Assembly (NCBI GenBank): GCA_964424195.1
Contig: CAYRHT010000002.1
Coordinates: 144,120 to 208,119, forward strand
Length of the DNA stretch: 64,000 nt
Direction: 5' to 3'
Source of the DNA: an uncultured Gammaproteobacteria bacterium
GTDB lineage: Bacteria > Patescibacteriota > Patescibacteriia > UBA1558 > S5-K13
Shown here: piece after piece, positions 1 to 64,000 of the stretch
Layout of the letters: each line of letters opens with the position of its first letter
Position numbering within the stretch: the stretch's first letter is position 1
The notes under the pieces: model-generated
Databases searched by the model: none
The model's input: only the letters and a program-made list of their open reading frames with translations
Told to the model about the DNA's origin: nothing
Translations under genes and position numbers: made by a program

Positions 1-561
1 TAAAACGTCGTCAGCCATATCTATTGGTTTGTATTGATAAGTATATTTATACATTTCATGTCTAAAATTAGTCAACTTATAGGGTTTTGATTTTTCATCT
101 GAATTTGAAATATTAGAAAATAATTCGCAATTGGATTCTTCTTTTTTTATGATATCTGAAAATTCTCTATTTAATTCTTTATGTTCTTGCCAATCGTCAA
201 ACCATAATTGACTAGTTGAGTATATGAATTTATTTGGTTTTATTTTTAGTCGTTCTAAAATTTTTAACAATAAAACACCTTCAATTATTACGTTATTATG
301 TTTTATAGCTTTCAATACATCATTTTCTAGATCTTTATATTTTATAAAATCTATATACCCACCTTTTTCTTTCTTTAAATATTTATCAATCGAAATAATT
401 TTGGATTGAATATTTTTAGCTATACTTGGTGTTATCGATGTAGATTTGCCTATACCATCTTCACCGTCTACACAGATAATCTTTTTATTATAATTAGATT
501 GATTAAAATTCTTAAGAGTATAATCCCCGAATTCTTTACTATTTGTTATATTTATAATCAT
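1..561 (-). CDS. P-loop nucleoside/nucleotide kinase-like protein (5' partial; runs off window start)
   Basis: Minus-strand ORF from ATG at 561 with Walker A (DGEDGIGKST); continues past position 1. Plus-strand ORFs 224..409 and 406..600 are antisense to it. Confidence 0.4.
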   Translation of the reverse strand, partial: MIINITNSKEFGDYTLKNFNQSNYNKKIICVDGEDGIGKSTSITPSIAKNIQSKIISIDKYLKKEKGGYIDFIKYKDLENDVLKAIKHNNVIIEGVLLLKILERLKIKPNKFIYSTSQLWFDDWQEHKELNREFSDIIKKEESNCELFSNISNSDEKSKPYKLTNFRHEMYKYTYQYKPIDMADDVL

Positions 562-617
562 GCTGTAATCATAATATTTATTTTTTTAAATTACAAATAA
601 AATCAAACAAAAAATCA

Positions 618-655
618 CCTATAAAGGTGTTTTAATGTGTCTCGTGCTAGCACGA
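618..655 (-). terminator. Twin hairpins (CACCT-ATAA-AGGTG; CTCGTGC-TAG-CACGAG) downstream of tRNA-Ser, followed by U-run on minus strand
   Basis: Perfect palindromes followed by T-rich tract on the minus strand. Confidence 0.4.
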
Positions 656-657
656 GG

Positions 658-747
658 TGGCGGAGAGTGAGGGATTCGAACCCCCGGAACCCGTGAAGGC
701 TCAGTAGTTTTCAAGACTACCCCATTCGACCACTCTGGCAACTCTCC
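658..747 (-). tRNA. tRNA-Ser (anticodon UGA), long variable arm, CCA encoded
   Basis: Cloverleaf by eye: GGAGAGT acceptor, anticodon loop CTTGAAA, T-arm GGTTCGAATCC, 3' GCCA; about 90 nt. Confidence 0.85.
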
Positions 748-755
748 GTATGGGT

Positions 756-830
756 TGGCTGGGCTGGTAGGATTCGAACCTACGCATGACGGGATCAAAA
801 CCCGCTGCCTTACCACTTGGCTACAGCCCA
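756..830 (-). tRNA. tRNA-Gln (anticodon UUG), CCA encoded
   Basis: TGGGCTG acceptor, anticodon loop TTTTGAT, T-arm GGTTCGAATCC, 75 nt. Confidence 0.85.
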
Positions 831-902
831 ATATTTAAAATAACAGTTCCTATATACTAATATATTTTTAGGGTTTTTGCAAGTATTAGAGTGGATTTTA
901 TT

Positions 903-932
903 TAATTAAAAAAGGCACCGTTATTTAGTGCC
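903..932 (-). terminator. Hairpin GGCAC-N9-GTGCC plus U-run after the small basic protein gene
   Basis: Inverted repeat at 914..932 followed by T-run on the minus strand. Confidence 0.4.
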
Positions 933-944
933 TAATATTTGAAA

Positions 945-1184
945 CTAGTAAGCTCTAGCTACTCTTGTGATATCAAAGACCTCTTTTAATAACTTCTCTC
1001 TTTTAATGCGAGGATTTATTCTTTTTAATCTTTTCATTTTGAATCGACGGGCTTTGACTATTTTTTCTACATTAAATGTTCTTCTTACAGAACGTATTGC
1101 TTGTTCTTTGTTCCTTTTCTTTGGATAGAAGATCTCTAATTTTTTAGAACCCATAATTTTAGCAATAATTTCATAAGTGTGCAT
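945..1184 (-). CDS. Small highly basic protein, possibly a ribosomal protein (bS20/bS21-like); identity uncertain
   Basis: 79 aa, Lys/Arg-rich; strong RBS AGGAGG 4 nt upstream of ATG. Confidence 0.35.
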   Translation of the reverse strand: MHTYEIIAKIMGSKKLEIFYPKKRNKEQAIRSVRRTFNVEKIVKARRFKMKRLKRINPRIKREKLLKEVFDITRVARAY

Positions 1185-1271
1185 ATTTCCTCCTAATAGA
1201 TTTATTTGTGATTGATTGTTGATATGTTAATGTATTTTCTAATCTTTGGCAAGAGTTGGAATGTTTTAATA

Positions 1272-1299
1272 TTGACAAAAAAGGTAAGAAGTATAAGAT
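1272..1299 (+). promoter_or_regulatory. Sigma70-like promoter TTGACA-N16-TAAGAT upstream of Cys-rich gene pair
   Basis: Consensus -35 with acceptable -10; about 30 nt upstream of RBS. Confidence 0.35.
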
Positions 1300-1329
1300 A
1301 TTGGTATAAAGAATATTGAAGGAGGAATT

Positions 1330-1479
1330 ATGTCAGTAGGTTGTTCAGAATGTGATGGAACAGGAGAATGTTATAGTGACCCAATTAAATGTGATGCTTG
1401 TCGTGGTACTGGTAGAGTACAAGACAGGACATGTCGAATTTGTTGTGATGATCCTTGTACTTGTACTAGGAGTCGTTAA
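1330..1479 (+). CDS. 49-aa Cys-rich mini-protein with DnaJ-type zinc-finger CxxCxGxG repeats
   Basis: RBS GGAGGAATTATG; CSECDGTG and CDACRGTG motifs plus C-terminal Cys cluster; not in the ORF track (too short). Confidence 0.6.
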   Translation: MSVGCSECDGTGECYSDPIKCDACRGTGRVQDRTCRICCDDPCTCTRSR

Positions 1480-1507
1480 TTTTTAATGATAATTGAAAGG
1501 AGGAATC

Positions 1508-1795
1508 ATGCCTGTTATTACAATGAAAGTAACCTGAGATGGATGTGAAGGTACTGGACGTATCACATATCCGAATGGTACTTCGTGTACTAAATGTTGG
1601 GGTTCAGGAGTAGAACAGGGTTTTTGGGGAGATAAAGTATGTTCAGGATGTGACGGAGAAGGTAAGGTTAGAGATAAGCCCAAGAAATGTTCTATTTGTG
1701 GTGGTAAGGGAAAACTATGGGGAAGCTGTTGTCCTAAATGTGGTGAAAATCCTTGTAGTTGTAAGGGTTATAAAAAAGATTATTCACCATGGTAG
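1508..1795 (+). CDS. 95-codon Cys-rich mini-protein with four DnaJ-type CxxCxGxG repeats, containing an in-frame TGA at 1535..1537 (candidate Sec/readthrough, or pseudogene)
   Basis: RBS AGGAGGAATCATG; frame stays open through TGA to TAG at 1793; no alternative start downstream of TGA; TGA sits at the first Cys position of the first CxxCxGxG repeat. Confidence 0.5.
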
Positions 1796-1802
1796 TAAAA
1801 TT

Positions 1803-1832
1803 AAAAGGAGCTTTTTAAAAAGCTCCTTTTTT
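1803..1832. terminator. Strong bidirectional rho-independent terminator (13-bp perfect stem AAAAGGAGCTTTTT/AAAAAGCTCCTTTT, T-runs both sides)
   Basis: Perfect inverted repeat between the Cys-rich gene (plus) and pyrG (minus). Confidence 0.65.
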
Positions 1833-1849
1833 ATTTATGTAAGTTCTGT

Positions 1850-3478
1850 TTACTTCTTATACTTATTAGCCGCTTTTATAAAATCATTGAATAATGGATG
1901 AGCTCGGAGAGGTCTGGATTTGAATTCAGGATGGAATTGAGAACCAAGCATGAAAGGATGATCCTTTATTTCTACTATCTCCATTAAATTATGATCTGGA
2001 GAATCTCCAGAGATTACTAAACCAGCTTTTTCTAATACTTCTCGATAATCATTATTAAATTCATATCTATGTCTATGTCTCTCAGATATTTTAGTAGTTT
2101 GATAGGCTTGATAGGCTTTAGTTCCTTTTTTAACTATACATGGATATGCTCCTAATCTTAATGTTCCACCTTTAGCTCTAGAATCTGATTGTCCTGGTAA
2201 GTAATGAACGATAAGGTTTTTAGTTTTAGGATTGAATTCTTCTGAGTTAGCATCTTCTAAACCAGCAACATTACGAGCATATTCAATAGCTAGAATTTGA
2301 GAACCTAGACATAATCCTAAATAAGGTACTTTATTCTCTCTCGCATATTTAGCAGCTCTAATCTTTCCTTCAATTCCTCTACTTCCAAAGCCACCAGGAA
2401 CTACTAAACCATCTAATTTCTTTAATTTAGCTAGTTCTTTACGGTCATTCTTCTCTAATTGAGCTGAATCGACCCAAACTAGGTCTAAACTAGTGTTATT
2501 GTTATAACAAGCTGATTTAAGAGCCTCATTAACACTTATATAAGCATCAATATTCTCAGTATATTTACCAATTAAACCAATAGTTACTTTCTTATCTATC
2601 TTCTTAATCTTAGTTAATAATTTATTCCATTCTTTTAAATCTGGTTTTTTACCTTTAAGTTCTAGATGATCATAGATAATCTTAGAAATCCCAGCTTTTT
2701 CAAAGTTTAAAGGAACTTCATAGATAGTTTTAACTGTCGGAGCTGGAATGACTGCTTCTGGTTTAACATTACAGAACATAGATATCTTGTGAATTCCTTC
2801 TTTGCCAATTTTAGTTTCAGTTCGAGCAATAATTGCATCAGGAGTAATTCCTCTTCTAAGTAGTTCTTTAGCTGAAAGTTGAGTTGGTTTAGTTTTGGTT
2901 TCATTAGAAGCAGCAATGTAAGGGAGTAGGGTTACATGAGCGAACATGCAGTTATGATAACCTTGCTCTATTCTAATTTGTCGAGCAGCTTCTAAAAGAG
3001 GTTCTCCTTCAATATCTCCAACCGTTCCTCCAATTTCAATTATTAGAATATCAGTCTGACTCTCCTCTGCTGCTTGATAAATACGTCTCTTAATTTCATC
3101 AGTAATATGGGGAATAATTTGAATAGTTCTTCCTAAAAACTTACCTTTTCTTTCTTCACTTAAAACCGCTTGATATACTTGTCCAGTTGTTAAGTTAGAA
3201 AGTTTAGAAAGATTAACATCAATAAATCTTTCATAATGACCTAAATCTAAATCTGTTTCAGTTCCATCATCAGTTACATAGACTTCTCCATGTTGGTAAG
3301 GGCTCATAGTTCCAGGGTCGATATTTAGATAAGGATCTAATTTTAGAGTAAAAACTTTGTAGTTAGCAGATTTCAAAATAGCTCCAATAGAAGCACTAGA
3401 AATACCTTTACCTAAACCAGAACAAACACCACCAGTTACAAATATGTATTTAATATCTTTTCTATTTTTTTTAGCCAT
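1850..3478 (-). CDS. pyrG: CTP synthase
   Basis: N-terminal GGVCSGLGKG synthetase motif and C-terminal class I glutamine amidotransferase motifs; 542 aa. Confidence 0.95.
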   Translation of the reverse strand: MAKKNRKDIKYIFVTGGVCSGLGKGISSASIGAILKSANYKVFTLKLDPYLNIDPGTMSPYQHGEVYVTDDGTETDLDLGHYERFIDVNLSKLSNLTTGQVYQAVLSEERKGKFLGRTIQIIPHITDEIKRRIYQAAEESQTDILIIEIGGTVGDIEGEPLLEAARQIRIEQGYHNCMFAHVTLLPYIAASNETKTKPTQLSAKELLRRGITPDAIIARTETKIGKEGIHKISMFCNVKPEAVIPAPTVKTIYEVPLNFEKAGISKIIYDHLELKGKKPDLKEWNKLLTKIKKIDKKVTIGLIGKYTENIDAYISVNEALKSACYNNNTSLDLVWVDSAQLEKNDRKELAKLKKLDGLVVPGGFGSRGIEGKIRAAKYARENKVPYLGLCLGSQILAIEYARNVAGLEDANSEEFNPKTKNLIVHYLPGQSDSRAKGGTLRLGAYPCIVKKGTKAYQAYQTTKISERHRHRYEFNNDYREVLEKAGLVISGDSPDHNLMEIVEIKDHPFMLGSQFHPEFKSRPLRAHPLFNDFIKAANKYKK

Positions 3479-3921
3479 TACTTTTCAGATTTAATTATTA
3501 CTTTTAATTCTGCTTTTTGATTATCTATCTTCACACTCACCTTATGATTTCCTAATTCTTTTAGATGATGAGCTAGATCAATAGCATCTTTGTTGATATT
3601 TAAATTATGTTTTTCTTTTAATATCTTGTGGATGTCTTCATTGCTAACTCCACCAAAGAGATGTCCTTCTTCATTGGCTTTAGCTGAAATTTCAATTTTC
3701 AAATTTTTGATAGTACTAAGTAGTTTTTTAGTCTCCTGGTTAACATTTTCTACCTTTTCTTTAACTGGATTAGGATTAGCTTCTAACTTAGCAATCTTTT
3801 CAGGAGTAGCTGTAATCGCTAATTTTTGAGGTAAGAGATAGTTAAGAGCATAACCATCAGCAACCTCTTTAATTTGATTTCTTTTTGCCCCAGGGACATC
3901 TTTCAAGAATAGTACTTTCAT
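3478..3921 (-). CDS. rplI: 50S ribosomal protein L9
   Basis: [11 protein letters not shown]...[11 protein letters not shown] matches the L9 N-terminal domain; 147 aa. Confidence 0.9.
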
Positions 3922-3928
3922 ATTTTTA

Positions 3929-5188
3929 TTATTTTAATATTTCAATAGCTTTGTCTAATTGAGGATCTAAATCTTCATCATAATCCTCTTCTGTTAATTC
4001 AACTTCTAAATCAGGTATAATACCTTCTTCACTAATAGATCTATCATTAGGAGTAAACCATTTAGCAATAGTTAACTTAATTGATGAACCATCACTAAGT
4101 TCAGTTAAATCTTGAACTGAACCTTTACCAAAGGTAGTTTCTCCGAGAATAGTAGCTAGTCCATAGTCTTGTAATGCTCCAGCAACAATTTCAGAACCAG
4201 AAGCAGAACCACCATTAACTAGAACTACTGTATTCTTGTCTTTTAATCGAGCCTGACTAGAAGCTGAGAAAGCTTGATTCCGATTACTGTCTCGAGACTT
4301 TTCTTTAACAATTACTCCTTCTTCAATCCAATGATTAGCCATAGAGATGGCAGTAGTTAGGAAACCACCAGGATTATTTCTTAAATCTAGGATAACAGAA
4401 TTAATATTCTTGTTAGTTAAATCATTTACAGCTTCATCAAAAAGTTTTTCAGTATCTTCATTGAAGTGACTAACTTGAATATATCCAATACTATCTTCTA
4501 GTATTTCATACTTTACACTAGCGTATTGAATCTTGTCTCTAATTACAATTAAATCTTCTTCACTATTATCTTTATGAATAACTCTTAGAAGGACTTCAGT
4601 TCCTTTATCACCTCTAATTAGAGTGACAGCTTTAGTTAAAGAAATACCACTAGTATCTAAATCATCAATAGCTATTATCTTGTCCCCAGCTCTTAAACCA
4701 GCTTTTTCTGCTGGACTATCTGGTAAAGGAGATACAACTGTTAATCTTTCTTTCTTGATAGCTATTTCTGCTCCAATACCTTCAAATTTACCTTGTAATT
4801 CTTGATTAAACTCTTCCGCTACTTCAGGAACTAAGAATACTGAATATGGATCTCCCAGAGAAGCTACTAAGCCCATCTGAGCTCCATAGAACATTTCTAC
4901 TTCATTAATATCTTGATCTATATATTTATCTTTAATTAAATCCCAAGTTTGCCAGAATAATTTAAAATTTACATCTTCGGATAGATATTCTGGTTGTTTA
5001 GCTCCTTGGTTCTTTACTTTACCAGAATCAGAATCACCAATACTTATTTCATCACTCCCAGAAATACCAACAATTAAACCAACAAAAAAACTAATAATTA
5101 TCAAGATAGCAATGATAATTATTCTAAGAGTTTTCTTTTTTTCAGGGCTTTCTAGTTTACTAGAAAAATATGGCTTTGTATTTTCCAT
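3929..5188 (-). CDS. ctpA: Carboxyl-terminal processing protease (S41 family) with N-terminal TM anchor and PDZ domain
   Basis: PDZ region, [16 protein letters not shown] serine-protease core, N-terminal TM helix. Confidence 0.85.
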
Positions 5189-5209
5189 GTATTTAGTATA
5201 TCAAATTTT

Positions 5210-6463
5210 TTAAACTCGCTCAATTTGAGCACCTAAAGCATTTAACCTTTGATCAATATCTTCGTATCCTCTATCTATCTGTTCAATATTATCAATTTCA
5301 GTTTCACCTTCAGCTATCAGACCAGCAATTAACATTGCTAGACCAGCTCTAATATCAGGACTAATAACTTTCTTAGCTATTAAATCTGTAGGTCCATTAA
5401 TTACTACTCGATGTGGATCACATAATACTAGATTAGCATTCATTCTAGAAAGAAGGTCAGTAAAGAATAATCTAGATTCATAGATTGTTTCATGAACTAA
5501 ACTAGTTCCTTGAGCTTGAGTTAAAAGAACTGTATAGCAAGATTGGAGGTCAGTAGGAAATCCAGGATATTCATGAGTATTAATATTTATTGCTTTAAGC
5601 TTATTGGAATTTAAGATTTGAATATAGTCTGAACCAACTTCTAATTTTACTCCAATTTCTTCTAAGAGCTTCAAAGGTATTTCTAAATGCTGAGGATTAC
5701 AATCAATTACTTTGATATTACTTTTAGTAGCTACACCAATGCATAGTAAACTTCCAGCTTCAATTCTGTCTGGAATAATAGTGAATTCAGTGCCGTGTAA
5801 ATTCTCTACTCCTTCAATAATAATATTAGGAGTTCCAGCTCCTTTAATTTGAGCTCCCATAGAGTTTAAAAAGTCAGCTAAAGCTTCTACTTCTGGTTCA
5901 CAAGCAGCATTTACAATTTCAGTTTTCCCTTTAGCTAAAACTGCAGCAATTATTAAACTCTCAGTTCCAGTATGACTAATTTTGTTAAAAACATATTTAA
6001 TTCCTTCTAGTCCTTTGTTAGTAAAAATATAGTTAGTATCATCCATCTTAAACTCTGCACCAATCTTTTCAAAGAAATCAATAAAAAGATCAATTGGTCT
6101 TTTACCAATTACACAACCTCCAGGATGAGGAATACTTACTTGTTGAGAACGATGTAATAATGGAGCTACAAACATAATACTAGCTCTAATCTTTCGAGCA
6201 ATATTAGCATCTAAATCCTCTGCTTTAATATCTACTGCTTCAATAGTTACTGAGTTATGACCAATCTTTTCAACCTTAGCTCCGAGACTCTTTAACAAGT
6301 CTAAAGACATTTGCACATCAATGATATTTGGTAGATTATGGAGAGTTATTTTTTCATTAGTTAAAAGAGCTGCAGGGATAAGTTTCAGAGCATTATTCTT
6401 AGCTCCCTTAACTGCAATTTCCCCTTTTAATTTCTTTTGTCCATGGATTATAAATTTTGACAT
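5210..6463 (-). CDS. murA: UDP-N-acetylglucosamine 1-carboxyvinyltransferase
   Basis: Full-length EPT-fold similarity (MSKFIIHGQKKLKGEIAVKGAKNNALKL...); 417 aa. Confidence 0.95.
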   Translation of the reverse strand: MSKFIIHGQKKLKGEIAVKGAKNNALKLIPAALLTNEKITLHNLPNIIDVQMSLDLLKSLGAKVEKIGHNSVTIEAVDIKAEDLDANIARKIRASIMFVAPLLHRSQQVSIPHPGGCVIGKRPIDLFIDFFEKIGAEFKMDDTNYIFTNKGLEGIKYVFNKISHTGTESLIIAAVLAKGKTEIVNAACEPEVEALADFLNSMGAQIKGAGTPNIIIEGVENLHGTEFTIIPDRIEAGSLLCIGVATKSNIKVIDCNPQHLEIPLKLLEEIGVKLEVGSDYIQILNSNKLKAININTHEYPGFPTDLQSCYTVLLTQAQGTSLVHETIYESRLFFTDLLSRMNANLVLCDPHRVVINGPTDLIAKKVISPDIRAGLAMLIAGLIAEGETEIDNIEQIDRGYEDIDQRLNALGAQIERV

Positions 6464-6579
6464 ATATTTAATAATTTTAATTTTTTAGGTATCTAATACT
6501 TGTAAATTACTTGTAATTATAATACAATTCTACACGAAAAGGTAATAAGTTTCAAGGATACTAAATTATATTTAAAGAT

Positions 6580-7899
6580 ATGAAAATTTGGATTAGAAAT
6601 ACATATTTTATTCTAGCGGTGCTAATTTTTTGTTCAGCATCAGTTTTTTTTATTTTCTTAGCTTCTGGGTATAATTATGACTTTTCCAAGAATAAATTAG
6701 AAAAAACTAGTGTTTTGTATTTAAAGTCTTACCCGCGAGATGCTCAGATATTCTTAAATGATAAAGAATACAAAAAATTAACACCAACAGAGATTACTCA
6801 TTTGAAATCAGATTTGTATAATATTAGGATTGAGAAAGAAAATTACCAAATTTGGGAGAAGCAATTATTAATTAAACCAGAACAAACTGTTTTTATTGAA
6901 GATATATCTTTGTTTTACAAAGTTCCGGAAGTCTCTATTTTAGAAAATGGTAAATTTCAAGAAATATCAGTATCACCAGATAAGCAGAATATATTATTTT
7001 ATGATTTAGAAAAAAAGGAAGTGAATATTTTTAATCTTAATGAAGAAAGAATTATTAATATTGAAGAAGATATTGAGGAAGTAAATTCTAGTTTATGGTC
7101 TTCTGATAATCAGAAGGTGTTATTAGAAATTGGTGGAAAGCATTTTGTATCTTTTGTTTATTTCAATGAAGATCTTTTAGATTTAGATAAATACCTTAAT
7201 TTTACTCCGCAAGAGATTGTTTGGGATAAGTTTGATTCTAATTTAATTTATTTACTAACTAATAACGGAGATATTTACAATTTTAATTTAGACAGAAAGA
7301 TTCTTAAGAAGATTAAATTAGAAAATGTTTTAGGTATTAAACCTGAGAAAGACAAGTTATTCTATCTTACTAATGAAGGAACTAATGATAGTTTTAATGT
7401 TTATGATTTAGAGAAAGAAGTTAGTGAGAAGTTATTAGACTTAGGAAGTAGTTCTAGTTATAGTTTCCAACTTCCCTATCATGATTATTTTTGTTTAAAA
7501 GATATAGATAATACTTTGTATTTAATTGATCCTAATACCGAGGAATATTTGATAAAGAAGTTTTACAATGTAAAGAATTTAGAATGGGATTTGTATAATC
7601 GGATTTTGTTGTTAAATAATGACTTTGAAATTTGGTCCTATGATTTACCTACTGAAGAAGAAACTTTAATTAATAGATTTAGTAACAAGATTGAAAATGT
7701 CTTCTGGCATCGAAATAATAATCATGTTTTCTATGTGATTGATAACAAAGTACAAGTAATTGAATTGGATAACAGAGATCGAAAAAATATTTATCCTTTA
7801 GATAATATCTATAATTCTCAGTTATTTTTAGCAAACAAAAAAGGTAATATTTTGTATTATATTACCCCTTCAGGTTTATTTGAAAGTATTATTCAATAA
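6580..7899 (+). CDS. Membrane-anchored PEGA-domain / beta-propeller-like hypothetical protein
   Basis: N-terminal TM, PEGA-like segment (LKSYPRDAQIFLNDKEYKKLTPTEI), repeated beta-rich C-terminal region. Confidence 0.5.
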   Translation: MKIWIRNTYFILAVLIFCSASVFFIFLASGYNYDFSKNKLEKTSVLYLKSYPRDAQIFLNDKEYKKLTPTEITHLKSDLYNIRIEKENYQIWEKQLLIKPEQTVFIEDISLFYKVPEVSILENGKFQEISVSPDKQNILFYDLEKKEVNIFNLNEERIINIEEDIEEVNSSLWSSDNQKVLLEIGGKHFVSFVYFNEDLLDLDKYLNFTPQEIVWDKFDSNLIYLLTNNGDIYNFNLDRKILKKIKLENVLGIKPEKDKLFYLTNEGTNDSFNVYDLEKEVSEKLLDLGSSSSYSFQLPYHDYFCLKDIDNTLYLIDPNTEEYLIKKFYNVKNLEWDLYNRILLLNNDFEIWSYDLPTEEETLINRFSNKIENVFWHRNNNHVFYVIDNKVQVIELDNRDRKNIYPLDNIYNSQLFLANKKGNILYYITPSGLFESIIQ

Positions 7900-8901
7900 T
7901 TAATTAGCATAGTACTCATCTAGATCATCATTGGGGAGAACTTCCATATCATCAATAACTGGTGAATTCTCATCTATATTTAACAATGGTCTTTGATAAG
8001 TATCTTGAGATTCTTTAATTGGTTTTAAATCTTCTGGGAAGATTTCTTTTTTTTCTTCTAAGTCCTGATACTCTTCTTTAACTATCTTGGGAGCATCTTC
8101 TTTGATTATTCTTAATGTTTCTTTAATAACTTCATGAGCTGTATCTTTAATAATCTGCATTGAAGATTTAGAAATAATTCTTTGATTGTTTGTTTCAGCT
8201 ACTAAGTTATTAGCTTGTAACCAAGTATCAATTGATTCACCACAATCACCCCACCAACCTTTTAAAGTACTGTAATTCATAGTTCCTTGTTTGATATAGA
8301 AGTTATTAACATCAGTAATTTCTAATTCTCCTCGACCAGAAGGTTTAAGAGTTTTAATAATATCCCAAACTTGATTATCATACATATATACACCAACTAC
8401 TGCTAGATCACTAACAAACTTCTCTGGTTTTTCAATAATATTTTCAATCTTGTCATCTTTTACTGTAGCAACACCATAGGCTTCTGGTTTCTCAACTTTT
8501 TTAAGGAAGATTCGAGCACCCATAGTAACTTGTTTAAATTCATTTACAGCATCTGTAATATCATCTTGAAGGATATTATCACCTAAATATACAACTACTT
8601 TATCACCATCTACAAAGTCTCTAGTTAAGTCTAAAGCTTGAGCAATACCACCAGCTTCTTCTTGAACAGCATATGAGAAACGAGCTCCAAATTTTTGTCC
8701 TGAACCTAGTAATTCCAAGAAATCTCCAGCATGTCCTTTACCAGAAACAATCATAATATCTTTAATACCAGCTTTAACTAATGATTCTATTGGGTAATAG
8801 ATCATTGGTTTGTTGTAAACTGGGAGTAAATGTTTGTTTGTAATTTTAGTTAGTGGATAAAGTCGAGAAGCTGTTCCACCAGCCAGGATAACTCCTTTCA
8901 T
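7900..8901 (-). CDS. rmlA: Glucose-1-phosphate thymidylyltransferase-like sugar nucleotidyltransferase with acidic C-terminal extension
   Basis: MKGVILAGGTASRLYPLTKITNKHLLPVYNKPMIYYP matches RmlA/RfbA; 333 aa versus about 290 typical. Confidence 0.8.
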   Translation of the reverse strand: MKGVILAGGTASRLYPLTKITNKHLLPVYNKPMIYYPIESLVKAGIKDIMIVSGKGHAGDFLELLGSGQKFGARFSYAVQEEAGGIAQALDLTRDFVDGDKVVVYLGDNILQDDITDAVNEFKQVTMGARIFLKKVEKPEAYGVATVKDDKIENIIEKPEKFVSDLAVVGVYMYDNQVWDIIKTLKPSGRGELEITDVNNFYIKQGTMNYSTLKGWWGDCGESIDTWLQANNLVAETNNQRIISKSSMQIIKDTAHEVIKETLRIIKEDAPKIVKEEYQDLEEKKEIFPEDLKPIKESQDTYQRPLLNIDENSPVIDDMEVLPNDDLDEYYAN

Positions 8902-9021
8902 ATATTTATATATTATTTTATAGTTTAATTATCTTAGCACTTTCTTATTTTTTTACAAGAACTAATTTCTTATACTAGCATAGATTATGTGTTTTGTCAA
9001 TGAAAGGAATGAATTTCTAGT

Positions 9022-9050
9022 TTGACAGGATTGATAGAATGTGATATGTT
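9022..9050 (+). promoter_or_regulatory. Candidate promoter TTGACA-N17-TATGTT for the plus-strand three-gene cassette
   Basis: Consensus -35, 17-nt spacer, 4/6 -10; about 50 nt upstream of the RBS of 9104. Confidence 0.3.
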
Positions 9051-9103
9051 TATACATTAAGTTAAAGTAGAAAAAATAAGATAAAGAGAAAACAGGAGGA
9101 AAA

Positions 9104-9466
9104 ATGAAAAAATGTTTAATAGTATTAATGCTAGTTGTTATAGTATTAAGTACGGGTTGTACAAGAGTGGACTATAAAATAAATCGGACTGCTACTGGAA
9201 TCTTAGTACACGCATCTAATCCTTTTAAAAATAGTCAGGATTTAGAGGTTATTACTTTAAGATGGGAACGGGAACTTAGGTTTAACAGCAATGCTGATTT
9301 TGAAAAAGGTCTTGTTAACCGATTGTGTGAAGTTTATCCGGTCGATTTGATTCCGTCTGATGTATTAGGAGTTTATTCTAATAAAAAAGTTAAGTTTTCT
9401 TACGTTATAGTAAGTGAATCAAGTCCTCCAATACTTCGGATTACAAAATTCGAAGTATTTAAATAA
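9104..9466 (+). CDS. Putative lipoprotein (signal peptide plus lipobox LSTGC)
   Basis: MKKCLIVLMLVVIVLSTGC; RBS AGGAGGAAAAATG. Confidence 0.5.
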   Translation: MKKCLIVLMLVVIVLSTGCTRVDYKINRTATGILVHASNPFKNSQDLEVITLRWERELRFNSNADFEKGLVNRLCEVYPVDLIPSDVLGVYSNKKVKFSYVIVSESSPPILRITKFEVFK

Positions 9467-9483
9467 AGATTTTATAATGACAA

Positions 9484-9517
9484 AAGAGCAAAGTAGATTT
9501 TACTTTGCTCTTTTTTA
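9484..9517 (+). terminator. Rho-independent terminator (AGAGCAAAGTA/TACTTTGCTCT plus T-run)
   Basis: 11-bp inverted repeat followed by TTTTTT. Confidence 0.5.
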
Positions 9518-9580
9518 ATTGACAGGAGATGTTATAAAGCGTAAGTTAAGGGTAAGAAAATAAAGGAAATAGGAGGAAAA

Positions 9581-10285
9581 ATGAGTAGTAAAGACTTAAT
9601 TGCTGAGTTGAAGAAATTATTTGAGGGTAAGAATCAAGAAGAAGTTGAGAAAGCAGTTAAAAAGGTTTTGGAAGAAAGTTATCCGGAAATAATAACTGAC
9701 CCGTTATTTAATCTTTTTGATAAACAAATTGAAGAATTGAAAAAGATAGGATCTTCTAAGGAGGTTATTATTTCTTTAGAGACTCAAAGAAATGTAGTTG
9801 TTGGACATGCAGTAAAAATGAAAATATCAAAAAATAATATTCCTTTTTTACCAGTTATTCCTCAAAAAGCATCATTAGGAATTTCTTATTTAATGAAAAT
9901 GATTGAAAATACTAATCACAAAGGTCGTAGTGATTTAAAAAATATTTCTCAGTTGACTAACACCATGGGTGGTATACCTAAGGAACCTTATTTCATTTTT
10001 AATGTTTCTGGTGGTCAGGATATTTTAGGTAAATCTCCACATTTATCAGAGAGTGTAATTAAAGAACAAAAAGGATATTGCTTAACAGTTGAAGAATCTA
10101 TTGCTTTATGTATTCATTCTGATGTGTTAACGAAACATAATCTAGATTGTAGTGGTTCTCGAATTGGAAAGCAAGTACCTAGTATTAGTATTCAAAATGG
10201 TCGGGCTGTACTTTATTCAAGTAATCCTGGTGCTTCAAATGAAAAATGGGCAACACCATCTTGTAAAGAAAGAATTAAGTTTTAA
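9581..10285 (+). CDS. Hypothetical protein (234 aa), no recognisable domain
   Basis: Long ORF with RBS AGGAGGAAAAATG. Confidence 0.5.
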   Translation: MSSKDLIAELKKLFEGKNQEEVEKAVKKVLEESYPEIITDPLFNLFDKQIEELKKIGSSKEVIISLETQRNVVVGHAVKMKISKNNIPFLPVIPQKASLGISYLMKMIENTNHKGRSDLKNISQLTNTMGGIPKEPYFIFNVSGGQDILGKSPHLSESVIKEQKGYCLTVEESIALCIHSDVLTKHNLDCSGSRIGKQVPSISIQNGRAVLYSSNPGASNEKWATPSCKERIKF

Positions 10286-10313
10286 AGTAAAAAAAAGAAG
10301 ATAGGAGGAAAAG

Positions 10314-10598
10314 ATGAGAAGAGATGATTCATGTGAAGAATTTCCTGAATATGGAGATTCCTTAAAAGTTGTTCTTAATGCAGATGTTGCCGAAATTACT
10401 TTTGAAATGAATATGAAACAAAGAGGTATTGTTCTTCCCGAATCGTTTTATTGGAGGATTATAAAAGATGATGATCGGGAAGATTTTTCAATAGAAAATA
10501 TATATAAATTTATTGAAGAGGAAATGCATCAAGAGAATTCGCTTTTATTTGTTAATATTATTGATGAAGATAATGTTAATATTTCATGGCGTATTTAG
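10314..10598 (+). CDS. Hypothetical small acidic protein (94 aa)
   Basis: RBS AGGAGGAAAAGATG; highly acidic composition. Confidence 0.45.
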   Translation: MRRDDSCEEFPEYGDSLKVVLNADVAEITFEMNMKQRGIVLPESFYWRIIKDDDREDFSIENIYKFIEEEMHQENSLLFVNIIDEDNVNISWRI

Positions 10599-10608
10599 TT
10601 ATTAAATC

Positions 10609-10645
10609 AAAAAGAGCAAGGTAGTATATACTTGCTCTTTTTTAA
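10609..10645. terminator. Bidirectional terminator (AGAGCAAG-N10-CTTGCTCT flanked by A-run/T-run)
   Basis: Inverted repeat between the plus cassette and rmlD (minus). Confidence 0.5.
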
Positions 10646-10652
10646 ATTCTAA

Positions 10653-11507
10653 TTATTTTAAATAGTCTTTTAAAGCTTCTTTCCAAGATCTTAATTTAGG
10701 GAATTTATTGTTATTTAGTATTGCATTAATTGGTCGATTTACTTTAGATGGATAATCTTTGTAGGAGATGGGATTGGTTTTAATATCAATCTTTTTTGTT
10801 TCAAATATCTTTTTAGCAAATTCTAAAGGAGTTGTTTGATCTTCATTTACTAAATGATAGACTCCAAATTCATGTTTTTCTTCCACTAGCTTTTTAATAG
10901 CTTTACATAAATCTTTGGTATAAGTAGGTTTAGAGAATTGATCATTTACTAGATTTAATTCATCTCTCTCCTCTGCTAATTCAATCATTCGATCTACAAA
11001 ATTAACTCCTCGTTCTTTTCCTTTTTGAAGATGTTTTCCATAAATCCAAGAAGTTCTAATTAAATAGTATTTACTTTTACTTTCAATTAATAGTTTTTCA
11101 CCCAGAGCTTTAGATCTGCCATAGGCATTCTGAGAGTTAGTTTGATCATCTTCATTGTATCCTTCTTTCTTTTCTCCATCAAAGACATATTCAGTACTAA
11201 TATGGACCAAGGTTATGTTAAAATCACGGCAAATTTGAGCAATATCGCCTACTACATCACCGTTTATTAGTCTAGCAGTATCTTCTTCCTCTTCTGCTCT
11301 TTCCACGTCTGTATAGCCCGCACAATTGATGATTAGATCTGGTTTAATTCTCTGTAGTTTTTCTTTAACTCGAGAGAAGTCAGTTAAATCTAAATTCTCT
11401 CTATCAAAAAGAATTGGTTCATAACTAACAAATACTTCAGCCATATCTTGGCCTAACATTCCCTGAGCACCTAAGATTAATATTTTTAATTTATTTTCTG
11501 TTTTCAT
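10653..11507 (-). CDS. rmlD: dTDP-4-dehydrorhamnose reductase
   Basis: MKILILGAQGMLGQD Rossmann motif, YGRSK catalytic motif, RmlD-like length (284 aa). Confidence 0.85.
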   Translation of the reverse strand: MKTENKLKILILGAQGMLGQDMAEVFVSYEPILFDRENLDLTDFSRVKEKLQRIKPDLIINCAGYTDVERAEEEEDTARLINGDVVGDIAQICRDFNITLVHISTEYVFDGEKKEGYNEDDQTNSQNAYGRSKALGEKLLIESKSKYYLIRTSWIYGKHLQKGKERGVNFVDRMIELAEERDELNLVNDQFSKPTYTKDLCKAIKKLVEEKHEFGVYHLVNEDQTTPLEFAKKIFETKKIDIKTNPISYKDYPSKVNRPINAILNNNKFPKLRSWKEALKDYLK

Positions 11508-12498
11508 ATTGTTCTTTGTAATATTTCTGATACTCTCCAGATTTAATTTGTTTCCACCAATCAGGATTATCTTGATACCATTTTAATGTTTCTTCTAAAC
11601 CTTCTTTAAAATCTACTTCTGGTTCCCATCCTAATTCATTTTTAATTTTAGAGAAGTCTATTGCGTATCGGAAATCATGACCTTTTCGGTCAGCAACTTT
11701 TTCAATCATTTCTTCACCCTTGTTAAAATATTCTAGAATTAAGTTAGTGATTTCTAAATTAGTTTTTTCAGCATCTCCACCTAAACAATATGTCTCCCCT
11801 ATTTTCCCTTGATGAAGAATTAAATCTACTCCTCGAGAATGATCATCAACATGAATCCAATCTCTGATATTCAAACCTTCACCATAAAGAGGTACTTTCT
11901 GATCTTCAATTAAATTAGAAGCAAAGAGAGGGATAAATTTCTCTGGGAATTGATATGGTCCATAGTTGTTTGAACAATTAGAAATAGTTATTGGTAAACC
12001 ATAGGTATGGAAGTATGCCCGAGCTAGATGATCTGAGGCTGCTTTAGAAGCTGAGTAGGGACTACGAGGATCATAGGGAGTATCTTCAGTAAATTTACCT
12101 TCCTTTCCTAGTTCTCCAAAGACTTCATCAGTAGAAATATGATGGAATCTCTTGATTTCTAATTCTTTAGCAATTCGGAGTAAGGTATTAGTTCCTAAGA
12201 TATTTGTTTTTACAAAAGTATCTGGATCCATGATAGATCTATCTACATGTGATTCAGCAGCAAAGTGAACTACCCAATCACAATCAGTCATAGCTGATTT
12301 AACTTCAGCCTCATTACAAATATCTCCTTTGATGAAGTTATAGTTAGGATTACTTTCTACTTCTTTAAGGTTATTTAAATTTCCAGCATAAGTTAAACTA
12401 TCAAAATTAACAATTTGATAATCAGAATATTTTTTCATCATGTAGAGAATGAAGTTTGTTCCAATAAATCCTGCTCCACCGGTTATAAGTATTTTCAT
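11491..12498 (-). CDS. rmlB: dTDP-glucose 4,6-dehydratase
   Basis: MKILITGGAGFIGTNF..., YSASKAASD catalytic motif; 335 aa. Confidence 0.9.
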   Translation of the reverse strand: MKILITGGAGFIGTNFILYMMKKYSDYQIVNFDSLTYAGNLNNLKEVESNPNYNFIKGDICNEAEVKSAMTDCDWVVHFAAESHVDRSIMDPDTFVKTNILGTNTLLRIAKELEIKRFHHISTDEVFGELGKEGKFTEDTPYDPRSPYSASKAASDHLARAYFHTYGLPITISNCSNNYGPYQFPEKFIPLFASNLIEDQKVPLYGEGLNIRDWIHVDDHSRGVDLILHQGKIGETYCLGGDAEKTNLEITNLILEYFNKGEEMIEKVADRKGHDFRYAIDFSKIKNELGWEPEVDFKEGLEETLKWYQDNPDWWKQIKSGEYQKYYKEQYENRK

Positions 12499-12513
12499 AT
12501 AATTAATATTATT

Positions 12514-14094
12514 TTATTTATTAATATGTTCTTCGTTTTTTACTTCTTGATTAATTTTTTCTAATTCTAGCATTGCAAAATATCCAGCTTTTTGTATTTT
12601 TGTGATTTTTTGTAGATCATACCATTGTGTATCAAGGAATTCACCATTGTATCTTTGTTTAGAAAGTCTATTATTAGTTTCTTTTTTCTCTTCAATCGCA
12701 TTATCTAGCTCATCAGGAGTATATTTATGATGATACTCGAAATCAATTCCAAGACGTTCTAATTGTGGTTTGTTGCTTATTAGATTAATTTTGTATAGAC
12801 AGTCAGAGCCATCTATATCAGCATAGCCATTGTTTGTAGTAACTTTTTCTGCTAGTAGATCGGCTTGTTCAAGCATAATCATTGCCTTTGTTCTGGCAAA
12901 ATCTTCAAATGTAAATTTTGGTATTTGTTTTGTTTTTGTTATTTTAATCAATTCTAGTATTTTTCTAAGTTTAGATTCTGTATTTGCAAAATTAGAATCA
13001 ATAACCCTAGGGTCGTCTTTGAATTTTGTAGTCATTTTTTTAATTATATGAAACTCTTCTTCAAATCCTTCTCGGTGCTCCAATATTTGTTCAACTAGTT
13101 TCTTATCGGCTTCGTGTTTTTCTATTAAATTATCTTCATATTTGAAAATTGTAAATTGAAAATCATCAGGAAAATTTACGGAAGCTAAAGGAATTTCCCA
13201 ATTAATTTTAATATCATCTTGTTCTATGGTTCCATTTTCTTGAAAATCTTTTGCAGTTTGAAATTCTTCCAATGACGTTAATGATTTTAGTTTGGAATTA
13301 GAAGGAGTGTCTTCGTGTCTGGATGTTTTTCTCTCTTTTAGTATATATTTAAAAGAATCAATTTCAATTTCATAAACACGATCTTTGATTTGTTTTCTTT
13401 TTTTCCATTTTTGGGGATTTAATATATTTTCTTTTTCTATGTCATTATTTGTATTCAAATTAATTGTAGTTCCACTGTCTAATTTTATTATTTCTTTATT
13501 TTTAGTATCAATATTATCATTCTTTTCTAGCATTTCAGCACTTAATGCTAGTAGTTTTATATCTCTAGCAAAACGATATCTTTGTATAATCATTAATCTC
13601 TCTTTAGCTGTAATGCCATTTGTAAAATCTCCAGAATCAATATATCTTTTTAATGCTTTATGATATTCTGATTCATCACCAGATACTTTTTGTAATGTTT
13701 CAATGGTATTAATGGGATTACCTAATGTTTTGGTGTTTGTTATATTATGATTAATTTGATTATCAGGAATTTCTTCTAGTTTTAAATATTCTCCTAATAT
13801 TTCTTGATACCTGTCTTTTAATTTTAATATTCTATTATTATCTAAGGATAATTCATTTAGGAAGTCATCAGCTAATGATTCTGTAACTTGAGATTTGATA
13901 TATTTAATAGCTTTTTGACGAGTTTCTGGATTAGATATTATTTCTTGGCGAATGGTTTCTGTTAATAACAACCATTGCTGATCTATTTTTTCAAATGGAA
14001 AAGTTTTTGTTGATTTATGATCTAGAATTGGCTCTCTTTTTTCAATATTTTCTATTTGTAATTCTTCGGGTGTAGTTTCTGGTATTTTCTCCAT
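12514..14094 (-). CDS. Hypothetical charged/coiled-coil protein (526 aa)
   Basis: Long ORF embedded in the rml operon; no recognisable motif. Confidence 0.5.
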   Translation of the reverse strand: MEKIPETTPEELQIENIEKREPILDHKSTKTFPFEKIDQQWLLLTETIRQEIISNPETRQKAIKYIKSQVTESLADDFLNELSLDNNRILKLKDRYQEILGEYLKLEEIPDNQINHNITNTKTLGNPINTIETLQKVSGDESEYHKALKRYIDSGDFTNGITAKERLMIIQRYRFARDIKLLALSAEMLEKNDNIDTKNKEIIKLDSGTTINLNTNNDIEKENILNPQKWKKRKQIKDRVYEIEIDSFKYILKERKTSRHEDTPSNSKLKSLTSLEEFQTAKDFQENGTIEQDDIKINWEIPLASVNFPDDFQFTIFKYEDNLIEKHEADKKLVEQILEHREGFEEEFHIIKKMTTKFKDDPRVIDSNFANTESKLRKILELIKITKTKQIPKFTFEDFARTKAMIMLEQADLLAEKVTTNNGYADIDGSDCLYKINLISNKPQLERLGIDFEYHHKYTPDELDNAIEEKKETNNRLSKQRYNGEFLDTQWYDLQKITKIQKAGYFAMLELEKINQEVKNEEHINK

Positions 14095-14095
14095 T

Positions 14096-14644
14096 TTATT
14101 TTATCTTATTATTATAGATTAAATATTTAGCATAAGTAGCTAAACTTAGGTCATCTCTTATCTTTCCAGATTTAATGTATTTTTGCAAATCTTTAGTAGA
14201 TAATTTAATCATTTCTGTATATTCTTCATTGTTTTGAAAGTTTTGATCTTTGAATTCTACATTCTCTGCTAAATAGGGATATATTTTAATATCACAGAAG
14301 CCAACACTTTCATCATATCTACCCAAAGACTTCCAAGATTTAGAAACTAGTCCTAATTCTTCAAATAATTCTCTTTTAGCTGCTTTTAAAGGTGTTTCAT
14401 TTTCTTCAATTCTTCCAGCAGTAAATTCAATGGTTTCTTTATTCATTGGATAACGCCATTGTTTTACTAGATAATAATTTCCTTTTTGGTCTTTAGCTAT
14501 TACTGAAACTCCACCTAAATTACCTCTAAATACAACTGAATAAATTCCTTTTTTACCACCTTCTAAAATTTGATCTTCCCGAACTTTAAGGAACTTACTA
14601 TTATACATTAACTTACTACTAATTGTTTTGTAGGGATTTTTCAT
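14096..14644 (-). CDS. NUDIX hydrolase
   Basis: Nudix box GRIEENETPLKAAKRELFEELGL. Confidence 0.8.
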   Translation of the reverse strand: MKNPYKTISSKLMYNSKFLKVREDQILEGGKKGIYSVVFRGNLGGVSVIAKDQKGNYYLVKQWRYPMNKETIEFTAGRIEENETPLKAAKRELFEELGLVSKSWKSLGRYDESVGFCDIKIYPYLAENVEFKDQNFQNNEEYTEMIKLSTKDLQKYIKSGKIRDDLSLATYAKYLIYNNKIK

Positions 14645-15048
14645 AGATTATCTTTAATATTTTCACTAATTTCTTTAAACTCTTCTTTAGAACATTCTAC
14701 AGAAGGCCAAGTACTTAGACCATCATTATTAAATCTAGGAATGATATGAAAATGAGTATGAAATATTATTTGTCCTGCTGCTTCTCCATTATTCAACCCA
14801 ATATTAAATCCATCAGACTTAGTTGCTTTTTTAATAGCTATTCCTACTTTATTCACTACCTTAATCATTTCACTTAATAATTCTACCGGAGTTTCTTCAA
14901 AGGTATTGTAATGTTCCTTGGGGATTATTAAAGTATGACCTTTAGAAATTGGTTGAATATCTAAGAAAGCTAAGAATTTATCATCTTCATAGATTTTGTA
15001 GCAAGGTAATTCTTTCTTAATTATTTTACAGAATATACAATCTTTCAT
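14641..15048 (-). CDS. HIT-family nucleotide hydrolase/transferase
   Basis: Histidine triad HTHFHIIPR; ATGA overlap with the NUDIX gene. Confidence 0.8.
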   Translation of the reverse strand: MKDCIFCKIIKKELPCYKIYEDDKFLAFLDIQPISKGHTLIIPKEHYNTFEETPVELLSEMIKVVNKVGIAIKKATKSDGFNIGLNNGEAAGQIIFHTHFHIIPRFNNDGLSTWPSVECSKEEFKEISENIKDNL

Positions 15049-15056
15049 ATATTTAT

Positions 15057-15512
15057 TTAAACTATTTCAAATGGTGAGTCTGGATCTTCTTCCCATCTAA
15101 TTTCATCTATCTCTTCAGTCTTATCTTTTCCTTTGTAAAGCTTGTTTGGTAGATTAATGCACCAAGCTGGAGTATCAGAAATACATTTGTAGCCATGAAC
15201 TACTCCCGGAGGAACAATAACAGAGATTAGATTATCTTCTCCACCTTCTACTTCCATTGTTTCTTGATAGGTTTCACTATCTTTTCTGTTATCCCAAAGA
15301 TAGAGTTTAAACTTACCAGGACCAATGAAAACAAAGAGGTCAGACTGTTCCTGGTGTTCATGAGGACCTCGAATTACATTTGGTTTAGTTTCAGAGATAT
15401 AGCTCATCGGAACTTGATAATTATTTAATTCATCTTCTCTAAAGATTTCACATAACCATCCTCTTTCATCCTCATATTTTTTTAATTCTTTAACTACTAC
15501 ATCTTTAATCAT
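15057..15512 (-). CDS. rmlC: dTDP-4-dehydrorhamnose 3,5-epimerase-like cupin (short form)
   Basis: YEDERGWLCEIF and RGPHEH motifs typical of RmlC cupins; 151 aa. Confidence 0.6.
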   Translation of the reverse strand: MIKDVVVKELKKYEDERGWLCEIFREDELNNYQVPMSYISETKPNVIRGPHEHQEQSDLFVFIGPGKFKLYLWDNRKDSETYQETMEVEGGEDNLISVIVPPGVVHGYKCISDTPAWCINLPNKLYKGKDKTEEIDEIRWEEDPDSPFEIV

Positions 15513-15730
15513 ATATTTTTTTCTTCGTTATTAATATTATTATTTGTTTTCTTGTTACTAATTAGTATGCAAAGCACAGCAATTGGAACTAGAAAGTACA
15601 AGAGCTTATTCAAATCTAGATAATTAGATACTAGACCGGGTTTGAAGTATTCTAAAGTCATTAGGAGGATATATGCTCCGATTAGGAGATAGAAGAGGTC
15701 TAATACTAGAGTTTTAAATATTTTATTCAT
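15509..15730 (-). CDS. Small membrane protein (73 aa)
   Basis: Two predicted TM helices; ATGA overlap with rmlC. Confidence 0.35.
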   Translation of the reverse strand: MNKIFKTLVLDLFYLLIGAYILLMTLEYFKPGLVSNYLDLNKLLYFLVPIAVLCILISNKKTNNNINNEEKNI

Positions 15731-17214
15731 GATATTAATTTTTTAATTTTGTTAAAAATATTATTCCAGAAAGTTTTGTAGCTTTCTTCTTGATTAAGAT
15801 ACTTAGATTTAGTTAATTTAACTTTTAAGGAATCTATTTTAAATCCACCACTTTCTTCATTTAAATCAGGACTAGAGATCATAAATTTTAGGTTTCCATT
15901 TTCAATCTTAGCTTTATCTAAGTTAAATTTAATTTTACTCTTTAACCAGCCAGTACTTAATTCTTGAGGTTTTTGATAACGAGCAATGATATAGTTTACT
16001 TCTTCAATATCAGAATAATCTTTTAGATTTATAATTTCAGGGTTAAAATAGTGATCTTTTTCTAAAGCAAATATTCCTCTAGATGATATTTTTAAATCAT
16101 TTCTAGGAATATACATTCTAGATAGTTTAGGGTTGGAATAGGCTTTAATCCAATTATGTTTTTGATAGATACTAATACCAATATTATCTAGAGTTACTGT
16201 TTGTAGTCCTGCATTATGAGCAGTATAGAATTGGATTAAACGACCATTAGTATATACTTCACTAGCTTCTAAATTTAAGTCTACAAAGCCATCATTGTAT
16301 TCTTTACTATCACAAAGATAGAGACGATCAATAAATACTAACTTTTGTTGTTTAGTGGCTATCTCCCTAATAAATATATCATCATTGGTGGAAAGTTCAA
16401 CTTTGTAAACCCCTTCTTCTAGATTGGGGATGTAAATAGATACATAACGAGGGTTACTAGCTGGATCTATCTTAGAAATTAATCCATCGTCAGAAATTAT
16501 CTTAGAGTATATTTTCTTGTCTCGAGAATTGTAAACAAAAATAACTAAAGGATCTTCACCATCAGTTCGATTAATATCTTGGATTTTAAAAGTAAAGTCT
16601 AAAGCTTCATCTTTGATGTAGGTATAGAATTCATGTTGTCCCCTGAGACAATTATCAACAAGCATTTCTTGATCATTAGCTTGGTAGTTAGGAATCTTAA
16701 AAGTTTCTCCTAAATCAAAATCATAGGCTCCTACTCCTTCAATACTATTACTGACTTCTAAGAAGTCTTCAATATCATTAAAGCTTTTACTTTTTTGATA
16801 AAGAGTATTAGTACCATCACTAATGTTATTCCAATTAATATTATTCAAAGTCTCATTGTAAAGAGTATGGGTTTCAAAATTCCATCCTTCTTCAATTGTA
16901 TCTACTCCTAAACCAATAGTTTTTAATCCTCCACTCTGAAACTCTATTTCCACTTCAGCTTCATCAAATTCAATTGGACTTCGGACTGTAAAGTATACTG
17001 GTTCATCTTGAATGATATAATGATCATCCTCTTTTTCTACTCGATGTTCAGGAAAAAGAATAGACATCATTGGTAGTTTTTCAGTTAAATCAGATTCAAT
17101 CATTAATTGTCCATTTAAAACTAAATCTTTTTTAATTAAAGAAGAAATAGTTAGAATAATGATTAGTATTTCAATGGTATTTAAAAATATTCTAAATTTA
17201 GTAAATTTGGTCAT
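15727..17214 (-). CDS. Membrane-anchored extracytoplasmic hypothetical protein (495 aa)
   Basis: N-terminal TM then large soluble domain; overlaps neighbours in operon. Confidence 0.5.
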   Translation of the reverse strand: MTKFTKFRIFLNTIEILIIILTISSLIKKDLVLNGQLMIESDLTEKLPMMSILFPEHRVEKEDDHYIIQDEPVYFTVRSPIEFDEAEVEIEFQSGGLKTIGLGVDTIEEGWNFETHTLYNETLNNINWNNISDGTNTLYQKSKSFNDIEDFLEVSNSIEGVGAYDFDLGETFKIPNYQANDQEMLVDNCLRGQHEFYTYIKDEALDFTFKIQDINRTDGEDPLVIFVYNSRDKKIYSKIISDDGLISKIDPASNPRYVSIYIPNLEEGVYKVELSTNDDIFIREIATKQQKLVFIDRLYLCDSKEYNDGFVDLNLEASEVYTNGRLIQFYTAHNAGLQTVTLDNIGISIYQKHNWIKAYSNPKLSRMYIPRNDLKISSRGIFALEKDHYFNPEIINLKDYSDIEEVNYIIARYQKPQELSTGWLKSKIKFNLDKAKIENGNLKFMISSPDLNEESGGFKIDSLKVKLTKSKYLNQEESYKTFWNNIFNKIKKLIS

Positions 17215-18822
17215 TTAATTACGAGCGTAAATTTTGTTAATTGGCATAATTCTATACAAAGCATGGTCACCATCAATGAAGATTGGATCACTTAAATTTA
17301 TTCCTTGAAAGTATAGATTAGTTAGAGCTTGATCTAGTTCACTCTCATCAAATTGAAAGCCAAAGTAATAGATTGGATAATTTTCTTCTAAAAGAAGTGG
17401 AAAATTATGATAGTTATAAACTTCTCCTTTTAGATATAGTACTTGGCGGTAAGGGAAAATATATTTGTCAGCTCGAGAAGTCATGATGATTGAATCAACT
17501 TCAGTATGAGCAACGATTAAGTTAGTCCTATTTTGATAAATATCTAAATCTTTACTAATCTTTACTATTCCTTCTTGAGGACAATTCATAACCATGGAAT
17601 ATGATCCAAAGAACATGGCTCCGAGAATTACAATAATAATCAAATTATTAATTCCTTTCTTCTTAAAATTAATCTTAGTTAAGAAGTAAGCAATAATTGG
17701 GATTCCAAAGACAAAGTAAGGGAGCATGTATCTGAGATAGGAACTACCAATAGTAATGGCTGTGGGATCAGGATTATCAAAGAATAACCAAGAACCATAG
17801 TATGTAAAAAGATAGAGACTAATTAAAGACCAAAGTCCAAAGTATAACCAATGTTCTTTTTTAATACTTTTTCTTTTAAGAACTAGGAATATTAGAGAAA
17901 TTAACAAAGCAAGACTATACCACCAGATTAGTTTGAAGATAAAATTAACAATAGTGAACTTCATATTATTAGGATGAAATCCAAAGGGTAGAATTACTTT
18001 TTTAATATAATGGAATAAACTATGAGTTTCTGGTCCAATATTTTCTAGATAAGCAACAGCAGTAGCTGAACCATTGTTTTGAATATTAAAGTAGATTACA
18101 GGTAAAGCTAGAATTAAGAGTAATAGTAAAGTAATACTAATCTTTTTCCAATTTATTCTCTTTCTAAATGTAATCAATAGAGTGAGAAACAAGAAACTAA
18201 CCCAAATAACTTCGGAACTTCTAACTATTAGAGCTAAAGCTAGGAATAATATTGATAAGAGATAATGAAGTAGTTTGTTGTTCTTTATTCCTCGAATAAT
18301 GAAATAGAGAGAGATGATTAGTAAATCTATGAATAAGATGTTATGCATCATGGTTTTAGTACTAAAATACCAATAACTAGGTAAAATTAAAAGCATCAAG
18401 GATGAAATTAGAGCTACTTTCTTCTTAAATATCTCTTTAACAAATAAGTAGAAAAATAAAACACCAATAATTGATATTAAAGGTGTGAGGTAAATAATAA
18501 TCCAATTACCAAATAACTTAGCTATTGATCCATAGATTAAAAAGATACCAATAAAGCTATTAGGAACTAAGTGATTATTAATACCATTAATACTCCGAGG
18601 ATGAATTTCATGAGATATGTTTAGTAATTCACTTTCTTGTTTAAGTTGGTTGGTATTAGCAAAGAGTTCTGTAAAATAATAATTAGCTGTTTCATCTGGG
18701 GAATTAAAAATTAAAGGGTCAGAGCTATTATGAATGTTTAAGTAGTTGTATAAATAAAAAAAACTAGCTAAAACTAGAATAGCCAAAAAATAGAAAACTA
18801 ATTGTTTTTTCTTTATTTTCAT
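17215..18822 (-). CDS. GT-C fold glycosyltransferase (ArnT/PMT-like polytopic membrane protein)
   Basis: About 12 TM helices, DE motif in first loop (SPDETANYYF); 535 aa. Confidence 0.55.
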   Translation of the reverse strand: MKIKKKQLVFYFLAILVLASFFYLYNYLNIHNSSDPLIFNSPDETANYYFTELFANTNQLKQESELLNISHEIHPRSINGINNHLVPNSFIGIFLIYGSIAKLFGNWIIIYLTPLISIIGVLFFYLFVKEIFKKKVALISSLMLLILPSYWYFSTKTMMHNILFIDLLIISLYFIIRGIKNNKLLHYLLSILFLALALIVRSSEVIWVSFLFLTLLITFRKRINWKKISITLLLLLILALPVIYFNIQNNGSATAVAYLENIGPETHSLFHYIKKVILPFGFHPNNMKFTIVNFIFKLIWWYSLALLISLIFLVLKRKSIKKEHWLYFGLWSLISLYLFTYYGSWLFFDNPDPTAITIGSSYLRYMLPYFVFGIPIIAYFLTKINFKKKGINNLIIIVILGAMFFGSYSMVMNCPQEGIVKISKDLDIYQNRTNLIVAHTEVDSIIMTSRADKYIFPYRQVLYLKGEVYNYHNFPLLLEENYPIYYFGFQFDESELDQALTNLYFQGINLSDPIFIDGDHALYRIMPINKIYARN

Positions 18823-18911
18823 GTATTTATTATACCCTAGTTAGTATTTTGAGAAAAGAAAAATGAGCCTAGAATAAATTCCAGGCCCATATTATTATAA
18901 TCTTAAGTAAA

Positions 18912-19200
18912 TTATTTACTCAAAATCATCTTTTTGATTTCACTATATCTGCCCGAGGTGAGTTTATAAAAATAAACTCCAGAAGATACAGCATTGTTGT
19001 TTTGATCAGTTCCGTTCCATGTTACTATATGTGAGCCAGCATCAATTTGCCCGTCCACTAGTGTTTGAACTCTCTGACCTTTGACATTGTAGATTGTAAG
19101 TTTAACATCGCTTTGTTTACGAATATTAAACTTGATAGTTGTCGATGGATTGAAAGGATTTGGGTAATTACCGAGAAGTTTTGTAGCTTCTGAAATTAAT
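18912..19200. repeat. Nucleotide-level repeat (about 90% identity with 49451..49740) covering the CTD-coding 3' ends of two paralogous genes
   Basis: About 50-nt perfect match agatacagcattgttgttttgatcagttccgttccatgtta plus flanking similarity. Confidence 0.7.
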
Positions 19201-21140
19201 TCCGAACTATCAATTGAAGTGAACCATTCACTTTCATAACAACCCTGATCAATACTAATACTATTATAAGCACCAGTATCAAGATCAAGAATCACTTCCC
19301 CATTCCATTCATAATAAATAGTTCCGGCATCAATACAAGGAGACCCTTCAGAAAGATAATAACTTCCAGCCTGTGGACCATTGAATAAAGGATCTTCCGA
19401 AATGTTTCCTTCCAACCAATCGAAAGTGGAATTACCGTTAACAAAAATACCTTCTTCCCCGTCTTTAACATCTGAATAAGAAACAGTTAAACTACTATTG
19501 TCGTCTAAATTCATCTGAAAATCAACGAAAGGATCCCAAAGAATTGAATTTAAAACCAATAAATTACTGTCCCCGGCAATTATACTGGATGCAATTCCGG
19601 TGTTATCAGCCATTGTAATATTGGTTAATTCCAGTTCAGATCCTTCGACAACTATTATACCGCCACCATCATAAATCCAGCCATTGTTCACGCGAAAGAT
19701 AGAGTTTCTAATTCTCGTATTTGTTTCATCGATGAAAAGACCAGCTCCATTATTCCCAGAATTACCACCAATAGTAGTACGAGCAATTGTTAATTCTCCT
19801 GTTGAGTCGCAGCTAATTCCACCACCATGTCCATTCATAACATCAATATTATTTCCGGATACAGATCCACCTTGAATTAATACTGTATAACAATCAGAAA
19901 TATTAATTCCACCACCATAATGACTAGTGTTACTATATATCAAACAATCAGCTATTGTTCCATTGGAATTTGTAGCATAAATACCACCACCACCAGCATA
20001 ACCAGTGTTACCATGAAATTCTGAATTATAGATTTGGAATGTCTGATTATCAATAAAAATACCACCACCAGCACTACTAGCATGATTTTCTCTAATGTCA
20101 GAATTTTCAACTAGTATTTGACTATTCCATGTAAATATTCCGCCACCTTTGGTAGCTACATTATCTGTGATATGGGAATTAACTATGGAAACCATTGGCG
20201 AATTATAACATGCGATACCACCACCATGACGATCGGTATCATTATTTGATATTTCTACATTTACAATACTAACATTATTACTATAACTCATGTAAATTCC
20301 CGAACCATCACCACCAGCACTAGTCTCATTATCCATTATCAAACAATTTCTAATAATCGAATCATGACACATATCCATACTAATTCCTGAACCATTGCCT
20401 GCATGATCACCGTCTTTAATGATAAATCCAACTATTTCAAAAGTACAGCCAGTAGCAGTTAGGCATTTTCCAGAACTATTACCATTGATAATAGTTGCCC
20501 CAATCGGATAAGTGGGTCCTAAAAGCTCATTCATAGATATAATTTTGATATCCTTATCTAAATAAAGATTTTCATAATATATATTCGATTGAACTAAAAC
20601 CACATCTCCGTCTTGAGCAGAATCAATACCACTTTGGATAGTATCTCCCATAACATTGATTAATCTTCCGGTTATTGATATTTCATTCCCTATAAGAGGA
20701 AAAATACCATTTACATTTCCAGATGCTGTTTCGATAGCATCAGCGTTTAGAATCAAAAATTGAAATTCAGGTTCATTTTGATCAAAAACAGTCATTCTGG
20801 TTTTTAATTGAGTCCATCCTGTAAGGGGATTATCAGGAGTGAATGTTATTTCTTGATTGATGTTATCGAAAAATGTTGGGCCAGTTATATGTTCATCATT
20901 TTCGTCTAATATTTGATGATAATCACACGATTGAACCATTATACCGTAAGCTGGTTTTATTGTAATCGAATAAACAGTGTCCTGAATTATTTCTAACTCA
21001 AGAGTCATTATGACTATATTGTCTGGACCAACTGTTTCTGTATTGACTTGTGATGAAGCATTAACTACTGCTCCTAAACTTACCATTGCAACCATTAAGA
21101 TTGCCATTACGAATACGACTAATAATGAGTTTCTCATCAT
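18912..21140 (-). CDS. Secreted parallel beta-helix repeat protein with T9SS-type C-terminal sorting domain
   Basis: Signal peptide; many GGGI/NxxxN beta-helix repeats; C-terminal NYPNPFNPSTTI...SGVYFYKL...KKMIL domain (Por_Secre_tail-like). Confidence 0.75.
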   Translation of the reverse strand: MMRNSLLVVFVMAILMVAMVSLGAVVNASSQVNTETVGPDNIVIMTLELEIIQDTVYSITIKPAYGIMVQSCDYHQILDENDEHITGPTFFDNINQEITFTPDNPLTGWTQLKTRMTVFDQNEPEFQFLILNADAIETASGNVNGIFPLIGNEISITGRLINVMGDTIQSGIDSAQDGDVVLVQSNIYYENLYLDKDIKIISMNELLGPTYPIGATIINGNSSGKCLTATGCTFEIVGFIIKDGDHAGNGSGISMDMCHDSIIRNCLIMDNETSAGGDGSGIYMSYSNNVSIVNVEISNNDTDRHGGGIACYNSPMVSIVNSHITDNVATKGGGIFTWNSQILVENSDIRENHASSAGGGIFIDNQTFQIYNSEFHGNTGYAGGGGIYATNSNGTIADCLIYSNTSHYGGGINISDCYTVLIQGGSVSGNNIDVMNGHGGGISCDSTGELTIARTTIGGNSGNNGAGLFIDETNTRIRNSIFRVNNGWIYDGGGIIVVEGSELELTNITMADNTGIASSIIAGDSNLLVLNSILWDPFVDFQMNLDDNSSLTVSYSDVKDGEEGIFVNGNSTFDWLEGNISEDPLFNGPQAGSYYLSEGSPCIDAGTIYYEWNGEVILDLDTGAYNSISIDQGCYESEWFTSIDSSELISEATKLLGNYPNPFNPSTTIKFNIRKQSDVKLTIYNVKGQRVQTLVDGQIDAGSHIVTWNGTDQNNNAVSSGVYFYKLTSGRYSEIKKMILSK

Positions 21141-21275
21141 TTCTCCCTTTTGCGAGTTCTTTGAACTCGTCTTTGTTTTTTTGGTTAACGATCAATATTT
21201 CTTCTATTTTTAACTATCAATATATATAACATTACTACTTAAAAGTAATGAGAATTTTTCAAAGAACGATATCTT

Positions 21276-21304
21276 AATATAGCATATATTATGAATAATG
21301 TCAA
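21276..21304 (-). promoter_or_regulatory. Consensus promoter TTGACA-N17-TATATT (minus strand) with about 130-nt conserved leader, upstream of 18912..21140
   Basis: Perfect -35/-10 with 17-nt spacer; same element upstream of the two other CTD genes. Confidence 0.5.
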
Positions 21305-21366
21305 CTAAATGAGAAAAGAAAAACCACCAAGCTAATAATATAGATCAGTGGTTAAATGAGTTTTGA

Positions 21367-21606
21367 TTAAGTTTTTCTTATTCTTTTTATAACACGAATA
21401 AAGAATTCAATGATAGGGCTAATAATAGTACTTAATATCAAGCTAATCACGACATAAAAAGTAATGAAGATGATAGGCTCTTTTCCAATTGGTTCATTAG
21501 GAATAGTCATTCCAGTTATTTCCAAGAAATTCATGAGGTAAAAAGCAATAGTAATGACAATACCTAACGCTATCCATAGGTAGCCGTTAATTCCATTTCG
21601 TTCCAT
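21367..21606 (-). CDS. Small membrane protein (79 aa)
   Basis: Two TM helices; RBS AGGAGG. Confidence 0.4.
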   Translation of the reverse strand: MERNGINGYLWIALGIVITIAFYLMNFLEITGMTIPNEPIGKEPIIFITFYVVISLILSTIISPIIEFFIRVIKRIRKT

Positions 21607-21690
21607 AATATCCTCCTTTTTTATTCTCTCTATCTTTGTAATAACATATATTTTTTATAATTTCAAGCTAAAATATGTTAAAATATATTT

Positions 21691-23799
21691 ATGATTAAAA
21701 TTGATTGGAAAATTTACTATCCTCTATCTTTTCTATTGCTCTTAGCTTTATTCTTTAACTTTTTCTATTTACAAAATACTAGCTTCTCAATAATTACTGC
21801 TAGCTTATATATTCTATTGTTTGGATTATTTGGAGGACATTATTTATTTCCAAGGTATAATTTCTTATCTAAGTTAATATTAGGTATTTTAATGATGATT
21901 AGTTATCTAATGATACTAGGTAGTTCTTTTTATTATCTATTTATTTTATCAGACTTAGTAATTGCTTTGATATTAGTAATGGCTCCAATGTTTCTAGGAT
22001 TGAAGTTAGTTAAGAGTCCTCTAGTTATTAAATTTGATTCCATTGATTTTTCTTTTAGAAGTATTCTTAAATCTATTCTATTAGTAATATACTTATTATT
22101 ACTCTTTAAACAATATACTTATGTTCTTTCTAAAGCTACTACTTTAAGTATTAATTCCCCTTGGCAAGTATTATCTTCAAACATCTTTTTACTTTATGGC
22201 CTCAGTACTTTAGTTTTAATTCTATTACTCTTCTTAAGTAAAAAAACTATTAATTTAATTCTCCTCTCTCTTCATTATTTATTTTCTTTTAGTATTATTA
22301 TTTTAATATTTAAATTAGGTTTTGGTTATGATCCTTACCTCCATCAAGCTTCAGAGAAGTTAATTATGGATACGGGTACATTTTTACCAAAACCATTCTA
22401 CTATATTGGTCAATATTCTTTAGTAGTTATTTTAGCTAAGATATTTGCTCAATCAGTGGAGTTTTTTGACAAGTTATTAGTTCCAATCATTGCCGCTATT
22501 TCTTTACCAACAGTTATTTACCAAAGTTTGAAGGATAATTTTAATGTTCAAAAGAATACTATTTTCATCAGTATTCTTCTATTCCTTTTAATTCCTTTTT
22601 CTAACTTTACATATACTACTCCCCAGTCTTTAGCTAATATCTTTGTTTTAATAATTGTATTTTTAACTATCTCTTTCATTAATCGTCATTTTAGAAACTT
22701 CTGGGCTTTATTTATCTTAGCCCTAGCTACTTGTTTTATTCATCCTTTAAGTGGTTTACCAATTATGATGTTTGTAGTTTTAACTGGCTTGTTTTATGGT
22801 TTAAAAACTAAGAACTTAGTAAAGAGTGTTTTTAAGAATGTCATCTTTTGGATAGTGAGTGGAATTTCTTGTTTTGCCTTACCAATAGCTTTTTGGTTGT
22901 ATAATTTAGTTAGTAAATTAGATATGTCTAGTTTGGAACAAATGACTGGTCAAAATCTTTTAATTAATTTAACTCCTAACCAAATATTCTGGCCAAGATT
23001 TATATCTATCTTTGATTTAATATATCTTTATGCTCGGAATGTAAACTTAATGATTGTGGTTGTTAGTTTACTAGGTTTAATATTTGTAATTTATTACAGG
23101 CAATTAAAGAATTATTTTATTTATCTCTTAATGTTCTTTATTCTAATTATTAATTACTTGATTGTTATTACCTATATTAAATTTCCATTCTTATCAGCTT
23201 TCTCAGAAAGAATATTTAATCTTAGCTTCTATTTCCTTCTCCCCTTCTTTATGATTGGTTTAATATTATTCTTAAAGACTTTATTCAATTACAAACATCT
23301 TTTCAAAGTAGTATTACCAGTCTTCTTAGTAATATTTTTAAGTATTTCTTTTTATTTAAGTTATCCAAGGGTTGATAGGTATGAAAACTTTCATGGTTAC
23401 AGTATTTCTGAATCACATTTAAAGATAGTTCACTATATTGAGGAGAATTATGTTCATGATGACTATATTGTTTTAGCTGATCAAAGCTTAGGAGCTAGTG
23501 TGATTAAGGAATATGGATTTAAGAAGTATTACAACAGTGAATTCTATTATTCTCTACCAACTAAGATAAAGGACAATGTCTATACTGACTTTTTAGATAT
23601 GACTAAAGAAGAAACAGATAAAGAAAAAGCAGCAATAAATGCTGCTGAGAAAACAGATGTAAATATGATCTTTGTAGTCTTAAATGATTATTGGGAGTTA
23701 ACTGATAAGTTGATTGATGAACACAAAGAGTTAGCTTCTAATTGGGTGGAAGTAGATGAAGGAAGAGCTTTTATATTTCAGTATTTGATTAGTGATTAA
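21691..23799 (+). CDS. Polytopic membrane protein (702 aa), possibly GT-C-type glycosyltransferase/polymerase
   Basis: More than 12 predicted TM helices with C-terminal soluble domain. Confidence 0.45.
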   Translation: MIKIDWKIYYPLSFLLLLALFFNFFYLQNTSFSIITASLYILLFGLFGGHYLFPRYNFLSKLILGILMMISYLMILGSSFYYLFILSDLVIALILVMAPMFLGLKLVKSPLVIKFDSIDFSFRSILKSILLVIYLLLLFKQYTYVLSKATTLSINSPWQVLSSNIFLLYGLSTLVLILLLFLSKKTINLILLSLHYLFSFSIIILIFKLGFGYDPYLHQASEKLIMDTGTFLPKPFYYIGQYSLVVILAKIFAQSVEFFDKLLVPIIAAISLPTVIYQSLKDNFNVQKNTIFISILLFLLIPFSNFTYTTPQSLANIFVLIIVFLTISFINRHFRNFWALFILALATCFIHPLSGLPIMMFVVLTGLFYGLKTKNLVKSVFKNVIFWIVSGISCFALPIAFWLYNLVSKLDMSSLEQMTGQNLLINLTPNQIFWPRFISIFDLIYLYARNVNLMIVVVSLLGLIFVIYYRQLKNYFIYLLMFFILIINYLIVITYIKFPFLSAFSERIFNLSFYFLLPFFMIGLILFLKTLFNYKHLFKVVLPVFLVIFLSISFYLSYPRVDRYENFHGYSISESHLKIVHYIEENYVHDDYIVLADQSLGASVIKEYGFKKYYNSEFYYSLPTKIKDNVYTDFLDMTKEETDKEKAAINAAEKTDVNMIFVVLNDYWELTDKLIDEHKELASNWVEVDEGRAFIFQYLISD

Positions 23800-23867
23800 G
23801 ATTAAATATTTAGGTAAAAGAAAAGGACAATGATAACTCATTGTCCTTTGTTTTTTTTAAAATGTCC

Positions 23868-24698
23868 TTAACTTTTCTCAGTATTGAGACGGAGTATTTT
23901 TACTGAAACAACCCAGTAATTAATAAGTCCCCATGCTCCTCCGATTAGAGCTCCTATTAAAGCATTTTGTAAGTAATAACCGGCTAAAGCACCAAGAGCA
24001 CTATCAATTCCACATAACAGTCTAATGTCTGAATGTATGGTTATGAAAAGTGTTTTGATGAATAAAGGAGTATTTTTAATTACAAACAATAACCCTCGAG
24101 GTAACCAGTAAAAACAAACAGCAATAATATTTGTTAAAAGTGCCATTTTTAGAATTGACTTTATTGTGTCTTTAAGATCTTCGGAACTTAGATTACCTAT
24201 CTTATCACCGTTGAAAAGATTTAATAGAAATATAAATACGCATATTGCAGTACATAAAGCCGAAATGACTATAATAATTATCATTCCGAGTGCTATAATT
24301 TGATTAACAATTCCATATTTAGCACTAATAATCTCTTCAGGCGATGTACGAAAATGACAATTTTCTGGTAACAAAGATAATTCATTATTTTGAAATAGAT
24401 CACGAATTATATGTAGGCCTATAAAATTTGTAAATATAGCTCCGAGTAGAATAGATACTACAATTAATAGAATAGTCATTCTTAAGAAATCAATTCCGGT
24501 TAATTTAGAGTTTTTCTTGATGTCTATTCGTTTCCAAGCTGTTTTAATACCACAGAGAGTCTCTTTCGGATTGTAGGCTAAATAACCAATTAATCCACCA
24601 ATAATTACTCCTAACCACCAATAACTGTTTAAGCTCATACTAATGATGGAGCCAATAAACGCGCCTATTGCACAAGCAATAAAAATATTCTTTTTCAT
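23868..24698 (-). CDS. Membrane protein with glycine-zipper motifs (276 aa)
   Basis: Multiple TM helices, GxxxG repeats. Confidence 0.45.
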   Translation of the reverse strand: MKKNIFIACAIGAFIGSIISMSLNSYWWLGVIIGGLIGYLAYNPKETLCGIKTAWKRIDIKKNSKLTGIDFLRMTILLIVVSILLGAIFTNFIGLHIIRDLFQNNELSLLPENCHFRTSPEEIISAKYGIVNQIIALGMIIIIVISALCTAICVFIFLLNLFNGDKIGNLSSEDLKDTIKSILKMALLTNIIAVCFYWLPRGLLFVIKNTPLFIKTLFITIHSDIRLLCGIDSALGALAGYYLQNALIGALIGGAWGLINYWVVSVKILRLNTEKS

Positions 24699-24781
24699 TT
24701 TTCCTCCTTAAGGATTTAGTTTTTATTTATTTTATTAACTTATTGAGTTAACTGTGTATTATACATTATTTCCATGGTTTG

Positions 24782-25948
24782 TCAAGTATTTAATATTTTA
24801 GTTATATACTTCTTTACATCAAACCCCTCTACTTTATTTAAACAATGTTTAGACATGGAATCAAGCTCAGCTTGATTCTTTTTAATATCTTCTAACTTTT
24901 CTTTTAAATTCCCAGTACTCTCAGAATTAAATAACCAACCAGTTTTTCCCTCTTCAATTAATTCACTTATACCACCAAAATTAGAAGCTAGAACTGGGAC
25001 TCCAGCTTGCCAAGCCTCTAAGATAACCATTGGTGCATTTTCAAAACAAAGGGAAGGAACAACTACTAAATCATGTTGTTTTAGTAAGTTAATCCTTTCT
25101 TCTTCATTAAATTCTCCAAAGAATTTAATATTACTTAAGAGGTATTCTGTATTTTTGATCTTTTCTGCTAATTCTCCTCTGCCAGCAATAGTTAAATAGT
25201 ATTCTTCTGGATTTAATAATCTAAAGGCTTTAATTAAATTCATTACTCCTTTATGCTCTTCTAATTGACCTAAATACAATATTTTTAATTTATTACTATT
25301 TTTTTCTTTGTTAGATTCTATTCCCTTAGAAAGAGTAATTGGATTAGCTATGATTTTAGTTTCCGCATTAGGAAAGAAGTTTCTTTTAGTATAGAAGTTT
25401 AGTAGAGCTTGAGAAGGACTGACAATGTATTTACAGTTTTTAAAAATATTTTTGGTAAAAAATGCATAAATTTTTTGAGTTCTATTAATGATTTGATTTA
25501 CTAGTAATTTTCCAGAAGGAATTAATAACTGAACATCATGAATAGTATTAATATGTTTAATATCTAATTTATTTATCTCTTTAATAATATTATATCCTAA
25601 TCCTAAAGTATTATGACTAAGAATTAAATCAGGTTTTTCTTGATTTAAAATAGCTCTAACTAATTTAGTTGAGTATTTGTTATTCAATTGATGAATTCTG
25701 TAGAAGAATCTAGAGAATATATTCTGTTGATCAATATCTTGAAAAGCAAAGTATTTATCCCAGCCTATTCGATATACTTTAATACCATTTTGTTGATCTT
25801 CGATAGTTTTTTCTTGGTCTCTACCAGCACAGATAACAAAAACATGATGACCTTGTTTTTTTAATTCATCAGCTATTATTTCTACTACTGTTTCTACTCC
25901 TCCTTTTCTATCAGGAGTAAAAAGATTGTTAATTAAACAAATTTTCAT
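24782..25948 (-). CDS. Glycosyltransferase family 4 (GT-B)
   Basis: EX7E-type C-terminal motif region (ENAPMVILEAWQAGVPVLASNFGGISELI). Confidence 0.8.
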   Translation of the reverse strand: MKICLINNLFTPDRKGGVETVVEIIADELKKQGHHVFVICAGRDQEKTIEDQQNGIKVYRIGWDKYFAFQDIDQQNIFSRFFYRIHQLNNKYSTKLVRAILNQEKPDLILSHNTLGLGYNIIKEINKLDIKHINTIHDVQLLIPSGKLLVNQIINRTQKIYAFFTKNIFKNCKYIVSPSQALLNFYTKRNFFPNAETKIIANPITLSKGIESNKEKNSNKLKILYLGQLEEHKGVMNLIKAFRLLNPEEYYLTIAGRGELAEKIKNTEYLLSNIKFFGEFNEEERINLLKQHDLVVVPSLCFENAPMVILEAWQAGVPVLASNFGGISELIEEGKTGWLFNSESTGNLKEKLEDIKKNQAELDSMSKHCLNKVEGFDVKKYITKILNT

Positions 25949-27119
25949 AAATATTAATTAGTTTTTTAGAAATGACCTCATCACTAAAGTTTTCTAATAC
26001 TCTCTGTCGAGCATTCTTGGAAAGTCTTTGATATTCTTCAGGGTTAGAGAATAGTTTGTTAATTTTCTGAACTAAATCATCTACATTCCTGTTTTCAAAA
26101 GTAAAACCAGTTTCATTATCTTTCAGAACTTTTCTAACTCCTGGTAAATCAGAAACAATAACTGGCTTAGCACAAGCCATAGCTTCTATTTGAACAATAC
26201 CAAAAGCCTCTCCTTGATTAATTGATGGTAAAATCAAACAATCAGCTAAGTTATAGTGTTTTACTAAATCTTTGTTCTTTATTCCTCCAGTAAATACAAC
26301 TCGATCATCAATCTTTAACTTTTCAGCTTTTCTCTTGTAGTTTTCTTTTAATTCTCCTTCACCAACAATCATTAAGATATATTTAGAATCTAGTTTTTGA
26401 AAGGCTTTTAGTAAAATATCTACCCCCTTGAAGTAATGAGCTTTATCCAATCCTCCAACAAACATTAATACCTTTTTATTTTCTAATTCATATTCTTTTA
26501 CTAATTCTAAATCTTTTTCACCATCTTTAAATTTCTCTGAATCAATACTAAAAGGAAGTTCTACTATCTTCTCACTAAACTTTTTGAATAAAGGATGTTC
26601 TTGAAAATAGTCTTTAGTAGAAACAATAATTTGATCTACTTGATTAAAAATCCAAGGAGCAAAGATTAATTCATAGAGTTTAAATATTAAACCTTTAATT
26701 CCTTGAGCATTAGGATTCATATGCCAAGATAATACAATCTTTTTCTTCCTACTATTTAGAATAGCTGGAATAACAGAAGTATAGAAAGGATAGTGAATAT
26801 GTAAAATTTCAATTTTTTTCAAGTGTTTTTTAATGTTAATATATCCGGCGTTTCCTAGCTTGAATAAGGGTGATATCCGATGAATTGTCACATTATCATT
26901 CTCCTCTTCAATATGCCCTATTTTTTGATAATTAGGGGTATATATGGAGACTTCGTAGTTATTATTTATCCCTATTTGAGCATATTTTTGAGCAACTGAA
27001 CCAATACCACCTTGGTAAGGTGGATAGACACAAGTTAGGTGAGCTATTTTTAATTCTTTATTCATATGTATAAGTATAAAGGATAAAGAAGAAAGTGAAA
27101 AGCATTGACTAAGTATCAT
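25929..27119 (-). CDS. Glycosyltransferase family 4 (GT-B)
   Basis: GEAFGIVQIEAMACAKPVIVSDLPGVRKVL motif. Confidence 0.8.
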   Translation of the reverse strand: MILSQCFSLSSLSFILIHMNKELKIAHLTCVYPPYQGGIGSVAQKYAQIGINNNYEVSIYTPNYQKIGHIEEENDNVTIHRISPLFKLGNAGYINIKKHLKKIEILHIHYPFYTSVIPAILNSRKKKIVLSWHMNPNAQGIKGLIFKLYELIFAPWIFNQVDQIIVSTKDYFQEHPLFKKFSEKIVELPFSIDSEKFKDGEKDLELVKEYELENKKVLMFVGGLDKAHYFKGVDILLKAFQKLDSKYILMIVGEGELKENYKRKAEKLKIDDRVVFTGGIKNKDLVKHYNLADCLILPSINQGEAFGIVQIEAMACAKPVIVSDLPGVRKVLKDNETGFTFENRNVDDLVQKINKLFSNPEEYQRLSKNARQRVLENFSDEVISKKLINIYENLFN

Positions 27120-27166
27120 TAATTAAGTAAGATGTGATATAAAGTAAAAAAGAAAAGGAGGAAAAA

Positions 27167-27733
27167 ATGATTAAATTTAGTAAACATGCTTGTGAATTAT
27201 TAAAAAAGGCTATTAAGGAAGTCTTCGGAGGAGATTTAATGGCAGAAGAGTTGGCGATAGGAGTTAATATTACTTATCAAGATTTTTTAGTCGAAATTAA
27301 AAATGAGACTGCTCGTTCCTTGTCTTTTTATGAAAAGAGTTATTTATCAGAGGAAAGTCATTGTATACATAAAGGAGAAGAATCTACTGGAAAGACTTTA
27401 ACTCATGATTTTCAAATTATTATTTTTTTAATTTGGAAGATGAGTGTCCAAATTGAAAAAATTAATAAGAAAGATTTGAAAATTTTAACTGATATTTCTA
27501 TGTTGAATGAATATTTTGGTGATGTGCAGAAAATAGAGTTGAAGCAAAAAGACTATCTTGCATCATTACAGAAAATAAGAGTTTTAGAATATAAATCTTT
27601 TATTTTGAAATACTTTTTTAATATTCTTTTTCATCATGAGTTTCCAGTGTTAGTGGAAAAAATTATCAGGGAAGATTATCATTTTAATATTTCTAAGGGC
27701 TGGAAAATAATGATAAAGAAAAAAAGACTTTAA
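27167..27733 (+). CDS. Hypothetical protein (188 aa)
   Basis: ORF with strong RBS AGGAGGAAAAAATG, lone plus-strand gene between glycosyltransferase genes. Confidence 0.45.
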   Translation: MIKFSKHACELLKKAIKEVFGGDLMAEELAIGVNITYQDFLVEIKNETARSLSFYEKSYLSEESHCIHKGEESTGKTLTHDFQIIIFLIWKMSVQIEKINKKDLKILTDISMLNEYFGDVQKIELKQKDYLASLQKIRVLEYKSFILKYFFNILFHHEFPVLVEKIIREDYHFNISKGWKIMIKKKRL

Positions 27734-27810
27734 AGTTTATTCGAAAAATAAAGCACGCTTCAGAATAATGGAGTGTGCTTTTTAAATTGTTTAATTTTGT
27801 TGTCAGTCCT

Positions 27811-28863
27811 TTACCATTGAATAATTAATCTTAAGATATAGTAATAAATAGTCATAATTGGATTAGCAATGTAATAGAGTAATGGGTTCTTTAATTCTTG
27901 AAAGATAATTACGGGAGTAAATGTTTTTAGGATATCTTTGTCTTTCAGCTTTCTAATCTGCATTGATTCTTTTTTAACTCTTCTCATATATTTCCAAGTA
28001 CTTGGCTTTAAAAGATAGCCGTAGCTCCAGAGTTTCTTACCAAACCATTTGTTTTTAATGGAGAAAAGAATTATTCCTAAGTCCATTAAAATCAACATTG
28101 GTAAAAGTAATATTAAAGTAGCTAGCCTATAGTTTTTGTATAGACAAACATATCTGTTCTTTTCAAAATGACCAATCATCTTAGTACTCCGAGAAAATTC
28201 ATATTTATGATAGATACTAACATTAGGATTAATAGTATTTTTGTAACCAGCTAAGCTAATTCTCCACCCTAAATCTAAGTCTTCTAAGTACATAAACATT
28301 TCTTGATCAAATAATCCAATCTTGTTGATTAATTTAACAGGCATCATCACACAAGCTCCAGAACAATAGTTAATCTTGTTTAAGTCTTTACGATATTCTT
28401 CATCTTTAATACCGCTTTGATCTCCATAACCAAATCCTAAGAAATGTAACCTATTCCCAACATTGTTAATATATTCAGTTTTAGGGTGTAAGAGTATTTT
28501 AGGTTGTAAGGCTCCAATACTTGGATCTTCTTCCATTGTTTCTACTAAAGTTCTTAACCACCGAGGAGTAACAATAGTATCTTGGTTTAAAAGAACAATA
28601 TAGTCATAGTTGTTATCTCGAGCCCAGCGATATGCTATATTATTTCCTTCAGCAAAACCCCAATTAGTTTTTTCAGCAAAGAATTTAGCTTGAGGATAAT
28701 TATCCTTGGCATATTGTAAAGAATCGTCATGAGAGTTATTATCTACAAAAACAAGCTTCCATTTATCTTCTGGATAGTCTGTCTTTTTTAGAGATTCAAA
28801 AAGGTCTGGTAAATACTTTTTACTATTATAGTTCATTACTAGAACTGCAATTGTTTTGGTCAT
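27811..28863 (-). CDS. Glycosyltransferase family 2
   Basis: VLVMNYNS...DNNSHD...LLNQDT DxD-type motifs; C-terminal TM helices. Confidence 0.8.
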   Translation of the reverse strand: MTKTIAVLVMNYNSKKYLPDLFESLKKTDYPEDKWKLVFVDNNSHDDSLQYAKDNYPQAKFFAEKTNWGFAEGNNIAYRWARDNNYDYIVLLNQDTIVTPRWLRTLVETMEEDPSIGALQPKILLHPKTEYINNVGNRLHFLGFGYGDQSGIKDEEYRKDLNKINYCSGACVMMPVKLINKIGLFDQEMFMYLEDLDLGWRISLAGYKNTINPNVSIYHKYEFSRSTKMIGHFEKNRYVCLYKNYRLATLILLLPMLILMDLGIILFSIKNKWFGKKLWSYGYLLKPSTWKYMRRVKKESMQIRKLKDKDILKTFTPVIIFQELKNPLLYYIANPIMTIYYYILRLIIQW

Positions 28864-28883
28864 AGGGTTTTATTTAAAGAATG

Positions 28884-29213
28884 TTAATTATTTTTATCAT
28901 TATCTAGTGCATCTTCCCGAGCCAATTTAGTAATACTCTTCTCTATCCTATCTAAATGAATAAATATTCTAAAGACTAAGTAAGTTAAAACAATAATAGC
29001 TAGATAGGTTATTAGGTCAGCTCCTCTACCAATCTTTAAAATCTCAGCAACTCTAGTAGTGTATTGAGGAAACCAAAATATAAGTCCAGTTCCTATCCAA
29101 ACAATTAACCAAGCAATAGTTTCCTTGATTGAAAGTTCCTTACTTTTCTTTCTAGCTAGGGTTTTAAGGATAATTAGAATTAAGAAGATAGATACAATAA
29201 TTTGAATAATCAT
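28884..29213 (-). CDS. Small membrane protein (DUF2304-like, commonly paired with a GT2 gene)
   Basis: 109 aa, 3 TM helices, position immediately downstream of GT2. Confidence 0.45.
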   Translation of the reverse strand: MIIQIIVSIFLILIILKTLARKKSKELSIKETIAWLIVWIGTGLIFWFPQYTTRVAEILKIGRGADLITYLAIIVLTYLVFRIFIHLDRIEKSITKLAREDALDNDKNN

Positions 29214-29214
29214 A

Positions 29215-29886
29215 TTATTTAGTTATTTTTTTAAATATTAAATCTTTTAGGATTTTTAACCCTCCACTAAAGTTATTCCCAAAACGATGATAGATAACTG
29301 TCATTGGTATTTCTTTAATCTTTAATTTGGATTTAAAAGCCTTATGGAGAATTTCACTGCAATGAGCCATTTGATCCTGCTCTATTTTAATCCTGTGAGT
29401 AGCTTTAGTAGACATAGCTCGAAAACCACTTTGAGGATCTGTTAAATTAATTTGAAAGAATAATCTATTTACTAAACGAGCTAGAGGAAAAAGAATATGT
29501 TTTTTAAACCAAGGCATTTTTGATTTCTTTTCTAAGAATCTAGAACCTAATACTAAATCATAGTCTTCATGAATGATTGGTTTAATTAAGTCCTCTATTT
29601 CATTAACTAGGAATTGTCCATCAGCATCAAAGTGGACAATAATATCAGCTCCATTATTTAAAGCATATTGATTACCAGTTTCTAAAGCAGCTCCTTGTCC
29701 TCTATTTATTGGATGTTGGAGAAGGGTAACTGAGAACTTCTTTACAATATTAGTTGTCTGATCTTGAGAACAATCATCAACTACCACAATATTGTGGTAG
29801 TTATTAGTTAAATCAGTCAGAACTTCATTAATTTTACTTTCTTCATTATATGCGGGAACAATGATGAATATTTTGGGGTCAGTCAT
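29215..29886 (-). CDS. GT2 polyprenyl-phosphate glycosyltransferase (DPM1/GtrB-like)
   Basis: IIVPAYNEE...VVVDDCSQD...FDADGQ motifs. Confidence 0.75.
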   Translation of the reverse strand: MTDPKIFIIVPAYNEESKINEVLTDLTNNYHNIVVVDDCSQDQTTNIVKKFSVTLLQHPINRGQGAALETGNQYALNNGADIIVHFDADGQFLVNEIEDLIKPIIHEDYDLVLGSRFLEKKSKMPWFKKHILFPLARLVNRLFFQINLTDPQSGFRAMSTKATHRIKIEQDQMAHCSEILHKAFKSKLKIKEIPMTVIYHRFGNNFSGGLKILKDLIFKKITK

Positions 29887-30798
29887 TTAATTATTTTTAA
29901 AATACTCAATAGTTTCTTGGATACCTTGATCTAAATTATATTTAGGTTTCCATTTTAATTCTCTTTTAATTTTTTGGTATGATAATTGACTTTTTTTAAC
30001 CTCTCCTTTAACCTGAGCTTTTGTTTCGAATTCTCTTTCTGTCCCTATAATCTTTTCTATCTTTTTGTATAGTTTTAAAATACTAATATCTTTCTCAGTA
30101 GATATATTATATATCTGATTAGTAGTTTTCATTCCTTTAATTAAGGAATCTACTACATCTTGGACATAAACAAAGTCTCTAGTTTGTTTACCAGCTCCAT
30201 TGATATAGCATTTCTTTTTTCCGAGGAGGTTAGAAATGAAGATAGCGATTACTCCAGCTTCTCCATAGGGATCTTGTCGTGGTCCAAAGATATTAGCTGG
30301 TCTTAAAATATTGTATCTTAATCCATGAACTTTAGAGTAGAAATTAATATATTTTTCAATGGTAAATTTAGAGATAGCATAAGGAGTTAGTGGTTTAGCT
30401 TCAGCTTTTTCATTTGTAGGATATTCTTTAGCATCATCATATATTGCTCCTCCAGAAGATACAAATACAAACTTTTTAATATTATGCTCTCTACAATTCT
30501 CTAGAAGATTTAAAGAACCAATAATATTCTCTTGAGCATCAAACTTAGGGTCTTCAATGGACTTGGGAACACTTTTTTGAGCTGCTAAATGAAAGACTAG
30601 ATCAAATTTGTATTTTTTGAATATAGTACTAAGCATTGGTGATTTAATATCTATCTTGTAGAAATCTCCACCACTTAAAAATTTTTTCTTCCCAGTGGAT
30701 AGATTATCAACAATAACAACATTGTGTTTTAATTCTAGTAATTTATCTACCAAGTGAGAGCCGAGAAAACCAGCCCCACCAGTGACTAAAATATTCAT
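29887..30798 (-). CDS. NAD-dependent nucleotide-sugar epimerase/dehydratase (SDR family)
   Basis: MNILVTGGAGFLGSHL Rossmann motif; YAISK catalytic motif. Confidence 0.8.
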   Translation of the reverse strand: MNILVTGGAGFLGSHLVDKLLELKHNVVIVDNLSTGKKKFLSGGDFYKIDIKSPMLSTIFKKYKFDLVFHLAAQKSVPKSIEDPKFDAQENIIGSLNLLENCREHNIKKFVFVSSGGAIYDDAKEYPTNEKAEAKPLTPYAISKFTIEKYINFYSKVHGLRYNILRPANIFGPRQDPYGEAGVIAIFISNLLGKKKCYINGAGKQTRDFVYVQDVVDSLIKGMKTTNQIYNISTEKDISILKLYKKIEKIIGTEREFETKAQVKGEVKKSQLSYQKIKRELKWKPKYNLDQGIQETIEYFKNN

Positions 30799-30799
30799 A

Positions 30800-31957
30800 T
30801 TATTTTTTGTATTTTTTAAGTTCCTCTACTTTGTCTAATTTTTCCCAAGGTAGATCTAAGTCATTTCTACCAAAATGACCATAGGCTGCTGTTTGAGTAT
30901 AGATTGGTTTTAAGAGGTCTAAGTTTTTAATAATTCCAGCTGGACTGAAATCAAAATGTTCTTTAACTATTGTTTCTAACTCTTCATCTGATAATTTACT
31001 AGTCCCAAAACTATTTACCATGATAGATATTGGTTCTGGATAACCAATAGCATAAGAAACTTCAATTTCTATTCGGTCAGCTAATTCAGCGGCTACTAAA
31101 TTTTTAGCTACATAACGAGTCATATATGCACCACTTCGATCTTGTTTGTTAGGAGATTTACCAGAGAAACATCCTCCACCATGTCTACCCATTCCACCGT
31201 AAGTATCTACGATAATCTTCCGACCAGTTAAACCAGTATCTGCTGCTGGACCACCTTTGACAAATATTCCAGTTTCATTAATTAGTATCTTAATATTTTC
31301 ATTAAAGTAATCTCCGAGCACTGGTTTGATAACCTGTTCAGTAATATCTTTTCTTAAATCTTCTAACTTAATATCTTCATCATGTTGAGCAGCAACTACT
31401 ACAGTATTTACAGCTTTTGGTTTTTCATCTTGATATTCTACTGTTACTTGAGATTTACCATCAGGACGAAGATATTTCAAAGTATTATTTTTTCTAACTT
31501 CAGTAAGTTTTTGAGTTAATTTATGAGCTAAACTAATTGGTAGAGGCATAAATTCCGGAGTTTCATTACAAGCATAACCAAACATCATTCCTTGATCTCC
31601 AGCCCCCATAGCTTTATGATCACCTTTACTAGTATCTTCTCCTTGAGCAATATCTGCTGATTGTTCATCAATGGCTGTCATTACTGCACAGGATTCATAA
31701 TCAATACCATAGGCAGAATTGTCATATCCAATATCTTTTAGTGTTTCCCTAACTGTTTTAGAAATATCTACATAGGTAGAAGTACTGATTTCACCACCAA
31801 CAACTACTAAACCTGTAGTAGTAAAAGCTTCACAACAACAATGACCTTTGGGATCATCTTTAAGGATAGCGTCTAGAATTCGATCACTAATTTGATCACA
31901 AATTTTATCTGGATGACCTTCGGTCACTGATTCAGATGTAAAAAAGTATTTATTCAT
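30800..31957 (-). CDS. metK: S-adenosylmethionine synthetase
   Basis: [20 protein letters not shown] and GGGCFSGK motifs; 385 aa. Confidence 0.95.
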
Positions 31958-31967
31958 ATTTTTTCAA

Positions 31968-33095
31968 TTATTTATTTAAGTTTAATTTATCTGGACTAAG
32001 AATGCTCTTGTTTCTTTGAACATGTTCAATGGTTTTAGTTAGTCCTTTTTCTAAAGAAGTCATTGGCATCCAACCTAAGTTTTCTTTAGCTTTAGAGATA
32101 TTGGGGATTAATTTTCTTTGAATATGTTTGAAGTCATCTTGGAAGATAATTTTAGATTGAGATTTAGTTAATTTGATAACTGTTTCAGCGATATCTTTTA
32201 CTAAAACTTTCTCAGGATTACCTAAATTCAAAGGTTCAAACACTGGAACATTCATGAATTTTAACAAAGCATCAATCATATCTTCGATATAGCAGAAAGA
32301 AGTTGTCTTGTCTTCACTACCATTGATTACTAAATCTTCATTTTTCATAGCAGATTCAATAAAGTCTGGGATTAGTCGACCATCTTCAATAATCATCTTT
32401 GGTCCATAGGTTGAGAATATTCGAGCAATACTAATATCTAATTTAAACTTCTCATGATAGTTATAGACCATCATTTCTCCAAATCTTTTTCCTTCATTGT
32501 AAGCAGCTCTTGGTTCTAAGTGATTAGTTTTACCAATGTATGTTTCTTCAATTTCACCCTGAACATCTTCAGCATTGCCATAAATAGCTGCTGATGAACC
32601 AAAAAGAAACCGAGCTTTGTATTTGACTGCTAGTTCTAAAGCATTTTTTAAAGCAATAGAGTTAGCATCAATAGTTTCAATAGCATATTTATTATGATCT
32701 TTGTAGGAAGTTGGACAAGCCATATAGATTATGTCTTGGATTCCTTGCCATTCTATTTTAAATTTTCCTAATTCATTAATTTTTTCTAAATCTAATGGTT
32801 GACTTATATCATGTTTGATCAAGCTAAAGTCTGGATACTGAAGAAATTCTTGGATGTTATTAGCATTTCCAGTGATAAAATTATCAATACAAATAACTTT
32901 ATGTTTTTCTAAAAGCCTTTCAATTAAATTAGAACCAATAAAGCCAGCTCCACCAATTACTAAGATGTTTTTCTTATCAAAAATTACTTTTTTCTCTGAA
33001 GAGTTAGACTTATTAGTTGTTTCTTGATTTTTCAAATCAAAAATATCTTTTACCTTAGGTTTTTGATTATTTTTTCCAAAGTTGAATATTCCCAT
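31968..33095 (-). CDS. UDP-glucuronate decarboxylase-like SDR (UXS family) with N-terminal extension
   Basis: ILVIGGAGFIGSNL...ICIDNFITG...YMACPTS...SSAAIYG pattern typical of UXS/ArnA-type decarboxylases. Confidence 0.65.
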   Translation of the reverse strand: MGIFNFGKNNQKPKVKDIFDLKNQETTNKSNSSEKKVIFDKKNILVIGGAGFIGSNLIERLLEKHKVICIDNFITGNANNIQEFLQYPDFSLIKHDISQPLDLEKINELGKFKIEWQGIQDIIYMACPTSYKDHNKYAIETIDANSIALKNALELAVKYKARFLFGSSAAIYGNAEDVQGEIEETYIGKTNHLEPRAAYNEGKRFGEMMVYNYHEKFKLDISIARIFSTYGPKMIIEDGRLIPDFIESAMKNEDLVINGSEDKTTSFCYIEDMIDALLKFMNVPVFEPLNLGNPEKVLVKDIAETVIKLTKSQSKIIFQDDFKHIQRKLIPNISKAKENLGWMPMTSLEKGLTKTIEHVQRNKSILSPDKLNLNK

Positions 33096-33120
33096 ATTTT
33101 TTAATTATTTATTTATATTA

Positions 33121-33549
33121 TTATATCATATTTGAACTATCTTTTGTTTTAAATACTAGCTTTTTATATGTTAAAAAGTTCCAAATAGCAGCTAGAATTG
33201 TTCCTAGTATTTTTCCATAAATATCATTTATTTTAAAGTAATGAACAGAGATAAAGAGAACAATGATAGAGATAAGTAAAGAGAAAATAGTGAATCCTAG
33301 AAATTTAATATATTTTAAAAATATTCTATCATTATCTTGATCTTGAAAAGCAATCTTTTTGTTTAAAATGAAGCTCATAGAATTAGCCATTAAGAAGGCA
33401 ATGACATTGGCTAGGATATAATAGATGAATAGTTTACGAGTTAGGATAAAATAGATTGAAAAATCAACTAAAAAATTTAAAGATCCAATTAATCCGAATT
33501 TAATTATTTCTTCTAGTATTGAATATTTTTCTAATATTCTAATTTTCAT
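33121..33549 (-). CDS. GtrA-like membrane protein
   Basis: 142 aa, 4 TM helices, GtrA-like N-terminus (KFGLIGSLNFLVDFSIYF). Confidence 0.55.
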   Translation of the reverse strand: MKIRILEKYSILEEIIKFGLIGSLNFLVDFSIYFILTRKLFIYYILANVIAFLMANSMSFILNKKIAFQDQDNDRIFLKYIKFLGFTIFSLLISIIVLFISVHYFKINDIYGKILGTILAAIWNFLTYKKLVFKTKDSSNMI

Positions 33550-35740
33550 TTTTTATAAACTTAGTTAAATAAACTCCATTAAGGTTGTATTTGTTGTAAG
33601 CAAAGAATTGTTTGATTAAATTACCTTGTAAATCAAATACTCGAATATGTGGTCCTCCACCAGCTCCGGCTGACACTATAATATCATTATGATAATCAGA
33701 ATTAATATCAGCTATTTCAATACTAACTTCTTTTTTAAAGTTTTTAGTATAAGCTAAAAAGTTAGAAATTAAATTACCATTTAAATCATAGATAAGGACA
33801 TAAGGAGAGCTATCTTTTTTGGGAGTTACTAGAATCTCAGCTTTTTTATCACCACTTAAATTACCAACGGCAATATTTAAACCACCTCTAAAGTCTTTAT
33901 TCCCAGCAAAGAATTGAGCTTTTAATCCTCCATTCTTGTCAAACATTCTAATATGAGGACCACCACTACCAGCTGGAGCAGTGATTATTTCATTCCGATA
34001 ATCTCCATCAATATCACCAATAGCTACAGACACTCCACCTCTAAATTTTTCATTGTAAACTAGAAAACTATTTAATAATGTCCCTTTACTATCATAAATA
34101 TATACTTTGGGTTCAGTATTAGCAGGAGAACCGATAACAATCTTTTCTCGGCCATTATTGTAGACATCACCAACTTTTAAACTTATGGGAGTTTTAAAAT
34201 CAAGTTGAAAGTTATTTAGTAAAACTAAATCTTCATTGTAAACATTAACCTCTGTTCCTCGCCAATTAGTTTTAGAAATAACTATTTCGGATTGATTATC
34301 ATCATTTAAATCACCAGATGAGATCTGATAATTATAATTATAATAGTCTCTATCTAGATTTTTAAGATCAATGTCTGCGCTCTTTTGATCAAAGAATTTA
34401 ATATCAGGGTTTACTCCTCTAGTAGGAATAGTTATTAAGGATAGGCTTCTAGTTTTCTTTAATCTTCGAGCAGCTAAAAGAACTTTATTAATATTTAATA
34501 ATCCTCCACCAATCTTTTTTCTTTTATTAATATTTCTAAAAGAAATGTCAGTAGCATTTTCTTTAATCAATCTATAAATTTCTTCAATGGTAAAATTAGG
34601 GTCAATTTTCTTCATTAAAGCTATGGTTCCAGAGACTAAAGGAGTTGCAAAAGATGTTCCTGACCAAGAGTTTCCATAGGCATTTTTAAAATCTCTTAAT
34701 TCTGCTTGGAATACTTGAGTACTGTAGAAGTCTTCTCCCGGAGCCATAATATCTATACAATTTTTACCAAAGTTAGAAAAAGTAGATATCTTATTATTAG
34801 CATCTACAGAACCTACTCCTAAAACCATATTCTTATCAAAGTCATAACAAACTGGATATCTTATATTCTGATCTAAATCAATTCCAAAGTTCATTTCATT
34901 GCCAGCAGCAGCTACTACTGCTACACCAGCTTGATATGCTCTTTGAATAGCATTACCTAGAATAGGGTCACTCTTACTACCTACAAAGCTTAGATTTATA
35001 ACATCAGCTCCATTTTTAGTAGCATAATCAATAGCTCGAGCAATGTCATAGGTATTTCCTTGTCCTTGGCTATTAATAGCTCTAAGGGACATTATTTTAG
35101 CTTTCCAAGCAATGCCACTAATTCCTAATTCATTATTAGCTACTCCAGCAGCTATTCCAGCTACAACAGTACCATGATTTACAGCATATTTTTGATATCC
35201 TCTACTAATCTTTACATTGTTATCAGCGGTATTATTAACAAAATCCCAACCATAAACATCATCTTTAAAACCATTAGCATCATCATCTAAATCATTATCC
35301 TTAATCTCATCTTCATTGATCCAGAAATTACCCTTTAAATCAGGATGGTCTAATTGAACTCCAGTATCAATGATAGCGATAGTAACATCTTCAGCTTCCC
35401 GAGCCCAAGTCCAAGCTGAGTCAGCTTCAATTTGTTTAAGATAAGTTTGTAATTTTAAATCAGGGTCATTTGGTAAAGCTGAAATAGTATATTTATTATT
35501 CTCACTAATAGTTTTAACTTCATCATATTTTATATAATCTTCTTTAACTCTTTGAAGATTAATTGATTCATTAAATTTCAAAAGTATTATCTCTCCATTG
35601 TTTAATTCAATAACTAATTCTTGAGTTTCGTTATTCTGAGCAATAGCATTATTTGAATTATGAAACACAAAAACAACAGCAATTAGTATAAATGCTGAAC
35701 AGAAAAAAGTCTGGATTGTTCTTTTGAAAACCAGTTTCAT
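33539..35740 (-). CDS. Secreted subtilisin-like serine protease (S8) with C-terminal FG-GAP/VCBS-like repeats
   Basis: Catalytic triad motifs AIIDTGV, HGTVVAG, GTSFATPLVSG; signal peptide. Confidence 0.85.
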   Translation of the reverse strand: MKLVFKRTIQTFFCSAFILIAVVFVFHNSNNAIAQNNETQELVIELNNGEIILLKFNESINLQRVKEDYIKYDEVKTISENNKYTISALPNDPDLKLQTYLKQIEADSAWTWAREAEDVTIAIIDTGVQLDHPDLKGNFWINEDEIKDNDLDDDANGFKDDVYGWDFVNNTADNNVKISRGYQKYAVNHGTVVAGIAAGVANNELGISGIAWKAKIMSLRAINSQGQGNTYDIARAIDYATKNGADVINLSFVGSKSDPILGNAIQRAYQAGVAVVAAAGNEMNFGIDLDQNIRYPVCYDFDKNMVLGVGSVDANNKISTFSNFGKNCIDIMAPGEDFYSTQVFQAELRDFKNAYGNSWSGTSFATPLVSGTIALMKKIDPNFTIEEIYRLIKENATDISFRNINKRKKIGGGLLNINKVLLAARRLKKTRSLSLITIPTRGVNPDIKFFDQKSADIDLKNLDRDYYNYNYQISSGDLNDDNQSEIVISKTNWRGTEVNVYNEDLVLLNNFQLDFKTPISLKVGDVYNNGREKIVIGSPANTEPKVYIYDSKGTLLNSFLVYNEKFRGGVSVAIGDIDGDYRNEIITAPAGSGGPHIRMFDKNGGLKAQFFAGNKDFRGGLNIAVGNLSGDKKAEILVTPKKDSSPYVLIYDLNGNLISNFLAYTKNFKKEVSIEIADINSDYHNDIIVSAGAGGGPHIRVFDLQGNLIKQFFAYNKYNLNGVYLTKFIKNEN

Positions 35741-35829
35741 ACCTAAAATTATACTTTATTTGAGATTATAAAGCAAAAATACACCACTCTATTAAGTAGT
35801 GCATTTTTTTATCTTTAATGTCTGAGTTA

Positions 35830-36426
35830 TTAATTTAAAATATTTCTTATTTGAAGATTGGCGTGAATTTGTTTAATATCTTTATTTAGTATAATTTCCT
35901 TTTTATCTCCCTCTGTTAGATTGAAATTTCTTTTTATTTGTTTAATTTCATTCGCTAAATCATTTATTTTCTCTTGGTTTCTTATATTGAACATTTCTTG
36001 TAGATTGAATATTATTAGTTCTTTGATTGCTTTTCTAACTTCTGGAGTATCAACATCTTTATCTTCTAAACGATATTTAAATTTTAATTCTAAAGCTTCG
36101 TCAGGAAGTCTATCTTCAAATTTTTTTACTATTTCATCTATTTGTTTCTTTTTTTCTATTATATCCTGCATTCTAGGAAGATCTTTCATATTATCTCCTA
36201 ATTTTTTTTCATTTTCTTCAATATTTTTTTCTCTCCCTGTTAATTCAACATCTTCTTTCTTTTCATCATTTAGATCTTTTTCCTTAGTTATTTCAGAAGT
36301 ATCATCAATTTTTCCAATTTCAAAATTAGTTGGTTTACCAAAGTTTTTTTCACTTAAATCTTCCAATTGTTCGCCTTTTTGTTTAGCCTCTTCTAAACTC
36401 ATTGGTTGTTCTCCAAGTTTAATCAT
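35830..36426 (-). CDS. Hypothetical charged coiled-coil protein (198 aa)
   Basis: ORF; the overlapping plus-strand ORF 35921..36442 is low-complexity antisense. Confidence 0.45.
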   Translation of the reverse strand: MIKLGEQPMSLEEAKQKGEQLEDLSEKNFGKPTNFEIGKIDDTSEITKEKDLNDEKKEDVELTGREKNIEENEKKLGDNMKDLPRMQDIIEKKKQIDEIVKKFEDRLPDEALELKFKYRLEDKDVDTPEVRKAIKELIIFNLQEMFNIRNQEKINDLANEIKQIKRNFNLTEGDKKEIILNKDIKQIHANLQIRNILN

Positions 36427-36560
36427 ATTTTTATATTATTAAATTTTTTATTAATTTATTTGAATCGTCCCATGTTTTACTATTTACAAGTAAAATTATG
36501 GGGATTTGCATTTATTATTAACTACATATTAGTTTAAAAGCTTTTTAAAAGAAAGTAAAG

Positions 36561-38006
36561 CTATTTCTTAAACACTTGTTTAACAAAATCTAAGTCCTCT
36601 TTTGTTAGGATTTGGAGTACAAAAGTCATAATCATGTAAAGAGCTCCAGATAAAGCAATGTTTAACAACCAATGTAATCTATCTTTAAAGAAGAATAAAG
36701 AAATTACCATTATTAAACAAGCTAAGAAGATTCTAGAGAAGTTAGAAGCAATGATTTTAGAGTTAAATTTAACTACTTGATGAGAACTAATAGTATTTAG
36801 TATTAAATAGCAAATAGTGGCTAAAATTGATGCTATAGCAGCTCCTGTGTGCGAATAAGTGGGAATAAAGATGATATTAGCAATAATACTAACAATCATA
36901 GTAAATCCTATGTTTCTAGTATGTATTTTCTGTAAATTAGCGGCATTCAACAAAGCACCCATTGGGAAAGTTAAGAATATTAATGGCAGATTACAAATTA
37001 ATATCTGTAAGGTTAAAATTGAAGGTGCATATTGTTGTTGATAGACACTGAGAATAATAGTTTTAGCCATCACAGCAATACCAATAGCAATTGGTATTGA
37101 GAGTACAGAAAGATAGATAAGGCTTTTGTTAAAAGTATTCTTTAATTTTTCTTTTTCATAGTTAAAGAAGTGAGTAAAAGCTGGATAGAGAGAAGCTACA
37201 AAAGCCATTGGTATGAATTGAAAAGCAAATGTTATCTTGTATGGTAAAGAATAATATCCAACTGCTTGGTCTCCAGAGAATTTAGAAAGGAAAACAGAAT
37301 CAATACTTCCTGATATTCTCATAAAGATTGCTGCCAGAGCAAAAGGCCAAGCAATGATTAATAATTTCTTAGCAAATTCTTTGTTTAAAACAGGACGTAA
37401 AGCAATCTTGTACTTAAATCTTAAAACACTAGCAGAGAATATTAGATTAAAAGAACTAGCAATTAGTAAAACAATTAACAACAAGAAAGGATCATGAGTA
37501 TATCGAAGCATTAGATAACCTAGACTTAAAACAATAGCTTGGAATATGATTGAAGCAATACTTTCAAACCCTAAATTATGCTTACCTCTGATAATAGCCC
37601 AGAAAGTTAGAGTAAAACTATCTATGAGCATGGTAGCACAAGATAAATAGACTAAGTTCTTAATATCTAGATCGTAATTTAATAGATTAATGGTAATGTA
37701 AATAGCAAATAGGATAATAACCGAAGTAATTAATTTAATAGCAATTACATTAGAAATTAGCTTCTGAATAGTTTCCTTAGCTTTAGCTATTTCTCTAGTA
37801 AGTAAACTACTTAGACCAAAATCTAGAAATACAGAGAAAATAGTTACAAAAGAAATAGCAAAAAAGTATTGACCTATTTTTTCAGAACCAATTTGAGTAG
37901 CTAGATAAGAGAAATAAGTGAATGAAATCACTTTTTGAACTACTAAAGCTATTGTGAAATAGCCAGTATTTTTTACTAATTTGTTGGAGGGTGAATTATT
38001 TTTCAT
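36561..38006 (-). CDS. Polysaccharide flippase (Wzx/MOP superfamily)
   Basis: 481 aa, about 12-14 TM helices, Wzx-like N-terminus. Confidence 0.7.
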   Translation of the reverse strand: MKNNSPSNKLVKNTGYFTIALVVQKVISFTYFSYLATQIGSEKIGQYFFAISFVTIFSVFLDFGLSSLLTREIAKAKETIQKLISNVIAIKLITSVIILFAIYITINLLNYDLDIKNLVYLSCATMLIDSFTLTFWAIIRGKHNLGFESIASIIFQAIVLSLGYLMLRYTHDPFLLLIVLLIASSFNLIFSASVLRFKYKIALRPVLNKEFAKKLLIIAWPFALAAIFMRISGSIDSVFLSKFSGDQAVGYYSLPYKITFAFQFIPMAFVASLYPAFTHFFNYEKEKLKNTFNKSLIYLSVLSIPIAIGIAVMAKTIILSVYQQQYAPSILTLQILICNLPLIFLTFPMGALLNAANLQKIHTRNIGFTMIVSIIANIIFIPTYSHTGAAIASILATICYLILNTISSHQVVKFNSKIIASNFSRIFLACLIMVISLFFFKDRLHWLLNIALSGALYMIMTFVLQILTKEDLDFVKQVFKK

Positions 38007-38032
38007 GAAGTAATTATATCATAAAAGATAGA

Positions 38033-38067
38033 AGAAAATAAAAAAAGCCTTCAATATTTTGAAGGCT
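38033..38067 (-). terminator. Rho-independent terminator (AGCCTTCAA-TATT-TTGAAGGCT) for the 38102..38706 cassette
   Basis: Perfect 9-bp stem with U-run on the minus strand. Confidence 0.5.
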
Positions 38068-38101
38068 AAATTATTTTTATTTCCTAGTGGGAATGACACA
38101 T

Positions 38102-38290
38102 TTATCGTATTTGCCCACATAAATTACATCTGCATGCGGGATCATGATCTGGTGGTGCGTCAGGTAATTTTTGGTTGATTCCAAATTTTATACAAGAAGA
38201 GCAACAACAAGTCTTTTCATGTTCAAGAGCGCCTTCTTTTTCGCATTCATTACATGTACAGCAATTCCAATGATCATTTCTTATTGACAT
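38102..38290 (-). CDS. Cys-rich 62-aa peptide (14 Cys; CC/CCC clusters)
   Basis: RBS AGGAGG embedded in the last codons of the upstream gene; TAATG start/stop overlap. Confidence 0.5.
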   Translation of the reverse strand: MSIRNDHWNCCTCNECEKEGALEHEKTCCCSSCIKFGINQKLPDAPPDHDPACRCNLCGQIR

Positions 38291-38706
38291 TATACCTCCT
38301 TTATTTCTCTTCTAGCTTTATCATGTAAGGCTGCTAAACCAACTAATAGAGTTAATTGTTGAGCTGGTGTATCTACATTATGAGAAGAAAATTCATAGCC
38401 CAATCCTTTCTCAACTCTTCCATTACTAGGGTTTATATCACAAGCATCTCCAGGGCAAGATATATTAATCCATCCATCATCGTGATCAATAGAAGCTCGG
38501 AAGTCGTATTCTTTGTATTGATTTGAATCAAATATTGTTTGATAAGTTAATTGCATTGCTTCAACTATTTCAATGATTACTGGTCTTTTGTCTCTTTTTA
38601 AACTTTCCGTTCTTAATATTCCCAACCAATTACAAAGAGGAACACTGTATTGTCCACCCAGAGAACCACCACATATATCACGAGATGTTATGGTTCTAAC
38701 TTCCAT
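38290..38706 (-). CDS. Hypothetical protein (138 aa) with conserved Cys/His/Asp residues
   Basis: ORF; elevated GC versus surroundings; in-frame hydrophobic extension upstream lacks ATG. Confidence 0.5.
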   Translation of the reverse strand: MEVRTITSRDICGGSLGGQYSVPLCNWLGILRTESLKRDKRPVIIEIVEAMQLTYQTIFDSNQYKEYDFRASIDHDDGWINISCPGDACDINPSNGRVEKGLGYEFSSHNVDTPAQQLTLLVGLAALHDKARREIKEV

Positions 38707-38879
38707 AAGCTGAAGTAATGATGACGAAGTTTCTTTCTCTATTATAAGTAATAATGCAAAGAGTACAGTAAAACTTGCTGAAATAGCATTAATGATACTC
38801 CAATCATAGTATTTTTCAATTCCATTACCATTACAAATTAAACATTTGTCATTAAGAATGACACTTTTTAAAAAGCAAG

Positions 38880-38912
38880 AAAGAAAGCCCTCGATATGTC
38901 GAAGGCTTTAGG
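38880..38912 (-). terminator. Terminator hairpin (AGCCCTCGA-TATG-TCGAAGGCT) downstream of 38930..39394
   Basis: 8/9-bp stem followed by U-rich tract on the minus strand. Confidence 0.4.
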
Positions 38913-38929
38913 ATAGTTTAAGGGTACTT

Positions 38930-39394
38930 TTATATGTATTCTTGAACTATTTTTGAAAAATTTTGTGTTGGAGATGCACAGAGCATCTTGTTTTCATTAT
39001 TGCTCATGATTGAATAAATTTTTCTTTCAGAATCATAAGTAATTAAAAGATTTGTAGCTGAAGTTTTATCTTGAATTTGTTTCCAGTTATTTTCTTCAAG
39101 TTTTTTACAGAAAGAATTAAATTCTTTTATAATTTCTGTATTTTCTGAAGAATCGGAATTTAATTCAAAGAGTATCTTCGTGGCTTTACCATTCTTTTCA
39201 TATAATCCAATTGGATGATGATTAAATTTTAAAAGCAAATGTTCATCACCAATACTTTTATGAGTTATGGTAGTTGTAGTTGTGGTTTCAGAATTCGAGA
39301 GAGAAACTATTGAATGTATTAAACTAAGAGCACAAAAAATAGCTACTACTGTTAGAAAAAGTCTTACTTTAAGAGTCGCTTTACTTATTTTCAT
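38930..39394 (-). CDS. Secreted hypothetical protein with poly-Thr linker (154 aa)
   Basis: Signal peptide; TTTTTTIT tract. Confidence 0.5.
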   Translation of the reverse strand: MKISKATLKVRLFLTVVAIFCALSLIHSIVSLSNSETTTTTTITHKSIGDEHLLLKFNHHPIGLYEKNGKATKILFELNSDSSENTEIIKEFNSFCKKLEENNWKQIQDKTSATNLLITYDSERKIYSIMSNNENKMLCASPTQNFSKIVQEYI

Positions 39395-39470
39395 TTTTTC
39401 CTCCTCAGGATTTTTTTATTTTGTCATTTATTTGACTTCACAGTTTATCATTAATATTAATTAGAGTCAA

Positions 39471-39498
39471 TTAAAAAATCCCGTAGAACGGGATTTTT
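39471..39498 (-). terminator. Terminator AAAATCCCG-TAGA-ACGGGATTTT after rpsI
   Basis: Perfect 9-bp stem; same hairpin sequence recurs at 58091..58114. Confidence 0.5.
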
Positions 39499-39520
39499 GA
39501 TATATATAATGTAATATAGT

Positions 39521-40066
39521 TTAACGTTTTGACCATTGGGGAGCTTTTCTAGCTCTCTTTAAACCTGGTTTCTTTCTTTCTTTTACTCTAGGATCTCTCT
39601 TTAATAGTCCATTAGCTTTCAATGTTTTTCTAACATCTGGGTCTAATTCTACTAAGGCTCTAGAAATACCAAGTCGAATAGCATCTACTTGTCCTCTTTT
39701 ACCACCACCTTTAACTTTAATAGTTATTGTAAATTTACCATTAGCACCAACTAGTTTTAGAGGTTCAGTAATTAAACCACCATATACTACATAATCAAAG
39801 TATTTATCAATAGCTTTATCATTTATAGTAATAGTACCTTTTTCATTAAAAAGATGAACAGTAGCTACTGAAGACTTTCTTCTACCAATTGCTCTGATAT
39901 ACTTACCTTTAGCTAAAGTTACCTTTTTCATTGTAGTTGGTTCAGGTTTTGTTTCTGCTACTGTTTCTGTTTCTTTAACAACAGCTTCAACTTTAGGAGT
40001 TTCTTTAACTTCTTCTTTCTTTACCTCTTCTTTTGGTTTAGCTGTTTTAGTGGTTTTCTTTTCCAT
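39521..40066 (-). CDS. rpsI: 30S ribosomal protein S9 with about 55-aa Lys/Glu-rich N-terminal extension
   Basis: C-terminal GGGKRGQVDAIRLGISRAL...KKPGLKRARKAPQWSKR S9 signature. Confidence 0.9.
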   Translation of the reverse strand: MEKKTTKTAKPKEEVKKEEVKETPKVEAVVKETETVAETKPEPTTMKKVTLAKGKYIRAIGRRKSSVATVHLFNEKGTITINDKAIDKYFDYVVYGGLITEPLKLVGANGKFTITIKVKGGGKRGQVDAIRLGISRALVELDPDVRKTLKANGLLKRDPRVKERKKPGLKRARKAPQWSKR

Positions 40067-40067
40067 A

Positions 40068-40439
40068 TTATTTAGTAATCTTTAATCTTTTAATCATTTC
40101 ACTTCTTAATCTATTCTTAGGAAGCATACCCATCACACATTTCTTTAATAATAGATCAGCTTTAGCTGGGAATAATTCTTTAAGTTTAATAGTTTTTAAA
40201 TTACCAACATAACCAGTATGACGATAATACTTCTTATTCTCTAATTTCTTACCAGTAAACTTCATTTGAGCAGCATTTTCTACTTCTACAATGTTTCCAG
40301 TATCAGTATGTTGTTGATAGTTAGGATTATTTTTACCCATTAAACATACAGCTATCTTACTAGCTATTCTACCCATGCTTTGATCTTTAGCATCTAATTT
40401 AATTGTTTCTCGTTTGATTTTATCCATATTATTTAACAA
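40068..40439 (-). CDS. rplM: 50S ribosomal protein L13
   Basis: Full-length L13-like sequence (GRIASKIAVCLMGKNNP...VMGMLPKNRL). Confidence 0.9.
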   Translation of the reverse strand: MLNNMDKIKRETIKLDAKDQSMGRIASKIAVCLMGKNNPNYQQHTDTGNIVEVENAAQMKFTGKKLENKKYYRHTGYVGNLKTIKLKELFPAKADLLLKKCVMGMLPKNRLRSEMIKRLKITK

Positions 40440-40782
40440 ATGTTATGTATGCCATTTCAGCTCCATCACCTTTTCTGATATCAGCTTTAATTATTTTTAA
40501 ATATCCACCTTTTCTATCTTTGTATTTAGGACCATGAACTTCTAATAGCTTTTTAATAGCGTTATCTAAGTTTAATTTAGTTTTTAGATACCTTTTAGTA
40601 GTTAAATTATTAGTTGCTGATTTAGTAATTAATTTTTCAACATAAGGTTTTAAAACTTTAGCTTTAGCTTTAGTAGTTCTAACTTTTTCAAAAACAATAA
40701 TTTGTCCAGCTAGATTTTTAATCAAAGCTTTTCGAGGTCCGGTCTTTCTATCTAAAATTTTAGTGGTTTTTTTGTGTCTCAT
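40429..40782 (-). CDS. rplQ: 50S ribosomal protein L17
   Basis: MRHKKTTKILDRKTGPRKALIKNLAGQII L17 N-terminus. Confidence 0.9.
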   Translation of the reverse strand: MRHKKTTKILDRKTGPRKALIKNLAGQIIVFEKVRTTKAKAKVLKPYVEKLITKSATNNLTTKRYLKTKLNLDNAIKKLLEVHGPKYKDRKGGYLKIIKADIRKGDGAEMAYITFVK

Positions 40783-40800
40783 ATTATTGACTTAGGGGAA

Positions 40801-41616
40801 TTATTTTTTCTTAGTTACTTTCTTAGTAGTTTTCTTAGTAGCTGGTTTCTTAGCTATCTTTTTAACAGCCTTCTTAGTGGTTTTCTTAGTAGCTGGTTTC
40901 TTAGCTACCTTTTTAGCTGCTTTAACTACCTTTTCTTCTTCATAGACTAATGAAAAATGATCAATTAATACTTTAGTTGCTTTAGAGATAGCTTCTTTAG
41001 GACTTAAACTACCATCAGTTTCAACTTTCATCTTTAATTTTTCATAATCAGTTCTTTTACCAACTCGTACTGCTTCAATACCAAAACTAACATTAACAAT
41101 CGGTGAATAATATGAATCAATACTAATTTCATTAGAAGCTAGAGCTTGATCTATCTTATTCTCAATAGTTACATATCCTCGACCATTTTCAGCAGTAAAT
41201 TCTATTTCTAACTCAGCTTTCTTGTCTGTTAAATGACCTAAGATTAAATCTGGATTAGTAATTTCAGCTTGAGCATTATTATCAATATTTTTAGCTTTAA
41301 CTACTTTTTCACCTTTTACTTTTAATTTCAATTTAATTGCTTCATCAGAAAATACTTTTAATCTAATCTTTTTAATATTCAGTATTAATTCAACAACATC
41401 TTCTTTTAAATGATCTAGAGTTGAGAATTCATGACTAGCACCTTTAATCTTAACTTTAGTTATAGCGGCACCAGTTAAAGAAGATAATAGTACTCTTCTT
41501 AAAGAGTTAGCAATAGTTATTCCGTAACCAGGGAAAAGGGGCCCAATGATAATTTGGGTTTTATTATCTTTAAGTTCTTTATATTCAATATTTTTTGGTA
41601 ATGGTATGTTTTCCAT
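40801..41616 (-). CDS. rpoA: DNA-directed RNA polymerase alpha subunit, N-terminal domain only, with Lys-rich repeat tail
   Basis: Alpha-NTD similarity over about 230 aa; C-terminus AKKPATKKTTKK repeats instead of alpha-CTD; 271 aa. Confidence 0.85.
   Translation of the reverse strand: MENIPLPKNIEYKELKDNKTQIIIGPLFPGYGITIANSLRRVLLSSLTGAAITKVKIKGASHEFSTLDHLKEDVVELILNIKKIRLKVFSDEAIKLKLKVKGEKVVKAKNIDNNAQAEITNPDLILGHLTDKKAELEIEFTAENGRGYVTIENKIDQALASNEISIDSYYSPIVNVSFGIEAVRVGKRTDYEKLKMKVETDGSLSPKEAISKATKVLIDHFSLVYEEEKVVKAAKKVAKKPATKKTTKKAVKKIAKKPATKKTTKKVTKKK
40817..40916. repeat. About 48-nt tandem direct repeat (2 copies) encoding the Lys-rich tail of rpoA
   Basis: ttcttagt(a/g)gttttcttagtagctggtttcttagcta(t/c)ct repeated back-to-back. 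Confidence 0.6.
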
Positions 41617-41652
41617 TTTTTTGTTTTTTAATTGTTTAAAAATATATGAGTT

Positions 41653-42285
41653 TTATCTTGAATAAAACTCAATGATTAAAGAAGTATTAATAGTTTTTTG
41701 AAGATCAATAACATCAGGTTGACTAGTAACACTTGCTTCTAATTTTTTATTATCTAGACTTAACCAAGTTGGGATATCTATTTTCTTGCTAGAAGCTTTT
41801 TTAACTTTTTCCCAATAAACGTCTTTTATCTTATTATCTTTAACTGTAATTTTATCACCAGTTTTTAAGGTATAAGAAGAAACATTTACATTCTTGTCGT
41901 TTATTTTAAAATGGTTATGACTAATTAATTGTTTAGCTGTATTTCTTGAATTAGCTAATTTTAATCTATATACTACATTATCAAATCTATTCTCTAGAGC
42001 ATGTAAAATAGCTGTACCAGCTTCTTCTTTAGTCTTCATAGCTTTAGATACTAAGTTCTTGAATGGTTTTTCTAACATCCCATAAGTTCTTTTAGTCTTT
42101 TGTTTTTCTCGAAGCTGTTGACCGTAAGCAGAAGGTTTTTTCATTCTACCTTTAGGACCATGAAAACCAGGTTGATAATTCTTTTTCAACATGGCACATT
42201 TAGGACCATTACATCTTTCGCCTTTTAAGAATAGTTTTTCACCTTCTCTTCGGCATAATTTACATTGTGAACTGATTTTTCTCAT
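41653..42285 (-). CDS. rpsD: 30S ribosomal protein S4
   Basis: N-terminal Zn-ribbon CKLCRREGEKLFLKGERC and S4 domain. Confidence 0.9.
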   Translation of the reverse strand: MRKISSQCKLCRREGEKLFLKGERCNGPKCAMLKKNYQPGFHGPKGRMKKPSAYGQQLREKQKTKRTYGMLEKPFKNLVSKAMKTKEEAGTAILHALENRFDNVVYRLKLANSRNTAKQLISHNHFKINDKNVNVSSYTLKTGDKITVKDNKIKDVYWEKVKKASSKKIDIPTWLSLDNKKLEASVTSQPDVIDLQKTINTSLIIEFYSR

Positions 42286-42311
42286 TGTATTTGAATTTGA
42301 TTAATATTAAT

Positions 42312-42698
42312 TTATACTCTTCTTGGTTTCTTAGCTCGACAACCATTATGAGGGATAGGAGTTACATCTTTAATAGATAATACATTTAAACCATTAGAAT
42401 TTAATGATCGGACAGCACTATCTCTTCCAGAACCAACACCTTTTACAAAAACATCAACTTCGTTTAATCCAAAGTTCTTAGCTTTAGTTACAGCATCTCG
42501 AACAATAGTTTCAGCAGCATAAGGAGTAGATTTTTTAGGACCTTTAAATCCATTTAAACCAGCTGATGACCAAGCTAAAGTATTTCCACTTTGATCAGTT
42601 AAAGTAACAATAGTATTATTATATGTAGCAGTAATATGAGCTTGTCCTCTACTTACTAGTACTTTCTTTTTCTTTTTCTTTGAAGTTGTTTTATTCAT
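42312..42698 (-). CDS. rpsK: 30S ribosomal protein S11
   Basis: [18 protein letters not shown]...[16 protein letters not shown]. Confidence 0.9.
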
Positions 42699-42713
42699 TA
42701 TATTTAAATTATT

Positions 42714-43103
42714 TTAAGTTTTTAGGTTAGCTGGTTTTCTACCAGAAGTTGCTAATCCTCTTTTGTTTCCTCTTCTAGTTCTAGAGTTAGTCTTTGTTCT
42801 TTGTCCTCTAGCAGGTAAACCTTTAGCATGTCTAGAACCTCGATATGATTTAATTTCTTTCAATCTTTTGATATTTAATAGTACTTCTCGTCTTAAATCA
42901 CCTTCAATTTTATAGCTTTTTTCAATAACATTTCTTAATTTATTTAAATCATCAGTTGACAGGTCTTTGATTCTAGTATCTTTATCAATAGATGCTTGTT
43001 CTAGTATTTTATTTGAAGTAGTTTTTCCAACACCATAGATATAAGTCAAAGCGATTTCAGCTCTTTTATCATTTGGTATATTTACTCCTGCTATTCTTGG
43101 CAT
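42714..43103 (-). CDS. rpsM: 30S ribosomal protein S13
   Basis: [27 protein letters not shown]. Confidence 0.9.
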
Positions 43104-43133
43104 ATTATTATTTGATTTCTAATTAAAATTAAT

Positions 43134-43247
43134 TTAACCTTGACGTTGTTTATGTCTAGGATTCTTACATATACAAACTAAGCGACCCTTTCTTCGAATC
43201 ACTTTACAATCTCTACATATTTTTTTAACTGATGCTCTTACTTTCAT
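43134..43247 (-). CDS. rpmJ: 50S ribosomal protein L36
   Basis: Manual translation [37 protein letters not shown]; not in the ORF track (38 codons). Confidence 0.8.
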
Positions 43248-43258
43248 ATTGTATATTA

Positions 43259-43495
43259 TTAATATCTATAAGTTATTCTTCCTCTATTCATATCATAGGG
43301 AGTCATCTCTAATTTTACTTTATCACCAGGTAATAATTTAATCTTAAACATTCTCATCTTACCTGATAAGTAAGCTAAAACATTATGTCCATTCTCTAAC
43401 TCTACTTTAAATTGAGTAGCAGGTAAAGCTTCGACTACTGTTCCGTCGATTTCAATGAAATCTTTGTTTGATTTTTTTTCTTCTTTTTTTGACAT
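43259..43495 (-). CDS. infA: Translation initiation factor IF-1
   Basis: S1-like fold sequence ...[29 protein letters not shown]... Confidence 0.9.
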
Positions 43496-43597
43496 TAAAA
43501 AATAATGAATAAATTAAATTTATTCTATCTTCTTAAATTACCGTTAAATTATAGAATAATTATAGCGTTTTTAGATTTTTTGTCAAGAGCTTGGACT

Positions 43598-45382
43598 CTA
43601 TTCCAGGATAGCTTTAATTCTTCTGACTCCACTAGAAGCAGATTGCTCTTTCTTTATCTTAAATATCCCTAATTCGGAGGTATTATTTACATGAGGACCA
43701 CCACAAATCTCTTTACTGAAAGGACCAATATTATATACTTTTACTTTATCTCCATATTTATCTCCAAATAAACCAACAGCTCCTTCATTTTTGGCTTCAT
43801 CAACTGATTTTTCTTCACAATTTATTTCTAATTTAGCATCTATTTGTTCATTAACCAAATCTTCTACTTTCTGCTTTTCCTCATCGGTCATTTTTTCTGA
43901 ATGAGAAAAATCAAATCTTAATCTTTCGGCGTTTAAATTAGAACCTCTTTGTTGGACATGTTCACCTAATACTTTTCTTAAAGCTTCGTGTAATAGATGA
44001 GTAGCTGTGTGATATTTAGTAACTTCTTCAGAATGATCAGCTAAACCACCTTTAAATTTTCCAGCACTAGCAGTTCGAGATAAATCTTTATGTTTAGCAA
44101 ATTCTTGATTGAATTCTTCTATATTAATCTTCTCTCCTCTTTCTTCTGCTAAGTCAACTGTCATTTCCAAGGGAAAACCATAAGTTGAATAAAGTCTAAA
44201 AGCATCTTCACCCTTAAGTTTTTCTAATTTATTGAATTCTTTTAATCCTTTATTTAAAGTTTTTTCAAATTGTTTTTCTTCTTTTTCTAAATTATTTAAA
44301 ACTACATCTTTGTTTCTTTCTAACTCTGGGTAAGTTTCTTTCATTAGGTTAATAACAACTTTAGCTATCTCAACTGTCAAATCTATTTCTTGATTAATAT
44401 TTAATAACTTACCGTGTCGAATAGCTGTTCTGAGTAATCTTCGAACCACATAACCTTGATCTAAATTAGAAGGAGCAATTCCTAAATTGTCGCCCATGAT
44501 GAAAACAGCACTTCTTATATGGTCAGCAATGATTCGAATAGATTTTAATTCAGTTTCATTTGCTTCGGAAATATTAGCTAGTTCTTTAATTCTATTAACA
44601 ATTGGGATGAATAGGTCGCAATCATAAACATTATCAGCTTCATTTAAGAGTGCAGTAGCTCGGTCTAAGCCAAAGCCAGTATCAATTTGTGGTGTTTCTA
44701 ATTCTCGGTAAGAACCATCAGCTTCTTTGTAGTAGAACATAAAAACATCATTCCAGATTTCAGCATATTTTCCACAAGAACATCCAGGTTTACATTCTGG
44801 AGAACATCCTTTTTTACCAGTATCAACAAACATTTCAGTATCTGGTCCACAAACTCCTGAATTTCCAACTGGTCCCCACCAATTATCTTCTTTAGGTAGT
44901 GGGAATATTATTTCATTTTCTTCAGCTTTAATGTCTGTAGTTTGAAAACATTCTTGCCATATTTTAATAGACTCCTCGTCTTTAGAAATATCTTGATCTC
45001 CTTCAAAGACAGTTACGTACAATTTATGAGGATTAATTCCTAACCATTCTTTAGAAGTTAAAAATTCCCAAGACCATTTAATCATTTGTTCTTTGTCATA
45101 AGCTCCTAATGGCCAATTACCAAGCATCTCGAAGAAACTTAAATGCCAAGAATCACCGACACAATCAATATCGCCAGTTCGGATACATTTTTGACAATTA
45201 GCAATGGCAGTACCAGCAGGATGCTTCTCACCCATTAAAAATGGAATTAGAGGTTGCATGCCAGCAGTATTGAATAATGTGGTGGAATCATTCTCAGGAA
45301 TTAAAGAAGCACTAGGAGTTATAGTATGTCCTTTAGATTTAAAGAATTCTAAATATTTTTTTCTAATATCAGCAGAGTTCAT
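43598..45382 (-). CDS. alaS: Alanine--tRNA ligase, compact form lacking C-terminal C-Ala domain (594 aa)
   Basis: Class II catalytic domain, editing HxxxH (HTATHLLHEAL) and CGGPHV motifs; ends shortly after the editing core. Confidence 0.85.
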   Translation of the reverse strand: MNSADIRKKYLEFFKSKGHTITPSASLIPENDSTTLFNTAGMQPLIPFLMGEKHPAGTAIANCQKCIRTGDIDCVGDSWHLSFFEMLGNWPLGAYDKEQMIKWSWEFLTSKEWLGINPHKLYVTVFEGDQDISKDEESIKIWQECFQTTDIKAEENEIIFPLPKEDNWWGPVGNSGVCGPDTEMFVDTGKKGCSPECKPGCSCGKYAEIWNDVFMFYYKEADGSYRELETPQIDTGFGLDRATALLNEADNVYDCDLFIPIVNRIKELANISEANETELKSIRIIADHIRSAVFIMGDNLGIAPSNLDQGYVVRRLLRTAIRHGKLLNINQEIDLTVEIAKVVINLMKETYPELERNKDVVLNNLEKEEKQFEKTLNKGLKEFNKLEKLKGEDAFRLYSTYGFPLEMTVDLAEERGEKINIEEFNQEFAKHKDLSRTASAGKFKGGLADHSEEVTKYHTATHLLHEALRKVLGEHVQQRGSNLNAERLRFDFSHSEKMTDEEKQKVEDLVNEQIDAKLEINCEEKSVDEAKNEGAVGLFGDKYGDKVKVYNIGPFSKEICGGPHVNNTSELGIFKIKKEQSASSGVRRIKAILE

Positions 45383-45457
45383 ATATTTTTATAAATTATA
45401 TTTTACAATTAGAATTGTAGCTATTTTTATAATAGAAGTCAAAGTTTGAGGAAATAA

Positions 45458-45492
45458 AAAAGACCCTGAAATTTTTCAGGGTCAGATAATAC
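45458..45492 (-). terminator. Terminator hairpin GACCCTGAA-ATTT-TTCAGGGTC plus U-run
   Basis: Perfect 9-bp stem downstream of 45500..45949. Confidence 0.45.
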
Positions 45493-45499
45493 TTAGCAG

Positions 45500-45949
45500 C
45501 TAAGCTGCCAGAGGCACCGAAAATGTATTATCAAAATAATTATTATTTCTTTGTTTTTGAGTCCATTTCATAATTATCGAGAACTCGTCAACAGACCCGT
45601 CACAATCGTTGTCATCAACCGGATCACTGTATTCTCCCCAGCCATGTATTTCCCATTCACCATTTTCACCGATATCCATTTCATAATCGCAGGAACATTG
45701 GTTTTCCCATCTTTGAGCCAAATCATTACCTTCATTGATAAAAGCTATCAGATCTCCTTCCGGTTGACCAATGAATTTGTTTTTTACTTCTTGTAATGCT
45801 TTGATTTTGGGATTGAGAACTGCTACTTTCATTTTTTTGAAAGTAGCATCAACAATTTGATTATATTCAGCTTCATCATCAATAATATTAGCGATTAGAG
45901 TTATGCTTACTACTAAAAGTAGCGCAGCTAGGATAAAAGTCTTTTTCAT
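45500..45949 (-). CDS. Secreted hypothetical protein (start re-assigned to MKKTFILAALL... with GGAGG RBS)
   Basis: Signal peptide; the ORF-track upstream extension lacks an RBS. Confidence 0.5.
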   Translation of the reverse strand: MKKTFILAALLLVVSITLIANIIDDEAEYNQIVDATFKKMKVAVLNPKIKALQEVKNKFIGQPEGDLIAFINEGNDLAQRWENQCSCDYEMDIGENGEWEIHGWGEYSDPVDDNDCDGSVDEFSIIMKWTQKQRNNNYFDNTFSVPLAA

Positions 45950-46107
45950 AATTCCTCCAAATTTTTTACTTCTTGTGATTTTGTAAATTATCAATATTCC
46001 TATCAACTTCGTTCTGAAGTAGTGACATTAAAAATCAATTTTTACCTTTACCTCCCTTATAGTCTATAAAGAGTATAGCAAGTTTCTCTGCAAAAGTCAA
46101 GGGTTTA

Positions 46108-46147
46108 AATAAAAAACCTTTAACAAGAATTAACTTGTTAAAGGTTT
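46108..46147. terminator. Bidirectional terminator (13-bp perfect stem AACCTTTAACAAG/CTTGTTAAAGGTT)
   Basis: Perfect inverted repeat flanked by A-run and T-run. Confidence 0.5.
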
Positions 46148-46154
46148 ATGGTGT

Positions 46155-46661
46155 TCACCATTCGTTCATTGTCGATATAGAGGTATTGTTTTTTAAAATT
46201 CCTTTGATATTAATTTTCATTTCATTGTCCAAATTGTTCGAACAATTTACAGAAATATTAATAGGAAATGTTAGGGATTTTTTAAATTGAGTACTCAATT
46301 TTTTAGTTTTATCTACTCCAATAATTTTGGTTAGAATTGTTTTTCCTCCTCTGCATATTTTATACTGAAGGGTGATTTTGTTTCCAAAAATTTCTTTAAT
46401 AATAAATTTAAGAGTAAGCTCATCTTTTTCTGTGTTTAAAATAGTCTTCAATTTTAAATTGAGTTCTCTACCAACTTCAATTTTTAATTTTCCTGAATTA
46501 TAACCAGAGAGGAGAGCATTAAAAAATAAGCATAAAACAATTATGAAAATTATGAAAAACAGAGCACCAATTATTTTAAGAATAGTGATTCCCATTTTTT
46601 TCCAGACATTCTCTTCTTGATTTACATTTTCCTCTTTAGCTAGTAGAACTAAAGATAACAT
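46155..46661 (-). CDS. Membrane-anchored hypothetical protein (168 aa)
   Basis: One TM helix after the N-terminus. Confidence 0.45.
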   Translation of the reverse strand: MLSLVLLAKEENVNQEENVWKKMGITILKIIGALFFIIFIIVLCLFFNALLSGYNSGKLKIEVGRELNLKLKTILNTEKDELTLKFIIKEIFGNKITLQYKICRGGKTILTKIIGVDKTKKLSTQFKKSLTFPINISVNCSNNLDNEMKINIKGILKNNTSISTMNEW

Positions 46662-46758
46662 TGATAATAATAAGATAATTATTAGAATCTTTTTTATTTT
46701 CTTCCTCCTATGTTTTTTATTTTTCCTAACTTAGTTTTAATACTTTAAATTTATTTTG

Positions 46759-47823
46759 TCAACTAATAATACCTCCACCAAGGCACTCCTCTTTGTGATA
46801 CAAAACTGTTGATTGTCCGGAAGTTATAGCTCTTTGTTTCTCTTTAAATTTAACTAAATACTTATTCCCTTGCTTTGTAATCTGACAATCTTGATCTACT
46901 TGTCTGTATCTAGTTTTAATTTGACATTTGTAAGGATATTTAATTGGTTCTTTGTTAATCCAATGCATATTAGTTATTTCACAACTATTACTAAATAATT
47001 CTTCTGACCAAGAACCATGAGCTACTATTAATTTGTTATTCTTTAAATCTTTTTCTACTACAAAATATGGAACTCCACCACCAATTTTAATACCCTTTCT
47101 TTGACCAATAGTATAATACCAAACACCTTCATGCTCCCCTATTTTCTCACCTTCAGTAGTTATAATATCTCCCTTTTGAGGTTTAATCTTAGTTTTCAAT
47201 AATTCAGTGATATTTACTTCACCAATAAAGCAGATTCCTTGAGAATCAGGTTTGTTAGCACTTGGTAATTCAGCATCTTTAGCTATCTTTCTAATTTGAG
47301 GTTTAGTATATCCTCCAACAGGAAATAGTGTTTTAGAAAGTTGTTTTTGATTTAAAGCATAAAGAAAGTAACTTTGATCTTTGTTCTGATCTTTTCCTTT
47401 TAATAAATGAAAACCATCTTGGTCTTCTTGAACTTGAGAATAATGTCCTGTAGCTATTTTATCAGCTCCCAACTTTAGAACTTTTTCTAAGAATATTTTA
47501 AATTTAATTTCTTTGTTACACATAATGTCTGGATTAGGAGTAATTCCTTTTTGATAACCATCAAATAAATAATCAACTACTTTTTCCTTGTACTCTTTTT
47601 CAAAATTTAAGGTATAGAAGGGAATATTTAAATGATTAGCAACTCGGAGAGCTGAATCTCTATCTTCTTTCCAAGGACATTTAAATTTACCTAAGTCAGT
47701 AGACCAGTTTCGCATATAGTAAGCAATGACATTGTATCCTTGTTGCTGTAATAAAAAAGCAGCGACTGAGGAATCAACTCCGCCACTTAATCCAAGAGCA
47801 ACTGTTTCTTTTTTCTTAGACAT
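46759..47823 (-). CDS. mnmA: tRNA-specific 2-thiouridylase
   Basis: PP-loop SGGVDSSV and conserved Cys residues; 354 aa. Confidence 0.9.
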   Translation of the reverse strand: MSKKKETVALGLSGGVDSSVAAFLLQQQGYNVIAYYMRNWSTDLGKFKCPWKEDRDSALRVANHLNIPFYTLNFEKEYKEKVVDYLFDGYQKGITPNPDIMCNKEIKFKIFLEKVLKLGADKIATGHYSQVQEDQDGFHLLKGKDQNKDQSYFLYALNQKQLSKTLFPVGGYTKPQIRKIAKDAELPSANKPDSQGICFIGEVNITELLKTKIKPQKGDIITTEGEKIGEHEGVWYYTIGQRKGIKIGGGVPYFVVEKDLKNNKLIVAHGSWSEELFSNSCEITNMHWINKEPIKYPYKCQIKTRYRQVDQDCQITKQGNKYLVKFKEKQRAITSGQSTVLYHKEECLGGGIIS

Positions 47824-47825
47824 AA

Positions 47826-49328
47826 TTATTTGTATTCAAACATTTCATGTTTTAAAGCTACCTTCTGACCTAAGTCTAAACGAGAATCAGAATTAGCATA
47901 CAAAGTAACTAGGAGGTCTCCAGTTTCTACTTTGTCACCAGCTTCGACATGGAAGTATAGTCCAGCTTCTTTAATTCTAGGATTTCCTAAAGCTCGAGCT
48001 AATTCAAATATTCTTTTGTTGTGAATCAAGCCAATTGTTCCAGATTGAGCTGCTCGATATTCATAAGTCTTGTCACCTGGCTTTAAATCACTAGATTTAA
48101 TATTTTCATTACCACCTTGATTTTTAACAATTTCTTTAAATTTAGCATATGCTTTACCGTTTAAAAGAGTTTCCTTGGCTAGGTCATATCCTTTACCAAC
48201 CTTAGCTTTTCCTACTCCTTCTAGTAATACTCCAGCCATTTTCAAAGCATCTTCTTCTAATTGAAGTGATCTCTTTGGATCTTGTTCGTAGACCATTAAG
48301 AACTCTTTACATTCTAAAATTGGACCAACAGCATTACCATCCATGTCAGGAGTTTCTCTTTTGTAAACAATCACTTTAATATCGAATTCTTTACCTAGAG
48401 TTTCAAATTTAGTTTTAACTTCATCAAATTCTTCTTCAGTAATTTTAGCTCCCTTACCAACTGGAACATCAAAGATGACAGTATTAACTCCCTGAGCTAT
48501 TTTTTTAGCTAAAATACTAGATACAAACTTATCAATTGATTCAATACCAATTGCTTTTTGAATTTTAATAATCTCATCATCTGCTGGTGCTAAGTCTAAT
48601 CCTCCGCCCCAGACCATAAATGCTCCGGATTTTTCAATCATCGCTTCTAATTGTTCTTTCTTGAAAGACATTGGCATAATTACTTCTAACATATCAGTTG
48701 TAGCACTAGCACTAGTAATAGCTCTAGTTGAGGTATTAGGAACAATAATTCCATTAGCAGCTATGATTGGAACAACAATTGGAGTAATTCCTTTACCAGC
48801 TACTCCACCAATAGAATGTTTGTCGGCAGTAATACCGGTAAATTTTAATACTTCACCAGTTAAAGCTAAAGCTTTAGTCATATGTTTAATCTCTTGATCA
48901 TTAAATCCAGGAGAATAACCACTGGCAATAAAAAGAGTTTTAAAAATCTTTGATAGATGACCACTAGCAATGTCAGAGATGATAACATAGAGGTCTTCAT
49001 AGCTTAATTCTTCCCCAGCTAATTTCTTCTTAATAGCTTCAATAGCTTCTGACTTATTAAATAACTTAAGTTCTACGACAGCATCATCTTCAATACCATA
49101 TTTTTGCCAAATGTCTTCGTAGATACCAATTTGTCCTTCATTAACAAAGTCATTAGTAGTGTCTATTACCACAATAATTGGTTTTTCAACATTATCAATT
49201 TTTAATTCTACTCGATCACCTCTATTTAAACCAACGCCATATTGTTCAGCATCTTTGTCATTGATTAAACAGATTAAATTATCACCAGAAGTGATATCAA
49301 GTTTTTTAGCTTTTAAAAAGTCAGACAT
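47826..49328 (-). CDS. AMP phosphorylase / thymidine phosphorylase-family nucleoside phosphorylase with N-terminal extension (500 aa)
   Basis: Pyrimidine-nucleoside phosphorylase core (SIGGVAGKGITPIVVPIIAANG...TSTRAITSASATTD) plus about 100-aa N-terminal domain as in archaeal AMP phosphorylases. Confidence 0.8.
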   Translation of the reverse strand: MSDFLKAKKLDITSGDNLICLINDKDAEQYGVGLNRGDRVELKIDNVEKPIIVVIDTTNDFVNEGQIGIYEDIWQKYGIEDDAVVELKLFNKSEAIEAIKKKLAGEELSYEDLYVIISDIASGHLSKIFKTLFIASGYSPGFNDQEIKHMTKALALTGEVLKFTGITADKHSIGGVAGKGITPIVVPIIAANGIIVPNTSTRAITSASATTDMLEVIMPMSFKKEQLEAMIEKSGAFMVWGGGLDLAPADDEIIKIQKAIGIESIDKFVSSILAKKIAQGVNTVIFDVPVGKGAKITEEEFDEVKTKFETLGKEFDIKVIVYKRETPDMDGNAVGPILECKEFLMVYEQDPKRSLQLEEDALKMAGVLLEGVGKAKVGKGYDLAKETLLNGKAYAKFKEIVKNQGGNENIKSSDLKPGDKTYEYRAAQSGTIGLIHNKRIFELARALGNPRIKEAGLYFHVEAGDKVETGDLLVTLYANSDSRLDLGQKVALKHEMFEYK

Positions 49329-49450
49329 ATATATTTTATTTAGTTTTTAATATGATTTAATCATATATTATAGTCATAAAAAGTCAAAATTTAAGAAATA
49401 AAAAACGAGCCTAGATTTCTCTAAGCTCGTATATTGCAATCTTAACTAAA

Positions 49451-52400
49451 TTACTTAGTTAAGATCATTTTTTTCACTTCACTGTAACTATCAGAAGTTA
49501 ATTTGTAGAAATAAACTCCGGAAGATACAGCATTGTTGTTTTGATCAGTTCCGTTCCATGTTACCGTATGTGAACCGGCATCAATTTGCCCATCCACGAG
49601 TGTTGTAACTTTCTGACCTTTGATGTTAAAGATTGCTAATTCAGTATTGCCTTTCTTAGCAGTACTAAACTGGATTGTTGTTGACGGATTGAAAGGATTT
49701 GGGAAGTTTCCGAGAAGCTGTGTTTTAGCTCCCGGAATTTGTTCGGGATCCGCAGAAACAGAAGTCAAATTGGTATTAACAGCTTCAATTTGTAATTCTT
49801 CTAATCCTTCCGGTAATTCAAATTCAAATAAATTACGATTTTGACTTTGAATGATTTGAGGGACTTCAATATCAAGATTTTCAATGTTTGAAAAGTATTG
49901 GATTCCTCGTTCTGTTTGAATTCCAAATGCACTCCAAGGCTCATCATTAACCCATCCAGAGACTAGAACAGTATTTCCTTCTGTCTCAATCGTTAGATTA
50001 TTTCCCTCTTGATTAGATACGAACGATAATTGAGTCGGATTGTATGTGAAAGGTTCTCCGACCTGATAACCGTAATCGTAACCTTGTAACGACGCATTCA
50101 AAATCCAGTAATCAATAATTGTTGCTTGACTTAATCCCGATAGTATTCCTCTGGATAAATTGATTTCTCCTTGAGGATTATACATAGTTCCGGTTAAGTT
50201 AACATGATTTGATATTACTAGGTGTTGCCCTAAGAGATATAAATCGTATTCATCAACATCTTCTCCACCTTCACTAATGTTACCTCGACTTCCATCATTG
50301 GTGATAAAGAGCTGAGAACCATATAATGATCTTCTTTCTTGGATACCTTCATAGTCAATTAAGGATTCATCAAAACTACGAAGTTCAATCACTGTTTCAG
50401 AGTCATTAAAGAATTGAAGATTCATTAATCTGACATTAGTAACTCCAGGAAAACAATCTTTTGTCCAAAGCATTTCAGCTAATGGACCACCTCTTTCCAT
50501 TTCCGGAATACTTAAATCATCAAATTCAGATGCCCACTCAGGAATTTTTGACCTACCTCTTTCCCAATCTGGAGTAACAATAGAGCCATTTACTTCTAAT
50601 TCTTGATTGTAAGTAACCCAAATTGAATCAGGTTTATTGTAACAACCAATGTAATTATGAGCTCCCATTATTATATACTCCGGGGAATTCCAATGAATTT
50701 CTTGAAGAATAATGTTGACATCACCTTTTTGACCTAGTAGAAGATATTTGTCACCTTCATGCCAGAAATTTCTATTAGTGACTCTTACTTCGGTTAGAGG
50801 ATAATCATCGTTGATTTCTCCTTCATTAAGTGTTGTAAATTGATAATAATTTCCATTATTATCATCGATAGTAACGTTTCCGGCTTCATCCGTGGCCTCT
50901 AAGTAGTAGTTATAAGTAGTTGCTGAATCAAGTAATAATCTTTGATTTCCATTGTGATAAGGATAAGTATCAAAAACATGATCTTTGGCATAATAGATGG
51001 GACTATAACCAATAAAATATTCATTAATTTCAACATAAGTAGTGTCTAAATCAAGAAACATTTTCATATTTGTATATTCATCTGTTTCACAGGTCATCAT
51101 ATAGCTACGAGAAGTTACTAAACTATCGGATACATTAGAAATTATTGGAGGAAAAGTATCTTCTAAAGTTGTAAAAGAGTCTTCCATAATAGTTTCATTT
51201 CCGGAAAGATCTCGCAATGTTAATTCATAAGTATAGGTTTCTCCAGGAGGTAATTCATTTAATTCAAAACCATCACTTTCATTATGTGCTGGATTAAGAA
51301 TATTGTAAATTATCCCACCATTTTGATTTCTGACTATACACCAATATCTACAAGGTTCATTAGCTTCCCAATAGATCGAGACTGTACTGTAATCATTTTC
51401 ATTAAAAACAACTCCATAATCAATTATTTCCGGAGGTGTAGTATCAGGATCACCAGTGGTTGTAACTCCGAATCCTGACTCCGTTGAATTTTCATTTTGA
51501 TTAGTAGAAGTTAGCGTACAGTAATGAGTTTCTCCTGAAAGCAAACCATAAACATTAAATTCTGTAGAATCAGAATATCCAATGGTTCCATACCAAGCAG
51601 GATAACCATTTCCATCATCAACAACCAGTTGATAAGTGCATGCTTCATTAGCATTCACTGATACTGCAAACGATGAATCTGTAATAGTATGAACAAGAAC
51701 ATCAATTTCTGGAGGTGTTAGATATTCTACTATGTCCATCGGATTTCCTCGAACAGGATATACACCCAAAATTTGATCTTCCGATAGTGCAATGTTGTTT
51801 TGGTCTTTTACATAGAAATTTGAACCAGAATTAACTTCAATACCTACTATTTGTCCTGATGCATTGAGATTGATATCTCCTACAATGGATAATGGTTTCA
51901 TGTCTTGATCAAGAATATTTAGAAAATATCCACCTCCATTTCCAGGATTTTCTAACATTGTCCAATTTCCGGTAAAATCATCAGCTACAGCTACTAGTGT
52001 ACTATCGAAATAAGCTCTGATGTTATTGATAGTGCCATCATACCCTAATTGATATTGATGAAGTGGAAATTCATACAATTTGAGATCTCCATATAGAGCT
52101 GTCAGATCAAATCTTGCAAGTTCAACATTGTTTTGTCCGGCCATAAGCGTAGAGCTTTCCGGTGTTTCTGCACTTAATCCAATTTGTAAGGTTGGTCTAA
52201 CGATAGTAAAGATAGGCCCTCTCAAGGGAAATTCTCCAACTACTAAACCACTCGATAGAATAATATCGTCCAAAGATTCAATCTCAAACTGTATAAGATC
52301 ACCGAATATTGGATATTGTACTACATCAGTTCTGACACCGAAAACATTGTTGCCTGCGGATAGACCTACGTTATTACAAGTATGTTTTCCGGTAGTGTCA

Positions 52401-52678
52401 TTAAACTGTATATCCCAGGTAGTTCCAGTGTCGGGACTGTAAAGATGAATATCTTCGGAACTTAGAAAAGAAAATGAAATTGGTGTTAGATTTAATTCGA
52501 CCATCTCATCTTCTATTTGAGAATAAACCTCGAAAATATACACAGTGTTATTCTGAGTATCAGCACGTAATACTCCATCTTCAAGCTCACCTAATGAATA
52601 TTCAGCTTGTCCAAACAAACTTCCTACAGCAACCATAAAGATTGCCATAACTAATACGACTAATGTTGATTTTTTCAT
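49451..52678 (-). CDS. Large secreted protein (1075 aa) with FN3-like/Ig-like regions and T9SS-type C-terminal sorting domain
   Basis: Signal peptide; C-terminal NFPNPFNPSTTI...SGVYFYKL...KKMIL domain near-identical to that of 18912..21140. Confidence 0.7.
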   Translation of the reverse strand: MKKSTLVVLVMAIFMVAVGSLFGQAEYSLGELEDGVLRADTQNNTVYIFEVYSQIEDEMVELNLTPISFSFLSSEDIHLYSPDTGTTWDIQFNDTTGKHTCNNVGLSAGNNVFGVRTDVVQYPIFGDLIQFEIESLDDIILSSGLVVGEFPLRGPIFTIVRPTLQIGLSAETPESSTLMAGQNNVELARFDLTALYGDLKLYEFPLHQYQLGYDGTINNIRAYFDSTLVAVADDFTGNWTMLENPGNGGGYFLNILDQDMKPLSIVGDINLNASGQIVGIEVNSGSNFYVKDQNNIALSEDQILGVYPVRGNPMDIVEYLTPPEIDVLVHTITDSSFAVSVNANEACTYQLVVDDGNGYPAWYGTIGYSDSTEFNVYGLLSGETHYCTLTSTNQNENSTESGFGVTTTGDPDTTPPEIIDYGVVFNENDYSTVSIYWEANEPCRYWCIVRNQNGGIIYNILNPAHNESDGFELNELPPGETYTYELTLRDLSGNETIMEDSFTTLEDTFPPIISNVSDSLVTSRSYMMTCETDEYTNMKMFLDLDTTYVEINEYFIGYSPIYYAKDHVFDTYPYHNGNQRLLLDSATTYNYYLEATDEAGNVTIDDNNGNYYQFTTLNEGEINDDYPLTEVRVTNRNFWHEGDKYLLLGQKGDVNIILQEIHWNSPEYIIMGAHNYIGCYNKPDSIWVTYNQELEVNGSIVTPDWERGRSKIPEWASEFDDLSIPEMERGGPLAEMLWTKDCFPGVTNVRLMNLQFFNDSETVIELRSFDESLIDYEGIQERRSLYGSQLFITNDGSRGNISEGGEDVDEYDLYLLGQHLVISNHVNLTGTMYNPQGEINLSRGILSGLSQATIIDYWILNASLQGYDYGYQVGEPFTYNPTQLSFVSNQEGNNLTIETEGNTVLVSGWVNDEPWSAFGIQTERGIQYFSNIENLDIEVPQIIQSQNRNLFEFELPEGLEELQIEAVNTNLTSVSADPEQIPGAKTQLLGNFPNPFNPSTTIQFSTAKKGNTELAIFNIKGQKVTTLVDGQIDAGSHTVTWNGTDQNNNAVSSGVYFYKLTSDSYSEVKKMILTK

Positions 52679-52870
52679 TTCTACTCCTTTTAGGATATCT
52701 GCTTTGACAGATATGTTTAATCCACATTTGGATCCTATTTTTTTTGGTTAACGTTTCAATTATTACTTCTATTTCTTACCATTTATATATACATTACTAA
52801 ATTATAAAGTAATGAGGCTTTCAAAGAACGAAAATTGATACAATTAAGTTAATCTTAAAAGTATCATATT

Positions 52871-52899
52871 AATATAGCATATATTGTAGAGAATGTCAA
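52871..52899 (-). promoter_or_regulatory. Consensus promoter TTGACA-N17-TATATT (minus) with about 190-nt leader, upstream of 49451..52678
   Basis: Same promoter element and leader motifs as at 21276..21304. Confidence 0.5.
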
Positions 52900-52952
52900 A
52901 TAAAAAAACAAGCTCAGAATTCTCCGAGCTTGTATGTTTTATCCTGTAAGGA

Positions 52953-54650
52953 CTACTTTAAAAGTATCATTTTCTTTGTAGAAGTATATCTTCCACCATG
53001 TTTCATCTTGTAAAGATAAACTCCGGAAGCTACAGAATTACCGTTTTCATCATCTCCATTCCAAATTACTTCATGTAAACCAATATCAATTATTCCATTC
53101 ACTAAGGTTTTTACTTCCCGACCTTTAGCATTGAAAATAGTTAATTCAACTTTAATACCATCTTCTAAAACATTGTAGTTGATAGTAGTTGATGGATTGA
53201 AGGGATTTGGATAGTTTCCAAGAAGATTACTTGTAATTTCTACTATTTCTTCAGAATTAGAGTTTGCAGGTTCATATTCACAATAACCCATGTCTGGAGC
53301 ATCTCCATAGTAAAGAGGTATTTCATAATCTTCTTCATACCATGTTAAGAAATCAATTCCAGCATCAATGCAGGGAGAATTATCGGAAAGTTGGTAATGA
53401 TCATTGTCGGCATCAACAAATTGAGGATCTACTTCAATATTACCACCTTGATCAAGAGTGCCAGCTGTCCAGTTAGAGTCATGACCATAAATAGTAGAAT
53501 TGTAAACTTCAACATTCTCTTCTTCTGAACTACCTATTGATCGTCCAGTTTCATTAAAAACAATAATACAATTCAATAACAAGAGTCTCTCGGAAAAGAA
53601 CATACTAATTGTTGAACTAGGGTCGGTAGCTAAATATGGTCCGTTATGAGACATAGTGGTATTAATGATTGCACTTTCTGTAGTTTGCCAAGTATTTAAA
53701 GCTCCACCATTACCAGCAGTTATACCAGAATAATTATGATGGAATAGGCTATTTCTAATCAGGAAACTATACCTTGCAATATTCATTCCACCACCACCAC
53801 AGTTAATAGAATTGTTGTATTCAAAAATACAATTATTAACTTCAATATGATATACAACCGGATTTTCTCCATTAACATGTAAGCCCCCTCCAAAGTATCC
53901 AGCGGTATTATTCGAAAATAAATTATTTTCCAAATATGATAAAGAGTGATACAAAAAAGCCCCACCTCCGTCACTTGAATCTCCACAAGTATTTCCAGAG
54001 AATACACAGTCCTGAATATCAACATTACTTGATAGTTTAATATATAATCCACCTCCATTTGCTCCAGATGAATTATTAATGAATTCACTGGATCTGATAG
54101 TAGTATCACTATATTGAATGTAAGCGCCACCACCACCTTGAGAAGCTGAATTATTCATTATTTGACTATCTTCTATTAGAATAGTTGAATTATCACAATA
54201 AACTCCAGCGCCATTACTATTGTAAGTTTCAAAGTTATTATCTTTGATTAAACAATTCTCGATAATCACATTTTCACAATCTTCAATATGAATTCCGGTT
54301 CCATTATCTTCTATTCTTCCATTTTGGATAACTAAACCAGAAATTACGATATTAGATTCAAAAAGATATAAACATCTTCCATTTTGGTTTCCATCAATAA
54401 TAGTTTGAGAAATATAGCTAGTATCTTGAGTTGTGTAAAAAAGAGAAGCTAAAATTATCTCTTTATTATTGAATACGATATTATTCTCGTAGTAAGTTCC
54501 AGGTTGTACTAACACAGTATCCCCATCTGCTGAAGCATTAATTGCTTCTTGGATCATTACATAATCACTAGGGACGTTAATTGTTTCTGCGACCAAATTT
54601 CCAGCAATCATTAAGATTGCGACTAATACGACTAATCTTAATCCTTTCAT
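52953..54650 (-). CDS. Secreted parallel beta-helix (pectate-lyase-fold-like) protein with T9SS-type C-terminal domain (start re-assigned to MKGLRLVVLV...)
   Basis: AGGAGG RBS before the internal Met; signal peptide; beta-helix repeats; CTD NYPNPFNPSTTINYN...SGVYLYKM...KKMILLK. Confidence 0.7.
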   Translation of the reverse strand: MKGLRLVVLVAILMIAGNLVAETINVPSDYVMIQEAINASADGDTVLVQPGTYYENNIVFNNKEIILASLFYTTQDTSYISQTIIDGNQNGRCLYLFESNIVISGLVIQNGRIEDNGTGIHIEDCENVIIENCLIKDNNFETYNSNGAGVYCDNSTILIEDSQIMNNSASQGGGGAYIQYSDTTIRSSEFINNSSGANGGGLYIKLSSNVDIQDCVFSGNTCGDSSDGGGAFLYHSLSYLENNLFSNNTAGYFGGGLHVNGENPVVYHIEVNNCIFEYNNSINCGGGGMNIARYSFLIRNSLFHHNYSGITAGNGGALNTWQTTESAIINTTMSHNGPYLATDPSSTISMFFSERLLLLNCIIVFNETGRSIGSSEEENVEVYNSTIYGHDSNWTAGTLDQGGNIEVDPQFVDADNDHYQLSDNSPCIDAGIDFLTWYEEDYEIPLYYGDAPDMGYCEYEPANSNSEEIVEITSNLLGNYPNPFNPSTTINYNVLEDGIKVELTIFNAKGREVKTLVNGIIDIGLHEVIWNGDDENGNSVASGVYLYKMKHGGRYTSTKKMILLK

Positions 54651-54738
54651 TATTCCTCCTTGGTTTTTTAAAGAATTATAATTTTTCTCGGTTTTCAAAA
54701 AACAAAATTCGATACTTACGATACAAAGGTATCATGTC

Positions 54739-54767
54739 AATATAGGATATATTTTAAATAATGTCAA
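54739..54767 (-). promoter_or_regulatory. Consensus promoter TTGACA-N17-TATATT (minus) immediately after the stop of the MBL gene
   Basis: Third copy of the shared promoter element. Confidence 0.5.
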
Positions 54768-56111
54768 CTAAAATTCATATGTTTGTCCATATTCTGGAAT
54801 TGTAGTATCAATATCTGAAGATATATCATCGGCTAGTTTCTTGTTTTCTAAGTCCTCTCCATGCATAATGAAGACTTTTTGAAGCCCTTTTATCTTCCCT
54901 AACCAATTTAGTAGTTGATTATGGTCAGAATGAGTAGAAAAAGAGCCAGTTTTAGTTATCTGACAATTAACATCAACCATTTTGTCATGAATAATTACAT
55001 TCTTAGCTCCTTCAATCAATTCTCTTCCTAAAGTACCTTTAGCTTGATAGGACATGAATAAAACATGATTATTAGGATTATCTAGATTACGTTTAAGATG
55101 ATGAGGGATTCTTCCACCAGTACACATCCCACTAGAAGCCAGAATTATCTTAGGACCATGAACATGATTAATTTCCATTGATTCATCACGACTCTTAGTA
55201 AATTTTAAATTAGGAAAGTCAAAAATATCATCTCCCGAGTTAATTAAATACTCTGCTTCTTGATCATAGAGATTACTATGTTTTTGATATATCTCAGTAG
55301 CTCTAATTGCTAAAGGAGAATCAAAGAAAACTGGAATCTTAGGAATTATCTTGTTCTCTATAAGTTCATTAAGTTGATATAAAGCTTCTTGAGATCTTTC
55401 CATGGCAAAGACGGGCATAATTAAAGTTGCTTTTCTTTTAAAATTATCTAGAATAATTTCTTTAAATATCCGAGCTCCTTCTTCTTTAGATTCATGAAAT
55501 CTTCCACCATAGGTAGATTCTATAAAAAGAATGTCACCTTGTTTTACAAAGTCAGGATCTTTGATAATTGGAGCTGGTGGATTTCCTAGATCTCCAGAGA
55601 AAACTACTTTTTTCTCTACATCTTCATCATTAATCCAGATTTCAAAGATACTAGAACCTAAAATATGACCAGCATCTTGCATCCTTAAACTTATTTGTTC
55701 ATTAATTTCAATCTTTTGATAATAACTAAAAGCTTTAAAACTCTTAACTATCTTCTCAATATCTTTTTCTTCATAAAGAGGATTTTTTTCATCTTCTCGT
55801 TGGATCTTGATAGAATCTAAAAGAATTATTTCAGTTAAATCTTTAGTAGCAGTAGTAGCATATATTTTTCCTTTAAAACCTTCTTTAAATAATTTAGGTA
55901 AACGACCACAATGATCAACATGAGCATGAGTTAGTAATACAAAGTCTATTTCTTTGGGATTAAAATTAAATTCTTCATTATTCTTACTCTTAGAATCTGA
56001 ATGTCCTTGAAACATTCCACAATCTACTAGAAATTTGGAATTAGATGTTTCTACTAAAGTACAAGAACCAGTCACTTCTCGACAAGCTCCATGAAAAGAT
56101 GCTTTAATCAT
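54768..56111 (-). CDS. Metallo-beta-lactamase fold / beta-CASP ribonuclease
   Basis: HxHxDH motif (LLTHAHVDHCGRLP) and beta-CASP-like C-terminal region; 447 aa. Confidence 0.65.
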   Translation of the reverse strand: MIKASFHGACREVTGSCTLVETSNSKFLVDCGMFQGHSDSKSKNNEEFNFNPKEIDFVLLTHAHVDHCGRLPKLFKEGFKGKIYATTATKDLTEIILLDSIKIQREDEKNPLYEEKDIEKIVKSFKAFSYYQKIEINEQISLRMQDAGHILGSSIFEIWINDEDVEKKVVFSGDLGNPPAPIIKDPDFVKQGDILFIESTYGGRFHESKEEGARIFKEIILDNFKRKATLIMPVFAMERSQEALYQLNELIENKIIPKIPVFFDSPLAIRATEIYQKHSNLYDQEAEYLINSGDDIFDFPNLKFTKSRDESMEINHVHGPKIILASSGMCTGGRIPHHLKRNLDNPNNHVLFMSYQAKGTLGRELIEGAKNVIIHDKMVDVNCQITKTGSFSTHSDHNQLLNWLGKIKGLQKVFIMHGEDLENKKLADDISSDIDTTIPEYGQTYEF

Positions 56112-56202
56112 ATATTTTTATTAATTTATATCTTTATTATATCATCATCTAGAGTTTGTTTAAAATGAAGATTATTAGTATCATTAATACATTAACATTA
56201 AC

Positions 56203-56979
56203 ATGATTTATATGAAAAATATTGGAATATTTGGTTTTGGGAATATGGGAAAAGCTATATTTGAGTTATTAAAAAATGAAAAGGATTTTAGATTCTTTAT
56301 CAATTCTCTTAGGAAAGTAAAAGTATCTAAAGCTAAATGGAGGGATAGTTTAGAGGAGTTGATAAAAAGCTCAGATTTAATATTTATCTGCGTTAAACCG
56401 CAGAATTTTAGAGAATTAGAGGGTATAGAAGCTAAAAACAAGACTATTATTTCTATTATGGCTGGAATTACTCTACAAGAACTTAGTCAGAAGTTTAAAG
56501 GGGCTAAAGTTATTAGAACTATGCCTAATTTACCTCTTCAGATTGGAGAAGGAGTTATTGCTTGGTATTATCAAAAAGATAAATTTAAATCTAAAGAATC
56601 AAATATGATTAGAAAAATATTATCTTCTTTCGGTAAATTAGTTCTATTAAAGAAAGAAAATGATATTCATTCTCTAACAGCTATTGCTGGTTGTGGTCCA
56701 GCTTATGTATTTAGTTTTCTTAATGCTTTAATTAAATCAGCAATGGATTTAGGTTTCACAAAGAAAGAAGCTAAGCTAATTGTTGATGCTACCGTTAGTG
56801 GTTCATTGTATTATTATCGGAGTCAAGATTTAGAACCAGATGAATTAATTAAAATGATTAGTTCTAAGAAAGGAATAACTGAACAAGCATTAAAAGAATT
56901 AGATTTAAAGAAGTTTTACAATACTTGGGGAAGGGTTACTAAAAGAGCATATCAAAGGTCTAAGGAAATGGGTAGATAG
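56203..56979 (+). CDS. proC: Pyrroline-5-carboxylate reductase (true start probably the Met at 56212, MKNIGIFGFGNMG)
   Basis: N-terminal Rossmann GFGNMG and ProC dimerisation domain. Confidence 0.75.
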   Translation: MIYMKNIGIFGFGNMGKAIFELLKNEKDFRFFINSLRKVKVSKAKWRDSLEELIKSSDLIFICVKPQNFRELEGIEAKNKTIISIMAGITLQELSQKFKGAKVIRTMPNLPLQIGEGVIAWYYQKDKFKSKESNMIRKILSSFGKLVLLKKENDIHSLTAIAGCGPAYVFSFLNALIKSAMDLGFTKKEAKLIVDATVSGSLYYYRSQDLEPDELIKMISSKKGITEQALKELDLKKFYNTWGRVTKRAYQRSKEMGR

Positions 56980-56996
56980 AATTTAGGTAAAAAGAA

Positions 56997-57040
56997 AAAG
57001 CAGCGTATTCAATTTAGAATATACTGCTTTAAAAATTAAG
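56997..57040 (+). terminator. Imperfect hairpin plus T-run after proC
   Basis: GCAGCGTATTC...GAATATACTGC followed by TTTAAAAATT. Confidence 0.35.
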
Positions 57041-57105
57041 TTAGATTCTCGAGAGATTAGAACTCTCTTCTTTTGATTCTATGGTCATGTAAGAGATTCT
57101 AACTT
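57038..57105. other. Long-stem hairpin (13-bp stem AAGTTAGATTCTC/GAGATTCTAACTT, about 42-nt loop with internal GAGAG/CTCTC hairpin)
   Basis: Inverted repeat seen directly in sequence. Confidence 0.35.
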
Positions 57106-57366
57106 TAGGGTATGGCGTGGATAAATTTAAGTCCTACTATATTGCAGTAGTACAATCCTTAATATTATCCACACCATTTTACAAAGCCTTATTTTTCTTA
57201 TGAAATTAACAAGGCTTTAGACCAGCTTGGTGATTCAACTATTTCAGATCATCATCCGTGACTAGTCACTGGTCGGTTCGATTATCAAACTAGAGGCATT
57301 CAATTCATTTTCCGATGGTATAAGCATAAATGATTAAATGTTCATCTGAATAATCTAATTTTAAAT

Positions 57367-57442
57367 TGGCTACCCTGGGGGGATTTGAACTCCCGGCCTT
57401 ACCGTGAAACAGTAATACCTCTACCACTAAGGTTACAGGGCA
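57367..57442 (-). tRNA. tRNA-Glu (anticodon UUC), CCA encoded
   Basis: Anticodon loop GTTTCAC, T-arm GAGTTCAAATCC, 76 nt. Confidence 0.8.
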
Positions 57443-57450
57443 TTTAATAT

Positions 57451-57538
57451 TGGAGCGGGAAACGAGATTCGAACTCGCAACCTCTTGGAAGCAATCAACT
57501 TGTGCCGCCAAGCACTCTACCAATTGAGTTATTCCCGC
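57451..57538 (-). tRNA. tRNA-like gene with tRNA-Gly-type acceptor/D/T arms but a 19-nt anticodon loop (intron-containing or degenerate; anticodon undetermined)
   Basis: GCGGGAA acceptor, D-arm ACTC-AATTGGTA-GAGT, T-arm GCGAG-TTCGAAT-CTCGT, 3' TTCCCGC-T-CCA; CTTGG/CCAAG stem encloses CGGCACAAGTTGATTGCTT. Confidence 0.5.
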
Positions 57539-57678
57539 TATTAAAATCCAGATCTTATCTTCTCTTGATGTAATTCCTCCCCGTCTTGCGCTATATCGGG
57601 CTTATTGAAGATAAGATCTTTTAGATAACTTCGACCCTTTTAGATTTTAATTTCTCTAACAGGAGTTATCTGTGAATA

Positions 57679-57754
57679 TGGTGTGATCAGAAGGATTTGA
57701 ACCCACGACCTCAACCTTGCAAGGGTTGCGCTCTCCCAACTGAGCTATGATCAC
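57679..57754 (-). tRNA. tRNA-Ala (anticodon UGC), CCA encoded
   Basis: Anticodon loop CTTGCAA, D-arm GCTC-AGTTGGGA-GAGC, 76 nt. Confidence 0.8.
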
Positions 57755-57848
57755 TGTTATTTTTTCCTCGAGTCTTACCTATTTTATCTCTCCGATTTTC
57801 CTCGGCCTATAAAGGGAAGATAAGCCTCTGGTTTCCAATTTATAATTC

Positions 57849-57928
57849 ATGCGGACTTTTGTTTTGAAATTAAATACTGAACTGCTTTAAAGCACAATAA
57901 TAATTCAAGAACAAGTAAAAGTCCGCAT
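57849..57928. other. Long-stem hairpin element (12-bp perfect stem ATGCGGACTTTT/AAAAGTCCGCAT, 56-nt loop containing a TGCTTTAAAGCA palindrome)
   Basis: Perfect inverted repeat seen directly. Confidence 0.4.
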
Positions 57929-57958
57929 ATTTTCAATTTTCCTCCGAATTATATAGAC

Positions 57959-58036
57959 GGGAGATTTGTTTACCTGAGTCTGTCATGTTTAGAGCATTTA
58001 TATTGATGACTCAATATCCGATAAACAAAATCTCCC
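57959..58036. other. Long-stem hairpin element (14-bp stem GGGAGATTTGTTTA/TAAACAAAATCTCCC with 1-nt bulge, about 49-nt loop)
   Basis: Inverted repeat seen directly. Confidence 0.4.
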
Positions 58037-58088
58037 TTTAAATTTATACAGTATTAGAAGATTATAGTATTTATCGTTTTTTGTCAAT

Positions 58089-58116
58089 TAAAAAATCCCG
58101 GAGAACGGGATTTTAA
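58089..58116 (-). terminator. Terminator AAAATCCCG-GAGA-ACGGGATTTT after 58134..59408
   Basis: Perfect 9-bp stem; same hairpin sequence as 39475..39497. Confidence 0.5.
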
Positions 58117-58133
58117 AGTATTCTTTGGGTTTT

Positions 58134-59408
58134 TTAGTAGAAACAATCATATCTTCCACTACTAGGCTTATTAATGACTTTACAATCAAAAACTTCTAAA
58201 CAAATATTTTTTTGGTTTTCATCACTCATTTCATTACATTGATTTTTCCATTCGGGGGTAGTTTTTTCATCAAGTGTTTTGTATTGTAAAACATCGTACA
58301 TGCACCCTTTAAAAGTAGAAGGATGTTTTTCTTGTTTTATATTTTCACAAATTGTTATAGATTTCATATATTTTGCCACTCGAAATATGCAGTAATTTTT
58401 CCTCTCTTTTAATTCATTACATAATTCAACATTTTTTCTTACAACCGCTATTCCTGATATACAAAGTTCTTTATTTTCCTCATCTTCTAAATCATAACAA
58501 CTTTCCAAATCTCTATTCTTAACATTCACATCTTTAATGCATCTATTACGAGAATCTAAAGTCTCAATTTCTAAACAGACCTCAGGGTCTTTTTTTAAAA
58601 GAGCAATCATACTTAAACATTTATTAGGGCGTTCTAGATTTTCTTTACAGGATTTCCAGTTACGAGTATCTATATATAGATCATTAAGACATCTTTTTCT
58701 ATTATAATCAGTAAGTTTTTCACAAAATTCTTCGGTAATTTCTATTTTATATTTATAATCACCAAGACTTTTACTATATATTTGAGAATAACATTTTTGT
58801 TGATTAGCTTTTTTTACTTGGAGGTTACAGATACTAGGATTTTTTAATAAATCTACAGCAACAGTAGTTATAATATCTTTATAATTAAAGAATGTTATTA
58901 AAGAAAAAGATATAATTCCAATAATAATACTAATTAATTTAAATTTTTTGTAGTTAATTTTAATAATTTCATGTTTCTTATTTTCATTTTCTTCTAGAAT
59001 AAATTTAAATATTGTCATTACTACGATAATGGCTAGGATAAGTAGTGTAACTATCGTAAATTCGCTAATCATAGCTTGACTGGTTGACGGACCAAGAAGC
59101 ATCGAAATTAATTTTATTTTAAATAGGGAAAATACCAAGACAAAATATACAATAGTTAATTTGGAGATTAAATATAATTTTTTCTTTCTTTTTGAACTTA
59201 CTTTTATTTTTTGGAGAAAATAATTTAAATAGAAACTTAGAATAATAACTAATATTAAAAAAATTGGTAATGCCGCAACAATACTGAAATATCCTAGAAA
59301 AGACCAAAATATCTGCCAAAAAATTTGTTCGCTTAAACATAATAATAAAAGTATTACTATAAATAGTATACTAATAATTATTTTTTGTTTAACTAATTTC
59401 TTTTCCAT
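58134..59408 (-). CDS. Membrane protein with N-terminal multi-TM region and Cys-rich extracytoplasmic domain (424 aa)
   Basis: 5-6 TM helices then about 22 Cys in repeated C-x(n)-C pattern; KINYKKFK motif shared with 60707..61267. Confidence 0.5.
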   Translation of the reverse strand: MEKKLVKQKIIISILFIVILLLLCLSEQIFWQIFWSFLGYFSIVAALPIFLILVIILSFYLNYFLQKIKVSSKRKKKLYLISKLTIVYFVLVFSLFKIKLISMLLGPSTSQAMISEFTIVTLLILAIIVVMTIFKFILEENENKKHEIIKINYKKFKLISIIIGIISFSLITFFNYKDIITTVAVDLLKNPSICNLQVKKANQQKCYSQIYSKSLGDYKYKIEITEEFCEKLTDYNRKRCLNDLYIDTRNWKSCKENLERPNKCLSMIALLKKDPEVCLEIETLDSRNRCIKDVNVKNRDLESCYDLEDEENKELCISGIAVVRKNVELCNELKERKNYCIFRVAKYMKSITICENIKQEKHPSTFKGCMYDVLQYKTLDEKTTPEWKNQCNEMSDENQKNICLEVFDCKVINKPSSGRYDCFY

Positions 59409-59412
59409 AATG

Positions 59413-60672
59413 TTATTTCCCCCAATACTTTATAGCATCATAATATTCTTGAAAGTATTCTTTGGGTTTAGTTTTAGCTTTTTTATCAATAGCTAGCTCT
59501 ATAGATTGCCAACAAGCTCTAGCACCAGCAATAGAACCATCAGGATGTCCATGTAGTCCTCCACCAAAGTTAATAATTAAATCTTCACCAAGTATTTTAA
59601 TCATTTTAGCTACTAATCCTGGATGTAATCCACCAGAAGCAATTGGAAGAGTTGGTTTTATCTTACCCCAATCTTCTCTGAGAACTAGATTAATTCCAGC
59701 ATCTTCTTTTAAAGCTAGGTTAATTTCTTTTACTTCTTCCTTAGTTCCATCCATTTTACCAACAACTGTTCCGGTATGTAATTGATCTATTCCAGCTAAT
59801 CTGGCTAACTTAGCAATAACTAACATAGTCATACCATGTCGAGGATCACGAGTAAACATAGAATGTCCAGCTCGATGACCATGAATGATCATTCCTAAAT
59901 CTAATTTTCTTAAAACTTGAACATTATCTAAACCTACAGAAACTAAATCTACCATTACACATTTACCACCATGTTTTTTAACAAACTTAGCTCGATTTAA
60001 CATAGTGTCCATTGGAGCAGTGATATTGAAAACATGTATTTTCTTACAACCAGTTTCTTTTTCAGCTTTTCTTTTTAACTTCATTACTTCTTTAACTCTA
60101 GTTTCAAACTTGTTAAAGCCCATACTAGTCAGATTTTCATCATCTTTTACTACATCAATACCATTAGTCCAAATGTTGTAAGCTAATTGAGCATGTTGTT
60201 TTGATGTTAGACCTACTTTAGGCTTAATAATTGAACCAACTAGAGGTCTATTCTTAATACCAACTAACTTTCTAACTCCATTAATACCTAATTTAGGTCC
60301 TTGAAATGAATTAATGTATTTAGTTGATAGACTTAAATCTTCTAATCTTAATTTATCTACACATTTCATTGAGAAAATATTACCAGCTAAAGATGAAAGT
60401 AATTGAGGAATACTTCCTAATTCAAATACTTCAATAGGATAGGCTATTTTAACTATCTTAGTTTTTTTGTTAATTGAATATACTTGAGGAGCTAATTTAT
60501 TGAAAGTTTTTTGTTCTAAAGTGCCTAATGTTGTCCAAGTACCAATAGAAGATTCTTTAGCTACTTCAATAGCTGCGTCTTTCAAGCTTAATTTAGATTC
60601 AATTCTAAAAGTAGCAATAATATCATCTTTCTGAGGTTTGTATTTTAGATTAACAAAGGAAGTCTTTTTCAT
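59413..60672 (-). CDS. rbcL: RuBisCO large subunit, form III-like (II/III) (419 aa)
   Basis: Active-site motifs KPKVGL, GIDVVKDDE (carbamylated Lys), HGHRAGH, SGGLHPG, GGGLHGHP all present. Confidence 0.85.
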   Translation of the reverse strand: MKKTSFVNLKYKPQKDDIIATFRIESKLSLKDAAIEVAKESSIGTWTTLGTLEQKTFNKLAPQVYSINKKTKIVKIAYPIEVFELGSIPQLLSSLAGNIFSMKCVDKLRLEDLSLSTKYINSFQGPKLGINGVRKLVGIKNRPLVGSIIKPKVGLTSKQHAQLAYNIWTNGIDVVKDDENLTSMGFNKFETRVKEVMKLKRKAEKETGCKKIHVFNITAPMDTMLNRAKFVKKHGGKCVMVDLVSVGLDNVQVLRKLDLGMIIHGHRAGHSMFTRDPRHGMTMLVIAKLARLAGIDQLHTGTVVGKMDGTKEEVKEINLALKEDAGINLVLREDWGKIKPTLPIASGGLHPGLVAKMIKILGEDLIINFGGGLHGHPDGSIAGARACWQSIELAIDKKAKTKPKEYFQEYYDAIKYWGK

Positions 60673-60706
60673 GTTTTTTTATTTTATTATGTGTATAAAG
60701 TATTTA

Positions 60707-61267
60707 TTATAAAAAATAATATAAAAAATAAAGAGAAAGTCCTGTCATAAGGCTAATCCATTTTAATTTTTTATAATTAATTTTAATGCAAGGGAGTTCT
60801 TTATTTTTCTTTTCTTTAAAAATCACAAAGACTATTATTACAAATAAAATTAGGGGTGATAATATTAAAATTGTTATACTAAAAAAGTTGAGTGATGAAA
60901 TGAGTAATGGAATAAGTGATGAAAGAGGAAGTTGGATACTAAATATTCTCAATTTAAATGCATAAAAAAATAAAATTAAAAGGGTGATTATAAATTTGGC
61001 AGTTCTATATATATTTCTTTTTTGTTCTACTTTTAGTTCTAATCTATTCATGAAATATACAAAATAAGAACTTAGACTAATAAGTATAATTGAAAATATA
61101 ATCATAACTATGGAAATAGCTATTCCAAAAGAATTGAAATCTACTATATTAATTCTCATGATGTCAATGTCTAAAATATCAATATAGAATAAAACCATTA
61201 TTGCTAGAGATAATAATATTGCTATTCCTAAATTTATGAATAATTGTATTTTATTATTTTTCTTCAT
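60707..61267 (-). CDS. Multi-TM membrane protein, truncated paralog of the N-terminal half of 58134..59408 (186 aa)
   Basis: Same TM topology and shared IKINYKKLKWIS motif. Confidence 0.45.
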   Translation of the reverse strand: MKKNNKIQLFINLGIAILLSLAIMVLFYIDILDIDIMRINIVDFNSFGIAISIVMIIFSIILISLSSYFVYFMNRLELKVEQKRNIYRTAKFIITLLILFFYAFKLRIFSIQLPLSSLIPLLISSLNFFSITILILSPLILFVIIVFVIFKEKKNKELPCIKINYKKLKWISLMTGLSLYFLYYFL

Positions 61268-61273
61268 AGTTTA

Positions 61274-62200
61274 TTATTTTTTTATTAACCAAGGATAATG
61301 TTTAAGAACTGTTTTCTTAATATCTTTTGGTTTTAATATTCCAAATTCACAAATAATACCAGTAATGAATTCTGCTGGGACATAATCAAAAGCAAAGTTT
61401 ATAATATCAAAATGTTTCTGATCTCTTTTCTGCCAAACTTCAGAATCTTCTCTAATTTCAATGTCTACTATGTTATCTGAATCTACTTTGAAGAGGTTGC
61501 CAGCGATATACAAAGGTACTTTATTATATTTAGCAGCTAAAGCTATGCCATAGGATCCAATCTTGTTTACTATGGAACCATCCCAGGAAATAGAGTCACA
61601 ACCAATAATAATTTTATCCATCATTAAATGTTTTCCAGAATGCTTGGAGATAAAAAAATCGGCCGCGGAATCGACTAACATAGTTGTATTTATCCCAGCC
61701 TTAGTTAATTTCTGAGCTGTAGTTCTTCCTTGAAATAATGGTCTAGTTTCAGTATTAAATACCTTTATTTTTTTATTCTTTGATCCTATTAAAATATTCT
61801 CTACAGCTGATGAATGACAATGAGTAAAAACTTTATCTTGTTTTTTAACAATATTAATTCCTTTTTTAAATAATACTTGCTTATTCTTCTTTAAAGTTTT
61901 TACAAACTCATCTGAATATTTATTAATTAACTTTAAAGCTGTTTCAGTATCTTTGATTGAAGAGTTTTTTAGTTTAAAGAATACATATTTAACAGCATTT
62001 TGAGCCATTGGTTCAGTAGCTCTAATTAAACTAGCTTTCTCAGCAATGTTTTTAGTTTTTTTAAGGAATTGCTTTAATGGTAAATTCTTATTCTGTTTAG
62101 CTGTTAATTTTAATATTTCTAAGGTAGCTAAGCAAACATTTGTAGCTCCTTGAATCTTTATTTTCTTAATATCTAAGATTAGTTTCTTTATTTTATTCAT
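61274..62200 (-). CDS. Ribose-1,5-bisphosphate isomerase (eIF-2B alpha/beta/delta family); start re-assigned to MNKIKKLILD
   Basis: Collinear with archaeal R15P isomerase (THCHSSA, TETRP..QG, GCDSISWDGSIVNKIGSYGIALAAK); the upstream in-frame extension overlaps the preceding gene. Confidence 0.7.
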   Translation of the reverse strand: MNKIKKLILDIKKIKIQGATNVCLATLEILKLTAKQNKNLPLKQFLKKTKNIAEKASLIRATEPMAQNAVKYVFFKLKNSSIKDTETALKLINKYSDEFVKTLKKNKQVLFKKGINIVKKQDKVFTHCHSSAVENILIGSKNKKIKVFNTETRPLFQGRTTAQKLTKAGINTTMLVDSAADFFISKHSGKHLMMDKIIIGCDSISWDGSIVNKIGSYGIALAAKYNKVPLYIAGNLFKVDSDNIVDIEIREDSEVWQKRDQKHFDIINFAFDYVPAEFITGIICEFGILKPKDIKKTVLKHYPWLIKK

Positions 62201-62204
62201 ATTT

Positions 62205-63809
62205 TTATTTCTCTTCCTCTTTATTTTCTTGAGCTTCTTCTTTACCAATTTTAAAAGCATCTTCTAAACTCATTTTCTTAGATTCCTTATTCAATTCTTT
62301 ATCTTTTTTAATTGTTGTAAAACAATCATTACAATAGACTGGTCGAACACCATCTGGTTCAAAGGGAACTGATATTTCTTTGGAACATTCATCACATTTA
62401 GTTTTATGAAGTCCTTCTTTGCTCTTAAAACTACTGTCACCTTTAGAAACTGATCTTTTTTCTTCTTTTTTTGTAGTTTGAGAAGGCTTAGTACCTTGAG
62501 CATCATGTTCTTGAGAGATTATTTCTTCTTCTACTCCTCCACTCCATTTTAATATTTTTCTTTCTACTACTTCTCTGTTTGCAGTATATTTCTCTCGAGA
62601 AACTCGAATAACTTTGTCAGTTGTTTCCGCTCCATTATCTGGAATTGGTATTGGTTCTAAAGTTAAAGATTGAAAAGGACTGGAAGCAATTCCATCAATC
62701 ATTAATTTAATATATATTTTGTATTTTGCTAAATTAACTAAATCTTCTGGAGAAATATTAGGAGCGAATTCTTTTTCTAAAAATTCAGCATCAGCTGCTC
62801 CAATTCTAAAAACTATTAAAGTTCCAACATTACCAAAAATAGCGGCAGCTACTGATTCTTCTAATTGTTCTATGTATTGATGAGCAACTATTAAGTTTAA
62901 TCTGTACTTTCGAGCTTCAGAAAGAATATTAGTAAATGATTCGGTAGCAAAGTTTTGAAACTCATCAACATAGAGATAGAAATCAGCTCTGTCTTCTTCC
63001 GGCATATCAACTCGACTCATAATTGCTAATTGAATCTTAGTAATAATCATTGCTCCTAGTAAAGCTGAATTATCTTCCCCAATTCTACCTTTGGATAGAT
63101 TTAAGAGAAGAATCTTTTTACTATCAACCACATCTCTTAGATCTAATGATGATTTAACTTGACCTACAATATTTCTAGTTAAGGGAGTAGAAAGAAAACG
63201 ACCAACTTTATTCTGAATCGGAGCTATAACTTCAGCTTGAAACTTTTGAGGATATTTATCATATTCATCTATCCAAAAGGAACGCACTACTGGATCGGTA
63301 AGATTTCTGACAACTTTAGACCTATAATCTTTATCAACTAACATCCTCATAATACCTAGAAGAGTAGAATCTGGATATTCTAAAAGAGCCATAATAGTAT
63401 TATTCAAAACATATTCTAAACGAGGTCCCCAAGAGTCAGCCCATATTTTCTTAAAAATTCCTAGTAATCCTGAAGCAATTAGATGTCTTTTCTCAGGATC
63501 TACATTCTCTAAAACATTGAAGGCGATAGGATGTTCATAATCAGCTGGATTAAAATAGATGACATCATTTATTCTGTCAGATGGTATAAAATTCAATACT
63601 TTTTCTACTAAATCACCATGAGGATCAACTAAAGCAATTCCATGACCATTTCTAATATCCTGAATAACCATATTTTCAATCATACAAGACTTACCCATAC
63701 CAGTTTTTCCAACTAAATACATATGACGTCTACGATCGTCAGTTTTAATACCGAATTTCTTGTATTCTCCTCGGTAATCAGTTTTAGCTAATAATGTTAT
63801 TTCACTCAT
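62205..63809 (-). CDS. VirD4/TraD/TraG-like (FtsK-HerA superfamily, DUF87-like) P-loop ATPase with C-terminal CxxC zinc ribbon
   Basis: Walker A VGKTGMGKS, Walker B YLYVDEFQNF, C-terminal CDECSKE...CNDCF. Confidence 0.55.
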   Translation of the reverse strand: MSEITLLAKTDYRGEYKKFGIKTDDRRRHMYLVGKTGMGKSCMIENMVIQDIRNGHGIALVDPHGDLVEKVLNFIPSDRINDVIYFNPADYEHPIAFNVLENVDPEKRHLIASGLLGIFKKIWADSWGPRLEYVLNNTIMALLEYPDSTLLGIMRMLVDKDYRSKVVRNLTDPVVRSFWIDEYDKYPQKFQAEVIAPIQNKVGRFLSTPLTRNIVGQVKSSLDLRDVVDSKKILLLNLSKGRIGEDNSALLGAMIITKIQLAIMSRVDMPEEDRADFYLYVDEFQNFATESFTNILSEARKYRLNLIVAHQYIEQLEESVAAAIFGNVGTLIVFRIGAADAEFLEKEFAPNISPEDLVNLAKYKIYIKLMIDGIASSPFQSLTLEPIPIPDNGAETTDKVIRVSREKYTANREVVERKILKWSGGVEEEIISQEHDAQGTKPSQTTKKEEKRSVSKGDSSFKSKEGLHKTKCDECSKEISVPFEPDGVRPVYCNDCFTTIKKDKELNKESKKMSLEDAFKIGKEEAQENKEEEK

Positions 63810-63818
63810 GAATATTAT

Positions 63819-64000
63819 TTAATCTATAAATGGTAAATTAGAAGGTGGTTCTAAACTACCTTGATTATCCTTTTTTTGAACAACTTCTTTTTGTTCTTTT
63901 TTTCCTTTTGAAATTGGTAAGTTCTTAGGAGCTTTAATACTTTCTTCTTTAAATTCTTTTTGGAATTCTTTCTTTTCCTCTGGATTTTTAGCAAACTTAG
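63819..64000 (-). CDS. Lys/Glu-rich hypothetical protein, C-terminal fragment (continues beyond window)
   Basis: Open minus-strand frame ending TAA at 63819..63821, 9 nt upstream of the next gene's start. Confidence 0.3.
   Translation of the reverse strand, partial: KFAKNPEEKKEFQKEFKEESIKAPKNLPISKGKKEQKEVVQKKDNQGSLEPPSNLPFID

Follow-up and report, generated by a model that had tools for sequence, protein, structure and literature searches.

We describe a small cysteine-rich gene of a Patescibacterium with a genome of about 0.95 Mb in which the codon of a conserved cysteine is replaced by an in-frame TGA, and we suggest, tentatively, that this UGA (position 1535) is a recent nonsense mutation and the gene a fresh pseudogene, at most a leaky one. 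Of the explanations weighed below this is the most likely, being supported by the normal use of UGA as a stop, by the nature of the host, by the accessory, orphan character of the locus and by the richness of the gene in cysteine codons. We infer that the ancestral codon specified cysteine, that the host is without selenocysteine (Sec) machinery and that the product is truncated. Insertion of Sec at the UGA is a doubtful but serious competitor, and much of the evidence set out here bears on the choice between the two.

The window, that is, the whole stretch of 64,000 nucleotides that was analysed, encodes among other things a RuBisCO large-subunit homologue, a type IV coupling protein and many cell-envelope glycosyltransferases, and a match to the glycosyl-transferase family 3 and PYNP_C domains is read as AMP-phosphorylase-like. 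It has a G+C content of 29.9%, is densely coding under table 11 and belongs to a 952,420-bp contig of a JGI metagenome. Among named organisms, its CTP synthase has its nearest relatives in Patescibacteria/CPR (Candidate Phyla Radiation), and its gene content fits that placement. The gene of interest, mini2, is part of a small operon between the CTP synthase gene pyrG and a tRNA-Gln/tRNA-Ser pair, in which a promoter-like site, the neighbouring gene mini1, mini2 and a bidirectional terminator follow one another in that order. The features of the locus are:

658–830: tRNA-Gln/tRNA-Ser pair
884–1828: lineage-specific insertion (p79, mini1, mini2 and terminator) between pyrG and the tRNA-Gln/tRNA-Ser pair
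945–1184, minus strand: p79, a very basic orphan ORF of 79 aa
1272–1299, plus strand: promoter-like site TTGACA-16-TAAGAT, matching at 10/12 positions, a match to the consensus only
1330–1479, plus strand: mini1, a Cys-rich mini-protein of 49 aa with two CxxCxGxG repeats and a Cys-rich tail
1508–1795, plus strand: mini2, an ORF of 95 codons for a predicted stand-alone DnaJ-type Cys-rich zinc-finger domain, with TGA at codon 10
1535–1537, plus strand: the in-frame TGA, codon 10 of mini2, at the first Cys of CxxCxGxG repeat 1, present in 11 assemblies
1721, plus strand: G>T variant in one assembly (L017), changing Gly72 (GGA) to a second in-frame TGA, with no hairpin after it
1803–1830: bidirectional intrinsic terminator with a 12-bp stem, 8 nt past the TAG of the full-length mini2 ORF and common to pyrG on the minus strand
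1850–3478, minus strand: pyrG, converging on mini2, with which it has the terminator in common

The insertion is an orphan of about 950 bp. Relatives with PyrG proteins 87–92% identical to that of the window (L011–L016) do match pyrG and the tRNA pair, but blastn and tblastn found in them no counterpart of 884–1828; in these genomes the tRNA pair comes directly after pyrG or another insert occupies the site, as in L011, where the insert is a different one carrying an ABC transporter. Within the insertion, p79 has a terminator-like hairpin of its own at 913–933 (terminator scan), gave no match in Pfam and recovered only itself among 5.8 billion proteins.

The mini2 frame and its protein family

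An earlier examination of the same DNA from its letters alone (the sequence-only reading) had drawn attention to a strong ribosome-binding site and ATG at 1508, a TGA at 1535–1537 and 85 open codons beyond it, and this layout was confirmed: a Shine-Dalgarno sequence, AAGGAGG, stands at 1497–1503, 4 nt ahead of the ATG, and past the TGA the frame is open for 85 codons to the TAG at 1793–1795. The start of mini1 is laid out identically, with AAGGAGG at 1319–1325, the same 4-nt spacing and ATG at 1330. It was also correct that mini2 has no alternative start past the TGA, as no ATG, GTG or TTG follows in frame, and only ATC at 1562 and ATT at 1694 do. Re-initiation past the UGA was rejected, the only nearby ATG (1539) being out of frame and opening an ORF of 24 codons, and hopping of the T4 gene-60 type, from ACC 1532 to ACT 1553, was likewise rejected, since the first CxxC motif would be deleted.

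The 288-nt ORF is identical at 10 loci, of which one is the source contig and nine come from further JGI, ENA and Logan assemblies; an eleventh assembly, L017, keeps the TGA and has one further change. A sequencing or assembly error at 1537, against which the TGA had been marked for checking, is ruled out at the assembly level and is now vanishingly improbable, the TGA being identical in 11 loci from different samples. The further change in L017 comes from a single low-coverage contig and may be an error of that low coverage; the second TGA that it creates cuts off the non-conserved tail and nothing else. The reference allele has no second lesion, its Shine-Dalgarno sequence, remaining 12 Cys codons and terminator all being intact. 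In the protein collection, mini2 is held only as P0001 and P0002, both with tryptophan at position 10 (W10); they derive from short contigs called with the code in which UGA is Trp (code 4), and their DNA has TGA. No intact Cys allele of mini2 was found in the 15-billion-protein collection, in at least 36 blocks of which the organism is assembled. Cysteine makes up 14% of mini2, and single-base changes to a stop codon fall on Cys codons in 13 of 61 cases (21%), or in 13 of 29 when only changes to TGA are considered, so a nonsense change on a cysteine is not a rare event in this gene.

By its sequence, mini2 is predicted to be a stand-alone DnaJ-type zinc finger, a new and hitherto unannotated member of the DnaJ Cys-rich domain family. 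The homologues recovered with HMMER from 1.84 billion cluster representatives form a sparse family, whose members are 79–107 aa long, with four CxxCxGxG repeats and a linker of the GFFGEKVC type. In mini2 the repeats occupy residues 10–17, where the first Cys is the TGA, 27–34, 45–52 and 61–68. A profile of this family aligns with the DnaJ Cys-rich domain 1EXK over all four repeats (E 2.5e-12), with a weak match to anti-TRAP, and mini2 alone scores 29.1 bits against PF00684, below the cut-off of 32.7. An AlphaFold model of mini2 has a mean pLDDT of 71 and a pTM of 0.37; Foldseek with that model returned 1EXK at the top (E 4e-4, with a TM-score of only 0.35–0.41), followed by DnaJA2 and BSD2. 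The possibility that mini2 is a DnaJ/Hsp40 chaperone was rejected, as in its 95 codons only the Cys-rich domain matches, and there is neither a J domain nor a C-terminal substrate-binding domain.

The column of the TGA is Cys in 9/9 homologues found, with which the nine upstream codons also align (N-terminal MP...KV[TE]C), and it corresponds to the first Cys of the E. coli domain 1EXK. We take the replaced cysteine, by homology with DnaJ (1EXK), to be the first ligand of zinc site I. The sequence-only reading had already placed the TGA at the first Cys of a CxxCxGxG repeat. The nine homologues and 1EXK bear out this position but not the comparison with mini1 on which it had been based, similarity there being at the level of the motif only: mini1, which had been aligned with the N-terminus of mini2, is instead a paralogue of its C-terminal half, with 41% identity over 41 aa.

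Orthologues were sought with mini2, given Cys at position 10, as the query, by a word index over 5.8 billion proteins and by HMMER over the 1.84 billion cluster representatives, and these searches returned only the same population (P0001 and P0002) and distant homologues, whose local identity does not exceed 46% and is 42% in the best-scoring case. A scan of GTDB genomes with the mini2 protein revealed no relative. A degenerate DNA pattern for G[FVL][FW]G[DE][KR]xCxxCxGxG was run on JGI metagenomes, a collection without the source contig, and on GTDB genomes; the nine matches in the former include as family member only the already known P0004 contig, and the three in the latter include none. 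Neither the protein nor the DNA scans disclosed a further member of the family with TGA, or with W in place of the Cys. Mini1 and p79 were also used to look for hidden genes with a TGA beside their homologues, but neither yielded a homologue, and phage records gave weak DnaJ-like matches only. The homologues that are known lie on contigs of mostly low to mid GC from unidentified organisms. The usual validation of a selenoprotein is conservation, in orthologues, of the UGA and of a hairpin such as the one described below; with the insertion absent from relatives and no homologue above 42% identity outside the same population, mini2 has no orthologue.

Hairpins in mini2 and mini1

Three hairpins of the operon are of concern here:

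1394–1432, plus strand: mini1 hairpin (14 bp, loop GGUAG), immediately following an ordinary TGT codon for Cys at 1390–1392
1541–1572, plus strand: mini2 hairpin, its start separated from the UGA by 3 nt; stems of 7 bp (lower) and 5 bp (upper) are joined by an AA/A internal loop, and UGGAC forms the apical loop
1576–1592, plus strand: second, small hairpin in mini2, of 6 bp, formed by GTAC palindromes in Gly-Thr codons

The hairpin at 1541–1572 is the minimum-energy fold, at -10.9 kcal/mol when taken alone and with pair probabilities of 0.96–0.99 within 141 nt of context, and it places the upper stem 12 nt and the loop 17 nt from the UGA. A stem-loop at the distance expected of a SECIS element had been proposed earlier; a hairpin is indeed present, but the stem that was then drawn, pairing 1547–1554 with 1578–1584, is weak: by itself it has -2.4 kcal/mol, and no fold that includes it is better than -8.3. 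The 60 nt past the UGA fold at -17.9 kcal/mol, compared with -12 ± 2.6 kcal/mol in dinucleotide shuffles (p 0.015–0.04) and -9.5 ± 2.5 kcal/mol under synonymous resampling (p 0.003–0.004), and they are unusual also against codon permutations (p 0.004–0.0085) and among GC-matched stretches of 60 nt taken after TGA triplets (p 0.023). Over all tests made of the hairpin, p spans 0.003–0.007 with synonymous resampling and 0.004–0.0185 with codon permutation. The remainder of mini2 is unstructured (z above -1.5). The 3' arm of the hairpin contains the codons CGT and ATC, which are rare (10% of Arg and 14% of Ile, respectively), and no comparable hairpin follows the first Cys codon in six Cys homologues from other contigs (z -1.2 to +0.1). 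When a SECIS-like filter was applied to the 2507 TGA triplets of the window, five passed at -12 kcal/mol and 15 at -10, and the TGA of mini2 is the sole in-frame one in a gene. Of the 61 nonsense paths in mini2, the TGA took the one that directly precedes the hairpin.

In E. coli fdhF, 11 nt separate the UGA from the upper stem. A G is conserved in the apical loop of bacterial SECIS elements (PMC1794560, Fig. 4 legend), and the loop of mini2 has a G. A search of Rfam over 1480–1700, with E up to 10, returned no SECIS family.

The strongest SECIS-like hairpin of the operon is, however, that of mini1, not that of mini2. The 45 nt past the TGT at 1390–1392 fold at -15.5 kcal/mol (p 0.006 under synonymous resampling and 0.0065 under codon permutation), and among the 16 Cys or TGA codons of mini1 and mini2 the two that stand before these hairpins are the ones that stand out. 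The hairpins are not in register, and no common structure supported by covariation can be claimed for them. Since mini1 has an equally good hairpin after a TGT, that of mini2 is weakened as evidence specific to Sec.

Decoding of the UGA

Elsewhere in the window TGA behaves as a stop, as the sequence-only reading had held. Not one in-frame TGA occurs in the approximately 17,600 codons of its long ORFs, where out-of-frame TGAs are plentiful, and five real genes end in TGA, one of them in an ATGA overlap at 14641–14644; in MnmA, which has 354 residues, the last Pfam domain runs to its end at residue 353, directly before the TGA. Codes 4 and 25, in which UGA is a sense codon, are excluded for the host genome on these grounds. 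No SelA, SelB or SelD domain and no tRNA-Sec was found in the 64-kb window and a further 8 kb of L001 (together about 72 kb, or about 8% of the genome), and the window holds no tRNA with a UCA anticodon. An odd tRNA at 57451–57538 was considered as a UGA decoder and rejected, as it does not have that anticodon. In the literature searched, no paper links Sec with CPR/Patescibacteria or with DnaJ-type motifs, and a review of prokaryotic selenoproteomes from 2026 is silent on both CPR and DnaJ-type proteins.

In the explanation that we favour, a single T-to-A or C-to-A change would have converted the codon of the first zinc-ligand Cys (TGT or TGC) to TGA. Translation from the ATG at 1508 would then stop after nine residues at the UGA, via release factor 2, and full-length protein would be made in traces at most, through the natural leakiness of UGA. 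As the gene sits in a short orphan insertion missing from the closest relatives, and in an essentially clonal population, such an allele could have become fixed without being purged. The Shine-Dalgarno sequence, the other Cys codons and the terminator would still be intact because the lesion is young, and the hairpin of mini2 would be a feature of these mini-genes unrelated to Sec, as the paralogue mini1 has one after a normal Cys codon. The second TGA of L017 counts towards a nonsense mutation as weak evidence. What speaks against it is the hairpin, which combines SECIS-like geometry with a G in its loop and is unusual by every null model tried, together with the six Cys homologues that have no such hairpin, the missing intact Cys allele and the absence of a second lesion from the reference allele.

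The sequence-only reading had left the matter between a Sec or other recoding site and a fresh pseudogene, and for the former the pairing of UGA with Cys and the presence of a hairpin hold up, whereas neither Sec machinery in the 72 kb nor an Rfam SECIS accompanies them. It is possible, if rather unlikely, that the UGA at 1535 is read as Sec by SelB and Sec-tRNA(Sec), with the hairpin at 1541–1572 as SECIS element and with selA, selB, selC and selD elsewhere in the genome, the product being a UxxCxGxG zinc-finger or redox mini-protein of 95 aa. The position of the UGA in a CxxC motif where 9/9 homologues have Cys, and the coding homology on both of its sides, are as such a reading would have them. 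So are the hairpin's placement (3 nt from the UGA, and 12 nt in the case of the upper stem), its loop G, its rarity under the null models, its confinement to that part of mini2, its construction with the rare codons CGT and ATC, and its absence from the six Cys homologues; furthermore, the TGA is fixed in all assemblies, in an operon that is otherwise intact and has its terminator after the full-length ORF. Set against this are the lack of machinery and of tRNA-Sec in the 72 kb, the lack of any reported use of Sec in the phylum in the literature searched, and the situation of mini2 as an orphan gene in an insertion absent from relatives, with no second TGA-bearing homologue in any collection. 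The empty Rfam search, the equal hairpin after TGT in mini1, the second TGA of L017 and the fact that a zinc-ligand Cys is not a typical site for Sec also count against it. If the hairpins are unrelated to Sec, the fall of the TGA on the one path in 61 that directly precedes a hairpin gives odds of about 60 to 1 towards Sec. The prior that opposes these odds is that a 0.95-Mb CPR genome should keep four Sec genes for an orphan accessory zinc finger, which we assumed to be a few per thousand, and with this prior a nonsense mutation and Sec insertion come out as comparable.

Two other explanations appear considerably less probable. UGA is the leakiest of the stop codons, and the UGA of mini2 might be read without Sec, by a near-cognate tRNA (Trp or Cys) or a suppressor tRNA, possibly aided by the hairpin, or under a code in which UGA is sense (4 or 25); only a fraction of ribosomes would then yield the full-length protein. 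The hairpin directly downstream of the UGA is compatible with this, the GGA-to-TGA change of L017 would be synonymous under code 25, and gene callers have already applied code 4, giving P0001 with its W10. However, the absence of in-frame TGA from some 17,600 codons and the genuine TGA stops argue against a UGA sense code, the window is without a UCA-anticodon tRNA, and with Trp or Gly a zinc ligand would be lost at a position where 9/9 homologues have Cys. To our knowledge, moreover, hairpin-stimulated read-through of UGA without SelB is not an established bacterial mechanism, and we give this explanation only a small chance. Equally improbable, in our estimate, is that mini2 is a former selenoprotein gene that became stranded, the island having come by horizontal transfer from a Sec-using donor, UGA and SECIS included, into a host that cannot decode it. 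In that event mini2 would have been dead on arrival, and mini1 would already have been repaired to TGT while keeping a fossil SECIS. Both hairpins and the position of the TGA would so be explained without Sec machinery in a CPR genome; the island is a recent orphan insertion adjoining tRNA genes, and remnant SECIS-like structures after Cys codons are documented (PMC1794560, Fig. 4). Against such an origin, the known homologues all have Cys and no Sec-using source was identified, the Shine-Dalgarno sequences and codon usage match those of the host, and two separate assumptions are required, namely transfer from a Sec user and Sec-to-Cys repair in mini1. A young nonsense mutation thus remains the explanation that we prefer.

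Implications and comparison with known systems

As a nonsense allele, mini2 would be no more than a common kind of young pseudogene, carried on an accessory island, and its interest would lie in the caution that it provides: a Cys-rich gene can mimic the signature of "UGA at Cys plus downstream hairpin" that selenoprotein finders use. Use of code 4 on short contigs has already produced an artefactual Trp-containing protein in public data. Should the UGA encode Sec after all, mini2 would be the first selenoprotein, and the first evidence of a Sec-decoding trait, in Patescibacteria/CPR, in a genome of 0.95 Mb. The known range of selenium use would then take in the Candidate Phyla Radiation, a very large group of bacteria with minimal metabolism from which it has never been reported. 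Mini2 would also found a new family of selenoproteins, stand-alone UxxCxGxG fingers with Sec in place of a zinc site I ligand (or of a redox Cys), so that a metal-binding zinc finger of the DnaJ type would join a catalogue made up mostly of redox enzymes, and mini1 would keep a fossil or parallel SECIS-like hairpin after a Cys codon.

Recoding by SelB and SECIS, as in E. coli fdhF, resembles the arrangement in mini2 in that the UGA aligns with a Cys of homologues, a stem-loop lies directly 3' of it and the apical loop has a G. It differs in its loop, which contains GU and has a bulged U, whereas that of mini2 is UGGAC. It differs also in that the Cys replaced in mini2 is a structural zinc ligand and not the typical catalytic redox Cys, and in that no orthologue of mini2 conserves the UGA or the hairpin. 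The mini1 hairpin, standing directly after a TGT, recalls the remnant SECIS elements found after Cys codons (Zhang et al., 2006; PMC1794560, Fig. 4), but there is no evidence of a former Sec in mini1, and the hairpins of the two genes are not in register.

Among proteins, plant BSD2 (6EKB) and Bacillus anti-TRAP (2BX9, 3LCZ) are likewise small and consist of DnaJ-type CxxCxGxG zinc motifs only, and mini1, with its 49 aa and two repeats, is similar in size to anti-TRAP. These matches are weak (E 4e-4 to 4e-3 for anti-TRAP, and Foldseek E 0.03–0.1 for BSD2), and the genetic settings differ: there is no trp/TRAP context here, and the RuBisCO gene that the window does contain is 58 kb away. The DnaJ Cys-rich domain (PF00684; 1EXK) is like mini2 in its four CxxCxGxG repeats and in the GFF-type linker between repeats 2 and 3. 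Unlike DnaJ, the members of the mini2 family, at 79–107 aa, are without the J domain, the G/F region and the C-terminal substrate-binding domains, and to the Cys-rich domain itself mini2 adds a CCxxCxxxxCxC tail.

Insertions between pyrG and tRNA-Gln

The junction between pyrG and the tRNA-Gln gene is an insertion hot spot, as a comparison of three loci (884-1828 of the window, L011 7686-9595 and L014 7626-7834, the latter two from relatives) showed. Here the window genome carries an orphan island of 0.95 kb (884-1828), while an ABC-transporter pair occupies the site in a relative at 92% PyrG identity, and relatives at 87% have no insert at all. A 95-aa 'gene' downstream of pyrG in a relative (L014 7763-8050 and L016 2287-2574, both on the minus strand) was rejected as a spurious ORF, as it spans the tRNA-Gln and tRNA-Ser genes.

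On public short contigs (L003-L010 and L017), the ORF of mini2, the stand-alone DnaJ-type zinc finger with an in-frame TGA at codon 10, was called under a code that reads UGA as Trp. The resulting database entries (P0001 and P0002) present a 95-aa protein with W10, plus W72 in one variant. Such a protein is supported by no DNA under the organism's own code; it is an artefact of annotation and masks the stop codon.

A hairpin in mini1 and an unusual tRNA gene

Mini1, the upstream Cys-rich paralogue, contains a hairpin resembling a bacterial selenocysteine insertion element (SECIS), and a tRNA gene of unusual form lies elsewhere in the window:

1394-1432, plus strand: SECIS-like hairpin in mini1 (14 bp, loop GGUAG, -15.5 kcal/mol, p about 0.006)
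57451-57538, minus strand: odd tRNA gene (good tRNA match, 57.4 bits)

Directly 5' of the hairpin stands an ordinary TGT Cys codon. The hairpin could be a fossil SECIS, a shared RNA element with no role in selenocysteine insertion, or a by-product of GGT-ACT (Gly-Thr) codons, which contain the palindrome GTAC.

The body of the tRNA is Gly-like (acceptor stem GCGGGAA, G3-C70, U73), but its anticodon loop runs to 19 nt. ARAGORN assigned it no name in default mode, and in intron mode read it as a tRNA-Ala(UGC) in which an insert of 12 nt, GGCACAAGTTGA, separates position 32 from position 33. In the RNAfold structure the anticodon arm is longer, at 5+4 bp, and its loop measures 9 nt. A normal tRNA-Ala(UGC) gene lies 140 nt upstream. 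As the odd tRNA lacks a UCA anticodon, a connection with the mini2 UGA was ruled out.

Other zinc-finger genes and RuBisCO

62205-63809, minus strand: TrwB/TraG-like type IV secretion coupling protein whose C-terminus carries a treble-clef zinc finger
59413-60672, minus strand: RuBisCO large-subunit homologue
47826-49328, minus strand: AMP-phosphorylase-like gene

Three more small Cys-rich, zinc-ribbon-like ORFs (62-89 aa; L020 263-1003, minus strand) adjoin the gene of P0014, a distant mini2 homologue, which suggests that mini zinc proteins are clustered in genomes of this sort. Fold hits of mini2 include BSD2, a stand-alone DnaJ-type zinc-finger chaperone of RuBisCO; the mini2 and RuBisCO genes lie 58 kb apart. 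A nucleotide-salvage pathway with RuBisCO and AMP phosphorylase has been described for CPR bacteria, and the RuBisCO homologue and AMP-phosphorylase-like gene found here are consistent with it.

What the first reader, a model, noticed from the sequence alone, without database searches (positions are those of the whole stretch)
38033..38912. GC-enriched two-gene cassette encoding a 138-aa protein translationally coupled to a 14-Cys 62-aa peptide
Region 38102..38706 has visibly higher GC (about 40% versus about 30%). It is bracketed by its own rho-independent terminators (38033..38067 and 38880..38912). It encodes a protein with conserved Cys/His/Asp positions (ICGG...HDDGW...CPGDAC). The start codon of the second gene overlaps the first gene's stop (TAATG), and the AGGAGG for the peptide is embedded in the last three codons of the first gene. 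The peptide (HWNCCTCNEC...TCCCSSC...ACRCNLCGQIR) could be a metal-binding, RiPP-like or toxin-like peptide, and the partner could be a small Cys-peptidase or transglutaminase-like processing enzyme. Upstream of the annotated ATG the frame stays open through a hydrophobic stretch (SIINAISASFTVLFALLLII) with no ATG, which suggests a non-canonical start or an N-terminally truncated acquired gene.
Basis: partly seen in the sequence, partly recalled or inferred. Interest (0 to 1): 0.55.

Follow-up and report, generated by a model that had tools for sequence, protein, structure and literature searches.

The report
Truncated gene plus tiny zinc protein
The "cassette" is the leftover back 60% of a widespread but uncharacterised Patescibacteria gene, followed by a real, very rare 62-residue Cys/His-rich protein that probably binds zinc; nothing supports a peptide-toxin or RiPP system.

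Summary
The sequence features are real. Both ORFs are on the minus strand, with a TAATG stop/start overlap, an AAGGAGG before the peptide ATG, and two terminator hairpins.

Several numbers in the finding are off:
- GC is 35.2%, not 40%, and third-position GC and codon usage are native.
- The peptide has 11 Cys plus 3 His, not 14 Cys.

The 138-aa ORF is not a small enzyme gene. The open frame 38907..38293 matches positions 115-292 of a 293-position profile of a ~295-aa Patescibacteria family. That family has an N-terminal CWYELSW domain, two CxxCxGxG zinc knuckles and a C-terminal CPGDACG/HNVD domain. Its AlphaFold model has pLDDT 95 and no fold match in PDB. The first 114 profile positions are missing here. 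The "hydrophobic stretch" is a conserved family helix.

The peptide belongs to a tiny family (6 other sequences found). Its invariant core is H-x3-C-x-C-x2-C…GxNQK…AP-DH-x3-C-x-C-x2-C, and it is under purifying selection. The motif matches a reported zinc site of TRPC channels.

The two genes are not partners elsewhere. No peptidase, RiPP, defence or phage signal was found. This is of modest interest.

The parts
38884..38909 (-). Hairpin T2 followed by CTTTCTTGCTTTTT. It is the intrinsic terminator of the upstream 154-aa gene (38930..39394) and marks the left edge of the unit.
   Evidence: 11-bp stem; dG -15.0; similar only to T1 within the 64 kb window.
38856..38868 (-). Left copy of a 13-nt direct repeat, AAAAGTGTCATTC. 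It ends 2 nt upstream of the first codon that aligns to the family profile.
   Evidence: only two copies in the window. A 12/13 match was reached in 17 of 5000 shuffles of the junction segments.
38707..38853 (-). Start-less remnant of the family gene. It holds the second zinc knuckle (KCLICNGNG), the conserved ISASFT helix and ETSSSLLQL, corresponding to profile positions 115 to about 162.
   Evidence: conservation equals that of intact family members (0.470 against 0.467 mean identity).
38792..38819 (-). Promoter-like site TTGAAA-16-TATCAT inside the remnant. It is a possible promoter of the two ORFs, based on a consensus match only.
   Evidence: 10 of 12 matches. The count of such sites in the region is not above that in shuffles.
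38290..38706 (-). 138-aa ORF, the C-terminal part (profile about 163-292) of the ~295-aa Patescibacteria family. It carries the motifs GGSLGG, CPGDAC, GYEF and SHNVD...LHDKAR.
   Evidence: >200 homologues, best full-length hit 56% identity. E 2.3e-80 to the family HMM; 41 of 43 conserved columns kept.
38295..38301 (-). Shine-Dalgarno AAGGAGG for the peptide gene, lying inside codons K-E-V of the 138-aa ORF.
   Evidence: a 6-nt SD core. Found at 7 of 52 long ORFs against 0.7% of random positions.
38102..38290 (-). 62-aa Cys/His-rich protein with three H-x3-C-x-C-x2-C motifs at H7, H24 and H49. The ATG overlaps the upstream TAA.
   Evidence: family of 6 other sequences with invariant H/C/GxNQK/AP positions; purifying selection; motif count.
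38091..38103 (-). Right copy of the 13-nt direct repeat, AAATGTGTCATTC. It overlaps the peptide stop codon.
38046..38067 (-). Hairpin T1 followed by TTTTTTT. It is the intrinsic terminator after the peptide gene and is 23/28 alike to T2, with one compensatory A-T to G-C stem change.
   Evidence: dG -11.9.

Best explanation
**Overview.** The locus holds two unrelated things that happen to be joined.

**1. The 138-aa ORF and the 147 nt of family-homologous frame upstream of it**
- Together they are the 3' roughly 60% of a gene for a ~295-aa protein family that is widespread in Patescibacteria.
- The full-length family has an N-terminal CWYELSW domain, a pair of DnaJ-like CxxCxGxG zinc knuckles, and a C-terminal alpha/beta domain with CPGDACG and (C/S)HNVD motifs.
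- Its function is unknown, and its confidently predicted fold has no PDB counterpart.
- In this genome the first 114 profile positions are gone: the whole N-domain and the first knuckle. The break lies immediately after the terminator of the upstream gene.
- I infer that the fragment is a recently truncated, probably non-functional remnant. A product starting at the ATG would lack the zinc site and a buried 18-residue helix.
- Its 3' end now serves mainly as leader and ribosome-binding region for the next gene.

**2. The 62-aa ORF**
- It is a genuine gene for a rare mini-protein.
- Its three H-x3-C-x-C-x2-C motifs most likely each hold one Zn(II) through His plus three Cys.
- It is translated from its own strong AAGGAGG, possibly helped by ribosomes terminating at the overlapping TAA. 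Transcription ends at hairpin T1.

**Shown:** homology, truncation point, conservation, motif pattern, absence of partnership elsewhere, native composition.

**Inferred:** zinc binding, expression, and the non-functionality of the 138-aa product.

**Confidence.** The 0.6 is for the whole package. Identity of the two parts is about 0.9, zinc binding about 0.6, and the fragment being non-functional about 0.55.
For: **Truncation**
- The extended frame hits 215 proteins, typically about 295 aa, covering about 90% of the 205-codon frame.
- The family HMM aligns profile 115-292 only. The 10 loci I retrieved that hold the whole gene (L003-L006, L011-L016) all align over about 2-292.
- The sequences show CLICNGNG aligned to the second knuckle and ISASFT...ETSSSLLQL upstream of the ATG.
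- No N-terminal domain occurs anywhere in the 64 kb window.
- The same arrangement is found in 24 independent contigs, so it is not an assembly error.

**No decay**
- 41 of 43 columns conserved at 90% or more are kept.
- The two changes are shared with the nearest relative, P0013.

**Family fold**
- pLDDT is 95.3 and pTM 0.93. Residues 131-148 form a helix.
- There is no PDB or BFVD match beyond the knuckle.
- An independently frameshifted copy in another lineage (L019/L020) shows the family can be lost.

**Peptide is a real gene**
- An exhaustive HMMER search of 1.84e9 proteins gave 4 hits (E 1e-8 to 2e-4). A profile search and a metagenome scan added 2 more.
- Fourteen columns are invariant, including both H-x3-C-x-C-x2-C motifs.
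- L009 against L018: pN 0.14 against pS 0.82.

**Zinc**
- The same HxxxCxCxxC motif is the proposed Zn site of TRPC5 (H172/C176/C178/C181; PMC7683545).
- The family profile aligns weakly to that stretch of TRPC4 (E 0.34).
- CxCxxC clusters bind Zn in SV40 small t antigen (PMC1945078).

**No partnership**
- None of the 10 family loci carries the peptide.
- None of the 5 other peptide loci with DNA in hand carries the family gene. A sixth (P0122, ENA contig) has only a gene table, with no family-sized neighbour.

**Native composition:**
Against: - The 67 start-less codons upstream of the ATG are still open and as conserved as in intact genes. This fits a very recent truncation, but it fits equally well a region that is still translated or selected.
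- The flanking repeats (hairpins 23/28 alike, 13-mer 12/13 alike) have diverged. If they date the rearrangement, it may not be recent.
- Lack of an SD before the 138-aa ATG is uninformative, because 42 of 52 long ORFs in the window lack one.
- Zinc binding is inferred from a motif only. The AlphaFold model of the peptide is poor (pLDDT 48), and the TRPC match is not statistically significant.
- The N-terminal half could be encoded elsewhere in the ~950-kb genome. I could not search it.
Confidence: 0.6

Rival explanations
1. The pair is a functional two-gene operon. The 138-aa C-terminal domain would be a working short isoform, translationally coupled to the zinc mini-protein. The mini-protein might even substitute for the lost internal zinc-knuckle module.
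For: - The frame is intact and 41 of 43 conserved residues are kept.
- There is a one-base stop/start overlap, and the SD is built into the variable C-terminal tail.
- A promoter-like site lies inside the remnant.
- No full-length paralogue from the same 953-kb contig appears among the listed hits.
- Codon usage of the ORF is native.
Against: - The pairing is unique to this genome.
- The nearest relative, L007, has no peptide gene downstream.
- The ORF lacks helix 131-148 and both halves of the zinc site of a model that behaves as one rigid unit (pTM 0.93).
- The conserved sequence upstream of the ATG cannot be explained by a product that starts at the ATG.
Confidence: 0.25
2. The unit arrived as an inserted DNA fragment (a 5'-truncated gene plus the peptide gene) between two tandem hairpins, with duplication of a 13-nt target. 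The alternative is a deletion in place. This rival concerns origin only and is compatible with either functional reading.
For: - The layout is: T2, 15 nt, AAAAGTGTCATTC, insert, AAATGTGTCATTC, 23 nt, T1.
- The 13-mer occurs only at these two junctions in 64 kb. A 12/13 match is reached in 0.34% of shuffles.
- The hairpins are related to each other and unique in the window.
Against: - There is no transposase, integrase or terminal inverted repeat.
- GC3 and codon usage are native.
- The repeat was noticed post hoc and is short.
- Terminators can resemble each other by convergence.
Confidence: 0.3
3. This is the first reader's model: a RiPP-like or toxin-like Cys-rich precursor peptide with a small Cys-peptidase or transglutaminase-like processing enzyme, acquired horizontally.
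For: - The peptide is Cys-rich and small and is tightly coupled to the upstream ORF.
- In two family loci a small C39-like protein lies upstream of the full-length family gene. That is a neighbour, not the family itself.
Against: - The ORF has no peptidase or transglutaminase signal in Pfam, NCBIfam, the PDB profile search or Foldseek.
- It is a fragment of a larger non-peptidase family.
- The peptide homologues have no conserved neighbour and no maturase.
- The peptide is conserved over its whole core, including non-Cys residues (GxNQK, AP), as in a folded protein.
- There are no PADLOC or PHROG hits.
- Composition is native.
Confidence: 0.03
4. These are chance ORFs in AT-rich DNA.
For: Many 30-60-aa ORFs occur by chance in this window.
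Against: - The family HMM gives E 2.3e-80.
- The peptide family has invariant residues, and pN is far below pS.
- Synonymous-codon scores are far above off-frame controls.
Confidence: 0.01

Closest known systems
Unnamed ~295-aa Patescibacteria protein family (hypothetical proteins, e.g. MAG Portnoybacteria, Wildermuthbacteria, Beckwithbacteria and Saccharibacteria entries). One member carries a precomputed PF27659 tag whose name I could not look up.
   Same: The window frame shares 45-56% identity over profile positions 115-292. It includes the second CxxCxGxG knuckle, the ISASFT helix, and the GGSLGG, CPGDAC, GYEF and HNVD...LHDKAR motifs.
   Different: The N-terminal CWYELSW domain and the first knuckle (profile 1-114) are missing. 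There is no start codon before residue 163 of the family numbering. It is the only copy I saw followed by the Cys/His mini-protein gene.
DnaJ central cysteine-rich domain (PF00684, CxxCxGxG zinc finger)
   Same: Full-length family members match it weakly (E 5e-6 to 9e-3, below the gathering score), and the family profile hits DnaJ zinc-finger structures 2ctt and 1exk.
   Different: Only two knuckles (one zinc centre) are embedded in an otherwise unrelated fold. In the window only one knuckle survives, and it lies outside the ORF.
HxxxCxCxxC zinc site of TRPC1/4/5 channels, with a similar site reported in the UHRF1 PHD finger (PMC7683545)
   Same: The ligand spacing H-x3-C-x-C-x2-C is identical and occurs three times in the 62-aa protein. 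The family profile aligns to TRPC4 residues 162-183, which contain that site.
   Different: The match is not significant (E 0.34) and covers only about 22 residues. This is a motif resemblance, not homology. Here the motif is repeated in a free-standing bacterial mini-protein.
CxCxxC zinc clusters of polyomavirus small t antigen (PMC1945078)
   Same: Two CxCxxC clusters each contribute three ligands to a separate Zn. A fourth ligand, Cys or His, comes from elsewhere in the protein.
   Different: There is no sequence similarity. The fourth-ligand positions and the surrounding helices differ.
Metallothioneins and other Cys-rich metal-storage peptides
   Same: Small size and high Cys content (18%).
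   Different: No significant Pfam metallothionein match (best E 0.94 for one member). Conserved His and non-ligand residues (GxNQK, AP) and fixed spacing point to structural sites in a folded protein.

Membership tests
~295-aa Patescibacteria CWYELSW / CxxCxGxG / CPGDACG family | Significant similarity to the C-terminal domain, with its conserved motifs | tested here: met
   HMM E 2.3e-80, profile 115-292. 41 of 43 columns conserved at 90% or more are kept.
~295-aa Patescibacteria CWYELSW / CxxCxGxG / CPGDACG family | N-terminal ~100-aa CWYELSW domain | tested here: not met
   It is absent from the locus and from the whole 64 kb window. The rest of the genome was not searchable.
~295-aa Patescibacteria CWYELSW / CxxCxGxG / CPGDACG family | Pair of CxxCxGxG knuckles forming one zinc centre | tested here: not met
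   Only the second knuckle (CLICNGNG) remains. It lies upstream of the ATG in a start-less frame.
Peptidase C39 / CHAP / transglutaminase-like (papain-fold) enzymes | Profile or fold match including the catalytic Cys-His | tested here: not met
   No Pfam or NCBIfam hit at E<=1. PDB profile search gave only DnaJ knuckle hits. Foldseek best E was 0.02 with TM 0.23.
RiPP precursor with maturase | Conserved co-occurrence of the peptide with a modifying or processing enzyme gene | tested here: not met
   The 6 other peptide loci have unrelated neighbours. The 10 family loci lack the peptide.
RiPP precursor with maturase | Post-translational modification or cleavage of the peptide | not testable with these tools
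   This needs mass spectrometry.
Metallothionein families (Pfam) | Match to a metallothionein profile | tested here: not met
   Only one family member matches Metallothio_11, at E 0.94.
HxxxCxCxxC His-Cys3 zinc site (TRPC / UHRF1 type) | Ligand pattern H-x3-C-x-C-x2-C | tested here: met
   Three copies, at H7, H24 and H49. Two of them are invariant across the family.
HxxxCxCxxC His-Cys3 zinc site (TRPC / UHRF1 type) | Bound Zn(II) with tetrahedral geometry | not testable with these tools
   The AlphaFold model is too poor (pLDDT 48). This needs metal analysis or a structure.
Intrinsic (rho-independent) terminators | G+C-rich hairpin followed by a T-run on the transcribed strand | tested here: met
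   T1 has 9 bp, dG -11.9 and T7. T2 has 11 bp, dG -15.0 and CTTTCTTGCTTTTT. Termination activity itself was not tested.
Horizontally acquired island or cassette | Deviant GC3 or codon usage, or mobility genes | tested here: not met
   GC3 is 0.17-0.21, as in neighbouring genes, and the codon score lies within the native range. Neighbours are housekeeping genes.

The most novel reading that the evidence does not exclude
**Reading.** The 62-aa protein would found an undescribed class of free-standing bacterial mini-metalloproteins built from tandem His-Cys3 (H-x3-C-x-C-x2-C) sites. In this genome it would work together with the retained C-terminal domain of the Patescibacteria-specific protein, supplying in trans the metal module that the truncation removed. 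That would make the unit a naturally re-engineered split protein rather than a pseudogene plus a bystander.

**What the evidence allows.** It is consistent with the undecayed frame and the tight coupling. It is contradicted only by the lack of conservation of the pair elsewhere.
Probability: 0.08. Interest if true: 0.55.

Novelty: new variant of a known kind. Interest (0 to 1): 0.3.

Why it matters
- **For this finding.** It removes a tempting but wrong annotation (RiPP or toxin cassette with a mini-peptidase). It shows how a gene fragment can look like a neat small gene.
- **The larger family.** The finding points to a Patescibacteria-wide ~295-aa family whose very confident predicted fold has no solved relative. 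It often sits beside one-carbon/folate and translation genes.
- **The mini-protein family.** This extremely rare family carries two or three copies of the His-Cys3 motif known as a zinc site in TRPC channels.
- **Follow-up value.** Both families are cheap targets for structure and metal analysis. Neither changes a major open question.

Tried and rejected
**Searches that found nothing useful**
- Pfam, NCBIfam, PADLOC and PHROGs scans of both ORFs and of full-length homologues gave nothing beyond sub-threshold DnaJ knuckle hits.
- PDB sequence-profile searches gave only DnaJ knuckles for the large family, and a non-significant TRPC4 stretch for the peptide.
- Foldseek of the pLDDT-95 family model against PDB and BFVD gave no fold match.
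- AlphaFold of the peptide from 6 sequences gave pLDDT 48, unusable, so no fold search was made.
- Rfam scan of 37800-39600 gave nothing near a gathering score.
- Three literature searches for the family and for the motif gave only the TRPC5 and small-t analogies.

**Tests that were uninformative**
- Search for the missing N-terminal domain by tblastn and by an N-domain HMM over the six-frame window gave only DnaJ at about 1342-1720.
- Strain polymorphism could not support a selection test. Three independent contigs are 100% identical over the locus.
- A Shine-Dalgarno argument against translation of the 138-aa ORF was dropped, because most long ORFs in the window lack an SD.
- Short family members as evidence for a natural short isoform did not hold up. 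P0013 is cut by a contig end, and P0119 is a frameshifted full-length gene.

**Ideas rejected**
- Integron attC or REP-like reading of the hairpins: they are 22-26 nt, followed by T-runs, occur only twice, and no integrase is nearby.

**Other limits**
- The genome-contig scan did not contain this organism, so I obtained no species name and no syntenic relative.
Full report
**What is in the sequence**

All genes in this part of the window are on the minus strand. Reading that strand, the order is:
- ribosomal protein S9;
- a 154-aa hypothetical gene (38930..39394);
- hairpin T2 (38909-38884) with a T-run;
- a 201-nt stretch that is open in frame but has no ATG, GTG or TTG;
- the 138-aa ORF (38706..38290);
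- the 62-aa ORF (38290..38102);
- hairpin T1 (38067-38046) with T7;
- a Wzx-type polysaccharide flippase gene (38006..36561; Pfam Polysacc_synt, E 5e-36).

The region holds 5 terminator-like sites against 0.5 expected from shuffles. T1 and T2 fold at -11.9 and -15.0 kcal/mol.

**Composition**

- The claimed GC enrichment is weak. 38102..38706 is 35.2% GC against 29.9% for the window. That is the 94th percentile of equal-sized windows, and such windows reach up to 40.8% elsewhere.
- The excess lies in codon positions 1 and 2. GC3 is 0.17-0.21, as in the neighbouring flippase, S9 and rpoA genes.
- A synonymous-codon preference score trained on 14 long genes gives 0.285 for the 138-aa ORF and 0.185 for the peptide. 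Native 138-codon chunks score 0.306 +/- 0.082, and off-frame chunks score -0.215 +/- 0.116.
- Composition therefore gives no sign of recent foreign origin.

**The 138-aa ORF is a fragment of a larger gene**

- Translating the whole open frame (38907..38293, 205 codons) and searching 5.8 billion proteins gave 215 hits. Apart from the identical 138-aa entry (seen on 22 contigs, the longest 953 kb), the best are 44-56% identical, about 295 aa long, and cover about 90% of the query.
- The hits therefore cover the start-less part as well.
- The few hits that carry a name, and the genome hits, come from Patescibacteria MAGs: Portnoybacteria, Parcubacteria, Saccharibacteria, Staskawiczbacteria, Wildermuthbacteria and Beckwithbacteria.
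- The sequences and a 106-sequence alignment (A1) show the family architecture:
  - an N-terminal domain with a nearly invariant CWYELS motif;
  - two CxxCxGxG knuckles;
  - a hydrophobic segment, AISASFT.FF;
  - ETS..PQL;
  - a C-terminal domain with HGGSLGG, CPGDACG, GYEF and (C/S)HNVD.P.QQ..LL.GLAALHDKAR.
- An HMM of A1 aligns the window frame to profile positions 115-292 of 293. The 10 loci I fetched that hold the whole gene (L003-L006, L011-L016) align from position 2 or 3 (7 in L014) to about 290.
The sequence KCLICNGNG just upstream of it is the second zinc knuckle.
- The 54 nt between the terminator's stop codon and the knuckle are hairpin and T-run, not family sequence.
- No N-terminal domain is detectable anywhere in the 64 kb.
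- The arrangement is identical in independent assemblies from JGI, Logan, ENA and NCBI, so it is not an assembly artefact.

**State of the fragment**

- The fragment shows no decay.
- Mean identity to family members is 0.470 for the start-less part, against 0.467 +/- 0.039 for intact members over the same columns. For the ORF part it is 0.502 against 0.515 +/- 0.025.
- Of 43 columns conserved at 90% or more, 41 are kept.
- The two exceptions are H to C in (H/C)GGSLGG and G to D in CPGDAC(G/D). Both are shared with the closest relative, P0013, so they are lineage features.
- A 67-codon stop-free run occurs in 0.07% of off-frame runs of this genome. The open frame is therefore explained by ancestry, not chance.
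- Two readings remain: the truncation is recent, or the region is still under selection.
- The ATG used by gene callers corresponds to a position that is L, I or M in the family, so it is not a new start.
- There is no SD in front of it, but 42 of 52 long ORFs in the window also lack one, so this says little.
- P0013 looked like a second short form, but it is cut by a contig end.
- P0119 is the downstream half of a frameshifted full-length gene. That at least shows the family is disrupted in another lineage too.

**What the family is**

- No Pfam-A or NCBIfam model covers the family.
- The knuckles match DnaJ_CXXCXGXG only below threshold, and they match the DnaJ zinc-finger structures 2ctt and 1exk in a PDB profile search.
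- AlphaFold2 on A1 with P0002 as target gave mean pLDDT 95.3 and pTM 0.93, one compact alpha/beta unit.
- In that model, residues 131-148 (the "hydrophobic stretch") form a helix. The window's Met aligns to residue 163, the start of a beta-strand.
- Foldseek found nothing credible in PDB (best E 0.02, TM 0.23) or in BFVD, apart from about 30-residue knuckle matches.
- A product starting at the ATG would lack the N-domain, the whole zinc centre and that helix. I infer that it is unlikely to fold like the parent.
- The function of the family stays unknown.
- Its neighbours vary:
  - L11 upstream and glyA-folD-gatB downstream in L006 and L012;
  - tmk-thyA-folA upstream and gatB downstream in L015;
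  - a small C39-like protein upstream, and DnaG downstream (directly in L005, about 2.5 kb away in L003).

**The 62-aa ORF is a real gene of a very rare family**

- The word-indexed search found only the ORF itself.
- An exhaustive phmmer search over 1.84 billion cluster representatives found four relatives, with E from 1.2e-8 to 1.7e-4.
- A profile search added one more. A metagenome scan added a new sequence (L018) and a second contig (L017) carrying P0122.
- The alignment has 14 invariant columns: H24, C28, C30, C33, G37, N39, Q40, K41, A45, P46, H49, C53, C55, C58.
- These amount to two H-x3-C-x-C-x2-C motifs joined by G-x-NQK-x3-AP-x-D.
- The window protein has a third, N-terminal copy (H7...C16). 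P0124 and P0126 have a CxCxxC at that place.
- It has 11 Cys and 3 His, so 12 motif ligands (3 His, 9 Cys) and two further Cys, not 14 Cys.
- The closest pair of homologues (L009 and L018) differ at 14% of non-synonymous sites but 82% of synonymous sites. This is clear purifying selection.
- No Pfam, PDB, PADLOC or PHROG family matches.
- The best PDB alignment, not significant at E 0.34, is to TRPC4 residues 162-183, [21 protein letters not shown].
- That stretch contains the HxxxCxCxxC motif that cryo-EM work on TRPC5 assigned as a Zn2+ site, with a similar site reported in the UHRF1 PHD finger (PMC7683545).
- CxCxxC clusters also hold zinc in SV40 small t antigen, one of them with a distant His as fourth ligand (PMC1945078).
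- I therefore read the protein as a mini-protein with up to three His-Cys3 zinc sites. This is inference from a motif.
- The AlphaFold model built from six sequences is unusable (pLDDT 48).

**The pair is not a conserved unit**

- A peptide HMM run over six-frame translations of all fetched loci finds the peptide only in its own loci. It finds none of it in the 10 family loci or in L007, the nearest relative.
- The family HMM finds nothing in the peptide loci.
- Neighbours of the peptide homologues differ in every case: a Trp-repressor-like gene and glycosyltransferases; HD-domain genes and an IS481-type integrase; DinB; RmlC and SHMT.
- No maturase, peptidase or transporter recurs.

**The edges of the unit**

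- T1 and T2 are the only two copies of their kind in the window, with 0 expected by chance.
- They match at 23 of 28 positions, and one stem pair has changed from A-T to G-C on both sides.
- A 13-nt direct repeat, AAA[A/T]GTGTCATTC, lies 15 nt after T2 and ends 2 nt before the first family-homologous codon. It occurs again overlapping the peptide's stop codon, 23 nt before T1.
- These are its only two occurrences in 64 kb.
- A 12/13 match between the two junction segments arises in 0.34% of shuffles.
- The layout "hairpin, 13-mer, insert, 13-mer, hairpin" is what insertion with target duplication between two tandem hairpins would leave.
- I treat the origin, insertion of a fragment versus deletion in place, as open.

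**Verdict**

- Best explanation:
  - a recently truncated remnant of a Patescibacteria-specific gene, probably no longer functional;
  - its 3' end carries the ribosome-binding site of a genuine, rare, probably zinc-binding 62-aa protein;
  - the unit ends at T1.
- A working two-gene operon cannot be excluded (about 0.25).
- Interest is modest. The specific cassette is ordinary genome wear. The two underlying families, a confidently folded Patescibacteria-wide protein without structural relatives and a tandem His-Cys3 mini-protein, are undescribed and easy to test.

Noticed in passing
window 38856-38868 and 38091-38103 (- strand): A 13-nt direct repeat, AAA[A/T]GTGTCATTC, sits exactly at the two junctions of the fragment-plus-peptide unit. 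Each copy lies between the unit and one of the two related hairpins. This layout looks like a target-site duplication.
   Followed up: partly
L019 1824-2719 and L020 226-1064: In another metagenomic lineage the same ~295-aa family gene is split into 144-aa and 154-aa ORFs by a frameshift, which lies somewhere between family residue ~80 and the second knuckle; a T8 homopolymer run sits in that interval. It is seen in two assemblies from the same study.
   Followed up: partly
L006 and L012 (family gene at 4001-4900 and 7650-8549), L015 (7578-8567), L003 and L005: Full-length family genes sit next to one-carbon/nucleotide and translation genes. These are L11 upstream with glyA-folD-gatB downstream, or tmk-thyA-folA upstream with gatB downstream. 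In two related genomes the upstream neighbour is a ~140-aa Peptidase_C39-like protein. This is a possible functional hint for the family.
   Followed up: no
window 36561-38006 and further downstream; L009 4533-8955; L018 401-967: Three of the six contexts of the Cys/His mini-protein family lie beside cell-envelope sugar genes. The window has a Wzx-like flippase, GtrA and an epimerase. L009 has GT2, GT4, Wzm and Wzt. L018 has RmlC. This may be coincidence.
   Followed up: no
model of P0002 (family), residues C242, C247, H267, D270: The nearly invariant CPGDACG and (C/S)HNVD motifs of the C-terminal domain could form a metal or catalytic site. The confident model (pLDDT 95) has no PDB or BFVD fold match. 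I could not inspect coordinates.
   Followed up: partly
window 40801-41616 (-) and 39521-40066 (-): RpoA is only 271 aa and ends in a Lys-rich repeat (KKVAKKPATKKTTKK...), with no alpha-CTD Pfam hit in the precomputed list. S9 carries a ~50-aa Lys/Glu-rich N-terminal extension.
   Followed up: no
window 35830-36426 (-) and 35921-36442 (+): A 198-aa Glu/Lys-rich ORF has a 173-aa ORF running antisense over nearly its whole length. The antisense ORF is Ser/Phe/Leu-rich and is probably a mirror artefact of the low-complexity coding strand.
   Followed up: no
window 38102-38290: The NCBI source lists the 138-aa protein but not the 62-aa one (sources for P0121 are JGI, Logan and ENA only). The mini-protein gene therefore appears to be uncalled in the GenBank annotation of this genome.
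   Followed up: no

What the first reader, a model, noticed from the sequence alone, without database searches (positions are those of the whole stretch)
57451..57538. tRNA-like gene with canonical tRNA-Gly-type arms but a 19-nt anticodon loop
Acceptor stem, D-arm, variable loop, T-arm, discriminator and CCA are all canonical. The acceptor and T-arm are nearly identical to bacterial tRNA-Gly (GCGGGAA...GCGAGTTCGAATCTCGTTTCCCGCTCCA). The CTTGG/CCAAG anticodon stem, however, encloses 19 nt instead of 7. No contiguous 12-nt deletion yields a conventional loop with U33 and a purine at 37. Twelve nt is far too short for a bacterial group I tRNA intron. The gene sits between normal tRNA-Glu and tRNA-Ala genes, so it is probably transcribed. 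Possibilities include a small spliced or processed insert, a tRNA with a non-standard anticodon loop, or a degenerate copy.
Basis: seen in the sequence. Interest (0 to 1): 0.6.

Follow-up and report, generated by a model that had tools for sequence, protein, structure and literature searches.

The report
Non-decoding glycine-tRNA look-alike in variable cassette
A real, reproducibly sequenced gene in a tiny-genome (Patescibacteria) bacterium folds like a perfect glycine tRNA except that its anticodon arm is a long rod that cannot read codons, and it sits in a fast-changing, dispensable block of odd tRNAs attached to a conserved small structured RNA.

Summary
On the minus strand, 57451-57538 encodes an 88-nt cloverleaf with perfect stems, intact tertiary nucleotides and an encoded CCA, but 19 nt between the anticodon-stem strands. 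No single deletion of 6-21 nt restores a canonical loop. The sequence is identical in six independent assemblies, so it is not an artefact. Its 3' third is 94-97% identical to E. coli tRNA-Gly.

The context changes the reading. The neighbouring 'Ala' and 'Glu' tRNAs are not normal: Ala lacks G3:U70, and Glu has a Gln-type acceptor and a deviant D-loop. All three follow a conserved promoter and long hairpins downstream of form III RuBisCO. Relatives keep the promoter and first hairpin, but the slot holds other odd tRNAs ('Asn' and 'Asp' in one relative, a tRNA-like gene with a 6-nt loop in another) or none. Housekeeping tRNA-Gln and tRNA-Ser are 100% and 99% identical between the same two lineages.

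Best reading (0.45): a tRNA-Gly-derived module that cannot decode, kept for its fold, cut out by tRNA-processing enzymes and not spliced. Main rival (0.35): a recently broken accessory tRNA with no function. Splicing is unsupported. Interest is moderate.

The parts
57451..57538 (-). X, the finding: an 88-nt tRNA-Gly-derived tRNA-like gene with encoded CCA. The anticodon arm is CUUGG/CCAAG, a C.U mismatch, GGCA/UGCU and a 9-nt loop CAAGUUGAU.
   Evidence: ARAGORN tRNA-???; Rfam tRNA 57.4 bits; MFE and centroid fold; stem audit; similarity to tRNA-Gly.
57480..57498 (-). The 19 nt enclosed by the anticodon stem (CGGCACAAGUUGAUUGCUU). They are predicted to form a 4-bp inner helix and a 9-nt loop.
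   Evidence: no deletion restores a canonical loop; no special complementarity to the rest of the transcript.
57679..57754 (-). First tRNA of the cassette, 'Ala(UGC)'. It has G3-C70 rather than G3:U70, A73 and a U50.U64 mismatch in the T-stem.
57367..57442 (-). Third tRNA of the cassette, 'Glu(UUC)'. It has a Gln-type acceptor (U1-A72, G73), U14/G21 in the D-loop and A52.C62; Rfam scores it only 38.7 bits.
   Evidence: For comparison, the genuine tRNA-Gln at 756-830.
58061..58087 (-). Promoter-like element: TTGACA, 15 nt, TATAAT. It matches exactly at 25 specified positions in the window, L007 and L008.
   Evidence: Read; alignments A1 and A2. The consensus scan missed it because it accepts only 16-18 nt spacers.
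57755..58054 (-). Structured leader with three long hairpins and an unpaired GGAGGAAAAUUG motif. The first hairpin is kept in five lineages.
   Evidence: Fold z = -4.45; hairpin 1 in W, L007, L008, L133 and L137 with z from -2.7 to -5.1; alignment A2.
57539..57678 (-). Spacer between the first tRNA and X. It forms two hairpins, the second with a perfect 13-bp stem, and both are conserved in L007 with compensatory changes.
   Evidence: inverted repeat I3.
56985..57366 (-). Highly structured trailer ending in a terminator hairpin shared with the convergent P5CR gene.
   Evidence: Fold z = -8.21.
57040..57103 (-). Possible relic of a fourth tRNA: a long acceptor-like stem enclosing a T-arm-like hairpin, GAGAG UUCUAAU CUCUC.
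   Evidence: Repeat family D1, 68% identical to the T-arm of the Glu-like tRNA; fold. Inferred, weak.

Best explanation
X derives from a bacterial tRNA-Gly gene and can no longer decode. It belongs to an accessory, fast-evolving tRNA cassette appended to a conserved small structured RNA unit just downstream of form III RuBisCO in one Patescibacteria clade. Proposed mechanism: (1) The conserved promoter near 58087-58061 drives a structured transcript of about 1.1 kb made of leader hairpins, 'Ala', spacer hairpins, X, 'Glu' and trailer hairpins (inferred). (2) X keeps everything that RNase P and the 3'-end enzymes read, namely a perfect 7-bp acceptor stem, the T-arm, D-arm and elbow nucleotides, the discriminator and an encoded CCA. 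It is therefore cut out like a tRNA, and that cut also frees the flanking hairpin RNAs (inferred from sequence). (3) Nothing is spliced. The anticodon limb folds into an irregular rod of about 10 pairs with a 9-nt loop, too long and wrongly shaped to reach the decoding centre. The mature 88-nt RNA is tRNA-shaped but does not decode. The fold is a prediction; the inability to decode follows from established tRNA geometry. (4) Selection in this cassette acts on the cloverleaf, not on the anticodon or identity elements. X thus serves as a tRNA-shaped processing or stability module ('punctuation'), or at least is tolerated as one.
For: The cloverleaf is intact except for the anticodon arm. No excision repairs the arm. 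The sequence is identical in six assemblies. tRNA-Gly ancestry is supported. The cassette is dispensable and variable. The syntenic slot holds 'Asn(GUU)' and 'Asp(GUC)' in L007, a tRNA-like gene with a 6-nt loop in L012, and no detectable tRNA in L008, L013, L133 or L137, while the promoter and first hairpin persist. Control: tRNA-Gln is 75/75 and tRNA-Ser 89/90 identical between the window genome and the L007 lineage. At the matching slot positions the acceptor strands share only 1-2 of 7 bases, yet still pair. Across the six slot tRNAs only 3 of 126 stem pairs are mismatched, and all six keep CCA, so the fold is maintained while the sequence, anticodon and identity elements change. Two independent cases, X and the L012 gene, combine an aberrant anticodon loop with fully paired stems. 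The spacer flanked by tRNAs is itself conserved through compensatory changes, so it is probably a functional RNA that tRNA processing would release.
Against: There are no expression, processing or charging data. Only one sequence of X exists, because all assemblies come from one clone, so the inner helix GGCA/UGCU cannot be tested by covariation. The 'compensatory' acceptor changes could instead reflect replacement by, or gene conversion from, other tRNA genes. X resembles L007 'Asn' in its acceptor and D-arm (5/7, 5/7, 4/4) more than its positional counterpart 'Asp'. Four slot tRNAs keep canonical 7-nt loops. At position 1 the two lineages differ at all three anticodon bases while C32, U33, A37 and A38 are kept, which hints that some of them still decode. 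The tRNA complement of the rest of the genome could not be surveyed, so I cannot show that X is redundant.
Confidence: 0.45

Rival explanations
1. X is simply a recently inactivated accessory tRNA-Gly gene. One or two mutational events, a net insertion of 12 nt in the anticodon arm, destroyed a redundant gene that has not yet decayed further. It may still be transcribed and trimmed, but it has no function.
For: The cassette is dispensable in relatives. Each member has a different defect: Ala lacks G3:U70 and has U50.U64, Glu has a deviant D-loop and A52.C62, and L012 has a 6-nt loop. A possible fourth tRNA relic lies in the trailer. Slot tRNAs evolve far faster than housekeeping tRNAs. With only one or two events since inactivation, intact stems are expected by chance.
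Against: Stems in all six slot tRNAs stay almost perfectly paired despite large sequence divergence (3 mismatches in 126 pairs). Flanking non-coding DNA is only about 73% identical between the same lineages. This argues for continuing selection on the fold, or for recent replacement. Two independent anticodon-loop lesions with no stem damage (X and L012) are more than expected if hits were random. The genome is about 1 Mb, and in such genomes dead DNA tends to be deleted (general knowledge).
Confidence: 0.35
2. The extra nucleotides are removed or bypassed by an unknown short-intron, endonuclease-plus-ligase or editing pathway, so that X matures into a working decoder, whether Gly or a UGC reader.
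For: Precedent exists for unexplained inserts in non-archaeal tRNA genes: the 'enigmatic introns' in Lak megaphage tRNAs (PMC6784885). Deleting GGCACAAGUUGA leaves a 5-bp stem and a 7-nt loop CUUGCUU with U33. The string CUUCCAA, which is the canonical Gly-UCC loop, is present at the 3' side of the insert.
Against: No contiguous deletion of 6-21 nt gives both U33 and a purine at 37. CUUCCAA has no pairing partners for a stem (sequence). There is no bulge-helix-bulge geometry: the 4-bp helix is flanked by a 1x1 mismatch, not by 3-nt bulges. No Rfam intron or ribozyme family matches. The Lak inserts are about 90 nt and leave canonical loops. The cassette is dispensable.
Confidence: 0.07
3. X is charged with glycine through its intact acceptor identity set and acts outside the ribosome, as an aminoacyl donor for cell-envelope or secondary metabolism, or as a decoy or regulator for a tRNA-binding protein. 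The cassette neighbours would be identity-swapped tRNAs with similar special roles, including deliberate mistranslation.
For: G1:C72, C2:G71, G3:C70 and U73 are all present. Those are the bacterial tRNA-Gly acceptor determinants (established knowledge; review PMC9976931 is listed but was not read). Every cassette tRNA mixes the identity features of one amino acid with the anticodon of another: a Gln-type acceptor with a Glu anticodon, a Gly-like acceptor with an Asn anticodon, and an Ala body without G3:U70. At position 1 the change is confined to the three anticodon bases.
Against: C35 and C36, major GlyRS determinants (established knowledge), are not presented in an anticodon loop. No Fem-type transferase, cyclodipeptide synthase or dedicated synthetase was seen beside the locus. 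The cassette is absent from close relatives. All of this rests on sequence inference.
Confidence: 0.08
4. The 12 extra nucleotides are an assembly or sequencing artefact.
For: None found.
Against: The 29-nt arm and 7.5 kb of surrounding sequence are identical in six assemblies built from different samples by different pipelines.
Confidence: 0.01

Closest known systems
Bacterial elongator tRNA-Gly (E. coli GCC type; UCC/CCC types in phages)
   Same: The acceptor stem GCGGGAA/UUCCCGC, U73, CCA and the T-arm are 94-97% identical to E. coli tRNA-Gly. The D-arm AAUAACUCAAUUGGUAGAGU is shared with many phage tRNA-Gly genes.
   Different: X has no 7-nt anticodon loop and no NCC anticodon in position. 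The anticodon limb is about 5-6 pairs too long.
Aberrant or pseudo-tRNA genes (ARAGORN 'tRNA-???', tRNAscan 'undetermined'), such as the B. cereus pseudo-tRNA 'tRNA-Other' (recalled from memory, not checked here)
   Same: It is a cloverleaf with a non-standard anticodon region, and both its decoding ability and its function are in doubt. Such genes make up about 1.3% of the tRNAs in the phage contigs examined.
   Different: Those cases have 6- or 8-nt loops. None shows an extended helix with a 19-nt insert while every other feature stays perfect.
Archaeal bulge-helix-bulge tRNA introns
   Same: They are short inserts (down to about a dozen nucleotides, from memory) in the anticodon region, containing a 4-bp helix.
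   Different: X has no 3-nt bulges, and excision does not yield a canonical loop. The host is a bacterium: its tRNA-Gln and tRNA-Ser are bacterial in type and its protein homologues are from Patescibacteria.
'Enigmatic introns' of Lak megaphage tRNAs (PMC6784885)
   Same: They are inserts in the anticodon loops of tRNA genes outside archaea and eukaryotes, with no known splicing route. One of them lies in a tRNA-Gly(UCC).
   Different: The Lak inserts are about 90 nt long, and removing them leaves a canonical loop and anticodon. X's insert is 12 nt and cannot be removed cleanly.
tRNA-like processing handles: MALAT1 mascRNA, murine gammaherpesvirus-68 tRNA-miRNA transcripts, and E. coli tRNA-operon spacer sRNAs such as 3'ETS-leuZ (recalled from memory; PMC8457004 and PMC3482243 appear in the listing but were not read)
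   Same: This is what the locus would work like: tRNA-shaped, non-decoding elements within one transcript as structured hairpin RNAs. RNase P and RNase Z cuts at the tRNA shape then define the ends of the neighbouring RNAs.
   Different: Those examples are eukaryotic or viral, or involve normal decoding tRNAs. No processing data exist for this locus, so membership cannot be claimed.
tRNA anticodon shifts and tRNA remolding at syntenic loci (for example PMC3923123, listed but not read)
   Same: Syntenic tRNA genes carry different anticodons in related lineages (position 1: UGC against GUU).
   Different: Here the acceptor stem and discriminator change as well. The resulting tRNAs lack the canonical identity sets for their anticodons.

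Membership tests
tRNA (Rfam RF00005) cloverleaf | Acceptor, D, anticodon and T stems with conserved D-loop and T-loop nucleotides, scoring above the family's gathering threshold | tested here: met
   57.4 bits against a gathering score of 29. All four stems are paired.
Decoding-competent elongator tRNA | A 5-bp anticodon stem closing a 7-nt loop with U33 and a purine at 37 | tested here: not met
   The loop is 19 nt. The fold gives a rod of about 10 pairs and a 9-nt loop. No deletion of 6-21 nt restores the feature.
tRNA-Gly | Acceptor identity set G1:C72, C2:G71, G3:C70 and discriminator U73 | tested here: met
   Read directly from the sequence. The 3' third is 94-97% identical to E. coli tRNA-Gly.
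tRNA-Gly | An NCC anticodon (C35, C36) presented at positions 34-36 | tested here: not met
   UCC occurs only at the junction of the loop and the 3' stem strand (CUU/CCAAG). It is not in a loop context.
tRNA-Gly | Aminoacylation with glycine | not testable with these tools
   This needs a charging assay or charged-tRNA sequencing.
Archaeal-type BHB intron | Two 3-nt bulges separated by a 4-bp helix, with excision giving a canonical anticodon loop | tested here: not met
   The 4-bp helix GGCA/UGCU is flanked by a 1x1 C.U mismatch below and by the terminal loop above. No excision product is canonical.
Archaeal-type BHB intron | A splicing endonuclease (EndA) and a ligase encoded in the genome | not tested
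   Only 64 kb (plus about 20 kb of flanks) of a genome of roughly 1 Mb was available.
Group I intron in a bacterial tRNA | A ribozyme core of roughly 200 nt or more (P1-P9) in the anticodon loop | tested here: not met
   The insert is 12 nt. No Rfam intron match was found at E<=1.
tRNA pseudogene (non-functional relic) | Loss of function together with neutral decay, seen as uncompensated stem mutations and absence of the gene in relatives | tested here: inconclusive
   Decoding is lost and the cassette is dispensable. However, the stems are intact in X and nearly so in all six slot tRNAs.
tRNA-like processing module (mascRNA/TMER-like) | Cleavage by RNase P or RNase Z that releases adjacent functional RNAs, with no aminoacylation or decoding | not testable with these tools
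   Indirect support only: intact acceptor, T-arm and elbow, and flanking hairpins conserved by compensatory changes.

The most novel reading that the evidence does not exclude
A clade of Patescibacteria carries a composite non-coding operon in which fast-evolving, tRNA-shaped modules are selected for fold but not for decoding. Their anticodon arms vary freely (19-nt and 6-nt loops, swapped anticodons), and their acceptor stems turn over while remaining paired. These modules punctuate and release conserved hairpin RNAs. This would be a bacterial counterpart of the mascRNA and herpesvirus tRNA-miRNA strategy. Alternatively, the modules are a set of identity-swapped tRNAs used for deliberate recoding.
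Probability: 0.2. Interest if true: 0.65.

Novelty: new variant of a known kind. Interest (0 to 1): 0.45.

Why it matters
If X and its neighbours are kept for their shape rather than for decoding, they would show tRNA genes being recruited in bacteria as processing or structural modules of a small-RNA operon. They would also give a natural example of how far the anticodon limb can change while the rest of the tRNA stays under selection.

There is a practical point as well. tRNA counts are used to judge genome completeness and coding capacity in Patescibacteria, and such counts would wrongly score this cassette as Ala, Glu and 'undetermined'. If X turns out to be just a fresh pseudogene, the locus still documents an unusually fast-turnover tRNA slot beside fully conserved housekeeping tRNAs.

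Tried and rejected
1. Splicing. I enumerated every deletion of 6-21 nt and none gives a canonical loop. I looked for bulge-helix-bulge geometry in the fold and found none. The Rfam scan at E<=1 found no intron or ribozyme.

2. Assembly error. Rejected by six identical assemblies.

3. Base-pairing of the 19-nt loop with the rest of the transcript. The best duplex is -11.2 kcal/mol against a mean of -14.3 for shuffled loops, so nothing stands out. The 9-mer CAAGTTGAT occurs only once in the window.

4. Phage origin of the cassette. The D-arm motif is common in phage tRNAs. However, the conserved spacer hairpin has no match in viral contigs, and blastn against phages gives only generic tRNA hits.

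5. More relatives. The genome-contig scan with RuBisCO returned two non-syntenic loci. The metagenome scan with the promoter pattern returned only the contig already held as L008 and one other contig with the same sequence there. Protein look-ups reached ten lineages in all, and only three carry tRNAs in the slot.

6. A leader peptide. A small ORF is readable in the window and in L007 but not in L008 or L133, so I dropped it.

7. The repeated hairpin as a mobile repeat family. There are no other copies in the window.

8. Literature searches for unusual tRNAs in Patescibacteria found nothing specific.

Full report
**1. The observation.** The feature is on the minus strand at 57451-57538. ARAGORN reports it as tRNA-??? 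between tRNA-Ala(UGC) at 57679-57754 and tRNA-Glu(UUC) at 57367-57442. The Rfam tRNA model scores it at 57.4 bits against a gathering score of 29. The only irregularity is 18 nt where the model expects 6 in the anticodon loop.

- All four stems pair: acceptor 7/7, D 4/4, anticodon 5/5, and T with 4 Watson-Crick pairs plus one G.U.
- The tertiary-interaction nucleotides, the discriminator U73 and the CCA end are all present in the sequence.
- A script that tried every contiguous deletion of 6-21 nt, with variable loops of 3-6 nt, found none that gives a 5-bp stem and a 7-nt loop with U33 and a purine at 37. The best products are CUUGCUU and AUUGCUU, with anticodon UGC and U37.
- The minimum-free-energy and centroid structures agree. 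The 19 nt extend the anticodon stem through a C.U mismatch and a 4-bp helix (GGCA/UGCU) to a 9-nt loop, CAAGUUGAU.

**2. Not an artefact, and of tRNA-Gly ancestry.** The protein next door (P5CR) is encoded on at least 24 contigs. In the six fetched from ENA, Logan and JGI assemblies, the 29-nt anticodon arm is identical, and 7.5 kb around it is 100% identical to the window. That settles the sequence. It also means all copies come from one clone, so they carry no evolutionary information. The last 32-34 nt of X are 94-97% identical to annotated tRNA-Gly genes in all 5426 complete E. coli genomes. Its best phage matches are tRNA-Gly. Its D-arm motif is shared with phage tRNA-Gly(UCC/GCC/CCC) genes whose acceptor stems differ from X's by zero to two base pairs.

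**3. The host and the neighbours.**
- *Host.* The window is bacterial. tRNA-Gln (U1-A72) and tRNA-Ser are of bacterial type. Homologues of its proteins are labelled Patescibacteria, Komeilibacteria, Moranbacteria and similar. The window carries the AMP-salvage set: form III RuBisCO, ribose-1,5-bisphosphate isomerase and AMP phosphorylase.
- *Neighbouring tRNAs.* The two tRNAs beside X are not normal. 'Ala(UGC)' has G3-C70 instead of the universal G3:U70, and a U50.U64 mismatch. 'Glu(UUC)' has a Gln-type acceptor (U1-A72, G73), U14 and G21 in the D-loop and an A52.C62 mismatch, and scores only 38.7 bits.
- *Transcription unit.* The three genes lie on one strand behind a promoter-like element (TTGACA, 15 nt, TATAAT, 58087-58061). 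They are embedded in strongly structured RNA: leader z = -4.45, spacer z = -3.19, trailer z = -8.21.

**4. Comparative evidence.** Protein look-ups recovered the syntenic region in nine other lineages.

| Locus | Relatedness to the window | Content of the slot |
|---|---|---|
| L007 | P5CR 74%, RuBisCO 93% | Same promoter, leader hairpins and two spacer hairpins; tRNAs are 'Asn(GUU)' with a Gly-like acceptor (GCAGAAA...U73) and 'Asp(GUC)' with G1.U72 |
| L012 | P5CR 61% | One tRNA-like gene, 51.7 bits, all stems perfect, 6-nt anticodon loop |
| L008 | P5CR 69%, RuBisCO 87% | No detectable tRNA; a promoter, a long first hairpin and (as in L133 and the window, not L137) a GGAGGAAAA-type motif remain |
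| L013 | partial P5CR 71%, RuBisCO 89% | No detectable tRNA; short 330-nt slot with a promoter-like element and hairpins |
| L133 | RuBisCO 87% | No detectable tRNA; promoter, first hairpin and motif remain |
| L137 | RuBisCO 79% | No detectable tRNA; a promoter and a long first hairpin remain |
| L132, L136 | RuBisCO 87% and 80% | No slot at all |
| L011 | P5CR 73% | Contig ends 316 nt after P5CR, so the slot is not informative |

The spacer hairpins in L007 are kept through compensatory changes (AGAUAAC/GUUAUCU against AGAUAGC/GCUAUCU; UAUCUUC/GAAGAUA against UAUCCUU/AAGGAUA). The ancestral element therefore appears to be a small structured RNA after RuBisCO. The tRNAs are optional add-ons found in three lineages.

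**5. Rate control.** Between the window genome (L130) and the L007 lineage (L129, on the same contig as L007), housekeeping tRNA-Gln is 75/75 identical. tRNA-Ser is 89/90 identical. In the slot the picture is very different.
- Position 1 (window 'Ala' against L007 'Asn') shares only 2/7 bases on each acceptor strand.
- Position 2 (X against 'Asp') shares 2/7 and 1/7. Every stem still pairs.
- At position 1 all three anticodon bases differ while C32, U33, A37 and A38 are kept.
- Across the six slot tRNAs only 3 of 126 stem pairs are mismatched, and all six keep CCA.
- Flanking non-coding DNA is about 73% identical between the two lineages.

The cassette is thus dispensable and evolves far faster than real decoders, yet its cloverleaf folds are maintained. 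Two of six distinct slot tRNAs have aberrant anticodon loops.

**6. Interpretation.** That X cannot decode is well supported. The anticodon limb is five to six pairs too long, and no anticodon is presented in a 7-nt loop. This conclusion rests on a predicted fold and on established tRNA geometry.

Splicing is not supported. No clean excision exists, there is no bulge-helix-bulge motif, no intron family matches, and the only precedent for unexplained inserts (Lak megaphage tRNAs, PMC6784885) involves inserts of about 90 nt whose removal leaves canonical loops.

Two readings remain.
- *Favoured (0.45).* X is a tRNA-shaped module whose acceptor, T-arm and elbow are under selection. It is cut out by RNase P and the 3'-end enzymes, and those cuts define the ends of the conserved hairpin RNAs that flank it. 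The anticodon arm is free to vary. This accounts for the maintained folds, the retained CCA ends, the two independent anticodon-loop aberrations with perfect stems, and the conserved spacer between tRNAs.
- *Main rival (0.35).* X is a freshly broken accessory tRNA-Gly with no function. This accounts for the dispensability, for a different defect in each member, and for a possible fourth tRNA relic in the trailer at 57040-57103.

Two observations keep more exotic roles open at low probability. Four slot tRNAs keep canonical loops and show changes confined to the anticodon. Each also mixes the identity features of one amino acid with the anticodon of another. These roles are glycylated non-ribosomal donors or decoys, or deliberate recoding.

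**7. Limits.**
- The rest of the roughly 1-Mb genome could not be surveyed for canonical Gly, Ala and Glu tRNAs.
- No expression data were available.
- The apparent compensatory evolution could partly reflect gene replacement or gene conversion. X resembles L007 'Asn' in its acceptor and D-arm more than it resembles its positional counterpart.

**8. Verdict.** The feature is real, and the finding describes the gene itself accurately but is wrong that its neighbours are normal. It is best filed as a new variant of the known class of aberrant or pseudo tRNA-like genes. What is unusual is the extent of the anticodon-arm remodelling in an otherwise flawless tRNA-Gly frame. The setting is also unusual: a fast-turnover tRNA cassette grafted onto a conserved small-RNA locus. 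Interest is moderate (0.45), and higher if the tRNA-shaped-module or identity-swap reading is confirmed.

Noticed in passing
window 57679-57754 (-): 'tRNA-Ala(UGC)' scores 67 bits but has G3-C70 instead of the universal AlaRS determinant G3:U70. Its acceptor stem is palindromic (GUGAUCA/UGAUCAC), and it has a U50.U64 mismatch. By the canonical rule it should not be alanylated.
   Followed up: partly
window 57367-57442 (-): 'tRNA-Glu(UUC)' has a Gln-type acceptor (U1-A72, G73) and resembles the genuine tRNA-Gln at 756-830 in overall design. If charged by a non-discriminating GluRS and recognised by GatCAB, it could insert Gln at Glu codons. This is speculation from sequence only.
   Followed up: partly
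L007 11110-11186 (-) and 10894-10970 (-): In the nearest relative the same slot holds 'Asn(GUU)' with a Gly-like acceptor (G1-C72, U73) and 'Asp(GUC)' with G1.U72. These are again anticodons paired with atypical identity features.
   Followed up: partly
L012 1544-1620 (-): A second aberrant tRNA-like gene occupies the syntenic slot of NCBI assembly GCA_054021555.1. All stems are perfect and U73-CCA is present, but the anticodon loop has 6 nt (UCUGA UAUCAG UCAGA). Rfam scores it 51.7 bits.
   Followed up: partly
window 57755-58087 (-); L007 11187-11450; L008 7930-8290; L133 7310-7600; L137 2440-2660: A small structured RNA unit sits directly downstream of form III RuBisCO in a Patescibacteria clade. 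It has a sigma-70-like promoter and a long closing hairpin (z -2.7 to -5.1); an unpaired GGAGGA(A)AAAU motif follows the hairpin in four of the five lineages (not found in L137), and L133 and L137 end in a terminator. It matches no Rfam family.
   Followed up: partly
window 57539-57678 (-) and L007 10971-11109 (-): The inter-tRNA spacer forms two hairpins that are conserved between lineages through compensatory base changes. It looks like a functional RNA released by tRNA processing.
   Followed up: partly
window 56985-57366 (-): The trailer after the last tRNA is exceptionally structured (z = -8.2) as a chain of long hairpins. One of them (57040-57103) looks like a tRNA top half with a T-arm-like GAGAG UUCUAAU CUCUC.
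   Followed up: partly
window 58134-59408 (-) and 60707-61267 (-): Two lineage-specific membrane proteins flank RuBisCO. They share a homologous transmembrane region (32% identity over 110 aa, E 2e-10), and the larger one has a Cys-rich C-terminal half. Neither has a Pfam match, and both are absent from relatives.
   Followed up: partly
window 43598-45382 (-): The AlaRS is only 594 aa. It has the catalytic domain and the second additional domain but apparently no C-terminal C-Ala domain. This is relevant to how it might read tRNA-Ala acceptor stems.
   Followed up: no
window 54768-56111 (-); L137 2776-4116: A beta-CASP/MBL ribonuclease gene is a conserved neighbour of the RNA slot. In L137 it lies directly downstream of the small RNA unit. 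It could be involved in processing these RNAs; this was not tested.
   Followed up: no
L133, L134, L135 (three JGI samples): Three contigs of one lineage each end about 430-480 nt after RuBisCO, which is inside the RNA slot. This suggests strain variation or repeats that break assembly there.
   Followed up: no
L129 17857-21629: In the L007 lineage, a serine recombinase and a terminase-like gene lie about 4 kb downstream of tRNA-Ser(UGA). A prophage or integrative element may have inserted near that tRNA.
   Followed up: no
L038, L045, L049, L091, L104, L108 (viral contigs): About 1.3% of the tRNAs in the phage contigs fetched have 6- or 8-nt anticodon loops, including possible four-base anticodons (cagg, cccc, tgaa).
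   Followed up: no
window 18912-21140, 49451-52678, 52953-54698 (-): Several large secreted proteins carry C-terminal sorting domains of type IX secretion (Por_Secre_tail, CHU_C). This is unexpected in a Patescibacteria genome.
   Followed up: no
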